A stretch of 32,000 nucleotides of DNA from Waltera hominis. GTDB lineage: Bacteria; Bacillota; Clostridia; Lachnospirales; Lachnospiraceae. The DNA lies in the NCBI GenBank assembly GCA_040096245.1, contig JBBMFB010000009.1:1-32000 (forward strand), in the 5' to 3' direction. Positions within the stretch are counted from its first letter, which is position 1, and every line of letters begins with the position of its first letter. A program made the translations under genes and the position numbers. This document shows positions 1 through 32,000 of this stretch, in pieces. The notes below the pieces were generated by a model. It saw only the letters and a list, made by a program, of their open reading frames with translations. It did no database searches and was not told where the DNA came from.

Positions 1-2
1 GA

Positions 3-308
3 CTCTCATTACGGGAGAACAGCTCTGGAAAGCACAAAGGACAGACGACCATAAGCAAAAGAGGTCGGAGTAAGCTGCGGGCAGTACTGTTCAATGCAGC
101 AATTCCGCTGATAGCGAAGAATCCGGAGTTTAAGTCATTGCATGAGTATTACACGACAAGAGCGAACAATCCGCTCAAGAAGAAACAATCCGTGATTGCC
201 ATCAGCTGTAAGCTGATAAGAGTCTTTTATGCCATCCTAGCAAAAGGAGTGACCTATGATGCACAGAAGTTGATTTCTGACATTCACAGGCAGCCGCAGG
301 TAGCGTAA
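3..308 (+). CDS. IS110-family (DEDD) transposase, C-terminal fragment, 5'-truncated by the window edge
   Basis: Frame 3 is open from the window edge to TAA at 306-308. The translation ...SSGKHKGQTTISKRGRSKLRAVLFNAAIPLIAKNPEFKSLHEYYTTRANNPLKKKQSVIAISCKLIRVFYAILAKGVTYDAQKL carries the SG..G...ISKRG..LR motif and the KL..I.Y helix typical of the IS110 C-terminal domain. It is absent from the ORF track because it has no start codon inside the window. Confidence 0.8.
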   Translation, partial: LSLRENSSGKHKGQTTISKRGRSKLRAVLFNAAIPLIAKNPEFKSLHEYYTTRANNPLKKKQSVIAISCKLIRVFYAILAKGVTYDAQKLISDIHRQPQVA

Positions 309-562
309 GAAGACCAACTGTGAGATTCAGGAGACGTCCGCCGTAAGGCGCTGAAAGGAACAGAAGAATTTCATAAACATAGAGAGCCAAGTCAGATTTA
401 TTTCCATCAGAGCAGAGACTCAGCGAAGGAGCATCATGACGCCCCTTTATGGATAAGCAGAACGAAGGAATTAAGGACCCTGAAGTAAAGGAGATCCCGT
501 ATGACATGGGAGGTTAGGCTGCCGTAAGGAGTTGGGGAAAGAAAGGCCGATCATAACAGAAT

Positions 563-585
563 AAGACGACGTCTTGTTTTGTGTA
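563..585 (+). terminator. Weak hairpin plus T-run, possibly the end of the IS110 transcript or ncRNA
   Basis: aagac-gac-gtctt (5 bp stem, 3 nt loop) followed by gttttgtgt. Confidence 0.25.
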
Positions 586-724
586 CCCTAAACATCCGTA
601 TATCCATGATTCATGGCCAAGGGGAATGACATAGACTTAGAAGCAATCTCTATGAAAAAATGAAAATGTGAGAAAAAGCGAGTTAACAAGAGAAAAACAA
701 AGATTATTATGGGAGGAAAATAAT

Positions 725-934
725 ATGCCTTTATTAACTGTTACTGCTCTTGCTGAAGCTGGTGCAGCTGCATCTTTCGATGTTGCCGCTATCATGCAGG
801 CTGCTGTTACCAGCGTTCAGGGTGACCTGTTCAAGGTTCTGGGTATTGTGGTACCCGCTGCTGTCACCATCGTCGGTGCAAGTGTTGCCGTTAAATATGG
901 TATCCGCTGGCTGAAGTCTCTGAAGACTGCTTAA
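725..934 (+). CDS. Inovirus major coat protein-like (g8p-like), 69 aa
   Basis: ATG at 725 is preceded by GGGAGG 8 nt upstream; the track's 668 start is a GTG with no RBS. MPLLTVTALAEAGAAASFDVAAIMQAAVTSVQGDLFKVLGIVVPAAVTIVGASVAVKYGIRWLKSLKTA has an Ala-rich leader with AXA sites, an acidic N-terminus (D, D), a ~20-aa hydrophobic helix and a basic C-tail (K, R, K, K). Confidence 0.65.
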   Translation: MPLLTVTALAEAGAAASFDVAAIMQAAVTSVQGDLFKVLGIVVPAAVTIVGASVAVKYGIRWLKSLKTA

Positions 935-952
935 AAACTGAATAGTCTCTAA

Positions 953-992
953 CCGGGAAGGGTGAGGAGCTGAAGCTTCCCGCCCTTTTTTG
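953..992 (+). terminator. Rho-independent terminator directly after the coat-like gene
   Basis: cgggaag (954-960) pairs with cttcccg (976-982), followed by cccTTTTTT (986-991). Confidence 0.65.
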
Positions 993-997
993 GTGCT

Positions 998-1110
998 GTC
1001 GGACAAAATTGCTGCAGGTTTGACTCTGCAGTGTGACTTTTGTAGGACAAACTTTGTCGGACAAAATCGCTGCAGCACGCCGGAGATCTCCGGGGCTTTG
1101 TAGGACAAGA
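998..1110 (+). repeat. Two tandem ~58-bp units, each with GTCGGACAAAAT(T/C)GCTGCAG and TTTGTAGGACAA. Candidate operator or iteron region.
   Basis: gtcggacaaaattgctgcag at 998-1017 and gtcggacaaaatcgctgcag at 1056-1075 (19/20 identical). gtaggacaa at 1042-1050 and 1100-1108. tttgtcggacaaa at 1053-1065 is a 6-1-6 palindrome. The same motif recurs inverted at 3965-3979. Confidence 0.7.
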
Positions 1111-1125
1111 AAGGTAAAGGTGGAA

Positions 1126-1317
1126 ATGGTAACTTATTTTGATGAGAAACACTGCAGGGAATACGAATGTATCTTTTACGATCCGGATGTTATTCTCTGC
1201 TGCAAGAGAAATTTTAAAGATCCTGCTGATGGCATGGATGCCTGTTGTGAACCTCCGGATGTTCGGGATGATGGCTTTCATGTTTTGTTAGATAAGAATT
1301 TTTCGGAGGGGGGATAA
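1126..1317 (+). CDS. Small Cys-rich hypothetical protein (63 aa) in the phage structural module
   Basis: ATG at 1126 is preceded by aaaggtgga. MVTYFDEKHCREYECIFYDPDVILCCKRNFKDPADGMDACCEPPDVRDDGFHVLLDKNFSEGG has 6 Cys and ends 2 nt before the next gene. I recognise no family. Confidence 0.4.
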   Translation: MVTYFDEKHCREYECIFYDPDVILCCKRNFKDPADGMDACCEPPDVRDDGFHVLLDKNFSEGG

Positions 1318-1319
1318 CT

Positions 1320-2879
1320 ATGCAGAAAAGAATATCAGCGCTGTTGCTCGCCATGGTCATTGTGATCGGCAGCGTGCTGGGTGGGAATACATTGAAAGTC
1401 AAGGCTGCATCTGTCGCAGTCAGTGAAGAATTTGCCGTGGAGCTGACTATGATGCTCTATAATCTGCTGGAGACGGTTGCTATATCTTCCGGCATCAAAG
1501 ACGGACTGGATGATTACGAATCCGGATCTTCGCTTTATGATGCTTTTATTACATCTGTGGAAAGCATGGCTGAACCGCCTTTCTATGATACCATTATAAC
1601 GATGCCGGATGGTTCCAAGATGACTGTAAAAGAAGCTATGGACGCTGTTGATTCTACGCTCGGAAGTAATGCTTTGAAACTGCCGACTTCTGAAACGTTT
1701 GCAAAGTACCGGGTAATCTCCGGGACTGGTGGCAATGATCCGGATCCGACTCCTACTCCGTCCTCTGATCCGGATAGCACTCCGGTGCCGGATACTGGAT
1801 ATAAGGATCCTTTTTCATATATTCAGGATGTTCTGGTTTCGAGTACGCTTCTTTCTGCTATGGCTGGGATTATCGCAGATCTGTATGCTGGGAAAATAGA
1901 TGGAATAGATGTAAATAATTATATAGACTTAGGTTTTTCTGGGAAATTGGATCAAGATGTTGATGGAAATTATTTAATTAATGGTAGAATAACTTCTTTT
2001 TATGATGAGGACTATTTGTCTTATTATACATTCGATACTAAGAGCAGTGTTCCAGTTCTTGCCATTTATGGTTCTTCTGTTCCTGATAAAACTTGGGGAA
2101 CTCTGACTTTTTATGAATTCCAGTTTAATGGATCTCTGCTCGCCTCTTCTCGTACTAGTTGTATTCATGATTTTTATAAATTTGGAGTTCTTTCCAGTCG
2201 TTCGGACCTTAATAATCGAAGTTATAGTTCTGGCACTACAAAAAAAGAGCTTCTTTTTAATTTAAATATACCTGTATTCGGTTCTTCTGAAAGTGCTAAT
2301 TCTTTTTGTAAAACAGGCGATCTAACAGGTCTTTTGAACGGTGAAGCCTATGACTTCCCGGATCTTGCAACCTCAACAGCAGAGCGGCTGCAACCTCTCA
2401 CCGGCTATGAGTTTGCTCCGGGGCGGCTCCCTGGGATCAACGCTGCATTGTCTACGGCTGCCGCAGCTCTACCGGAACCGGGACTTGATCCGGCAGAAAA
2501 TACAGAAGCTTATAAGAATGCTCTGAATGCTGCCCTGACTGCAGCTTTGCCGGAGCCAGCACCGGAACCTGAACCAGAGCCTGATCCTTCTCCGGATCCC
2601 GGCACTGACGGAGAAGGGGAATCTTACAAGAGAGATCTCCGGCTGATCTTCCCTTTCTGTATCCCTTTCGACTTTATACATTTTATCCAGGCACTGTCTG
2701 CTGATCCGGTAGCTCCTTGCTTCAAGATCCCTATCAAGCTGGACTCCCTGGGAATAGATATGGTTCTGAAGTTAGATCTTGCCTGGATGGATCCAGTGAT
2801 GGAGATCTTCCGGCTGGGGGAACTTGGCTGTTTTGTGATTATGCTCATGGCTGCAACGAAAAAAATGATAGGATGGTGA
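1320..2879 (+). CDS. Secreted modular protein, candidate inovirus adsorption/minor coat protein (g3p-like), 519 aa
   Basis: RBS ggagggggg. N-terminal signal peptide MQKRISALLLAMVIVIGSVLGG..VKA. Two Pro/Asp/Thr/Glu linkers at aa 137-160 (nt 1728-1799) and aa 410-434 (nt 2547-2621). Hydrophobic C-terminal anchor LGELGCFVIMLMAATKKMIGW. The position between the coat and g6-like genes matches Ff g3p. Confidence 0.55.
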   Translation: MQKRISALLLAMVIVIGSVLGGNTLKVKAASVAVSEEFAVELTMMLYNLLETVAISSGIKDGLDDYESGSSLYDAFITSVESMAEPPFYDTIITMPDGSKMTVKEAMDAVDSTLGSNALKLPTSETFAKYRVISGTGGNDPDPTPTPSSDPDSTPVPDTGYKDPFSYIQDVLVSSTLLSAMAGIIADLYAGKIDGIDVNNYIDLGFSGKLDQDVDGNYLINGRITSFYDEDYLSYYTFDTKSSVPVLAIYGSSVPDKTWGTLTFYEFQFNGSLLASSRTSCIHDFYKFGVLSSRSDLNNRSYSSGTTKKELLFNLNIPVFGSSESANSFCKTGDLTGLLNGEAYDFPDLATSTAERLQPLTGYEFAPGRLPGINAALSTAAAALPEPGLDPAENTEAYKNALNAALTAALPEPAPEPEPEPDPSPDPGTDGEGESYKRDLRLIFPFCIPFDFIHFIQALSADPVAPCFKIPIKLDSLGIDMVLKLDLAWMDPVMEIFRLGELGCFVIMLMAATKKMIGW

Positions 2880-2883
2880 TTTT

Positions 2884-3117
2884 ATGGCAGATATGCAGGC
2901 TTTACTCAATGGCTTTTTGGATTTACTGATGAAGGCTTTCCCTACTTCTCCCTTTGCTGACACAATCGAGAAGTTCAGCAAGCTTCCTTACCTCGGTTAT
3001 ATTAACTGGTTTGTTCCTGTTTCGGAAATGGTCGCCATCGGCTCTGCATGGCTGCTCGCCATTGGTGTCTATTATATTTACTCGATCATTGCTCGCTGGG
3101 TGAAGCTGATCGAGTAG
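2884..3117 (+). CDS. Small hydrophobic membrane protein, g6p-like minor coat candidate (77 aa)
   Basis: The hydrophobic segment VAIGSAWLLAIGVYYIYSII lies between the adsorption-like gene and the Zot-like gene, as gene VI does in Ff phages. Confidence 0.45.
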   Translation: MADMQALLNGFLDLLMKAFPTSPFADTIEKFSKLPYLGYINWFVPVSEMVAIGSAWLLAIGVYYIYSIIARWVKLIE

Positions 3118-3136
3118 TCAATAAGGGGGAATTATT

Positions 3137-3805
3137 ATGATATCTTTGTACTCTGGGACTCCCGGATCCGGTAAAAGCTGCCATGCTGCTAGGGAGATTG
3201 CTCTCCGGCTGCAGCGCAAGGATTCCGTGGTGATCGGTAACTTTTACTTTAACACAAAAGCGGTAAAGAAATGTAAAGGTGTATACCTTTATGTCCCGAA
3301 CCATCGTCTGGATCCGGACAAGTTGCTCCGGTTCTCCCGCCGCTTATCAAAGCATCTTGGCCGCAGGCTCCGGGAGGGAGAGGTTAAGATCTACATAGAC
3401 GAGGCGCAGCTGCTTTTTAACTCCAGGGAATACGCTTCTCCGGATCGGCGTGCCTGGTTGTCCTTCTTCTCCCAGCACCGACATTATGGCTATGATGTGA
3501 TTTTGCTCGCACAGTTTGACCGGATGCTGGACAGGCAGATCCGGGGACTGATCGAATACGATTTCGTACATCGTAAGATCTCCAACGCCGGAAAGATCGG
3601 TGCTGTGCTCGGGTTCCTGAGCCGGGGGAATATGTTCGTTTGTATCAAAAAGTGGTATCCCATGAAGCAGACAGTGGATTCCAACTTCTTCTGGGCGAAG
3701 AAATCCGTCTATGAGCTCTATGATTCCTACAATCATTTTGAGTTAATTGACGATAAAGTGAACAAAAAAGAGGTGCAGCGCATGAGACGGATGAGCGGGG
3801 TTTGA
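3137..3805 (+). CDS. Zot/pI-family P-loop NTPase (inovirus assembly/morphogenesis ATPase), 222 aa
   Basis: RBS aaggggga. Walker A GTPGSGKS at the extreme N-terminus, Walker B KIYIDEAQ, then FSQHRHYGYDVILLAQ..D..IR.L, the signature layout of Zonular occludens toxin-like phage proteins. Confidence 0.8.
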   Translation: MISLYSGTPGSGKSCHAAREIALRLQRKDSVVIGNFYFNTKAVKKCKGVYLYVPNHRLDPDKLLRFSRRLSKHLGRRLREGEVKIYIDEAQLLFNSREYASPDRRAWLSFFSQHRHYGYDVILLAQFDRMLDRQIRGLIEYDFVHRKISNAGKIGAVLGFLSRGNMFVCIKKWYPMKQTVDSNFFWAKKSVYELYDSYNHFELIDDKVNKKEVQRMRRMSGV

Positions 3806-4001
3806 GGGGCCCCGCGAAGCCGGCGCAGGCGCTGGCGCCACGCCCTGTAATACGTGGTCTCAAAAACCATTGTCCGACACGGGGAAACGTGCTTGTATTC
3901 TGGCAAAAGTGGCAAAAAATAAATTTGCCCCAGAAGCCTTTTGGGCAAAAATCGAAAAATGCCGATTTTGTCCGACAAATTAAGTTTTAGGGGGTCGGAA
4001 A
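3806..4001 (+). promoter_or_regulatory. Phage intergenic region: GC-rich hairpin cluster, GGCAAAA iterons and a TTTGTC-C-GACAAA palindrome. Candidate origin, packaging signal or rep promoter.
   Basis: Very GC-rich segment at 3806-3847, with ggcgc (3822-3826) pairing gcgcc (3835-3839). ggcaaaa at 3902, 3911 and 3944, and inverted atttgcc at 3923-3929. ttgtccgac at 3870-3878. attttgtccgacaaa at 3965-3979. Confidence 0.5.
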
Positions 4002-5633
4002 ATGCTCGACAAAAGACAATATAACGATAACATCCTATACCATGACATGCCGCTGGAGGATCAGCATGAGTGGTTCGGATATTCTCGTAACAAATTTTTA
4101 CATAACATAGACACCTTTTACTATTCCGTGAAGTTCCGGAATGACTTCCGGCTGAAATCCAAGGATCCGCGGGTCGAGAAAATGCGCAAGTTCTTTAAAC
4201 TGCAGTATAACTATCTGAACGGAAATGAAGACCAGCCGGAACTGTATCTTCCGAAACTCGGCAAGAATCTGTATCTGAAGCCGGTGACCTTCTCCCGGTT
4301 CTATACGACCTGTTTGAGTTATCCGGAGTACTTTGATATCTTTCTGGCTCCGGTGGTTCCAAAAGCGGCAGACGGTGGGGAGTCTGTCACCTGTGAGTGC
4401 GTGGTGCAGATCCGCAGTTACATGCTCTGGATCATGGGCGTCCGGGATGCCTTTGAGAACAGCTATGAATATGTTAAGAACATAGCTGCATACTTCGGTC
4501 TTGAGATCGATTTCGTACAGGAGAACAGAGTAGACTATTGCTGGCACAGCAACTACCTCAAGGATCCGGAAACATTCTTCTCTCCGGAGAACTTCTACAA
4601 GATGCGTGTGGACAGGTTCAAGAATGCAACCTATGTCACAAACAAGGTCGGCTCCGAAGACTATGAGATCGACTATGTGGCACTGGGGAAGCGTTCTGAT
4701 AAAGTATTCGTCAGGATCTATCAGAAGACCAGAGAAGTGATTGAACAGAATTACAAGCCGTGGTTCTTTCAGATCTGGGAAATGAACGGATTGATTTCTA
4801 AGTATGACAAATGGGTCTATGAACGCTGCTATCAGAAAAAGAACTGGTTCTACCGGTATACTGCAAGACTGGAGTTCTTTTTAGAGCACGGTCAGGATCC
4901 GTATTATACAAATTATGTTCGGCAGATCCTAGACGGTACGCTGACCATTGAAGAGGATGCTCTGATCCGGCTGGCCGATAAACTTACACCAAAACTCAAC
5001 TACGTGGTGAATGTGGAGTATCAGACCATGCGCCGGCATTCCAAGAGCTATGACCTGATTCCATTCAAGGATCACCGGAATAAGGGAGCATGTAAAAGGA
5101 TCTACGATTACCTGGACAACCGGAAGCTGATCATTGATTACCTCACGGAAAGAGTATTTAAGATGGTGGAAAAGGTCGGAGATCCCAAGAAGTACCGGAG
5201 ACCATACTGTGGATTTTGGAAGGCGCTTAGATCTACGCGCTGTTTAGATATGAAAATGACACCGGATGAAGTGAAACTTGTCCGGAACTATAACCGGCGC
5301 CTGAATGTGGAATCCATGAAAAAACGCGTGATCGGGTCAGCGGTGACCCTTGGCATTTATACCCGGGGGATCAATGAAGACAGTCCTCTGCAGGATTGTT
5401 TTGAAGCTCTGCTGAAAATGAACGATAATGATATCATGGAAGCACAGAGATATAAACAGAAAAAACTCCGGCAGTTCAACGAGGAGGAACTTGCCGAAGT
5501 CTTCGAGTCTTCTGAAAAGCACCGCTTCCGTCTGCTGGATGAAAGTGACGGCACTCTTTACGCTTATGATAGTATAAAGACATTAGATTTGCAAGGGGGA
5601 TTTTCAAATGATGACGATCCGGCAGATCTATGA
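4002..5633 (+). CDS. Rolling-circle replication initiation protein (Rep_trans / replication initiation factor-like), 543 aa
   Basis: RBS aggggg. The core RVDYCWHSN...DYVALGKRSDKVFVRIYQKTREVIEQ fits the R.D...D ... lG.r.S....riYdK..E pattern of Rep_trans initiators (pT181 Rep / CTXphi RstA type). It sits next to the phage intergenic region. Confidence 0.6.
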   Translation: MLDKRQYNDNILYHDMPLEDQHEWFGYSRNKFLHNIDTFYYSVKFRNDFRLKSKDPRVEKMRKFFKLQYNYLNGNEDQPELYLPKLGKNLYLKPVTFSRFYTTCLSYPEYFDIFLAPVVPKAADGGESVTCECVVQIRSYMLWIMGVRDAFENSYEYVKNIAAYFGLEIDFVQENRVDYCWHSNYLKDPETFFSPENFYKMRVDRFKNATYVTNKVGSEDYEIDYVALGKRSDKVFVRIYQKTREVIEQNYKPWFFQIWEMNGLISKYDKWVYERCYQKKNWFYRYTARLEFFLEHGQDPYYTNYVRQILDGTLTIEEDALIRLADKLTPKLNYVVNVEYQTMRRHSKSYDLIPFKDHRNKGACKRIYDYLDNRKLIIDYLTERVFKMVEKVGDPKKYRRPYCGFWKALRSTRCLDMKMTPDEVKLVRNYNRRLNVESMKKRVIGSAVTLGIYTRGINEDSPLQDCFEALLKMNDNDIMEAQRYKQKKLRQFNEEELAEVFESSEKHRFRLLDESDGTLYAYDSIKTLDLQGGFSNDDDPADL

Positions 5634-6519
5634 TCAGTATATCTATAGCCGGAGCACTTACTGCAGTAAGGAAACGATTGAAAAATATTCAGATGATCTG
5701 AGACTGTTTTTCCGGTTCCTGGAACGTAACTATATGATTTCCGTGGATGCTGCCGGTTTTGACGCGCTGGATCAGGAATCTATTTATCAGGATTACCTGG
5801 TTTACTGCAGAAATAGAAAAATAAAAGACTCTTCCGTCCGGAGCTATGCCCGATCGATAAAGGCTTTTCTGCGGTACTGTTATGATGAAGATTACTGCAA
5901 GGACTATCTGAAAAAAATCAAGATGCCAAAGTCTGACGCAGCACCGGTGCTTCCATTGTTTGAAGCTGATGTGATGCATATCGACACGCTTCTCGACCGG
6001 GAGACGGAGCAGGGTCTGCGCAATTATTGTATCTTTCATCTGATGTTAGACTGCGGACTCCGGCGCCAGGAAGTGGTGCACCTGCAGGTGCATGATCTGA
6101 ACGCTGCTCAAAACATTCTATCGATCAAGAAGTCAAAAGGAAATAAAAGCCGGTTTGTATTGATCCCGGACTTCCTGATCGTAGCTCTGCAGCAATACTT
6201 TGAACTTATGCATATCAGATCCGGCACAATGTTTTTGACTTTGCGTACCAGGAAGCCGATCACTTATAACACGATCAAAATGTTTTACCAGGACATGAAA
6301 GTTGAGTCCGGAATAGATCGGCTGCATGGTCATCTGCTCCGGCACACTTTCGCGATCAGCTTCCTGATCGGCGGCGGCAACCTGGAATTCTTGCGTGTTT
6401 TCATGGGTCATTTTGATTATGTATCAACAAAGACGTATGTAGAACAGGCTACGCAGCTTAAGATCCTGGGCGCACCGGTTTACAAACTGGATCCGATATT
6501 CTTCAAATTCGGTTATTGA
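5608..6519 (+). CDS. Tyrosine recombinase / phage integrase (XerC/D-like), 303 aa
   Basis: RBS aagggggatttt. N-terminal SAM-like core-binding domain. Catalytic residues are GLRRQE (Arg I), HLLRHTF (H-x-x-R) and GHFDYVSTKTY (His/Tyr). It overlaps the rep 3' end by 26 nt. Confidence 0.85.
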   Translation: MMTIRQIYDQYIYSRSTYCSKETIEKYSDDLRLFFRFLERNYMISVDAAGFDALDQESIYQDYLVYCRNRKIKDSSVRSYARSIKAFLRYCYDEDYCKDYLKKIKMPKSDAAPVLPLFEADVMHIDTLLDRETEQGLRNYCIFHLMLDCGLRRQEVVHLQVHDLNAAQNILSIKKSKGNKSRFVLIPDFLIVALQQYFELMHIRSGTMFLTLRTRKPITYNTIKMFYQDMKVESGIDRLHGHLLRHTFAISFLIGGGNLEFLRVFMGHFDYVSTKTYVEQATQLKILGAPVYKLDPIFFKFGY

Positions 6520-6540
6520 TCTATCAGCAATTCTTTAGTT

Positions 6541-6568
6541 CCGGGGACAAAAAAAGAACCGTCCCCGG
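6541..6568. other. Perfect 8-bp stem hairpin between the integrase stop and the tRNA 3' end
   Basis: ccggggac (6541-6548) / gtccccgg (6561-6568) with a 12-nt A-rich loop. No T-run follows on either strand, so it is not a canonical terminator. Confidence 0.5.
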
Positions 6569-6601
6569 AGCTCCTATGTCTCCAAAAACGATTCTCTCGA
6601 G

Positions 6602-6674
6602 TGCACCGCCAGGGGCTCGAACCCTGGACACCCTGATTAAGAGTCAGGTGCTCTACCAACTGAGCTAGCGGTGC
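6602..6674 (-). tRNA. tRNA-Lys: tRNA-Lys (anticodon CTT), 73 nt, CCA not encoded
   Basis: The reverse complement folds as a cloverleaf. Acceptor GCACCGC/GCGGTGC, D arm GCTC-AGTTGGTA-GAGC, anticodon arm CCTGA-CTCTTAA-TCAGG, variable loop GTGTC, T arm CAGGG-TTCGAGC-CCCTG, discriminator A, followed by CTC. Confidence 0.92.
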
Positions 6675-6716
6675 ATTTTCTGTGTCGTTGTTATGTCTCC
6701 CGCAACGACAAGACAT

Positions 6717-6745
6717 ATATTATCACATGGTTTTCAAGAATGCAA
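6717..6745 (-). promoter_or_regulatory. Sigma-70-type promoter for tRNA-Lys
   Basis: On the minus strand, TTGCAT (6745-6740), a 17-nt spacer, then TAATAT (6722-6717), ~40 nt upstream of the tRNA 5' end. Confidence 0.5.
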
Positions 6746-6802
6746 GTACTTTTTGAAAAAAATTTAAATATTTTTTTCGATTTATTTGTACAATAGGTGA
6801 AA

Positions 6803-7249
6803 TTACTGTTTTTTACGGGCTTCCTGGCACTTTTTGCAGTAGCCGTACAGCTCTAATTTGTGTCCGGTGACAGTGAAGTCTCCGGTATCCTGCTCTAAAT
6901 GCACATGTGCAAAGGGGCAGCTGGGCAGCGGAATCCGCTTATGACATTCCAGGCAGACCGCATAATGGGTATGTTCCCCGCGGTTCAATTCGTATACTAC
7001 GGTACCGTCTCCCATGAACGTAGTCTTCTCTACCATTCCGTGTTCTTCAAATGTTGCCAGAATCCGGTAGATCGTGGATACAGCATAATCGCTGCCTTCG
7101 TGATCTCTCTCAATACGATTGTAAATCTGTACGGCACTGAGGGGCTCGGCAGCTTCCTCCAGCACCTGATATACGCATTTTCTCTGTTTGGTCCATTTTA
7201 ATCCCTTGGGATAAGAAATATCATTGTGTTCACATTTATGTTCTTCCAT
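6803..7249 (-). CDS. Fur-family metalloregulator (Zur/Mur-like), 148 aa
   Basis: Winged-helix N-domain (KWTKQRKCVYQVLEE..LSAVQIYNRI), HTHY motif, and two CxxC pairs (CLEC, CKKC). It is the second gene of an operon with a metal permease. Confidence 0.8.
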   Translation of the reverse strand: MEEHKCEHNDISYPKGLKWTKQRKCVYQVLEEAAEPLSAVQIYNRIERDHEGSDYAVSTIYRILATFEEHGMVEKTTFMGDGTVVYELNRGEHTHYAVCLECHKRIPLPSCPFAHVHLEQDTGDFTVTGHKLELYGYCKKCQEARKKQ

Positions 7250-7412
7250 AGATATCTGTCCTTTTATATCGCGATCTCGAGGACGCAGTGCTTTCCACCT
7301 CGAAACACTTCGTGTTCCTCGCTGGACGGGCGTCGCCCTATCAAAATTGGATCTGCCTCTTATGCCTGCAAGCAGTCAAAGAGTCAGCTCTCAATTTTGG
7401 CACTGCTCGTGC

Positions 7413-8294
7413 CTACAACCAGTTTATCACAATTCCTGTCAAAACACCAATCACATACAAAATTCCCATGATTTTCAGATTTTCCTTTTTATCCGGATTC
7501 ACACGGAACAACACCAGCAGTCCTACTCCCGCGCCTACCAGCAATCCGGACATCATGGCTCCAAGGCTGATCACACCACTGATATACAATTGCGTTATGG
7601 TCACAGATGCTGCACAGTTGGGAATCAATCCCACCAATCCTGCCAGCACAGGTCCCAGTACGGGACGATTCAGGATCAGACCGGTCAGAACATCTTCTCC
7701 CACAAAATGCAGTGCTGTGTTCAGAACAAATCCAATGACTATAATGAAAAAGGTAATGTGAAGCGTATGCTTTACCGCAGACAGAAAAATGCCATCCTCT
7801 TCACAATGGCAGTTCTCATGCTCACAGATTTCATGAATGTGCTCTTCCTCTTCATGGTCATTTTCCCCATGCCCGTGAACATGGTCATGAGGATGTATCT
7901 TCCTCTCACGGACCAACAGATCGATCACAAACCCGGCTATGGCACCAATGGCTGCTTTCGCTCCCAGCACGCCCAGTACAAAGCGGATATCCATTTTCTC
8001 CGAAATCAGGATCGGCAGCATCTCATCAGAGGTGGACAGATAAATGGCTATCAGTGTTCCCAGGGTGATCACCCTGCCTGCATATAAGTTGGATGCTGCT
8101 GCTGAGAATCCACACTGCGGCAGCACACCTGCCACGCCACCGATCAACGGTCCCATTTTACCTGCTTTACGCACCATATGTGTGGTCTTCTCGCCGGCCT
8201 TATGCTCCAGATATTCCATAGCCAGATAGGTCAGGAACAAAAATGGCACCAGCTTTATACTATCTATTAAAGTATCTAAAATAACTTCCGACAT
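7413..8294 (-). CDS. Polytopic metal permease of the 'putative manganese transporter'/ArsP_2-like family, with a His/Glu/Cys-rich cytoplasmic loop, 293 aa
   Basis: N-terminus ILDTLIDSIKLVPFLFLTYLAMEYLEHK and motif GVLPQCGFSAAASNLY..G.ITLGTLIAIYLSTSDE, repeated in the second half (GLIPNCAASV). Central loop HPHDHVHGHGENDHEEEEHIHEICEHENCHCEED. Confidence 0.65.
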   Translation of the reverse strand: MSEVILDTLIDSIKLVPFLFLTYLAMEYLEHKAGEKTTHMVRKAGKMGPLIGGVAGVLPQCGFSAAASNLYAGRVITLGTLIAIYLSTSDEMLPILISEKMDIRFVLGVLGAKAAIGAIAGFVIDLLVRERKIHPHDHVHGHGENDHEEEEHIHEICEHENCHCEEDGIFLSAVKHTLHITFFIIVIGFVLNTALHFVGEDVLTGLILNRPVLGPVLAGLVGLIPNCAASVTITQLYISGVISLGAMMSGLLVGAGVGLLVLFRVNPDKKENLKIMGILYVIGVLTGIVINWL

Positions 8295-8347
8295 AACTCT
8301 TACCTTTCCATACTTTCTTTATCAAATGAATACTTAATCATATATTT

Positions 8348-8384
8348 GTTCTAAATGCAAATGAGTTGCATTTGCATTTAGAAC
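8348..8384. promoter_or_regulatory. Perfect 16-bp inverted repeat, candidate Fur-family operator overlapping the -10
   Basis: GTTCTAAATGCAAATG-agttg-CATTTGCATTTAGAAC. It overlaps the minus-strand -10 TATAGT (8388-8383). Confidence 0.6.
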
Positions 8385-8410
8385 TATAACACATTTTTTC
8401 ATATTGTCAA
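8383..8410 (-). promoter_or_regulatory. Sigma-70-type promoter of the metal permease/Fur operon
   Basis: On the minus strand, TTGACA (8410-8405), a 16-nt spacer, then TATAGT (8388-8383). Confidence 0.55.
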
Positions 8411-8502
8411 TATTTTAATTATAAAAAATGCGCTATGCTATGATAAGCTACGAAAAGCAAGAGATGCCCACCCGGGCAAAAGCCAGCCGGTATACCGTCT
8501 TA

Positions 8503-9876
8503 TTATTGCAATTCGATCAATCCTTTTTTCTTCCATGCTCCGCTCCGCCAGCGCAACATCATGCCGACCGCACGGCTACATTCATCTGCTGTCAGACCGA
8601 TATAAGCACCCACTACTGCCAGATGCAGCTGTATCCCCAACAGATACGTTCCTCCCGCTGCACACAAAAACATGAAAACAGCTCCGAGGATCACCGGAAA
8701 TACAGCATCTCCACTGGTTTTCAGTGCATTTCCGTATACCAGATTTGTTACTCGTCCGGCTTCCAGGGCAATATCAATAAACATCAGCTTCTGCACTAGT
8801 TCTACCATACTCTTATCCTGCGTGAAAAAAGAGATCAGGACCGGGGCACTGACTGCAAACAGAAATTCTGTTCCCATCGCCAGTACCGCTCCGATCGCCG
8901 CAGATTTTTTAGTCTGCTTATCACATATTTCATATTTTCCCGCACCCATGTACCATCCGGTCATAATGGCATTCGCCTGGGCAAGCGCACTTCCCACACA
9001 AAAGGATAAATTTGTGATCTGTGCCGTATAGGAGCGGGCAGCCACATTGATTCCCTCCGTATCCATCTGGTTCAGAAAACGGATCACCAGTGTCATCGCT
9101 ACATTATAAATAATATTTTCCAAAGCAGACGGCAATCCGATCCGGATGATCTTCCGCAAAATCTCTCCGGAATTTACCCTCTCCGAATATTTTTTTGCAG
9201 GGATCAGCCGCCCTACAAAGATCACTATCAATATCAGATTCACTACTTTGGAGATCACTGTTGCGGATGCAACCCCCTGCACGCCGAGGTGGAAACGAAA
9301 CAGAAACACGGCATTTAATATAAAGTTCAGAATATTACCTGTCACAGTTGCGATCAGGGGCTGTTTCGTATATCCGAACGCACGCAGATATCCTGCCAGT
9401 ATGGGAATCATTGCGTTCAATATGCTTCCGCCTCCTACGATCCGCAGATATTGTACAGCAGGCTCCTTCAATGCCGGTGCAATACCTACCACATACAGAA
9501 TCCCATCGGAACAGAAAAACAAAAATACAGACATCACAACACCCAGGATCCCATTAAACCATAATCCCAGAGTCTTTGCCTGACAGGCGATCCCCGGTCT
9601 GCCCGCACCGATATTCTGTGTCATCACAGCCAGCATTCCCATAGAAACTACCGAATACATAATAATAAATACACCGATATAAGTATTTGCTGTTCCGACT
9701 GCTCCGACTGCCTGATCTCCCACAGAAGAAAGCATTAAGGTATCCACCATTCCGGACAACATGTAAAAGATCGTCTCCAGGCACAGTGGTACAAATAATT
9801 GAAATAATGACTTATTCTGTCCTTCCATCGTAGGTTTTATATCCTTTCTGCGGTTCCTAAAAATTTTCATTTTCAT
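8503..9876 (-). CDS. MATE-family multidrug/toxin efflux transporter, 457 aa. The start may instead be Met17 at 9828.
   Basis: 12-TM profile. N-terminus LFVPLCLETIFYMLSGMVDTLMLSSVGDQAVGAVG and the internal repeat IIRIGLPSALENIIYNV are typical MatE repeats. Confidence 0.85.
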   Translation of the reverse strand: MKMKIFRNRRKDIKPTMEGQNKSLFQLFVPLCLETIFYMLSGMVDTLMLSSVGDQAVGAVGTANTYIGVFIIMYSVVSMGMLAVMTQNIGAGRPGIACQAKTLGLWFNGILGVVMSVFLFFCSDGILYVVGIAPALKEPAVQYLRIVGGGSILNAMIPILAGYLRAFGYTKQPLIATVTGNILNFILNAVFLFRFHLGVQGVASATVISKVVNLILIVIFVGRLIPAKKYSERVNSGEILRKIIRIGLPSALENIIYNVAMTLVIRFLNQMDTEGINVAARSYTAQITNLSFCVGSALAQANAIMTGWYMGAGKYEICDKQTKKSAAIGAVLAMGTEFLFAVSAPVLISFFTQDKSMVELVQKLMFIDIALEAGRVTNLVYGNALKTSGDAVFPVILGAVFMFLCAAGGTYLLGIQLHLAVVGAYIGLTADECSRAVGMMLRWRSGAWKKKGLIELQ

Positions 9877-9882
9877 TTTACA

Positions 9883-9909
9883 ACTATTCAGAATACTATT
9901 CCGAATAGT
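9883..9909. promoter_or_regulatory. Overlapping 7-1-7 palindromes immediately upstream of the MATE ORF
   Basis: ACTATTC-a-GAATACT followed by ACTATTC-c-GAATAGT, sharing a half-site. Equivalently, a 12-bp direct repeat actattc(a/c)gaat x2. Confidence 0.45.
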
Positions 9910-10043
9910 CTCTTCAATTTTTACATATTACTACTTTATCTTTCCTAAAACTTGCATTTTTACCACAGAAAATTGACTTATTTCTACTTTTATAGTAATC
10001 TGACCATAATATCCTCTGCTCCACTTCACAGAAAGGCCTGCCT

Positions 10044-10907
10044 ATGTACCCTGAATTAAGAGAAGAACGCATTCACGGAACAAAAGAATTTCCTTTTAGC
10101 TGTTATCACCTGCATGATATGCCTGCTTTTTTTCAAATTCCTGTCCACTGGCATCCGGAGGTCGAGATCATATATGTCCGCTCCGGCTCTCTTAAGATCA
10201 TCATTGAAGGAGAAGAATACGAAGCGGCCGGCGGCTCCGTCTATTTTGTAAATCCCGGTGAACTTCATTTTATGGGTTCCGCAATTCCGGGCGTAGACTA
10301 TCATACCCTGCTGTTCCCACTGGAATTTATTTCCTTTCAGACGGATGATCTGTTGGAAACGGAGTTTCTCCTTCCCTTGCGTAACCATAAATTGCTTTTG
10401 CATCATAATCTTTCCCACGAAAAAAGCTGTCCTGACATCATTTCTCTCATCCGTGAGATTCTGTCTGTCAGACAGCTTCCAAATACATTGAGCGGGCATT
10501 TCCGATTACGTATTTTATTGTTGTCACTTATCCAAAAAATTGCTTCCTGCGGAACCATTAACCCAATGGGCTCCAAAAGGAACGATCCGATGCAGCGTGA
10601 GATACTGACTTATCTGCAGTATAACTACACGGAACCCCTTCGATTGGAAACCCTGGCAGAGCAATTTCATTTATCCGAAAAATATTTGTCCCGCTATTTT
10701 AAGCAGCATTTTCATCTGACTCTGACGCAATACCTGATGCATCTGAGGCTGACCCATGCCTGCCATCTGTTAGAGAGCACCTCTCTGCCGGTTACAGAGG
10801 TTGCCCTGCAGTCCGGCTTCCCCAACGTGAGTCATTTTATCCGCTGCTTTCATAGGACATATCAGATGTCTCCGCTGCAATATCGTAAACAGCTGCCCTA
10901 TCAATGA
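10044..10907 (+). CDS. AraC-family transcriptional regulator (cupin sensor plus dual HTH), 287 aa
   Basis: N-terminal cupin-like segment (HWHPEVEIIYVRSGSL..GELHF). C-terminal AraC HTH pair (LAEQFHLSEKYLSRYFK...VALQSGFPNVSHFIRCFHRTYQMSPLQYRK). Confidence 0.85.
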   Translation: MYPELREERIHGTKEFPFSCYHLHDMPAFFQIPVHWHPEVEIIYVRSGSLKIIIEGEEYEAAGGSVYFVNPGELHFMGSAIPGVDYHTLLFPLEFISFQTDDLLETEFLLPLRNHKLLLHHNLSHEKSCPDIISLIREILSVRQLPNTLSGHFRLRILLLSLIQKIASCGTINPMGSKRNDPMQREILTYLQYNYTEPLRLETLAEQFHLSEKYLSRYFKQHFHLTLTQYLMHLRLTHACHLLESTSLPVTEVALQSGFPNVSHFIRCFHRTYQMSPLQYRKQLPYQ

Positions 10908-11788
10908 TCGTTTTCAAGAGCTCTTCTTGCAAGCTCCAGACATCCCATGATGCCCTGATCATCGTGAAGAGATGCCGGCACCACATAATGCTCCATGTCT
11001 GCAAGTTCATCCGTTACGATATAGCCATTGATATATTCCTTAAGTTTCTTGCGAATGAGCGGGAACAACTGCTCCTGGTGCATGACACCGCCGCCTAAAA
11101 TGATCATTTCCGGAGATACCGTCATGACATAGCCGGTCAGCGCCTGAGCAATGTAATCTGCCTCCAGCTCCCATACTTCCGGGCAATCTGCCAAGTCCAC
11201 TGCTTTCCTGCCCCAGCGTTCTTCGATGGCAGGACCTGCCGCCAGACCTTCCAGACAATTCTTATGATAAGGACATCTTCCGGCATAAGTATCTGCGGTC
11301 CGCTTCGTGATCAACACATGTCCTGTCTCCGGATGGAGCATTCCGTGATGCAGCTCTCCGTTACTATAAATACCACCGCCGACACCGGTACCGATGGTCA
11401 GATACATGACACACTTTTTCCCTTGTGCCTGTCCGAAAGTCACTTCACCGAGGACGGAACCATTCACATCCGTATCGAATCCCACGGGGCAATGAAGTGC
11501 CTCCTGCATCTGCCCAACAATATCGCAGTCCCTCCAGGCCAGCTTTGGCGTGGTTGTGATATAACCGTATTTTTCGGAATCTCTGTCCAGCTCAATAGGC
11601 CCGAAACAGGCAATTCCCAATGCATCGATCCCCTTGTCCCTAAAATAGGCAATCATCTTAGGAATCGTCTCCTTAGGCGTAGTTGTAGGAATCGATACCT
11701 GTTCATAAATTGTACCATTCTCATCCCCAATAGCGCAGACCATTTTTGTACCGCCGGCTTCCAATGCACCCAGACGTAATTTTGCCAT
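10901..11788 (-). CDS. ROK-family fructokinase (GmuE/YdhR/Mak-like), 295 aa
   Basis: EAGGTKMVCAIG, FGPIELD, DTDVNGSVLGE, LTIGTGVGGG, the Zn motif HPETGH...CPYHKNCLEGLAAGPAIEERWG, and ILGGGVM. Near-colinear with the B. subtilis YdhR-type fructokinase as I recall it. Confidence 0.85.
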   Translation of the reverse strand: MAKLRLGALEAGGTKMVCAIGDENGTIYEQVSIPTTTPKETIPKMIAYFRDKGIDALGIACFGPIELDRDSEKYGYITTTPKLAWRDCDIVGQMQEALHCPVGFDTDVNGSVLGEVTFGQAQGKKCVMYLTIGTGVGGGIYSNGELHHGMLHPETGHVLITKRTADTYAGRCPYHKNCLEGLAAGPAIEERWGRKAVDLADCPEVWELEADYIAQALTGYVMTVSPEMIILGGGVMHQEQLFPLIRKKLKEYINGYIVTDELADMEHYVVPASLHDDQGIMGCLELARRALENDH

Positions 11789-12013
11789 ATAAACTCCCTT
11801 CCTTTCCAGATTCTGTCTGTCAAATATATCCTGAGCTTTTCCTTCGGATTCTGCTCTCTGTGGTTAGTATAGCAAATCCTTTTCTCTCTGTTAATATCAA
11901 TTTTTATGGAGTTTCTCTCTCTTTTTAATTTTCTCTTTTCCGGGGAATCTTTCCTATGATATACTTGTTATACTGTTCTCAGTTACACACAAATTGCAGG
12001 AGGTTATATCACA

Positions 12014-12862
12014 ATGAAAAAAATATGGATCGTCGGTTCCCTCGGTCACATGGGGCAGGCGTTGATCAGGTTGTTAGACATGATGGAATATGAATTATAC
12101 GAAACCGATAAGGACGAGCTGGATATCACGGATGAACATGCAGTTTCCCTGTTCATGCATCGCAATCGTCCCGATGTCGTCATCAACTGTGCAGGATATC
12201 ATCCTTCCGCCGGTGCAGCGCAGTCGGAGACAGATATGGCTTACAAGGTAAACGCCGTAGGTGCGAGAAATCTGGCGCAGTCTGCGGAGAGCATTCAGGC
12301 AAAACTCATACAGATCTCTACGGATGATGTATTTTCCAGCGCATCCGACACACCCTATAATGAGTTCGATGATGTAAATCCCGTAGGACTGTTTGCAAAA
12401 TCCAAATACGCCGGAGAGAAATTCGTCATCCAGCTGATGACCCGCTATGTCATTATCCGCAGTTCCTGGATCTATGGCATCGGCAAAGACTTTTTGAATG
12501 AAGTACTCGAAGCTGCCGCGGACCCTCAGGTATCCACTATGGAACTGCTAAATAACGACCGTGCGGTACCTACCTCCGCTGCAGAGCTTGCCCGGGTGGT
12601 AAAATTTTTCATCGACAACGACCATTACGGTATCTATCACGCCGTATGCGGCGGCGGTTCCTGCACACGCCTGGAATTCGCGAAAGAGATCCTGCGTCTT
12701 GCCGGAAAAGAGGACCGGCTTACCGTCACAGTAAAAGACGGCACCCCGGAGAAATATTCCGTACTGGACAATATGATGCTGCGTCTCACCGGCATCGAAG
12801 AACCCAGTGGCTGGAGAGAGACGCTGGCTTCCTACATGAAAGAAACCGGAGGACTGGAATAG
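12014..12862 (+). CDS. RmlD-like (dTDP-4-dehydrorhamnose reductase fold) NAD(P)-binding protein with the catalytic Tyr replaced by Phe, 282 aa
   Basis: GSLGHMG Rossmann motif, ELDITD, RPDVVINCAG, ISTDDVF, then GLFAKSKYAGEK where RmlD has NVYGKTKLAGEK, then RSSWIYG. There are no rmlA/B/C neighbours. Confidence 0.7.
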   Translation: MKKIWIVGSLGHMGQALIRLLDMMEYELYETDKDELDITDEHAVSLFMHRNRPDVVINCAGYHPSAGAAQSETDMAYKVNAVGARNLAQSAESIQAKLIQISTDDVFSSASDTPYNEFDDVNPVGLFAKSKYAGEKFVIQLMTRYVIIRSSWIYGIGKDFLNEVLEAAADPQVSTMELLNNDRAVPTSAAELARVVKFFIDNDHYGIYHAVCGGGSCTRLEFAKEILRLAGKEDRLTVTVKDGTPEKYSVLDNMMLRLTGIEEPSGWRETLASYMKETGGLE

Positions 12863-14139
12863 TGGAAAAACACGAAAAAGAAAAGAAAAAACTCGGTCTG
12901 TCCACCAAAATCTTTATCGCCCTTTTAACCGGTGCGGTATGTGGTGTGCTGATCCATTATTATATGCCGGAAGGGTACTTTAGAGATACGATTCTGATCA
13001 ACGGTATTCTCTATGTACTGGGCAACGGTTTTATCCGCCTGATGCAGATGCTGGTGGTTCCTCTGGTATTCTGCTCCCTGGTCTGCGGCGCCATGGCCAT
13101 CGGTGACACGAAAACGTTGGGAACTGTGGGTGTGAAAACGATCCTGTTCTATCTGTGCACCACTGCTTTGGCGATCTGCGTGGCACTGGGCATTGCCAGT
13201 CTGATCAATCCCGGCGTTGGCTTAAATATTGCGTTGCCGGAGGATGCCACCGAAGTCGCGACCACCCAGGTAGATTTTGCGGAGACGTTGTTAAATATTA
13301 TTCCGAAAAATATTTTTACCTCTCTGTCCGCCGGAGATATGCTGCCGATCATCTTCTTTGCTTTATTTGTCGGCATTCTTCTGGCTGCCATGGGCAACCG
13401 GGTCTCCACTGTGGCGAACTTTTTCAGTCAGTTCAATGACATTATGATGGAAATGACGATTGCAGTCATGAAAGCAGCCCCTGTCGGTGTCTTCTGCCTG
13501 ATCGCCAAGACCTTCGCAGGTATCGGCTTCGACGCTTTTGTGCCTATGCTGAAGTATATGGGAAGTGTCATTCTGGCACTGGCAGTACAGTGTTTCGTGG
13601 TATATCAGGTCATGCTGTTTGCCTTCACCCGGTTGAATCCTTTTAAGTTTATTAAAAAGTTCTTCCCGGTTATGACCTTTGCCTTCTCCACTTCCACCAG
13701 TAATGCGACGATCCCTCTGTCTATCGACACTCTGTATAAAAAAATCGGTGTCTCCAAACAGATTTCGTCCTTTACGATTCCTCTGGGTGCCACCATTAAC
13801 ATGGACGGTACTTCCATTATGCAGGGCGTAGCAGTTGTTTTCATAGCACAGGCTTACGGTATTCCTCTGACCCCGGCTGCCATTGCTACTGTCATTGCCA
13901 CCGCGACGATCGCCTCCATCGGTACTGCCGGTGTCCCCAGTGTCGGTCTGGTCACCCTGTCCATGGTACTGACTTCTGTAGGACTGCCTACCGAGGGCAT
14001 TGCGCTGATCATGGGTATCGACCGTATTCTGGATATGCTGCGTACTGCTGTCAATATCACCGGTGATGCCGTATGTACCACTATCGTGGCTAAGCAGCAG
14101 GGTGCCTTTAATGAGAATACTTTCCGGGCAGATAACTGA
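12862..14139 (+). CDS. Dicarboxylate/amino acid:cation symporter (DAACS / sodium:dicarboxylate symporter family), ~425 aa
   Basis: GTG at 12862 overlaps the upstream TAG (12860-12862) and is preceded by ggagg. The upstream part of track ORF 12646.. lies inside the RmlD-like gene. Motifs: LRLMQMLVVPLVF, STSTSNATIPL, GATINMDGTSI, VGLPTEGIALIMGIDRILDM.RTAVNITGD. Confidence 0.85.
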   Translation: MEKHEKEKKKLGLSTKIFIALLTGAVCGVLIHYYMPEGYFRDTILINGILYVLGNGFIRLMQMLVVPLVFCSLVCGAMAIGDTKTLGTVGVKTILFYLCTTALAICVALGIASLINPGVGLNIALPEDATEVATTQVDFAETLLNIIPKNIFTSLSAGDMLPIIFFALFVGILLAAMGNRVSTVANFFSQFNDIMMEMTIAVMKAAPVGVFCLIAKTFAGIGFDAFVPMLKYMGSVILALAVQCFVVYQVMLFAFTRLNPFKFIKKFFPVMTFAFSTSTSNATIPLSIDTLYKKIGVSKQISSFTIPLGATINMDGTSIMQGVAVVFIAQAYGIPLTPAAIATVIATATIASIGTAGVPSVGLVTLSMVLTSVGLPTEGIALIMGIDRILDMLRTAVNITGDAVCTTIVAKQQGAFNENTFRADN

Positions 14140-14183
14140 TCACCCATTTACAACTTTTCAGACGGCTGCCACCGTATAAAAAT

Positions 14184-14238
14184 AAGTGAAACATTCTGTC
14201 TTGTGCTCAAGTGCACCGTCAGAAGTTTCACTTTTTTA
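14184..14238. terminator. Bidirectional rho-independent terminator between the convergent symporter and trkA genes
   Basis: aagtgaaac (14184-14192) pairs gtttcactt (14225-14233), with an A-run upstream and a T-run downstream. Confidence 0.65.
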
Positions 14239-14253
14239 TAGCTCGCAGCTATT

Positions 14254-14904
14254 CTATTTCAGTTTATTGAGTTTTGCCCGGTTGGCAATAACGATCAGCC
14301 GCATATCCTGTGTCAGAGGTTCTTCCGGATCGATATTGGTATTTACATTTTTTCCTTCGATGATCGCCACCACGTTAATGGAATATTTTTTCCGCAGATT
14401 CAGTTCAATCAGGTTCTTCCCGATCCACTGCTGTTTCACTTCCAGTTCCACCATAGACACATCCTGGGACAATTCGATAATGTCCATGAAACCGGAGCTT
14501 AACAGATTTTTGGCCAGGTGGATCCCTGACTCACTCTCGGGGAATACTACACGGTCTGCTCCTACTTTCGTAAGTATCTTGCAGTTTATCTCAGTGGCGC
14601 ATTTGGCGATAACGGTCTTTACGCCCAGTTCTTTACACAGCATGGTTGCCATAACACTGGCTTCCAGATGATTTGCCATGGTCACAATGACCACATCAAT
14701 ATTCGCAATACCGATCTGTCTCAACGCTTCCGGATCTGTAACATCTGCACATTTACAGTATGGAATCTCTGAGATTACCGCATTGACAACTGCCTCTCTA
14801 TTGTCTACCGCCACCACCTCTGCGCCGTTCTCTGCCAACTCCTTCGCCACACTTCTTCCATATCTTCCAAGTCCAAATACTGCATAGGTCTGATTGATTC
14901 CCAT
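14254..14904 (-). CDS. trkA: TrkA/KtrA-type K+ uptake regulatory subunit (RCK_N plus RCK_C), 216 aa
   Basis: VFGLGRYGRSVAKEL Rossmann motif plus a C-terminal TrkA_C-like domain. Immediately downstream of trkH. Confidence 0.85.
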   Translation of the reverse strand: MGINQTYAVFGLGRYGRSVAKELAENGAEVVAVDNREAVVNAVISEIPYCKCADVTDPEALRQIGIANIDVVIVTMANHLEASVMATMLCKELGVKTVIAKCATEINCKILTKVGADRVVFPESESGIHLAKNLLSSGFMDIIELSQDVSMVELEVKQQWIGKNLIELNLRKKYSINVVAIIEGKNVNTNIDPEEPLTQDMRLIVIANRAKLNKLK

Positions 14905-14935
14905 AGTCTCTTCCTTCCTGTTGCTTCGATCTGCT

Positions 14936-16297
14936 TTATCCGACGCTGATCTCTTCTGTCGGGTTCTTCACAATATTTTTGTTCTTTTTCTGCGTGCTGA
15001 ATGCCACTACCAGCGATATGGGGCCGACTCTTCCCAGATACATGGTCACGATAATAATCAGTTTTCCCCAAAGATTCAGCATGGAAGTCAGGTTCCTGCT
15101 TAATCCCACAGTAGCTGTGGCACTCACTGTTTCATACACAATATCTATCACATCCGCATCTGTCACCGCAGATAAAAAAATCGCGGACAGCGATGCAATG
15201 ATAAAAAACATACCTACAACTGCTACCGATTTATTCACTGCCTGCTTCGGAATATTTCTCCCAAACAGCTCTGCATCCTCCTTACTACCTATGGTGGCAA
15301 ACATAGATACCAGCAGCACTGCGATCGTAACTGTCTTCATTCCTCCTGCGGTTCCCACCGGAGAGCCGCCGATCAGCATCAACAGCACCGAAATGATCGC
15401 AGAGGTATTGGTCAGATCCTCTTGTGGAATCGTGGCAAAACCTGCGGTTCGCGTAGTTACTGCCTGGAACAGGGATGCCCAGATCCGCTGCGGTACCGTA
15501 TAATCCTGCATCGTCAGAGGATTATTGTATTCAAAAATATAAAATGCCGCCGCTCCCACTACAATAAGTATTCCTGTCACCGTGAGTGCTATTTTACTGT
15601 GAAGCGTCAGCAGTCGGAAACATTTCAGCTTCTGGCTCCGGATATTTTTCAAAACCCGCAGTACATCCCACCAGACGATATAACCTAAACCACCCAATAT
15701 GATCAGTAGCATCGTGACCAGATTGACCATTGGCTGGAATACATAGCCGCACAGACTGTCTTCCGCCATAATATCCATTCCTGCATTGCAGAAGGCAGAT
15801 ACGGCATTAAAAATCGAAATCCATATGCCTCTGAGTCCGTATTCCGGCACAAAGACTGTCATATACAAAAGAGCGCCGCATCCCTCCACCACCAGAGTAC
15901 CTATGAGGACCTTGCGGAGAAATCTCACGATTCCGGAGATATTATTCAGATTAAACACATCCTGCAGCATCCACCGGTTACCCAGTCCCAGTCGTCTGTG
16001 CAGTCCCATCATCACACCGTACATGACCGTAATGACTCCCAGACCTCCCAACTGGATCAGAAACAGGATCACGATCTGTCCCCAGACGCTCCAGGTGGAA
16101 TATGTGGGAACCGTCACCAGACCGGTCACACAGATGGATGTGGTGGCTGTAAATAAAGCATCTATATAAGGAACCGCTTCTCCGGTGGCTGAACTGATGG
16201 GTAATGCCAGCAGGAAGCTTCCCACTAATATGGCACACAGAAAACTAAGCATGATCTTCTGTGTCGTAGACAACTGTATTATTTTTTTACTGTTCAT
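14936..16297 (-). CDS. trkH: TrkH/KtrB-family K+ transporter membrane subunit, ~453 aa
   Basis: Repeated M1-P-M2 units with pore-loop glycine motifs (TSICVTGL, SAFCNAGM, TRTAGF, TATVGLS). The start is moved to ATG 16297, which has GGAG 6 nt upstream; the ATG at 16309 has no correctly spaced RBS. Confidence 0.85.
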   Translation of the reverse strand: MNSKKIIQLSTTQKIMLSFLCAILVGSFLLALPISSATGEAVPYIDALFTATTSICVTGLVTVPTYSTWSVWGQIVILFLIQLGGLGVITVMYGVMMGLHRRLGLGNRWMLQDVFNLNNISGIVRFLRKVLIGTLVVEGCGALLYMTVFVPEYGLRGIWISIFNAVSAFCNAGMDIMAEDSLCGYVFQPMVNLVTMLLIILGGLGYIVWWDVLRVLKNIRSQKLKCFRLLTLHSKIALTVTGILIVVGAAAFYIFEYNNPLTMQDYTVPQRIWASLFQAVTTRTAGFATIPQEDLTNTSAIISVLLMLIGGSPVGTAGGMKTVTIAVLLVSMFATIGSKEDAELFGRNIPKQAVNKSVAVVGMFFIIASLSAIFLSAVTDADVIDIVYETVSATATVGLSRNLTSMLNLWGKLIIIVTMYLGRVGPISLVVAFSTQKKNKNIVKNPTEEISVG

Positions 16298-16327
16298 AAC
16301 ACACTCCATTCCACCGGCGCTTTATCG

Positions 16328-16336
16328 ATTATAACA
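16328..16336 (-). promoter_or_regulatory. Extended -10 promoter element (TGTTATAAT) for trkH-trkA
   Basis: The minus strand reads tgTGTTATAAT ~30 nt upstream of the trkH ATG, directly after the upstream terminator. The -35 is poor. Confidence 0.45.
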
Positions 16337-16343
16337 CACTTTT

Positions 16344-16398
16344 AGATAAAAAACTCCTATTGGAGACAGTTTGTTGCTGTATCCATCATAGGAGTTTT
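16344..16398 (-). terminator. Rho-independent terminator downstream of the response regulator gene
   Basis: On the minus strand, aaaactcctat...ataggagtttt (11-bp stem) followed by TTTTTT. Confidence 0.75.
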
Positions 16399-16420
16399 CT
16401 TTTGATCTTATTTTCTTCCC

Positions 16421-17113
16421 TTATACCTTAAAGCGATATCCAACACCCCAGATGGTCTCGATATATTGAGGCTTTGCAGTATCCTTTTCAATCTTTTCAC
16501 GGATCTTCTTGATGTGCACGGTAACGGTGGCAATATCACCGATAGAATCCATATCCCAGATCTCACGGAACAATTCTTCCTTGGTAAATACATGGTTCGG
16601 ATGCTCCGCCAGAAACGTCAGCAGATCAAACTCTTTGGTCGTAAACGTCTTCTCCACCCCGTCCACATAGACACGTCTGGCAGTCTTATCAATACGGATA
16701 CCACGGATCTCCACGATATCATTCTGCTGCTTCTGGTTGGTTCCCACCAGTCTCTCATAACGGGCCATGTGCGCCTTCACGCGGGCTACCAGTTCACTGG
16801 GGCTGAAAGGTTTGGTCATATAGTCATCCGCACCCAACCCTAAGCCGCGGATCTTATCAATGTCGTCCTTCTTCGCAGATACCATGAGAATAGGAATATT
16901 TTTCTCCTCCCGGATCTTCTTACATACTTCGAAGCCGTCCATGCCGGGCAGCATCAGGTCCAGAATGATCAGATCATAATCGCCTGCCAGAGCGGTCTTC
17001 AGTCCCTCATCTCCGGTATTGCAGATATCTACCTTGAAATCACTAAGCTCCAGATAATCCTTCTCAAGATCTGCAATTGCTACTTCATCTTCAATAATTA
17101 AAATCTTGCTCAT
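16421..17113 (-). CDS. OmpR/PhoB-family response regulator, 230 aa
   Basis: Receiver domain (IIEDE, DLIILDLMLPGMDG, SAKK) plus winged-helix output (TVHIKKIREKIE...IETIWGVGYRF). Confidence 0.9.
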   Translation of the reverse strand: MSKILIIEDEVAIADLEKDYLELSDFKVDICNTGDEGLKTALAGDYDLIILDLMLPGMDGFEVCKKIREEKNIPILMVSAKKDDIDKIRGLGLGADDYMTKPFSPSELVARVKAHMARYERLVGTNQKQQNDIVEIRGIRIDKTARRVYVDGVEKTFTTKEFDLLTFLAEHPNHVFTKEELFREIWDMDSIGDIATVTVHIKKIREKIEKDTAKPQYIETIWGVGYRFKV

Positions 17114-17173
17114 TATTTATCCTCCATTTACAGAAAGTCCTTGCATCATCAGTTATCATGCTATTTCTGTTTC

Positions 17174-17206
17174 ATTCCTTATTGATTCCTTATTGATTCC
17201 TTATTC
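17174..17206. repeat. Three tandem 11-bp direct repeats between the kinase stop and the regulator start
   Basis: The plus strand reads attccttattg / attccttattg / attccttattc. The minus strand reads AATAAGGAATC x3. It begins 2 nt after the kinase stop codon. Confidence 0.8.
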
Positions 17207-17207
17207 A

Positions 17208-18695
17208 TTACTTGGTTCCACCCGGCTGCAGTTCAATGTATTTTCTCAGGACAAAATGCATACAGGTGCCTTCTCCTTCTTTGGCTGTTGCCCATACATA
17301 ACCGCCGTGATCCTCGATGATCTTCTTCACAATAGAAAGTCCGATGCCGCTGCCGCCCTGGGCGGAATTGCGGGAAGCATCCGTGCGGTAGAACCGCTCG
17401 AAGATCTTCTGCAGATCCTTCTGCGCGATTCCCTTGCCGTTGTCCTCGATCTCTACCCGGATAGCATCCACTTCGTCGAGAATACGGATATCAATGTGCC
17501 CATTCGGCTTGTCCATATATTTTACGCTGTTACTGATAATATTATTGATGACCTTCTTCATCTGTTCCGGATCCGCGATGACAACTGTGTCAGGAGATAC
17601 CAGATTCGAATAGTTCAGCTTGATACCCCGCTGCTCCAGATCCAGTCCGACTTCTTCCACACAGTCGCCGAAATAATCCGCCACGTTGATCCGATGGAAA
17701 TTGTACGGGATCCGGTTATTATCAATTCCGGAATAAGTGGTCAGCTCGTTGATCAGACGATCCATATCAATGGCTTTATTGTAGATGGTCTTGATGTATT
17801 TATCCATCTTCTCCGGCGTATCTGCCACACCGTCCATGATTCCTTCCACATAACCCTTAATGGCTGTGATAGGGGTCTTCAGATCATGGGAAATATTGCT
17901 GACCAGCTCTTTGTTCTGCTTCTCATGCTGGGTGTTCTCTTCCGTGGATTCCTTCAGCCGTAAACGCATGTCCTCATAATTGCGGTAGAGATCACCGATC
18001 TCACCCTTGGCATCTGTCTCCAGAACATAATCAAAGTTGCCTTCCTTGATCTTGCGCATTGCCACGTTCAATTCATTGATGGGTTCAAATACGCCCTTAT
18101 GGATCCACTGGGTCAGCATCAGGCTGGTGAAGATCAGGATCACAATAATAGCCACGAACATGTCGATCAGCAGATGTCTCGAGATCAGCGAATTGACCTT
18201 CGTGACGATAAATACGCTGCCCGGTGTTCCATCCCGGAAAGTGAAATCAATCTGTTTTACATACTTCTCCAGTTCATTGTAGAAATATCCACTGTCATCC
18301 GACAGATTCTCGTCACCATAGGCAGGCAGTTTTTCAAAAATCTGCTGTGCGGCTTCTTCATTGCCGGCATAATACAGCTTATCACCTTTTCTTACAATAA
18401 TGTAAGTAGACTTCCGCGATACCTCCTCATTGATATGATCCAGATATTCTTTATCTTCCAGCCTGCTGCTGTCTTCCCTCGCCTGGTCCAGCAGCACATA
18501 ATACGCCTGATCCGTGGTATTGGTGAATTCCCTGAAATTCTCCGACATCATGGAATAATCAATATCCGTCAGACTGAGACCCTGAGAAAAATTCATCAGG
18601 TAAATAGCAATCATCACGAACGCCATGATCGTCAGCAACAACGGAAGTAATATAATACTTATAAATGTTACACGAAGTCTGGTTTTAAATTTCAT
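17208..18695 (-). CDS. Sensor histidine kinase (2 TM, extracytoplasmic domain, HAMP, HisKA, HATPase_c), ~495 aa
   Basis: H-box SHDLKTPITAIKGY, N-box NNIISNSVKY, DNGKGI, GGSGIGLSIV. The start is set at MKFKTRL (18695). The longer track ORF (18782) has no RBS and begins ~20 nt from the predicted TSS; -10 TATAAT at 18813-18808 with an upstream TGc. Confidence 0.85.
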   Translation of the reverse strand: MKFKTRLRVTFISIILLPLLLTIMAFVMIAIYLMNFSQGLSLTDIDYSMMSENFREFTNTTDQAYYVLLDQAREDSSRLEDKEYLDHINEEVSRKSTYIIVRKGDKLYYAGNEEAAQQIFEKLPAYGDENLSDDSGYFYNELEKYVKQIDFTFRDGTPGSVFIVTKVNSLISRHLLIDMFVAIIVILIFTSLMLTQWIHKGVFEPINELNVAMRKIKEGNFDYVLETDAKGEIGDLYRNYEDMRLRLKESTEENTQHEKQNKELVSNISHDLKTPITAIKGYVEGIMDGVADTPEKMDKYIKTIYNKAIDMDRLINELTTYSGIDNNRIPYNFHRINVADYFGDCVEEVGLDLEQRGIKLNYSNLVSPDTVVIADPEQMKKVINNIISNSVKYMDKPNGHIDIRILDEVDAIRVEIEDNGKGIAQKDLQKIFERFYRTDASRNSAQGGSGIGLSIVKKIIEDHGGYVWATAKEGEGTCMHFVLRKYIELQPGGTK

Positions 18696-18892
18696 ATTAC
18701 TCTTGCCTTTCAGCAACCTGCAAACTTTCCGTGACTTTAGTGCTGTATATTTCTGTACACTGTGTAACACAAGTTTGCGCATGTTAATTTATACTTTACT
18801 TTCGCTCATTATAGCATGATTCCCACCTCCTGTGTATAAAGGAAGCAAGAATATCATTAAAAAAATATAAACAAAATTTTTTCATTTTTCTG

Positions 18893-18920
18893 TTGACATT
18901 ATTCTCGCATCATGTATAAT
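18893..18920 (+). promoter_or_regulatory. Sigma-70-type promoter upstream of the perR-like gene
   Basis: TTGACA (18893-18898), a 16-nt spacer, then TATAAT (18915-18920). Followed by AT-rich dyads ATAAGCTTAT and TAATCAT-A-ACTATTA (18938-18952), candidate Fur-family boxes. Confidence 0.55.
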
Positions 18921-18970
18921 AAGCTTATAAGAAACAGTAATCATAACTATTATCGAGAAAGGAGCTTATC

Positions 18971-19366
18971 ATGGCACTGAAACGAAGCAGACAACGGGAA
19001 ATGATCAAATCCTTTCTCATGGGACGCAAGGATCATCCTACCGCTGATGTGATCTATTCTAATCTGAAGCAGCAGGATCCGAACTTAAGTCTCGGTACCG
19101 TCTACCGTAATTTGACACTTTTGTCAGACATGGGAGAAATCTTACGACTCCGGGTCGGTGACGGTGTTGACCATTTTGATGCCGATACTTCCGAACATTA
19201 TCATTTCGTGTGTACGGAATGCGGAAGCGTTATTGATCTGGACATGGATAGTATTGATTCCATCATGGAGACAGCCGGAGATAGATTTGACGGCCGGATC
19301 CGGGGACATGTCACTTATTTCTACGGCTCTTGTCCCGCCTGTACCAGGGTTGCTACGGAGTCCTAG
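18971..19366 (+). CDS. perR: Fur-family peroxide-type regulator (PerR-like), 131 aa
   Basis: RQREMI..FL......HPTADVIYSNL......LSLGTVYRNL, then HYHFVCTECG and CPAC Zn sites. It lies directly upstream of a rubrerythrin gene, as in clostridial PerR regulons. Confidence 0.7.
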   Translation: MALKRSRQREMIKSFLMGRKDHPTADVIYSNLKQQDPNLSLGTVYRNLTLLSDMGEILRLRVGDGVDHFDADTSEHYHFVCTECGSVIDLDMDSIDSIMETAGDRFDGRIRGHVTYFYGSCPACTRVATES

Positions 19367-19477
19367 TTTTCTGAATGAAAACAGACTTCGTTCCATAATA
19401 TATTTGTGCTGATAAGGCACACGCAAAAAGAGAAAACTAAAAACAAAACATTTCATTAGAGAAAAGGAGAAAAAATT

Positions 19478-20020
19478 ATGGCAAAGTATGTATGTCAGGT
19501 ATGTGGTTATGTTTATGAAGGTGATGCGGCTCCCGCAGAGTGCCCCATCTGTCACGCTCCCGCTTCCAAGTTCACCAAGCAGGAGGAAGGCAAGACCTGG
19601 GCTGCTGAGCATGTAGTAGGTGTAGCAAAGGGTGCTCCCGAGGATATCATTGCTGATCTGCGTGCGAACTTCCAGGGTGAATGCTCTGAGGTTGGTATGT
19701 ATCTGGCGATGGCAAGAGTTGCTCACAGAGAAGGTTATCCCGAGATCGGTCTGTACTGGGAGAAGGCTGCTTACGAAGAAGCTGAGCACGCTGCAAAATT
19801 CGCTGAGCTGTTAGGTGAAGTCGTAACAGATTCCACCAAGAAGAATCTGGAGATGAGAGTAGATGCCGAGAACGGCGCTACCGCAGGTAAGTTTGATCTG
19901 GCTAAGAGAGCGAAGGCTCTGAACCTGGATGCAATCCATGATACCGTTCATGAGATGGCTCGTGATGAGGCAAGACATGGCAAGGCATTTGAGGGTCTGT
20001 TAAAGAGATACTTTGGCTAA
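19478..20020 (+). CDS. rbr: Reverse rubrerythrin (N-terminal rubredoxin-like domain plus C-terminal ferritin-like diiron domain), 180 aa
   Basis: [12 protein letters not shown]...CPICHAP (CxxC...CxxC) at the N-terminus, then E..xxH diiron motifs ([18 protein letters not shown]). Confidence 0.85.
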
Positions 20021-20045
20021 GCTACAAGCCATGTAAGGATAAAAT

Positions 20046-20094
20046 AAAAAGTCACTGGGAGGACATTTATGTACTTCCAGTGACTTTTTATTTT
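20046..20094. terminator. Bidirectional rho-independent terminator
   Basis: aaaaaGTCACTGG...CCAGTGACttttta. 8-bp GC-containing stem extended by A/T runs on both sides. Confidence 0.75.
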
Positions 20095-20183
20095 AGATTT
20101 ATACGGCGACAGCCGTCCATGAGCAAATCACGCAGTGACTGCGAATGGGTTGCATGGCGCCAGCCTTAGGAGCGCGCCGGCCC

Positions 20184-21035
20184 TTATACGGTTCCGGAGA
20201 TCACCAGCGTGCTGACGCCGGGGTTGATCCCCCACGCTCCTGTAACGGGATCCTGGGTGTAAGTCGCTGCGGGTACGGTAATACCTCCTGCAGTTCCGGT
20301 AAATAATCCGGTAGTCGTATCATACGTATAGTTTGTTCCCTCTGCCCATGCAGTTCCATTAAAATTCACAGACAGATTCTCCAATACAGGATTAAAGGTA
20401 TCCGTGATCACGACACCGGTAGCTGCATCTGCTGCCGTATTCCCCAGATTCTGTATCAGGAACGTATACGTCAATGTTCCATTCTCTGTCACGGGTACGG
20501 GACTGACGGACTTTGTGATCGTAAGAAGCGGCCCGCTTACCGCATTTACTGTCTCGCTTACAGTAACAGGGGTGACCCCTGCCCCGGCAATCGTCGCCGT
20601 ATTCGTAATGGAAGCCTCTGCTGCCAGCGGTGCATAAGAGTTCACCTCAGCCTCATAGGTAAGTGTCACATTACCTCCCGCAGGCACGGTAATTCCCGTG
20701 ATTGTCAGAGGAGGGCCTGCCGTTACAGCCGGTGTTGCCTGTAAAATTCCGTTTGCATAGTATTTTACGGTCCCCGGAATATACGTCAGAGGTGTCAGTT
20801 CTCTGGTATTAAACAAATACTCTCCCAGATTATCCGTTACTGTAATTCCATTAAATGCTGTAGTGCCTGAGTTCACAATGCTGATCACATACGTCACATT
20901 TTCATTCTGCCCGTAGGTATCCCGCACTGCTGTCTTGGTTGCAGACAATACCTCCGTGATCTCACCCACTGCTATATTGGAGTTTGTAATCTCATTTCCA
21001 TAGCGAAGCTGTGCCTGATTTGTAAATCTAGCCAT
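20184..21035 (-). CDS. DUF11 ('conserved repeat domain') beta-sandwich repeat protein with no signal peptide, 283 aa
   Basis: Two DUF11-like units (ENVTYVISIVNSGTTAFNGITVTDNLG; GTLTYTFLIQNLGNTAADAATGVVITDTFNP), each followed by a ...GGNVTLTYEAEV-type strand. T/G/N/V-rich, no Cys, no N-terminal hydrophobic leader, no LPXTG. Confidence 0.6.
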   Translation of the reverse strand: MARFTNQAQLRYGNEITNSNIAVGEITEVLSATKTAVRDTYGQNENVTYVISIVNSGTTAFNGITVTDNLGEYLFNTRELTPLTYIPGTVKYYANGILQATPAVTAGPPLTITGITVPAGGNVTLTYEAEVNSYAPLAAEASITNTATIAGAGVTPVTVSETVNAVSGPLLTITKSVSPVPVTENGTLTYTFLIQNLGNTAADAATGVVITDTFNPVLENLSVNFNGTAWAEGTNYTYDTTTGLFTGTAGGITVPAATYTQDPVTGAWGINPGVSTLVISGTV

Positions 21036-21072
21036 ATATTTTTGTATCCTTTCATTGTATTTGGATTTACTA

Positions 21073-21102
21073 TAATATATGACTGTTTTTAAGAAAGTTG
21101 AC
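21073..21102 (-). promoter_or_regulatory. Possible mother-cell sigma (SigK-like) promoter upstream of the DUF11 gene
   Basis: The minus strand reads gtcaAC, 15 nt, then CATAtatTA (21081-21073), ~30 nt before the ATG. This resembles the B. subtilis SigK consensus AC...CATA---TA, but the spacing is 1-2 nt short. Confidence 0.25.
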
Positions 21103-21122
21103 GGATTCTGTCACCGCATTTC

Positions 21123-21151
21123 TTGACTTTCCTCTTCCACCTCCGTATGAT
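21123..21151 (+). promoter_or_regulatory. Sigma-70-type promoter of the K+ channel gene
   Basis: TTGACT (21123-21128), a 17-nt spacer, then TATGAT (21146-21151). Confidence 0.5.
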
Positions 21152-21202
21152 GGAATCACAAGCATTCACTTGCGCTGCCCCGGAAAACAATGAGGATTCA
21201 AC

Positions 21203-22141
21203 ATGAAGAAAAAAGTATTTAACATCATCCAGATCGGCGACAAAAGTAACCGTCTAAGCCGGCTCTTTGATATTTTTATTGCTATCGTTATCTGTGCAAA
21301 TATTCTGGTGACTTTTCTGCAAACCTTTGATGAGCTTGCTTTTTTATTTCCGGTATTTCATGTGGTCGAGGTTCTCACTATTCTGATCTTCTGTGTGGAA
21401 TATGTTCTGCGGATCTGGACTGCGGACTATCTATATCCTGATAAAAACGAGTTCCGCTCCCGGCTGCGGTTTCTGATCTCCTTCGACGGCATTATCGACC
21501 TGCTGACAATTTTACCCTTTTTCTTCCTGTCCGGTATGGTCATCTTCCGGATGCTGCGGGTGGCAAGGATCTTCCATCTGTTCCGCCTGAATGCCCGATA
21601 TGATTCTTTCAATGTCATCACTACGGTATTGTATGAAAAACGCAATCAGATCATTTCCTCCGTATTTATCGTCCTGATCCTGATGCTCGCCAGCAGTCTG
21701 TGCATGTACAGCGTGGAGCATGATTCCCAGCCGGAAGTATTCCGCAATGCTTTCAGTGGCATCTGGTGGAGTATGTCAACGCTGCTCACCGTAGGCTACG
21801 GAGACATCTATCCCATCACCACGCTTGGCCGGATCATGGCGATCTGTATTGCCTATCTCGGTGTCGGTGCCGTGGCTATCCCCACCGGTATCATCAGTGC
21901 CGGCTTCGTGGAACAGTACCAGCGCAAAAGCAGTCTCTCTAATATTAAAGAAGCAGATATTCATGAAATCGCCGAGATATTCGTAGATAAACGTTTCGCC
22001 GGCAAATCCGTGGAAGAAATGGAAGAGGCAGAACAGGTCACGATCTTCCTCATTCTGCGGGAGGATCTATCCATTCTGCCTCAAAAAGATACAATATTAA
22101 AGCTAAATGACATCATTGTCATTCGTGGGGAGAATTCCTAA
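21203..22141 (+). CDS. Voltage-gated-type K+ channel (ion transport domain with TVGYGD filter) fused to a C-terminal RCK_C/TrkA_C domain, 312 aa
   Basis: S4-like FRMLRVARIFHLFRL, pore WWSMSTLLTVGYGDIYP, and a C-terminal ~70-aa TrkA_C-like domain (GKSVEEME...LKLNDIIVIRG). Confidence 0.85.
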   Translation: MKKKVFNIIQIGDKSNRLSRLFDIFIAIVICANILVTFLQTFDELAFLFPVFHVVEVLTILIFCVEYVLRIWTADYLYPDKNEFRSRLRFLISFDGIIDLLTILPFFFLSGMVIFRMLRVARIFHLFRLNARYDSFNVITTVLYEKRNQIISSVFIVLILMLASSLCMYSVEHDSQPEVFRNAFSGIWWSMSTLLTVGYGDIYPITTLGRIMAICIAYLGVGAVAIPTGIISAGFVEQYQRKSSLSNIKEADIHEIAEIFVDKRFAGKSVEEMEEAEQVTIFLILREDLSILPQKDTILKLNDIIVIRGENS

Positions 22142-22779
22142 TTTTCCCCCGTCGCTGCAGTTTCCGTTTCCACAGTCTCCACAGCTTCCGTGGTTTCTGT
22201 TTCAGCAGTCTCCGTTGCTTCGGTACTTTCTGTTTCTTCGGTAGTCTCCTCCACCAGATCATCCAGTGTATAATTGAAACCGGTCACCACGTTGGTGGTC
22301 ACGACATACACTTTCATTTCAGAGGGAAATGCAATGTAATACTGGCTGGTCATGGAATTCAGATTACCGACATTAATGATCACGCTGCGATCTGCAGTCT
22401 CGTACTGAATGGTACGCTCCGGATCTGCCAGTCCATACTGTGACATATCCGTCACATTTTCAATCACCTGCTCTGCCTTTAACGGTGCCACCTTCAGGAT
22501 CATCGCCTTGATACGCTCCTGGTTCAGATTAAGGGAATGATCGTCCGTATAGTACCATGTTTCATCCTTTTTTTCAAAGGCATAGGTCTCTCCCTCATAT
22601 ACATAACTGAAGCTGGTAATATCATCGGAGTTCACATCCAGCACCGTCTCCTGTGTATCCTCGGTGGTGGAAGTCGCAGACGATGCATTTTTATTATACT
22701 GTCGGATGCCCAGGAATGCTGCCGCCAGAACCACCAGTGCCAGCAGCATTCCGATCATCTGTCTTTGTTTCTTTTTCAT
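22138..22779 (-). CDS. DUF4340-like membrane-anchored protein with an acidic Thr/Glu-rich tail, ~213 aa
   Basis: The start is set at MKKKQRQMIGMLLALVVLAAAF (22779, AAAGG RBS). N-terminal TM anchor. It sits downstream of a GldG-like gene, the usual DUF4340 context. C-tail EETTEETESTEATETAETETTEAVETVETETAATGEN. Confidence 0.6.
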   Translation of the reverse strand: MKKKQRQMIGMLLALVVLAAAFLGIRQYNKNASSATSTTEDTQETVLDVNSDDITSFSYVYEGETYAFEKKDETWYYTDDHSLNLNQERIKAMILKVAPLKAEQVIENVTDMSQYGLADPERTIQYETADRSVIINVGNLNSMTSQYYIAFPSEMKVYVVTTNVVTGFNYTLDDLVEETTEETESTEATETAETETTEAVETVETETAATGEN

Positions 22780-22850
22780 AATAACACTCTGACCTTTCTG
22801 TCTTCGTTTTCTGTCCTTATGCTTATTGTCCTGTTTTGCAGCAAGCGTTT

Positions 22851-24989
22851 TTATCTCTTCCGTCTGCGGAACCAGATCACAAATCCGGCGATCATACAAC
22901 CGACGGGAAGGATCATGGTAACCAACAAGCCCAGCAGCAGAATCTGTGCGGAATCCACTACCAGATTAGAGACCTCATAGCTTTTTACCGGAATGGATAC
23001 CGAAGTCTCATGATCTGCCATTCCACTGAATGTATTGGTGAACAGGGTCAGGTTCGCACCGCTGACGACAGAATTTGCATCATCCGTGAACAGCTGCTCG
23101 CAACCGTACACGACCAGTGTCGCATCCCCATCATCCAAAGTCTTTACTGCCTCAACACCTAATGCGAAGGGACCATTCATATCATTTTCACTCTGTGAAA
23201 AATCCTGTGTATTGTTGACATCCTGTTTTGCAAAAGAGCTGTCGGAGGTGCTCAGGAATACATCATAGGTAATATCGCCGGTAGCTGTCTCGTCGGTACT
23301 TACTTCCTCCGGGACGATGATGCCCTGAGAATACGGCAGGAACAGATATTTTCCGTAGGTGCCTGAGGTATAGCTGTCAGAGCTCTGTGTCGGCAGGATA
23401 TAATACGGACTTCTGTAGTAGCCGTTGGAATCATTCTCCACTACCAGTCCTTTGGCAATACTCAGATTCATGTAGCTTAAGATAGCATCTATATTGGGTG
23501 TCTCCTCATCGGTATAACCGGTTACCAGGATAACTTTTCCACCGTTGTTGAGATAGTCGATCACCTTATCCTTATCATCGGATGAAAAATCGCTGGTGGC
23601 ACCGTTAATGAACAGACAGGCCGCATCGTCGGGGATAGTATCCAGATCCATCAGATTCACGGTCTCATAATCCACATTTTCCTTGTTCAGTGCGGATGTA
23701 AAAGTGTTACTTAAACTCAGTTCATTATGTCCTGTTGTCATATATACCTTGGGCATATCATCATTTAACACATAATCCAACGCACTGGTGATCTGTCCTT
23801 CGCCATCATAACCGGTGGTCGTGGTGTTATAACTGTACGTCGAATAGTCAAAATCATAGGAAGACTCATAGACATCGTTGTAATCAATGACCTTGCTGCG
23901 CTTGTCGCTGACCACGATCAGGCTGTTCGTGCTGATGTTGCCGGTGGTGTACTGGGTATAGAACATCGGGTTAACGGTAGGATCCACATATTCCACGGTG
24001 ATATGATCCGACAGATCATCATATCTCTGTAAAGTCTGTCCCAATGTGGTATCCTGATTGTCCTGATTTACCAACACATAGATGGTCACATCATCCTGCA
24101 TATTTTTCACATAGTCAACGGTCTGATCTGTCAGGGAATAGAGCTTCTGGCTGGTCATGTCGATTGCTGTCCAGTTGGAAGGCATCTCGCCCATGATAAT
24201 ATTAACGATTACTACCAGTGCTACCGCTACGGCGATCATACCGGTACTGTAAGCACTGAAGCTTAAGTTCTTCACGGACATGCTGTAACGGCGTTTCTGA
24301 ATGGACTGTACCGTCAGGAACAGAACCAGAGCCGTAACGGATACATAATATACGATAGAAGATACATCCAGTGTGCCGTTTAACAGGTTGGAAAACGGTG
24401 TATAAAGGTCAAAGCAGCGCAGCAGCTTTGTCAACAAATTGCCGGTACTGGAAATAATGGAGCAGATGGAATCCATCATATATCCCAGGAACAATACTAA
24501 AAAAGTAAGTACTGCTGCGATGACCTGGCTCTCTGTCACGGAAGACAGGAACAGACCGATGGCAATGGCGGTCATCCCGAAGAGGAAATATGCCAGGATC
24601 GACAGGTAAGCCTCTCCCATGGGAACACTGCCGTACTGCGCCATGATCAGCGGGTAAAAGCAGATGATCGCTACGGGAATGGCAAATATAGTTAACAGCG
24701 CCAGGAATTTTCCCATAACGATGCCGCCTACGGACACCGGTGCCGTCAGGATCAGCTGATCCGTCTTGCTCCGCTTTTCCTCCGCCAGAATGCGCATGGT
24801 CAGGATCGGCACGGTCAGCATGAATAAAAAGGTAACACTGGATACCACATACGCAAAATAAGGATATCCGTTCATCAGGTTATAAACGCTGAAATACAGT
24901 CCCAGGAAAAACAGGGTGACTGCAATAAATAAAAATCCGATAAAGGAACGGAAATAGGATTTCAATTCTCTCTTATAAATGGCTGACAT
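22851..24989 (-). CDS. Fusion of an ABC-2-type permease (GldF-like) with a GldG-like ABC auxiliary domain, 712 aa
   Basis: N-terminal ~240 aa with 6 TM segments (ABC-2 type), then a large extracytoplasmic domain (VTIYVLVNQDN...GGKVILVTG...) and a C-terminal TM anchor plus RRRKR. Its start is 1 nt after the stop of the upstream ATPase gene. Confidence 0.75.
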   Translation of the reverse strand: MSAIYKRELKSYFRSFIGFLFIAVTLFFLGLYFSVYNLMNGYPYFAYVVSSVTFLFMLTVPILTMRILAEEKRSKTDQLILTAPVSVGGIVMGKFLALLTIFAIPVAIICFYPLIMAQYGSVPMGEAYLSILAYFLFGMTAIAIGLFLSSVTESQVIAAVLTFLVLFLGYMMDSICSIISSTGNLLTKLLRCFDLYTPFSNLLNGTLDVSSIVYYVSVTALVLFLTVQSIQKRRYSMSVKNLSFSAYSTGMIAVAVALVVIVNIIMGEMPSNWTAIDMTSQKLYSLTDQTVDYVKNMQDDVTIYVLVNQDNQDTTLGQTLQRYDDLSDHITVEYVDPTVNPMFYTQYTTGNISTNSLIVVSDKRSKVIDYNDVYESSYDFDYSTYSYNTTTTGYDGEGQITSALDYVLNDDMPKVYMTTGHNELSLSNTFTSALNKENVDYETVNLMDLDTIPDDAACLFINGATSDFSSDDKDKVIDYLNNGGKVILVTGYTDEETPNIDAILSYMNLSIAKGLVVENDSNGYYRSPYYILPTQSSDSYTSGTYGKYLFLPYSQGIIVPEEVSTDETATGDITYDVFLSTSDSSFAKQDVNNTQDFSQSENDMNGPFALGVEAVKTLDDGDATLVVYGCEQLFTDDANSVVSGANLTLFTNTFSGMADHETSVSIPVKSYEVSNLVVDSAQILLLGLLVTMILPVGCMIAGFVIWFRRRKR

Positions 24990-24990
24990 A

Positions 24991-26073
24991 TCATTCCGCC
25001 TCCTTTGTAGTTACAGTTTCTTTTTTCTCTTCTCCGGGCTGTACTTCCTCTTCCGAAGCTTCTGTCTGCTGTGCAGCAGCTGTGATTTCCGGCTTTTTTC
25101 TTTTTGAGAATAGTTTGTGCTTCTCCGGCTGCGCGGGTGCCACATCCTCGGTCAGTTCCAGGAAGATGTCTTCCAGAGACTTCTCCGCATGGGTCATCTC
25201 TAAAATAGGCAGCTTTGCATCTGCCAGTGCATAGAATACCTGCTCTCTGATATCTGCATTCTCTTTGGAGATCACTTTCAGCTTTGCAACATTTTTGGAT
25301 GCCTCTGTGTTCTCTTCGATCCGGTCGATCTGTGAGATCTCCTGCAATGCACTCTTCACCGAGGCAGCGCTTCCCTTTACTTCCAGGTTCAGTTCCATGG
25401 AGCCGCTCATAAGCTTCTGCAGATTCTCCGGAGAATCGCTGGCTACCAGCTTACCGTGGGCTATGATCATAATATGGTCGCAGACCGCGCTGACCTCCGA
25501 CAGAATATGGGAGCTGAGGATCACGGTATGATTCTCCCCCAGCTTGCGGATCAGATCACGGATCTCGATGATCTGTTTCGGATCCAGACCTACCGTGGGC
25601 TCATCCAGAATAATAACCTCCGGGTAGCCAAGGATTGCCTGCGCCAATCCGACTCTCTGCCTGTAACCTTTTGACAGATTCTTGATCAGACGCTGCTGCA
25701 TATCGGTGATCTGTGTCATTTCCATGACCTCGTCAATCTGTTGCTTCCGCTCTTTTTTCGGCACTTTTTTCAGTTCTGCCACGAAGTCCAGGTATTCTCT
25801 GACAGTCATGTCAACATACAGCGGCGGAAGCTCCGGCAGATAACCGATGGCACGCTTTGCCTCCTCCGGATCTTTTTGGATGTCTTTGCCATCGATGGTC
25901 ACAGTGCCCTCCATGGCTGCCAGATAACCCGTGATGATGTTCATGGTCGTGGATTTACCTGCGCCGTTAGGACCAAGAAAGCCGTAAATCTGTCCCTTTT
26001 CCACACGGAAAGAGAGATGATCTACGGCAATATGGTCACCATATTTTTTTGTCAGATTGCTTACTTCTATCAT
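24991..26073 (-). CDS. ABC transporter ATP-binding protein (ABC-2/CcmA-type) with a charged C-terminal extension, ~360 aa
   Basis: The start is set at MIEVSNLTKKYG (26073), which has GGGAGG 7 nt upstream. Walker A GPNGAGKST, Q-loop, signature LSKGYRQR, Walker B ILDEPTVGLD, H-loop SSHIL. Confidence 0.9.
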   Translation of the reverse strand: MIEVSNLTKKYGDHIAVDHLSFRVEKGQIYGFLGPNGAGKSTTMNIITGYLAAMEGTVTIDGKDIQKDPEEAKRAIGYLPELPPLYVDMTVREYLDFVAELKKVPKKERKQQIDEVMEMTQITDMQQRLIKNLSKGYRQRVGLAQAILGYPEVIILDEPTVGLDPKQIIEIRDLIRKLGENHTVILSSHILSEVSAVCDHIMIIAHGKLVASDSPENLQKLMSGSMELNLEVKGSAASVKSALQEISQIDRIEENTEASKNVAKLKVISKENADIREQVFYALADAKLPILEMTHAEKSLEDIFLELTEDVAPAQPEKHKLFSKRKKPEITAAAQQTEASEEEVQPGEEKKETVTTKEAE

Positions 26074-26290
26074 ATTTGCCTCCCTGATATGGTGTGATTC
26101 CCCACCTGATACCTCTGGGTACTCAGAACTGATACCCCGAATTGCTTCGCAGCAAGCTGCTCCCGCAATTCTAAAAACATTCGGAATCCGCTGATTTGCT
26201 ACGCAAATCGCTACTTCCTCATGTTTTACGGGTGTAAAATTCAACCGCTTTATCATGCAAGCATGAACAGCGGTTAACCTTTACACCCTT
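26074..26290 (-). promoter_or_regulatory. ~215-nt structured 5' leader of the ABC operon, unassigned to any class
   Basis: On the minus strand there is a long composite hairpin GGGTGTAAA..AACCGCT..catgc-tt-gcatg..AGCGGTT..TTTACACCC (about 26226-26290). Then AAAACAT...ATGTTTT enclosing GATTTGC/GCAAATC, and the hairpin GAATTGC..GCAGC-tt-GCTGC..GCAATTC. On the plus strand, CTGATACC-TCTGGGTACTCAGA-a-CTGATACC lies at 26106-26136. Confidence 0.4.
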
Positions 26291-26295
26291 GTATC

Positions 26296-26350
26296 AGTAT
26301 ATGTCTCAAATGTCATGAAAAGGTGAAACCTTTGTGAAAATTGTGTGAAA
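26296..26350 (-). promoter_or_regulatory. Activator-type promoter: three TTTCAC direct repeats at exact 11-bp phasing upstream of a TATACT -10
   Basis: Plus-strand gtgaaa at 26323-26328, 26334-26339 and 26345-26350. Minus-strand -10 TATACT at 26301-26296. The -35 position reads ACCTTT (poor). Confidence 0.5.
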
Positions 26351-26359
26351 CCACAACCC

Positions 26360-27385
26360 TTAAATCTTCGACACGGTCAGAGAAATGCTTAAATTTCCTG
26401 CCTCCGCCGCCAGATGCAGCGGCAGCTTTGCCACAGGAATATCTTCAAAAATGAACTCCGGATCACCTGATGCGGGCGTCTGGAATAAAAAAAGTACTCC
26501 GTCCACATAGAGCACCACTTTTTTCTGATTACTGTAAATTGTCAGGGAGACCAGCCCGTTCTCCTGACGATGCAGGGTGGAAAGTGCCGGATAGAGCACC
26601 GGTTCGCTGCTCCACTTCGCCTGATAATAGTAATATCGTTCTGTCAGCGTCCTGCCGTCCGCCGCCAGGAGTGCTTCCGCCATTGTTTCTCCGGGTAATC
26701 CACGATACACCGGAAGAATTTCCGGTCTTATCCACAGGTCACCTGTGAGGAAACCACGCCTTCTGCACAGACTGTAAAACGCCCGCACTTCGCAGCGGTC
26801 CTGTCCCTCTGTCCCGGATCCGGTTCCTTCCAACCGGATCGCATTGACTCCCATCCGGTCCAGCTGTTCCAGATCTGCTTTCATATGCTCCTCCCTTGTC
26901 CCGGCATCACTGATCTGCGGAGGAAGTCTGTATGCTACCTCATGGGGTAAGAATTCTTTTTCATTGAGGAAAATTCCTTTTTTATCTACGACACGCACGT
27001 CATAAATTGCCAGTTCCTGCCGCCAATGCACTTCCACTGCCTCGGGTATATCCTCAGCGGGATCTGACTCTTCCTCCTTCTCCATACCACCCATCTTTTC
27101 TCCATACTCCACGGTTCCGAACCTTCCCTGCGCCTTCACCAGATAGACATAGGGATCCCGCATGCCGTCCCAGAGATGCGGCCGCAGCAGCAACGCCGTC
27201 ATACAATCCGCCTCTTCTGATGAGTATTCCCCATGAAAAACAAGGCGTTCGCCCTCCGCACCTTCCCAGATCTCAATCTGTAATGCGGACAGCAAACGCC
27301 CTATCTTTTCCGGCAGTGCAAATTCCAGATAAGCCTTGCCGTTTTCCAGTTTTGTTGTAATTCCAAGATCGTCCCTCATCTGCAT
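26360..27385 (-). CDS. GH2-like skeleton protein retaining GH2 flanking segments but lacking most of the catalytic TIM barrel, 341 aa
   Basis: LLRPHLWDG..DPYVYLV, then ELAIYDVRVVDKKGIFLNEKEF, then DLEQLDRMGVNAIRLEG, then directly ...YYYYQAKWSSEPVLY...VSLTIYSNQKKVVLYVDG. In full-length GH2 enzymes ~200 aa carrying both catalytic Glu residues lie between the last two blocks. Confidence 0.5.
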   Translation of the reverse strand: MQMRDDLGITTKLENGKAYLEFALPEKIGRLLSALQIEIWEGAEGERLVFHGEYSSEEADCMTALLLRPHLWDGMRDPYVYLVKAQGRFGTVEYGEKMGGMEKEEESDPAEDIPEAVEVHWRQELAIYDVRVVDKKGIFLNEKEFLPHEVAYRLPPQISDAGTREEHMKADLEQLDRMGVNAIRLEGTGSGTEGQDRCEVRAFYSLCRRRGFLTGDLWIRPEILPVYRGLPGETMAEALLAADGRTLTERYYYYQAKWSSEPVLYPALSTLHRQENGLVSLTIYSNQKKVVLYVDGVLFLFQTPASGDPEFIFEDIPVAKLPLHLAAEAGNLSISLTVSKI

Positions 27386-27477
27386 TTCTCTTTCCTGCCT
27401 TTCGCATTCTGTTACTAAGAGTTTTTACAGATAACATTTCATTTATGCCGGAAATCCATCTTTCCCGCACACTATTA

Positions 27478-27705
27478 TTACATGGGACAAGACCTGCGGC
27501 CGGGCACTTCCTCTCCGGATACATAACCTGCATGAAATTCCATGTTAATGTCCCGAAGCTCCTTCTCCCCGTCGATGTATGCCTGATACATTTCCGCCAG
27601 GCCCGAACTGCAGCCATCGCAGTTTGCTTCCATATATCCCAGTGACTCCGCCACGATCTGCTCCCGCTCTTCTTTTGTGGTATCCTTAATCAGATATCCT
27701 GCCAT
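27478..27705 (-). CDS. Small hypothetical protein with a CxxC motif, 75 aa
   Basis: Good RBS (gagagga, 6 nt, ATG). MAGYLIKDTTKEEREQIVAESLGYMEANCDGCSSGLAEMYQAYIDGEKELRDINMEF... I recognise no family. Confidence 0.45.
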   Translation of the reverse strand: MAGYLIKDTTKEEREQIVAESLGYMEANCDGCSSGLAEMYQAYIDGEKELRDINMEFHAGYVSGEEVPGRRSCPM

Positions 27706-27798
27706 TTTCTTTTCCTCTCTTGTATTTCTTTTACAGCCAATGTATCACAGCAATCTGCCGGGTGCAAGTTTTTCTCTGCATTTAGAGTAATCGAAAAT

Positions 27799-28350
27799 CT
27801 ACGACCGAAGAATTCTCTCATAGATCTGCAAATCCTCATTCTTAAACACATTAAAGATCACATTTTTGACACTGCTGTCAGGAGTCTCCTCCAAATACTC
27901 CTGTACCGTCTGTACGGCAATCTGCGCCGCCTTGTCGTTCGGAAAGCAGAATACCCCAGTGGATATACAGCAGAACGCCACACTTTCCAGCCCGTATGCC
28001 GATGCCAGTTCCAGACAAGACAAGTAACAGGATCGAAGCAATGCGCAATGTTTCTCCGTCAGCTTTCCCTGCACAATAGGACCTACGGTATGCAGGACAT
28101 AACGGCAGGGCAGATTGTAGGCTTTCGTGATCTTTGCCTGTCCGGTGGGTTCCTCATGCCCCTGTTCTCCCATTTTGCTTCTCCTATGCTCGTTTCTGCT
28201 CTTTTTACGCTCTCCTGTAATGAAATCATTATATCCCCCATCGCCGGGATCCGTAAAGCAGGCACAATAAAGTGCCCCGGTTACCCAAAAGATACTATTG
28301 GGACAAACATATAAACCTGCAATTGAAATATTTTTACGTTTTTGTAACAA
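27799..28350 (-). pseudogene. Macro-domain (ADP-ribose-binding/hydrolase) gene, 5'-truncated with a degenerate N-terminus
   Basis: The C-terminal two thirds are a clean macro domain (QGHEEPTGQAKITKAYNLPCRYVLHTVGP...VAFCCISTGVFCFP). The expected upstream IDNAIH..AG.QLR..C block reads YNDFITGERKKSRNEHRRSK. The VNAAN strand is absent. The only start is TTG, 20 nt from the divergent sigma gene. Confidence 0.5.
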
Positions 28351-28370
28351 TAGGAACAGGAACCTTCGTT

Positions 28371-28958
28371 ATGACTCATAGAAAGGCCTGTGAACAACAA
28401 ATGATATATCTGATGATGATCGACGCCGAAGAAGACAAACAAAAGTTTGCGATTCTCTATGAAACCTATCGGCACCTTATGATGAAAGTAGCTCTGAATG
28501 TGCTGAAGGATACTTTTCTTGCGGAAGATGCCGTACATGAAACGTTTATAAAAATTGCGAAAAACATGGAAAAAATAGGGGAAATCGACGCCACGGCGAC
28601 GAAACGCTACCTGCTTACCATAACGAAAAATGCGACTATAGATATTTACCGGAAGCGAAACCATCAATTTCAACGGGAAATCTATGTGGATGAGCTGGAA
28701 GAATGTAATGTCCCGGTGACTTATGCGGAGACGGATGTGGATGACGGAATACTGGACATCCTTAGGCGCCTGCCCGTAAAATACCGGGATGTATTTCTCC
28801 TCAAATACTCCGGCAATATGGACAACGATGAAATCGCAAAAGTATTAAACATCACCGAAGGAACGATCCGGCAGCGATTATCCCGGGGAAAGATTATGAT
28901 ACAGGAAGCTTTGAATAAACGGGAGGAAAATAATGAGATCCATGGAAGTAACGGATGA
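28371..28958 (+). CDS. Sigma-70-family (ECF-like) RNA polymerase sigma factor, ~195 aa; start uncertain
   Basis: Region 2 (AEDAVHETFIKIAKN...RYLLTITKNATIDIYRK) and region 4 (YRDVFLLKYSGNMDNDEIAKVLNITEGTIRQRLSRGK). Candidate starts are 28371, 28401 and 28410, none with a strong RBS. Confidence 0.8.
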   Translation: MTHRKACEQQMIYLMMIDAEEDKQKFAILYETYRHLMMKVALNVLKDTFLAEDAVHETFIKIAKNMEKIGEIDATATKRYLLTITKNATIDIYRKRNHQFQREIYVDELEECNVPVTYAETDVDDGILDILRRLPVKYRDVFLLKYSGNMDNDEIAKVLNITEGTIRQRLSRGKIMIQEALNKREENNEIHGSNG

Positions 28959-29619
28959 ATGGCTCTATCAGCATATGCCTGTGGTGGACAATGCCATGAT
29001 AACAGCATTAGAAAATCAGGTTGATCGGGAATATGTATTTTCAAAACGTTTTGAACAAAAAATGCAAAAAGTGATCCGCCGGGAAGCCCATCCGGTGCTG
29101 ACCGGTGCACAACAGCTCCTAAAACGCATTGCAATCTTTTTCACCGGTATCGTATGTGGCGGACTGGTTCTGACGTTAAGTGTGGATGCCTATCGGGATA
29201 AGTTTTTCATGACACTAAAGACCCTGCGCGAGGATGCTACGCAGTATAACTACTCTTCCGAGGAAAAAGATGCGGTACTCGCTCCTACGATACCGACCTG
29301 CATCCCGGAGGGCTATACAGAGACAGACCGAAGAGACAGTCCTCTTTTTTGTGAAATTTTCTATGAAAACAATGCCGGAGAACAGCTCATCTGGGAGCAA
29401 ATGCTAATTTCCGCAAATAATGCCCTGACACTCGTATTAGACAATGAATACGATGCCGAAGAGGAACATGTCATCGGCGGTCACATTGCCACGGTATATA
29501 CTTATGTGGATGGTTACGTCATGGCTTATTATGAAGCTGACAATTATGTATACGTGATCACCGCAGATCACATGACCGCCGAGGAAATGTTTCAGCTCAT
29601 TGCCAGTATGGATATCTGA
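28933..29619 (+). CDS. Membrane-anchored DUF4367-type protein, putative anti-sigma factor, 228 aa
   Basis: GGGAGG RBS. It overlaps the sigma gene end by 26 nt. Single TM segment (IAIFFTGIVCGGLVLTL). The extracytoplasmic domain has the ...IPEGY....-type pattern seen in DUF4367 partners of clostridial sigma factors. Confidence 0.6.
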   Translation: MRSMEVTDEWLYQHMPVVDNAMITALENQVDREYVFSKRFEQKMQKVIRREAHPVLTGAQQLLKRIAIFFTGIVCGGLVLTLSVDAYRDKFFMTLKTLREDATQYNYSSEEKDAVLAPTIPTCIPEGYTETDRRDSPLFCEIFYENNAGEQLIWEQMLISANNALTLVLDNEYDAEEEHVIGGHIATVYTYVDGYVMAYYEADNYVYVITADHMTAEEMFQLIASMDI

Positions 29620-29651
29620 TTGTATAATAAAATAAAAAGGAGGCAAGAACC

Positions 29652-30212
29652 ATGATGCGAAATAAAAAATTAAGAACCGTTTTCTGCGGCATTCTGATTT
29701 TTCTGCTCGTATTTGCCTTATTTTGCCTTGGAGACTACGGGATCCGCTATTATCATACTCCCATCAAAAAGGATTATGACTATACCGGAACCGGAATGCT
29801 GGTCAGTCTGACGGAACCGGATACCTTCGAACAGGTATCGGTGGAGATCCACGGGAAAGCCTTACATTATCTCTGGGGGAATCAGGAAGACGCCATAGCG
29901 GGAAATGTCTGGATGAACGGAGAGAGGCTTTTCGTGGAAGGTGCGGATGACATGGGATTCTATGCACCTTTTATCGATGAAGAACCCTATTACTCCTGCC
30001 TGACCGAATCTGTAACAAATATCCCGGGAAATATGTTTCTTATCTCCCGGGATCTGAAAACCGTATTCTGCGGTGTACTTATGGACGGGAAAGAATTTCT
30101 GCTGATAATACCGGCAGAAAATAAATCGGATGCCGACCGTACCCTGAAATCCGGTCTGGAACAGTCCCAGCCTCTTTCCCGTTGGCTGAGTGACTATCCC
30201 TTATTCCTGTAA
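29652..30212 (+). CDS. Hypothetical N-terminally anchored protein, 186 aa
   Basis: aaggagg RBS. N-terminal TM/signal anchor LRTVFCGILIFLLVFALFCL. I recognise no family. Confidence 0.5.
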   Translation: MMRNKKLRTVFCGILIFLLVFALFCLGDYGIRYYHTPIKKDYDYTGTGMLVSLTEPDTFEQVSVEIHGKALHYLWGNQEDAIAGNVWMNGERLFVEGADDMGFYAPFIDEEPYYSCLTESVTNIPGNMFLISRDLKTVFCGVLMDGKEFLLIIPAENKSDADRTLKSGLEQSQPLSRWLSDYPLFL

Positions 30213-30924
30213 CTGTCCGTCCACAATACGCACAATACGTTTCGCCGACTGTGCTACGCCCAGGTCGTGGGTGATCATGACAATTGTGTTGCCCATATCG
30301 TTCAGTTCCCGGAACAGTTTCAGTACTTCTCTGCCGCTGGTCTGATCCAAGGCACCGGTAGGCTCATCCGCTAACAGGATCGCCGGCTGTCCCACCAGTG
30401 CTCTGGCAATGGATACTCTCCGCTTCCTCATGAGTCATGCCACGCATCAGCAGGGGCATGATAATATTCTGCATGACATTATAGGTCGGGATCAGCTGAT
30501 AGTTCTGGAAAATGAACCCGATCTTCTGGTTGCGTACCATGGTCAGATCGTCCTCCTTGGTCTCGTGGATTGCCATGCCATCCAGATAATATTCCCCACT
30601 GCCAAAAATTTCCTTTGCCACGGTGGCACCCAGTACGCACACCTTTTCCTTGCTCTCGTTGTTTTCTTCTGTGAGGAAATCCCCGATGGCCATTTCCAGA
30701 TTACTGATGGCAGCATAATTGTCCTCCACACCGGCAATGGTGTACTAGGAAGCAGAGGTCATATCGCCTCCCTCCACCGCCCGGCATTTCAAAGCTAAAA
30801 CCGCCGCTGTCACTGCTGCCACAGAACCTCCACCCAGCGTAAGTACCAGTACCAGCGCAACGATGATCCATTTTTTGTTTTTCTTTTGGGAAAAAATTAT
30901 CTTTTTGATCTCTTTGTTTTTCAC
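30201..30924 (-). pseudogene. Decayed MacAB-type efflux locus: membrane-fusion-protein N-terminal stub, FtsX/MacB permease fragment, and an ABC ATPase with an internal deletion/frameshift
   Basis: GTG 30924 (ggagg RBS) gives VKNKEIKK..KKWIIVALVLVLTLGGG.., stopping at 30745. Next is the in-frame YTIAGVEDNYAAISNLEMAIGDFLTEENNESKEKVCVLGATVAKEIFG (MacB periplasmic-domain-like), fused to YLDGMAIHETKEDDLTMVRNQKIGFIFQNYQLIPTYNVMQNIIMPLLMRG (ATPase Q-loop region, no Walker A). A frame change near 30420 then leads to RVSIARALVGQPAILLADEPTGALD...MITHD. The LSGGQ signature segment is missing. Confidence 0.65.
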
Positions 30925-31075
30925 GGCGAACCTCCGATTGCTATTCCGTCCAAATTCTGTTGTTTTCTCAAGTATAGTTGGATTTTGTATTGAAAAAGTG
31001 TTCACTCTGTGAAAAATCTGTGTTCTGTAGGAGCTTTTCCCCCTGCTTACGTCTATGCAATTACACAAATAAAGC

Positions 31076-31132
31076 ACAAAAAGAAGGCCCTGTTGGAGGC
31101 TGCTTTCGCAAAAGTCTCTAACATGACCTTCT
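31076..31132 (-). terminator. Rho-independent terminator downstream of the aldolase gene
   Basis: On the minus strand, AGAAGGtc...(inner tgc-GAAA-gca hairpin)...ggCCTTCT followed by TTTTgtgcttt. Confidence 0.5.
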
Positions 31133-31185
31133 ATCCATAAGCTTACGAATTCGTGCTATCGCGCTAATATGCCCGGAAAAACAAA

Positions 31186-31908
31186 TCACCTCTTCCGGGA
31201 AATACAGATATCCTCCAGATTCTGCGCGCCCTCCGGTCCGATGGGTCTGCCGCCTGTGGTGATACCCCATCCTGCACGGATCTTGATAATATCGTCGATC
31301 TGTCCCTGGGACAACAACGTCTTCTTCCCTAAGATAAAGTTGTTCATCATCAGGATCTTCGCATAATATTCCGTGGTCTCCATGCGGTAATATGCCTGCA
31401 TGAGGTTATCTCCCCAGGTCAGCGCGCCATGGTTTGCTAACAGTACAGCATTGTATTCCCGGCAGTAGGGTGCCACCGCTTCCGGCACTTCCTCTGTGCC
31501 CGGCAGCGCAAAATGTACTAACGGCACACAGCCTAAGGACAGTACCCCTTCCATCAGCACCGGTTCTTCCAGACTGATGCCCGCACAGGCAAACGCCGTC
31601 GCCGTCAGAGGATGTGCATGTACCACGCCTTGTACTTTCGGGTTCTCTTTGAATACTCTGAGGTGCATCTTGATCTCGCTGGAAGGCTTGTGCGTTCCCT
31701 CCAACACGTTCCCGTCCAGATCCAGCTTTACCAGCATGTCCTCTGTCATAAATCCCTTAGAAACTCCCGTAGGTGTTGCCCAGATCTCATTATCTCCGAC
31801 TTTACAGGAGATATTTCCGTCGTTCGCTGCCACGAAGCCGCCCTGATACATTCTGCGGCCTACCTCTAAAATCATCTGTTTTGCCTGTGCATCTGATATA
31901 TATTCCAT
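31186..31908 (-). CDS. Class II aldolase/adducin-family protein (L-fuculose-phosphate aldolase-like), ~240 aa
   Basis: The start is set at MEYISDAQ (31908, GGAG 6 nt upstream). NDGNISCKV, PSSEIKMHL, VVHAHP and LLANHGALTWG are the metal-binding His and phosphate-binding motifs of class II aldolases. It also has a ~45-aa C-terminal extension. Confidence 0.8.
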   Translation of the reverse strand: MEYISDAQAKQMILEVGRRMYQGGFVAANDGNISCKVGDNEIWATPTGVSKGFMTEDMLVKLDLDGNVLEGTHKPSSEIKMHLRVFKENPKVQGVVHAHPLTATAFACAGISLEEPVLMEGVLSLGCVPLVHFALPGTEEVPEAVAPYCREYNAVLLANHGALTWGDNLMQAYYRMETTEYYAKILMMNNFILGKKTLLSQGQIDDIIKIRAGWGITTGGRPIGPEGAQNLEDICISRKR

Positions 31909-32000
31909 ACTAATCTCCATTCCGCAGACGATTCCTTCCGTCGGAGGAATCCTCCTTTTCCGTTCCAGCATGCAATAATATATTACCTTATTGCCCTTCT

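Follow-up and report, generated by a model that had tools for sequence, protein, structure and literature searches.

What is the run of seven co-oriented genes that lies between an IS110-family element and a tRNA-Lys gene in the 32,000-nt stretch of Waltera hominis DNA analysed here (the window)? The original prediction was a compact inovirus-like prophage spanning positions 586 to 6601. Comparison with related loci suggests, with a probability of about 85%, that this human gut species of the Lachnospiraceae carries a temperate filamentous phage (Tubulavirales/inovirus-type) in its tRNA-Lys(CTT) gene, a prophage of ~9.4 kb of which positions 712-6643 hold the right-hand ~5.9 kb. Measured against its intact relatives, the window copy amounts to ~63% (about two thirds) of a complete prophage, and the compact complete element is not present. 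Both predicted ends also move: phage DNA begins at 712, with 309-711 being the tail of the IS element, and the phage/att region runs to 6643, within the tRNA gene. Exact protein matches to the window come from W. hominis CLA-AA-H183, the type strain of the species (PMC12056005). The features of the locus are as follows.

1..about 711-714, + strand: IS110-family insertion sequence, its 3′ 40% (transposase C-terminus and a ~400-nt non-coding tail)
3-308: C-terminus of the IS110-family transposase (Transposase_20, E 1.8e-9)
712..724, + strand: IS/phage junction and the kept ribosome-binding site (GGAGG) of the coat gene
725-934, + strand: major-coat-like protein, 69 aa (hydropathy, PHROG, homology)
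935..1125, + strand: structured intergenic region (stem-loop, T-run, palindrome cluster)
1126-1317, + strand: 63-aa ORF, Cys-rich and non-hydrophobic, conserved in position
1320-2879, + strand: 519-aa secreted, C-terminally anchored protein (hydropathy, homology to bajarodino virus 62)
2884-3117, + strand: 77-aa membrane protein, g6p-like by position (hydropathy, homology to bajarodino virus 62)
3137-3805, + strand: Zot/pI-like P-loop morphogenesis ATPase, 222 aa (Pfam, PHROGs)
3806..4001, + strand: intergenic region upstream of rep, with one palindrome copy, TTTGTCCGACAAA (3966-3980)
4002-5633, + strand: rolling-circle replication initiator of Rep_trans (TBP-like) fold, 543 aa (structure, profile alignment)
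5608-6519, + strand: Xer-like tyrosine integrase, 303 aa (Pfam, PHROGs), overlapping rep by 26 nt
6548-6643: attR, a 96-nt repeat of tRNA-downstream sequence and the 3′ half of tRNA-Lys
6601-6674, - strand: intact tRNA-Lys(CTT) (ARAGORN; Rfam tRNA, 68.6 bits)

All seven phage ORFs (725-6519) lie on the + strand, as predicted, but the expected spacing of 2-20 nt gaps or overlaps holds at only four of the six junctions (2, 4, 19 and -26 nt); 191 nt separate the coat gene from the 63-aa ORF, and 196 nt separate zot from rep. Pfam and PHROGs searches of the phage ORFs, in the window and in full-length relatives, yielded no capsid, terminase, tail or secretin gene, in agreement with the prediction. 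Neither an ssDNA-binding protein nor an excisionase was identified, the intact left arm of relatives included.

The ATPase carries Walker A (GTPGSGKS, residues 7-14) and Walker B (IYIDE, 85-89) motifs and matches Pfam Zot (E 4.8e-16), as anticipated, together with phrog_197 (E 6e-24) and phrog_1675, 'protein I of M13' (E 6e-9). It is 66% identical to the Zot protein of bajarodino virus 62 (PQ006106.1), a circular 6,221-nt Inoviridae genome from rodent faeces. A VirB4-like conjugation ATPase model matches weakly and over the P-loop only (E 8e-4 over 30 residues). The protein has no clear TM segment (maximum Kyte-Doolittle value 1.18, at 152-170), whereas the inovirus survey of Roux et al. demands one or two in genuine pI proteins (PMC6813254).

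Upstream of the ATPase gene, the coat-like, 519-aa and 77-aa genes follow the order known from Ff phages. The 69-aa protein has an acidic N-terminus, a single hydrophobic segment at 38-56 (Kyte-Doolittle 2.39) and a basic C-terminal tail of charge +4, so that the helix and tail foreseen for a coat protein are both there; a signal peptide ending …AGAAA|SFD, judged by eye, is probable. It matches phrog_1646, 'major coat protein', weakly (E 7e-3) and the syntenic 79-aa gene product of bajarodino virus 62 at 54% identity over 50 aa (E 1.8e-5), and the exact protein occurs in 141 blocks of the collection. We call it coat-like on these physico-chemical features, the weak PHROG match and the one 50-aa homology. 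The 63-aa ORF that follows is called as a gene in all related loci and has no family match. In the 519-aa protein we found the predicted secretion signal (a signal-like segment at 5-23), C-terminal anchor (493-511) and two Pro-rich linkers. Pairwise comparison and a 42-sequence alignment show residues 1-190 and 335-519 to be near-invariant around a hypervariable, beta-rich domain at ~195-335. Its structural model is confident only at ~200-340 (pLDDT ~85-91), with no significant PDB fold match, and Pfam, PHROGs and PDB fold searches returned no relative of known function; the syntenic 504-aa protein of bajarodino virus 62 is 37% identical (E 3e-88). By analogy, it may be a g3p-like adsorption protein. 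The 77-aa protein, predicted to be a g6p-like membrane protein, indeed has a hydrophobic segment (44-69); its 77-aa counterpart in bajarodino virus 62, which occupies the corresponding position, is 61% identical.

The region after the coat gene is structured (ssDNA fold z = -2.7). A 'strong terminator' had been proposed here: a stem-loop with a T-run is present at 953-995 (7-bp stem, 15-nt loop), but a consensus terminator scan made no call on it. The palindromic motif TTGT[AC][CG]GACAA follows at 1040, 1054 and 1098, with a one-mismatch copy at ~998. The window holds four distinct sites against 0.05 expected, and a circular relative (L026, below) holds 10 in three clusters, with the copy upstream of rep at the same place. 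We regard 935..1125 as a candidate operator, origin or packaging region.

The proposed Rep_trans-like initiator fails its HMM test formally, the 543-aa protein having no match to the Pfam Rep_trans model at any threshold; among its relatives, Rep_trans is nevertheless the sole recurrent Pfam family (9 of 65, all sub-threshold). We override this failure because the protein has a confident fold match and an aligned catalytic tyrosine. Its AlphaFold (AF2) model (pLDDT 91.6) retrieves RepSTK1 (4cij; Foldseek E 2e-8, TMt 0.58) and RepDE (4cwc/4cwe; E 2e-6), followed by TBPs, and hhalign places its RIY240QK on RIY191NK of pT181 RepC. Residues D37, D178, H182, R238, Y240, K242 and E245 are invariant, and Tyr240 in R-I-Y-Q-K is the putative catalytic tyrosine. 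The integrase matches Phage_integrase in Pfam (E 3.5e-25), as predicted, along with SAM-like N-terminal domains and phrog_1 (E 5e-34), and has the catalytic-type residues R152, K180, H242-x-x-R245, H268 and Y277. Every match to NCBIfam Xer-type models is below cut-off. Among 14 Lachnospiraceae genome loci, int lies directly downstream of rep in all, and a Zot-like gene directly upstream of it in 11.

The integrase gene was predicted to abut tRNA-Lys(CTT). The tRNA gene is where it was expected, but the comparison points to integration into it rather than merely beside it. AttR consists of the right arm of a hairpin, then GCTCCTATGTCTCCAAAAAC, then the tRNA-Lys 3′ half up to the 5′ edge of the anticodon loop (…CCTGATTAAGAG). 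In intact prophages this block recurs at the opposite end, beside TatD (94-100% identity in L016, L018 and L025); it is found once in empty sites and once in the circular form. The attL of L018 has the host-type spacer of empty sites (AGTCCTCTTGAG), whereas attR and attP have a phage-type spacer (…TTCTCTCGAG), which places the exchange on the tRNA side of the spacer. Under this integration model, the tRNA-Lys 3′ half in the window would be phage-supplied.

In gut metagenomes this locus also holds intact copies, about 9.4 kb long (9.4-10.2 kb from attL to attR) and lying between TatD and tRNA-Lys. They have an additional 3.6-kb left arm encoding an XRE/CI repressor and about nine small genes, which fits the suggestion that missing functions such as the repressor would be found to the left of the IS110 element. 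In 57 metagenome contigs no more than ~130 nt separate the start of TatD from an intact tRNA-Lys, which is possible only where the site is unoccupied; in all eight that were aligned, the two host flanks join directly. The two ends of contig L026 (10,299 nt) overlap exactly over 99 nt of unique int sequence, giving a 10.2-kb circle in which the order is int, att, phage left arm, i.e. attP; it could be a circular molecule or a tandem array. Empty sites and a circular contig reading across attP indicate that the element is a discrete mobile unit.

In the window, an IS110-family element stands in place of everything left of 712, at the ribosome-binding site of the coat gene. The IS is 95-97% identical to copies in unrelated contexts (L112, L113), with homology to these stopping at ...TTATTATGGGAGG (window ~711-716), and the IS region resembles no phage locus. 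All intact prophages are homologous to the window from exactly 712 onwards: the sequence before GGAGG reads ...CAGCTCATAGAA|GGAGG in those prophages and ...GATTATTATG|GGAGG in the window. Nowhere in the 32 kb are the phage left arm (attL, repressor and about nine small genes) or the left host flank found. With the IS abutting the coat ribosome-binding site and these parts missing, the copy is therefore interrupted or truncated, and it is probably non-inducible in its present state.

Whether it is a fixed, decaying remnant is a related question. An IS event or IS-mediated recombination may have deleted the left 3.6 kb, leaving an immobile cluster, some of it perhaps expressed from a promoter within the IS. 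The break in homology at the coat ribosome-binding site and the missing left arm and host flank speak for this, as do a promoter-like site in the IS tail (683-710) that points at the coat gene and the ~800-bp remnant of the same IS found elsewhere, a sign that this IS undergoes rearrangement. On the other side, none of the seven ORFs left in the window is broken, and widespread phage alleles match Rep, Zot, Int and coat exactly, which points to a recent event; moreover, simple insertion of the full-length IS (~1.75 kb) would place the left arm only ~1 kb past the window start. We consider such a deletion a real possibility, somewhat short of an even chance. It concerns the state of the window copy rather than the identity of the element, and is compatible with a filamentous prophage.

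Two further explanations do bear on identity. The genes could belong to a larger tailed prophage or conjugative island whose other genes lie outside the interval, as the window's left edge falls inside the IS and hides the left neighbourhood. This is very improbable: homologous loci form a discrete unit of 9.4-10.2 kb, flanked by att repeats and lying between TatD and tRNA-Lys, exactly this segment is missing from empty sites, there is a 10.2-kb circle, and no copy has a capsid, terminase, tail or conjugation gene. We think it unlikely, though less so, that the element is non-viral, that is, a rolling-circle plasmid-like replicon (Rep_trans plus integrase) integrating at tRNA-Lys, with a Zot-like ATPase and small membrane proteins that work in DNA transfer or have some other role at the membrane rather than assembling filaments. 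Rep_trans initiators and tyrosine integrases are known to be common in plasmids and integrative mobilisable elements (PMC13107129), the ATPase combines a missing clear TM segment with its P-loop-only VirB4-like match, and the phage lineage is known here from sequence alone. Yet Zot/pI is the best full-length family of the ATPase; the coat-like, 519-aa (with its hypervariable centre) and 77-aa genes stand in Ff-like order; the coat-to-Zot module has a homologue in a circular Inoviridae genome whose Rep is different and which lacks an integrase; and no relaxase, coupling protein or other conjugation family occurs in any copy. The Zot and integrase matches, Rep fold, hydropathy features and synteny with bajarodino virus 62 thus bear out the predicted inovirus-type prophage in a Clostridia-type genome.

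For this prophage we propose the following cycle. Sequence comparison indicates that the Xer-like integrase would recombine a 96-nt attP, a copy of the host stretch, with the tRNA-Lys 3′ half and downstream sequence; with exchange in the tRNA part, the phage would supply a replacement 3′ half and the tRNA would stay intact. In lysogeny the phage may be silenced by the XRE/CI-type repressor of the left arm, whose gene is transcribed divergently, and the TTGT[AC][CG]GACAA sites, clustered close to attP, behind the coat gene and ahead of rep, are candidate operators or Rep-binding sites. Fold and conserved residues suggest that, after excision to a circle, the 543-aa Rep would nick the origin via Tyr240 and so drive rolling-circle ssDNA synthesis. 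By analogy with Ff and CTXphi, the Zot/pI-like ATPase and small membrane proteins may thread the ssDNA through the membrane, where the 69-aa coat protein would be added to it; at the tip, beside the 77-aa protein, the 519-aa protein would act in receptor binding through a central domain that can be swapped, and exit from the monoderm host would proceed without a secretin.

Among known systems, the Ff phages of E. coli (M13/fd/f1) have a common body plan with this element, in the order g8-g3-g6-g1: a small coat protein that has a signal peptide, a TM helix and a basic tail; a large tip protein that is secreted, anchored at its C-terminus and equipped with flexible linkers; a small membrane protein; and a P-loop pI ATPase. 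Ff phages lack an integrase, their gII initiator is of the HUH type, pIV serves as their secretin and their pI has a TM helix; we know of no detectable sequence homology between their coat or g3p and the window proteins. CTXphi of Vibrio cholerae relies on its host for XerCD, acting at dif, and for the secretin EpsD. It resembles the window phage as a temperate filamentous phage with a Zot ATPase, a repressor module and an initiator, RstA, of the Rep_trans family (PMC13107129). The window phage differs in having its own integrase, a tRNA target and a monoderm host, and its Rep has twice the length and escapes Pfam detection. With RepSTK1 (4CIJ) and RepDE (4CWC/4CWE), this Rep has a TBP-like catalytic fold in common (E 2e-8 to 2e-6), and with pT181 RepC the R-I-Y-x-K motif, its tyrosine falling on Tyr191; by eye, its NRVDYCWH resembles the R-x-D strand TRLDLAFD of Rep_trans initiators. 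Sequence identity to these is 9-12%, with no PF02486 match, and the protein is about twice the size of plasmid Reps (~270-314 aa), with an extra helical C-terminal ~200 residues.

Bajarodino virus 62, a smaller episomal genome, has the whole coat-to-Zot module in homologous and syntenic form and, like the intact relatives, an XRE-type regulator; it has a ~204-aa 'replication initiator protein' in place of the 543-aa Rep, and no integrase. The 2019 survey of Roux et al. (PMC6813254) covered inoviruses integrated in the genomes of monoderms, with att sites in tRNA genes and with Y-recombinases. The phage type itself is common in gut metagenomes and was catalogued earlier as 'Inoviridae sp.', the GenBank name of near-identical proteins. 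These genomes (TPA DAI63525.1, DAI38662.1; IMG/VR UViGs such as IMGVR_UViG_3300006257_000071) are uncultivated, come from metagenomes of the human gut and belong to the same lineage. Their records are automatic, with 'hypothetical protein' for Rep, coat and adsorption-like protein, and none has the IS, whereas the window copy has no left arm. The Rep cluster representative is 97% identical, integrase and 519-aa relatives stand under the same label, and one member (L017) aligns with an intact prophage (L001) over the whole 9.5 kb at 94%.

The phage part of the window, whose boundaries had originally been placed at 586-6601, is corrected here to 712-6643. All seven co-oriented genes that had been proposed are present as + strand ORFs, and they lead into a single att copy at the tRNA-Lys gene:

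725-934, + strand: coat-like ORF, 69 aa
1126-1317, + strand: ORF, 63 aa
1320-2879, + strand: ORF, 519 aa
2884-3117, + strand: ORF, 77 aa
3137-3805, + strand: Zot/pI ATPase, 222 aa
4002-5633, + strand: Rep, 543 aa
5608-6519, + strand: tyrosine integrase, 303 aa
6548-6643: attR, 96-nt block, the single att copy in the window
6601-6674, - strand: tRNA-Lys(CTT)

Packing is tight at four junctions (2, 4, 19 and -26 nt), but looser than predicted at two others, with spacers of 191 nt behind the coat gene and 196 nt ahead of the 543-aa gene. The strong terminator expected after the coat gene does exist as a stem-loop with a T-run, but it is modest and was missed by a consensus terminator scan. Searches of Pfam and PHROGs found no capsid, terminase or tail families in the phage ORFs or their relatives, and Rfam at a permissive threshold returned the tRNA as its sole match across window 1-7000.

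The 222-aa protein is closest to the pI/Zot-like morphogenesis ATPases. It matches Pfam Zot significantly over residues 1-198 of 222 (E 4.8e-16), as the original prediction anticipated, and PHROGs phrog_197 (E 6e-24) and phrog_1675, protein I of M13 (E 6e-9); both Walker A and Walker B were located by motif search. In the curation of Roux et al. 2019, pI-like proteins have one or two TM segments (PMC6813254). Such a segment is not clearly evident in the 222-aa ATPase, whose hydropathy peaks at 1.18 over residues 152-170 (Kyte-Doolittle, 19 aa); both this value and that of its homologue in bajarodino virus 62 (1.49) are below our TM cut-off of 1.6. Bajarodino virus 62 (PQ006106, Inoviridae, circular, 6,221 nt) carries a morphogenesis module homologous to and syntenic with that of the window phage, with identities of 54% over 50 aa for the coat, 37% for the 519-aa protein (E 3e-88), 61% for the 77-aa protein and 66% for Zot. 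In contrast to the window phage, it has another Rep and is without an integrase.

The remaining structural candidates were assessed largely by hydropathy, which agrees with what had been proposed for each. The 69-aa protein has a single hydrophobic helix at residues 38-56 (KD 2.39) and a +4 tail, as well as a weak match to the PHROG 'major coat protein' phrog_1646 (E 7e-3) and a syntenic homologue in PQ006106. These features are those expected of a major coat protein, which is small and has one TM helix and a basic C-terminus; this is its putative role. A hydrophobic segment is found in the 77-aa protein, as expected of a membrane protein, and the 519-aa protein begins with a signal-like segment and ends in an anchor, consistent with secretion and anchoring. 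Within the latter, residues 1-190 and 335-519 are near-invariant, while ~195-335 are hypervariable; from this pattern of a hypervariable centre between near-invariant ends, we infer that it would act as a receptor-binding tip protein. Its structural model (mean pLDDT 47.5) is confident only in the central part, which is beta-rich, and gave no match in the PDB with E <= 0.001; an exact look-up of the protein returned no record.

Assignment of the 543-aa protein depends on fold rather than on family profiles. The protein had no match in Pfam, NCBIfam or PDB sequences, and the Rep_trans (PF02486) HMM found nothing in it even at E <= 1. Searches of PDB sequences with phmmer and with a family profile gave nothing meaningful, and tblastn against 50,697 phage records gave no match. 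Its AlphaFold2 model, however, is confident (pLDDT 91.6, pTM 0.86), and the best Foldseek matches are RepSTK1 (4cij, E 2e-8, TMt 0.58) and RepDE (4cwc/4cwe, E 2e-6), followed by TATA-binding proteins, a kinship already known for the Rep_trans fold (PMC13107129). Rep_trans is also the sole recurrent Pfam family among relatives of this Rep (9 of 65, all sub-threshold, best E 0.0087). Residues invariant in the 65-sequence alignment include D37, Y40, R176, D178, H182, N184, R238, Y240, K242 and E245, among others, and hhalign places RIY240QK of Rep on RIY191NK of pT181 RepC (E 8.9e-4). Motif III is defined by a catalytic Tyr in a YxxK-type context (PMC13107129), and this feature of Rep_trans appears to be present, with Tyr240 as the putative catalytic residue. 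We conclude that the 543-aa protein is a predicted rolling-circle initiator with a Rep_trans fold, about twice the size of its plasmid counterparts. The Rep_trans-like initiator of the original prediction is thereby upheld by fold and by the aligned Tyr, but not by the Rep_trans HMM; because PF02486 gives no match, the protein is filed as a Rep_trans-fold relative outside that family. Filamentous phages such as CTXphi are known to carry Rep_trans initiators (PMC13107129). The family is large, with >835 clusters at the 90% identity level and 340 at 50%; the latter, so far named 'hypothetical protein', can be given the annotation of predicted Rep_trans-fold initiators.

The 303-aa protein matches PF00589 (E 3.5e-25) and phrog_1 (E 5e-34), and residues of catalytic type could be placed by motif (R..K..HxxR..H..Y) at R152, K180, H242/R245, H268 and Y277, in line with its earlier description as a tyrosine integrase. 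Because it scores under every Xer equivalog cut-off (XerC/XerD/XerA), we class it as a tyrosine recombinase that is Xer-like rather than an Xer orthologue.

Intact prophages are flanked by a direct repeat, a 96-nt block at attL and attR. It combines sequence downstream of the tRNA with the 3′ half of tRNA-Lys, reaching the anticodon loop at its 5′ edge (…CCTGATTAAGAG). A 20-nt exact repeat downstream of the tRNA, GCTCCTATGTCTCCAAAAAC, had been considered as the att site and was replaced by the 96-nt block after better-preserved attL copies were found. The attL copy is 94-100% identical in L016, L018 and L025, and decayed in L001-L010, which suggests that integration happened at different times or more than once in succession. 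Decay of the displaced tRNA 3′ half at attL is seen in many host strains; in the intact prophage L001 (3102-3214; likewise L002-L010) there is a 17-nt spacer insertion, and the acceptor strand CGGTGTA has lost the ability to pair with GCACCGC. The spacer of attL in L018 is of the empty-site type, whereas those of attR and attP are of the phage type; this arrangement places the crossover within the tRNA part, such that the 3′ half of tRNA-Lys would come from the phage.

Comparison with empty tRNA-Lys sites, which had been suggested as a check, found the element-sized segment absent there. A gapped pattern requiring TatD to lie no more than ~130 nt from an intact tRNA-Lys identified 57 metagenome contigs; in the eight that were checked, the flanks are joined directly, 9.4 kb is missing and the 96-nt block is present once. 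With a 3′ tRNA repeat at both ends in relatives and a single copy in empty sites, the phage is a tRNA-targeting integrative element. We also considered whether these genes might belong to a larger prophage or ICE. The intact unit between TatD and tRNA-Lys is only ~9.4 kb and is absent from empty sites, and this alternative was rejected. Intact relatives are att-bounded at 9.4-10.2 kb, of which the window holds ~5.9 kb of phage, and they fit a small discrete genome (about 5-15 kb) that by family searches would be without capsid, terminase and tail genes.

A circular form, for which junction reads had been proposed as a check, was encountered in a relative. L026, a contig of 10,299 nt from the Lachnospiraceae MAG HGM12151, has 99% Rep identity and is distinct from the window copy. 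Its termini overlap exactly over 99 nt within unique int sequence, with the order int, att, left arm, so that attP is read across. This contig represents attP on a molecule of 10,200 nt, either circular or, possibly, arrayed in tandem. Four other contigs of ~9-9.5 kb (L012, L017, L107 and L108) terminate within the att repeat and say nothing on circularity.

A Rep identical to that of the window occurs on many gut-metagenome contigs in a ~9.4-kb unit between TatD and tRNA-Lys/FUR. The left 3.6 kb of this intact unit is missing, and neither the left arm nor the left host flank is found anywhere in the 32-kb window, whose right flank is 100% identical to L001 across 9 kb. In intact copies, the left arm encodes a divergently oriented repressor of XRE/CI type (Phage_CI_repr 2e-4; phrog_8 6e-14), a membrane protein of 83 aa and products of ~97, 94, 78-179, 88, 142 and 135 aa. 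The 135-aa product has a C-terminal TM helix, and its gene precedes a very hydrophobic ORF of 42-48 aa directly upstream of the coat gene (L001 6585-6731; a 42-aa gene in L110), the same position as Ff g7p/g9p; the equivalent ORF in the window copy is lost to the IS.

Homology of the window to intact copies begins at 712, the GGAGG of the coat gene. To its left, window 3-308 encodes the C-terminal part of a transposase of the IS110 family (Transposase_20, E 1.8e-9), and window 1-~714 is 95-97% identical to IS110-family copies elsewhere, in unrelated contexts and with the same end (…TTATTATGGGAGG). In a full copy of ~1.75 kb (L113), the transposase is split between two overlapping ORF calls, DEDD_Tnp_IS110 and Transposase_20; the former domain is seen only in this copy, beyond the window. 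Window 1-714 can on these grounds be assigned to the IS110 family. BLAST of window 1-711 against 110 comparison loci gave nothing, and its only matches were the IS copies in unrelated contexts; window 1-720 had no match among plasmids. The 33-mer spanning the IS/phage junction had 0 matches in metagenome contigs, and every copy retrieved with the coat or the 63-aa protein was free of the IS. The window copy of the phage is IS-truncated or IS-interrupted.

The IS110-family element has an unusually long non-coding 3′ tail (~400 nt). It might encode an IS1111-style 3′ guide RNA; its RNA fold gives a z of only -1.65. In other genomes, a remnant of ~800 bp that shares the right end of the element is found between an MCP gene and an AraC/GGDEF gene. 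Within the tail, window 683-710 contains a sigma-70-like TTAACA-16-TATTAT (10/12, a consensus match only) facing the coat gene, a candidate promoter that could drive the orphaned structural genes.

Comparison across relatives shows modular exchange of the structural against the replication/integration halves. In 14 Lachnospiraceae genome loci that contain a relative of Rep, int lies directly downstream of rep without exception, and 11 of them have a Zot-like gene directly upstream, three of the 222-aa type and eight of a 293-aa type with an N-terminal TM segment. The presence of two Zot types indicates that the Rep-Int module is combined with either of two different morphogenesis modules. Despite 87% identical Rep and 95% identical integrase, L012 carries at 3658-6595 a morphogenesis module completely different from that at window 725-3805; modules of this type encode proteins of 68/209/269/82 aa and a Zot-like protein of 293 aa whose N-terminus has a TM segment.

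The window has four distinct sites for the palindrome TTGT[AC][CG]GACAA, each of them within the phage (0.05 expected), and L026 has ten, in three clusters (near the attP left arm, after coat and upstream of rep). As its loop is too short for a hairpin, the palindrome is likely a protein-binding site, with the repressor or Rep as candidate ligands. Intergenic ssDNA folding is suggestive at best (z = -2.7 and -1.4).

Rep, Zot, Int and one host protein have exact matches in Lachnospiraceae bacterium CLA-AA-H183 (MEQ2540860-62), which is the Waltera hominis type strain (DSM 114684, GCA_040096245.1; PMC12056005). In the collection, 706 contigs carry the exact Zot protein and 141 blocks the coat protein; GenBank labels near-identical proteins 'MAG TPA … [Inoviridae sp.]', and whole copies are in IMG/VR. 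Two genome contigs (L028 and L030) carry phage copies in bins labelled Bacteroidales/Bacteroidaceae, where a mis-binned small mobile contig is most likely, rather than a host jump. Monoderm hosts, prophages with tRNA att sites and Y-recombinases are all included in the survey of inoviruses across bacteria by Roux et al. 2019 (PMC6813254), and a 2025 viral-tagging paper called its own Faecalibacterium/Gemmiger inoviruses the first report for those hosts (PMC12323421). In the literature searched, gut-Clostridia filamentous phages appear only as sequence predictions or viral-tagging detections, and we found no experimental study of a Lachnospiraceae filamentous phage.

The interpretation of this locus as an inovirus-type prophage is supported by homology and predicted structure, by how the att sites are built, and by the existence of empty sites and of a circular relative; the main qualification is that the copy at hand is truncated or interrupted by the IS. 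A broader possibility, to which we give roughly three chances in ten, is that it represents a very prevalent, unstudied filamentous phage clade of human-gut Lachnospiraceae, mechanistically unlike textbook inoviruses in four respects. Its initiator would be a double-length protein with a Rep_trans fold, drawn from an extensive family that lacks annotation (340 clusters at 50% identity); its pI would be an ATPase without its own membrane anchor, with assembly via separate small membrane proteins; its tip protein would have a cassette-swapped receptor domain; and its Rep-Int module would be swapped between two unrelated morphogenesis modules. If so, the lineage could be the first tractable system in which to study how a gut commensal exports filaments across a Gram-positive wall without a secretin, given a cultured host species (DSM 114684) and intact copies in strains with the 100% identical 9-kb right flank. 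A growable type-strain host would make chronic infection and monoderm filament export accessible to testing, and the phage ends are well defined by att sites, empty sites and the circular form. Existing knowledge is unchanged in kind, and the IS-disrupted copy is of limited direct use; the chief gain is annotation of a large Rep family so far listed as 'hypothetical', together with the pointer from gut monoderm inoviruses to a host species in culture.

The orphan structured RNA Clostridiales-1 (RF01699) is found at 26130-26296 on the - strand (123 bits, E 7e-28). It overlaps the 5′ end of a mechanically called ORF (24991-26256), whose true start is therefore probably further downstream. Two short tandem repeats are also present in host DNA of the window, at 17174-17213 (11 nt, 3.6 copies) and 22159-22236 (33 nt, 2.4 copies).
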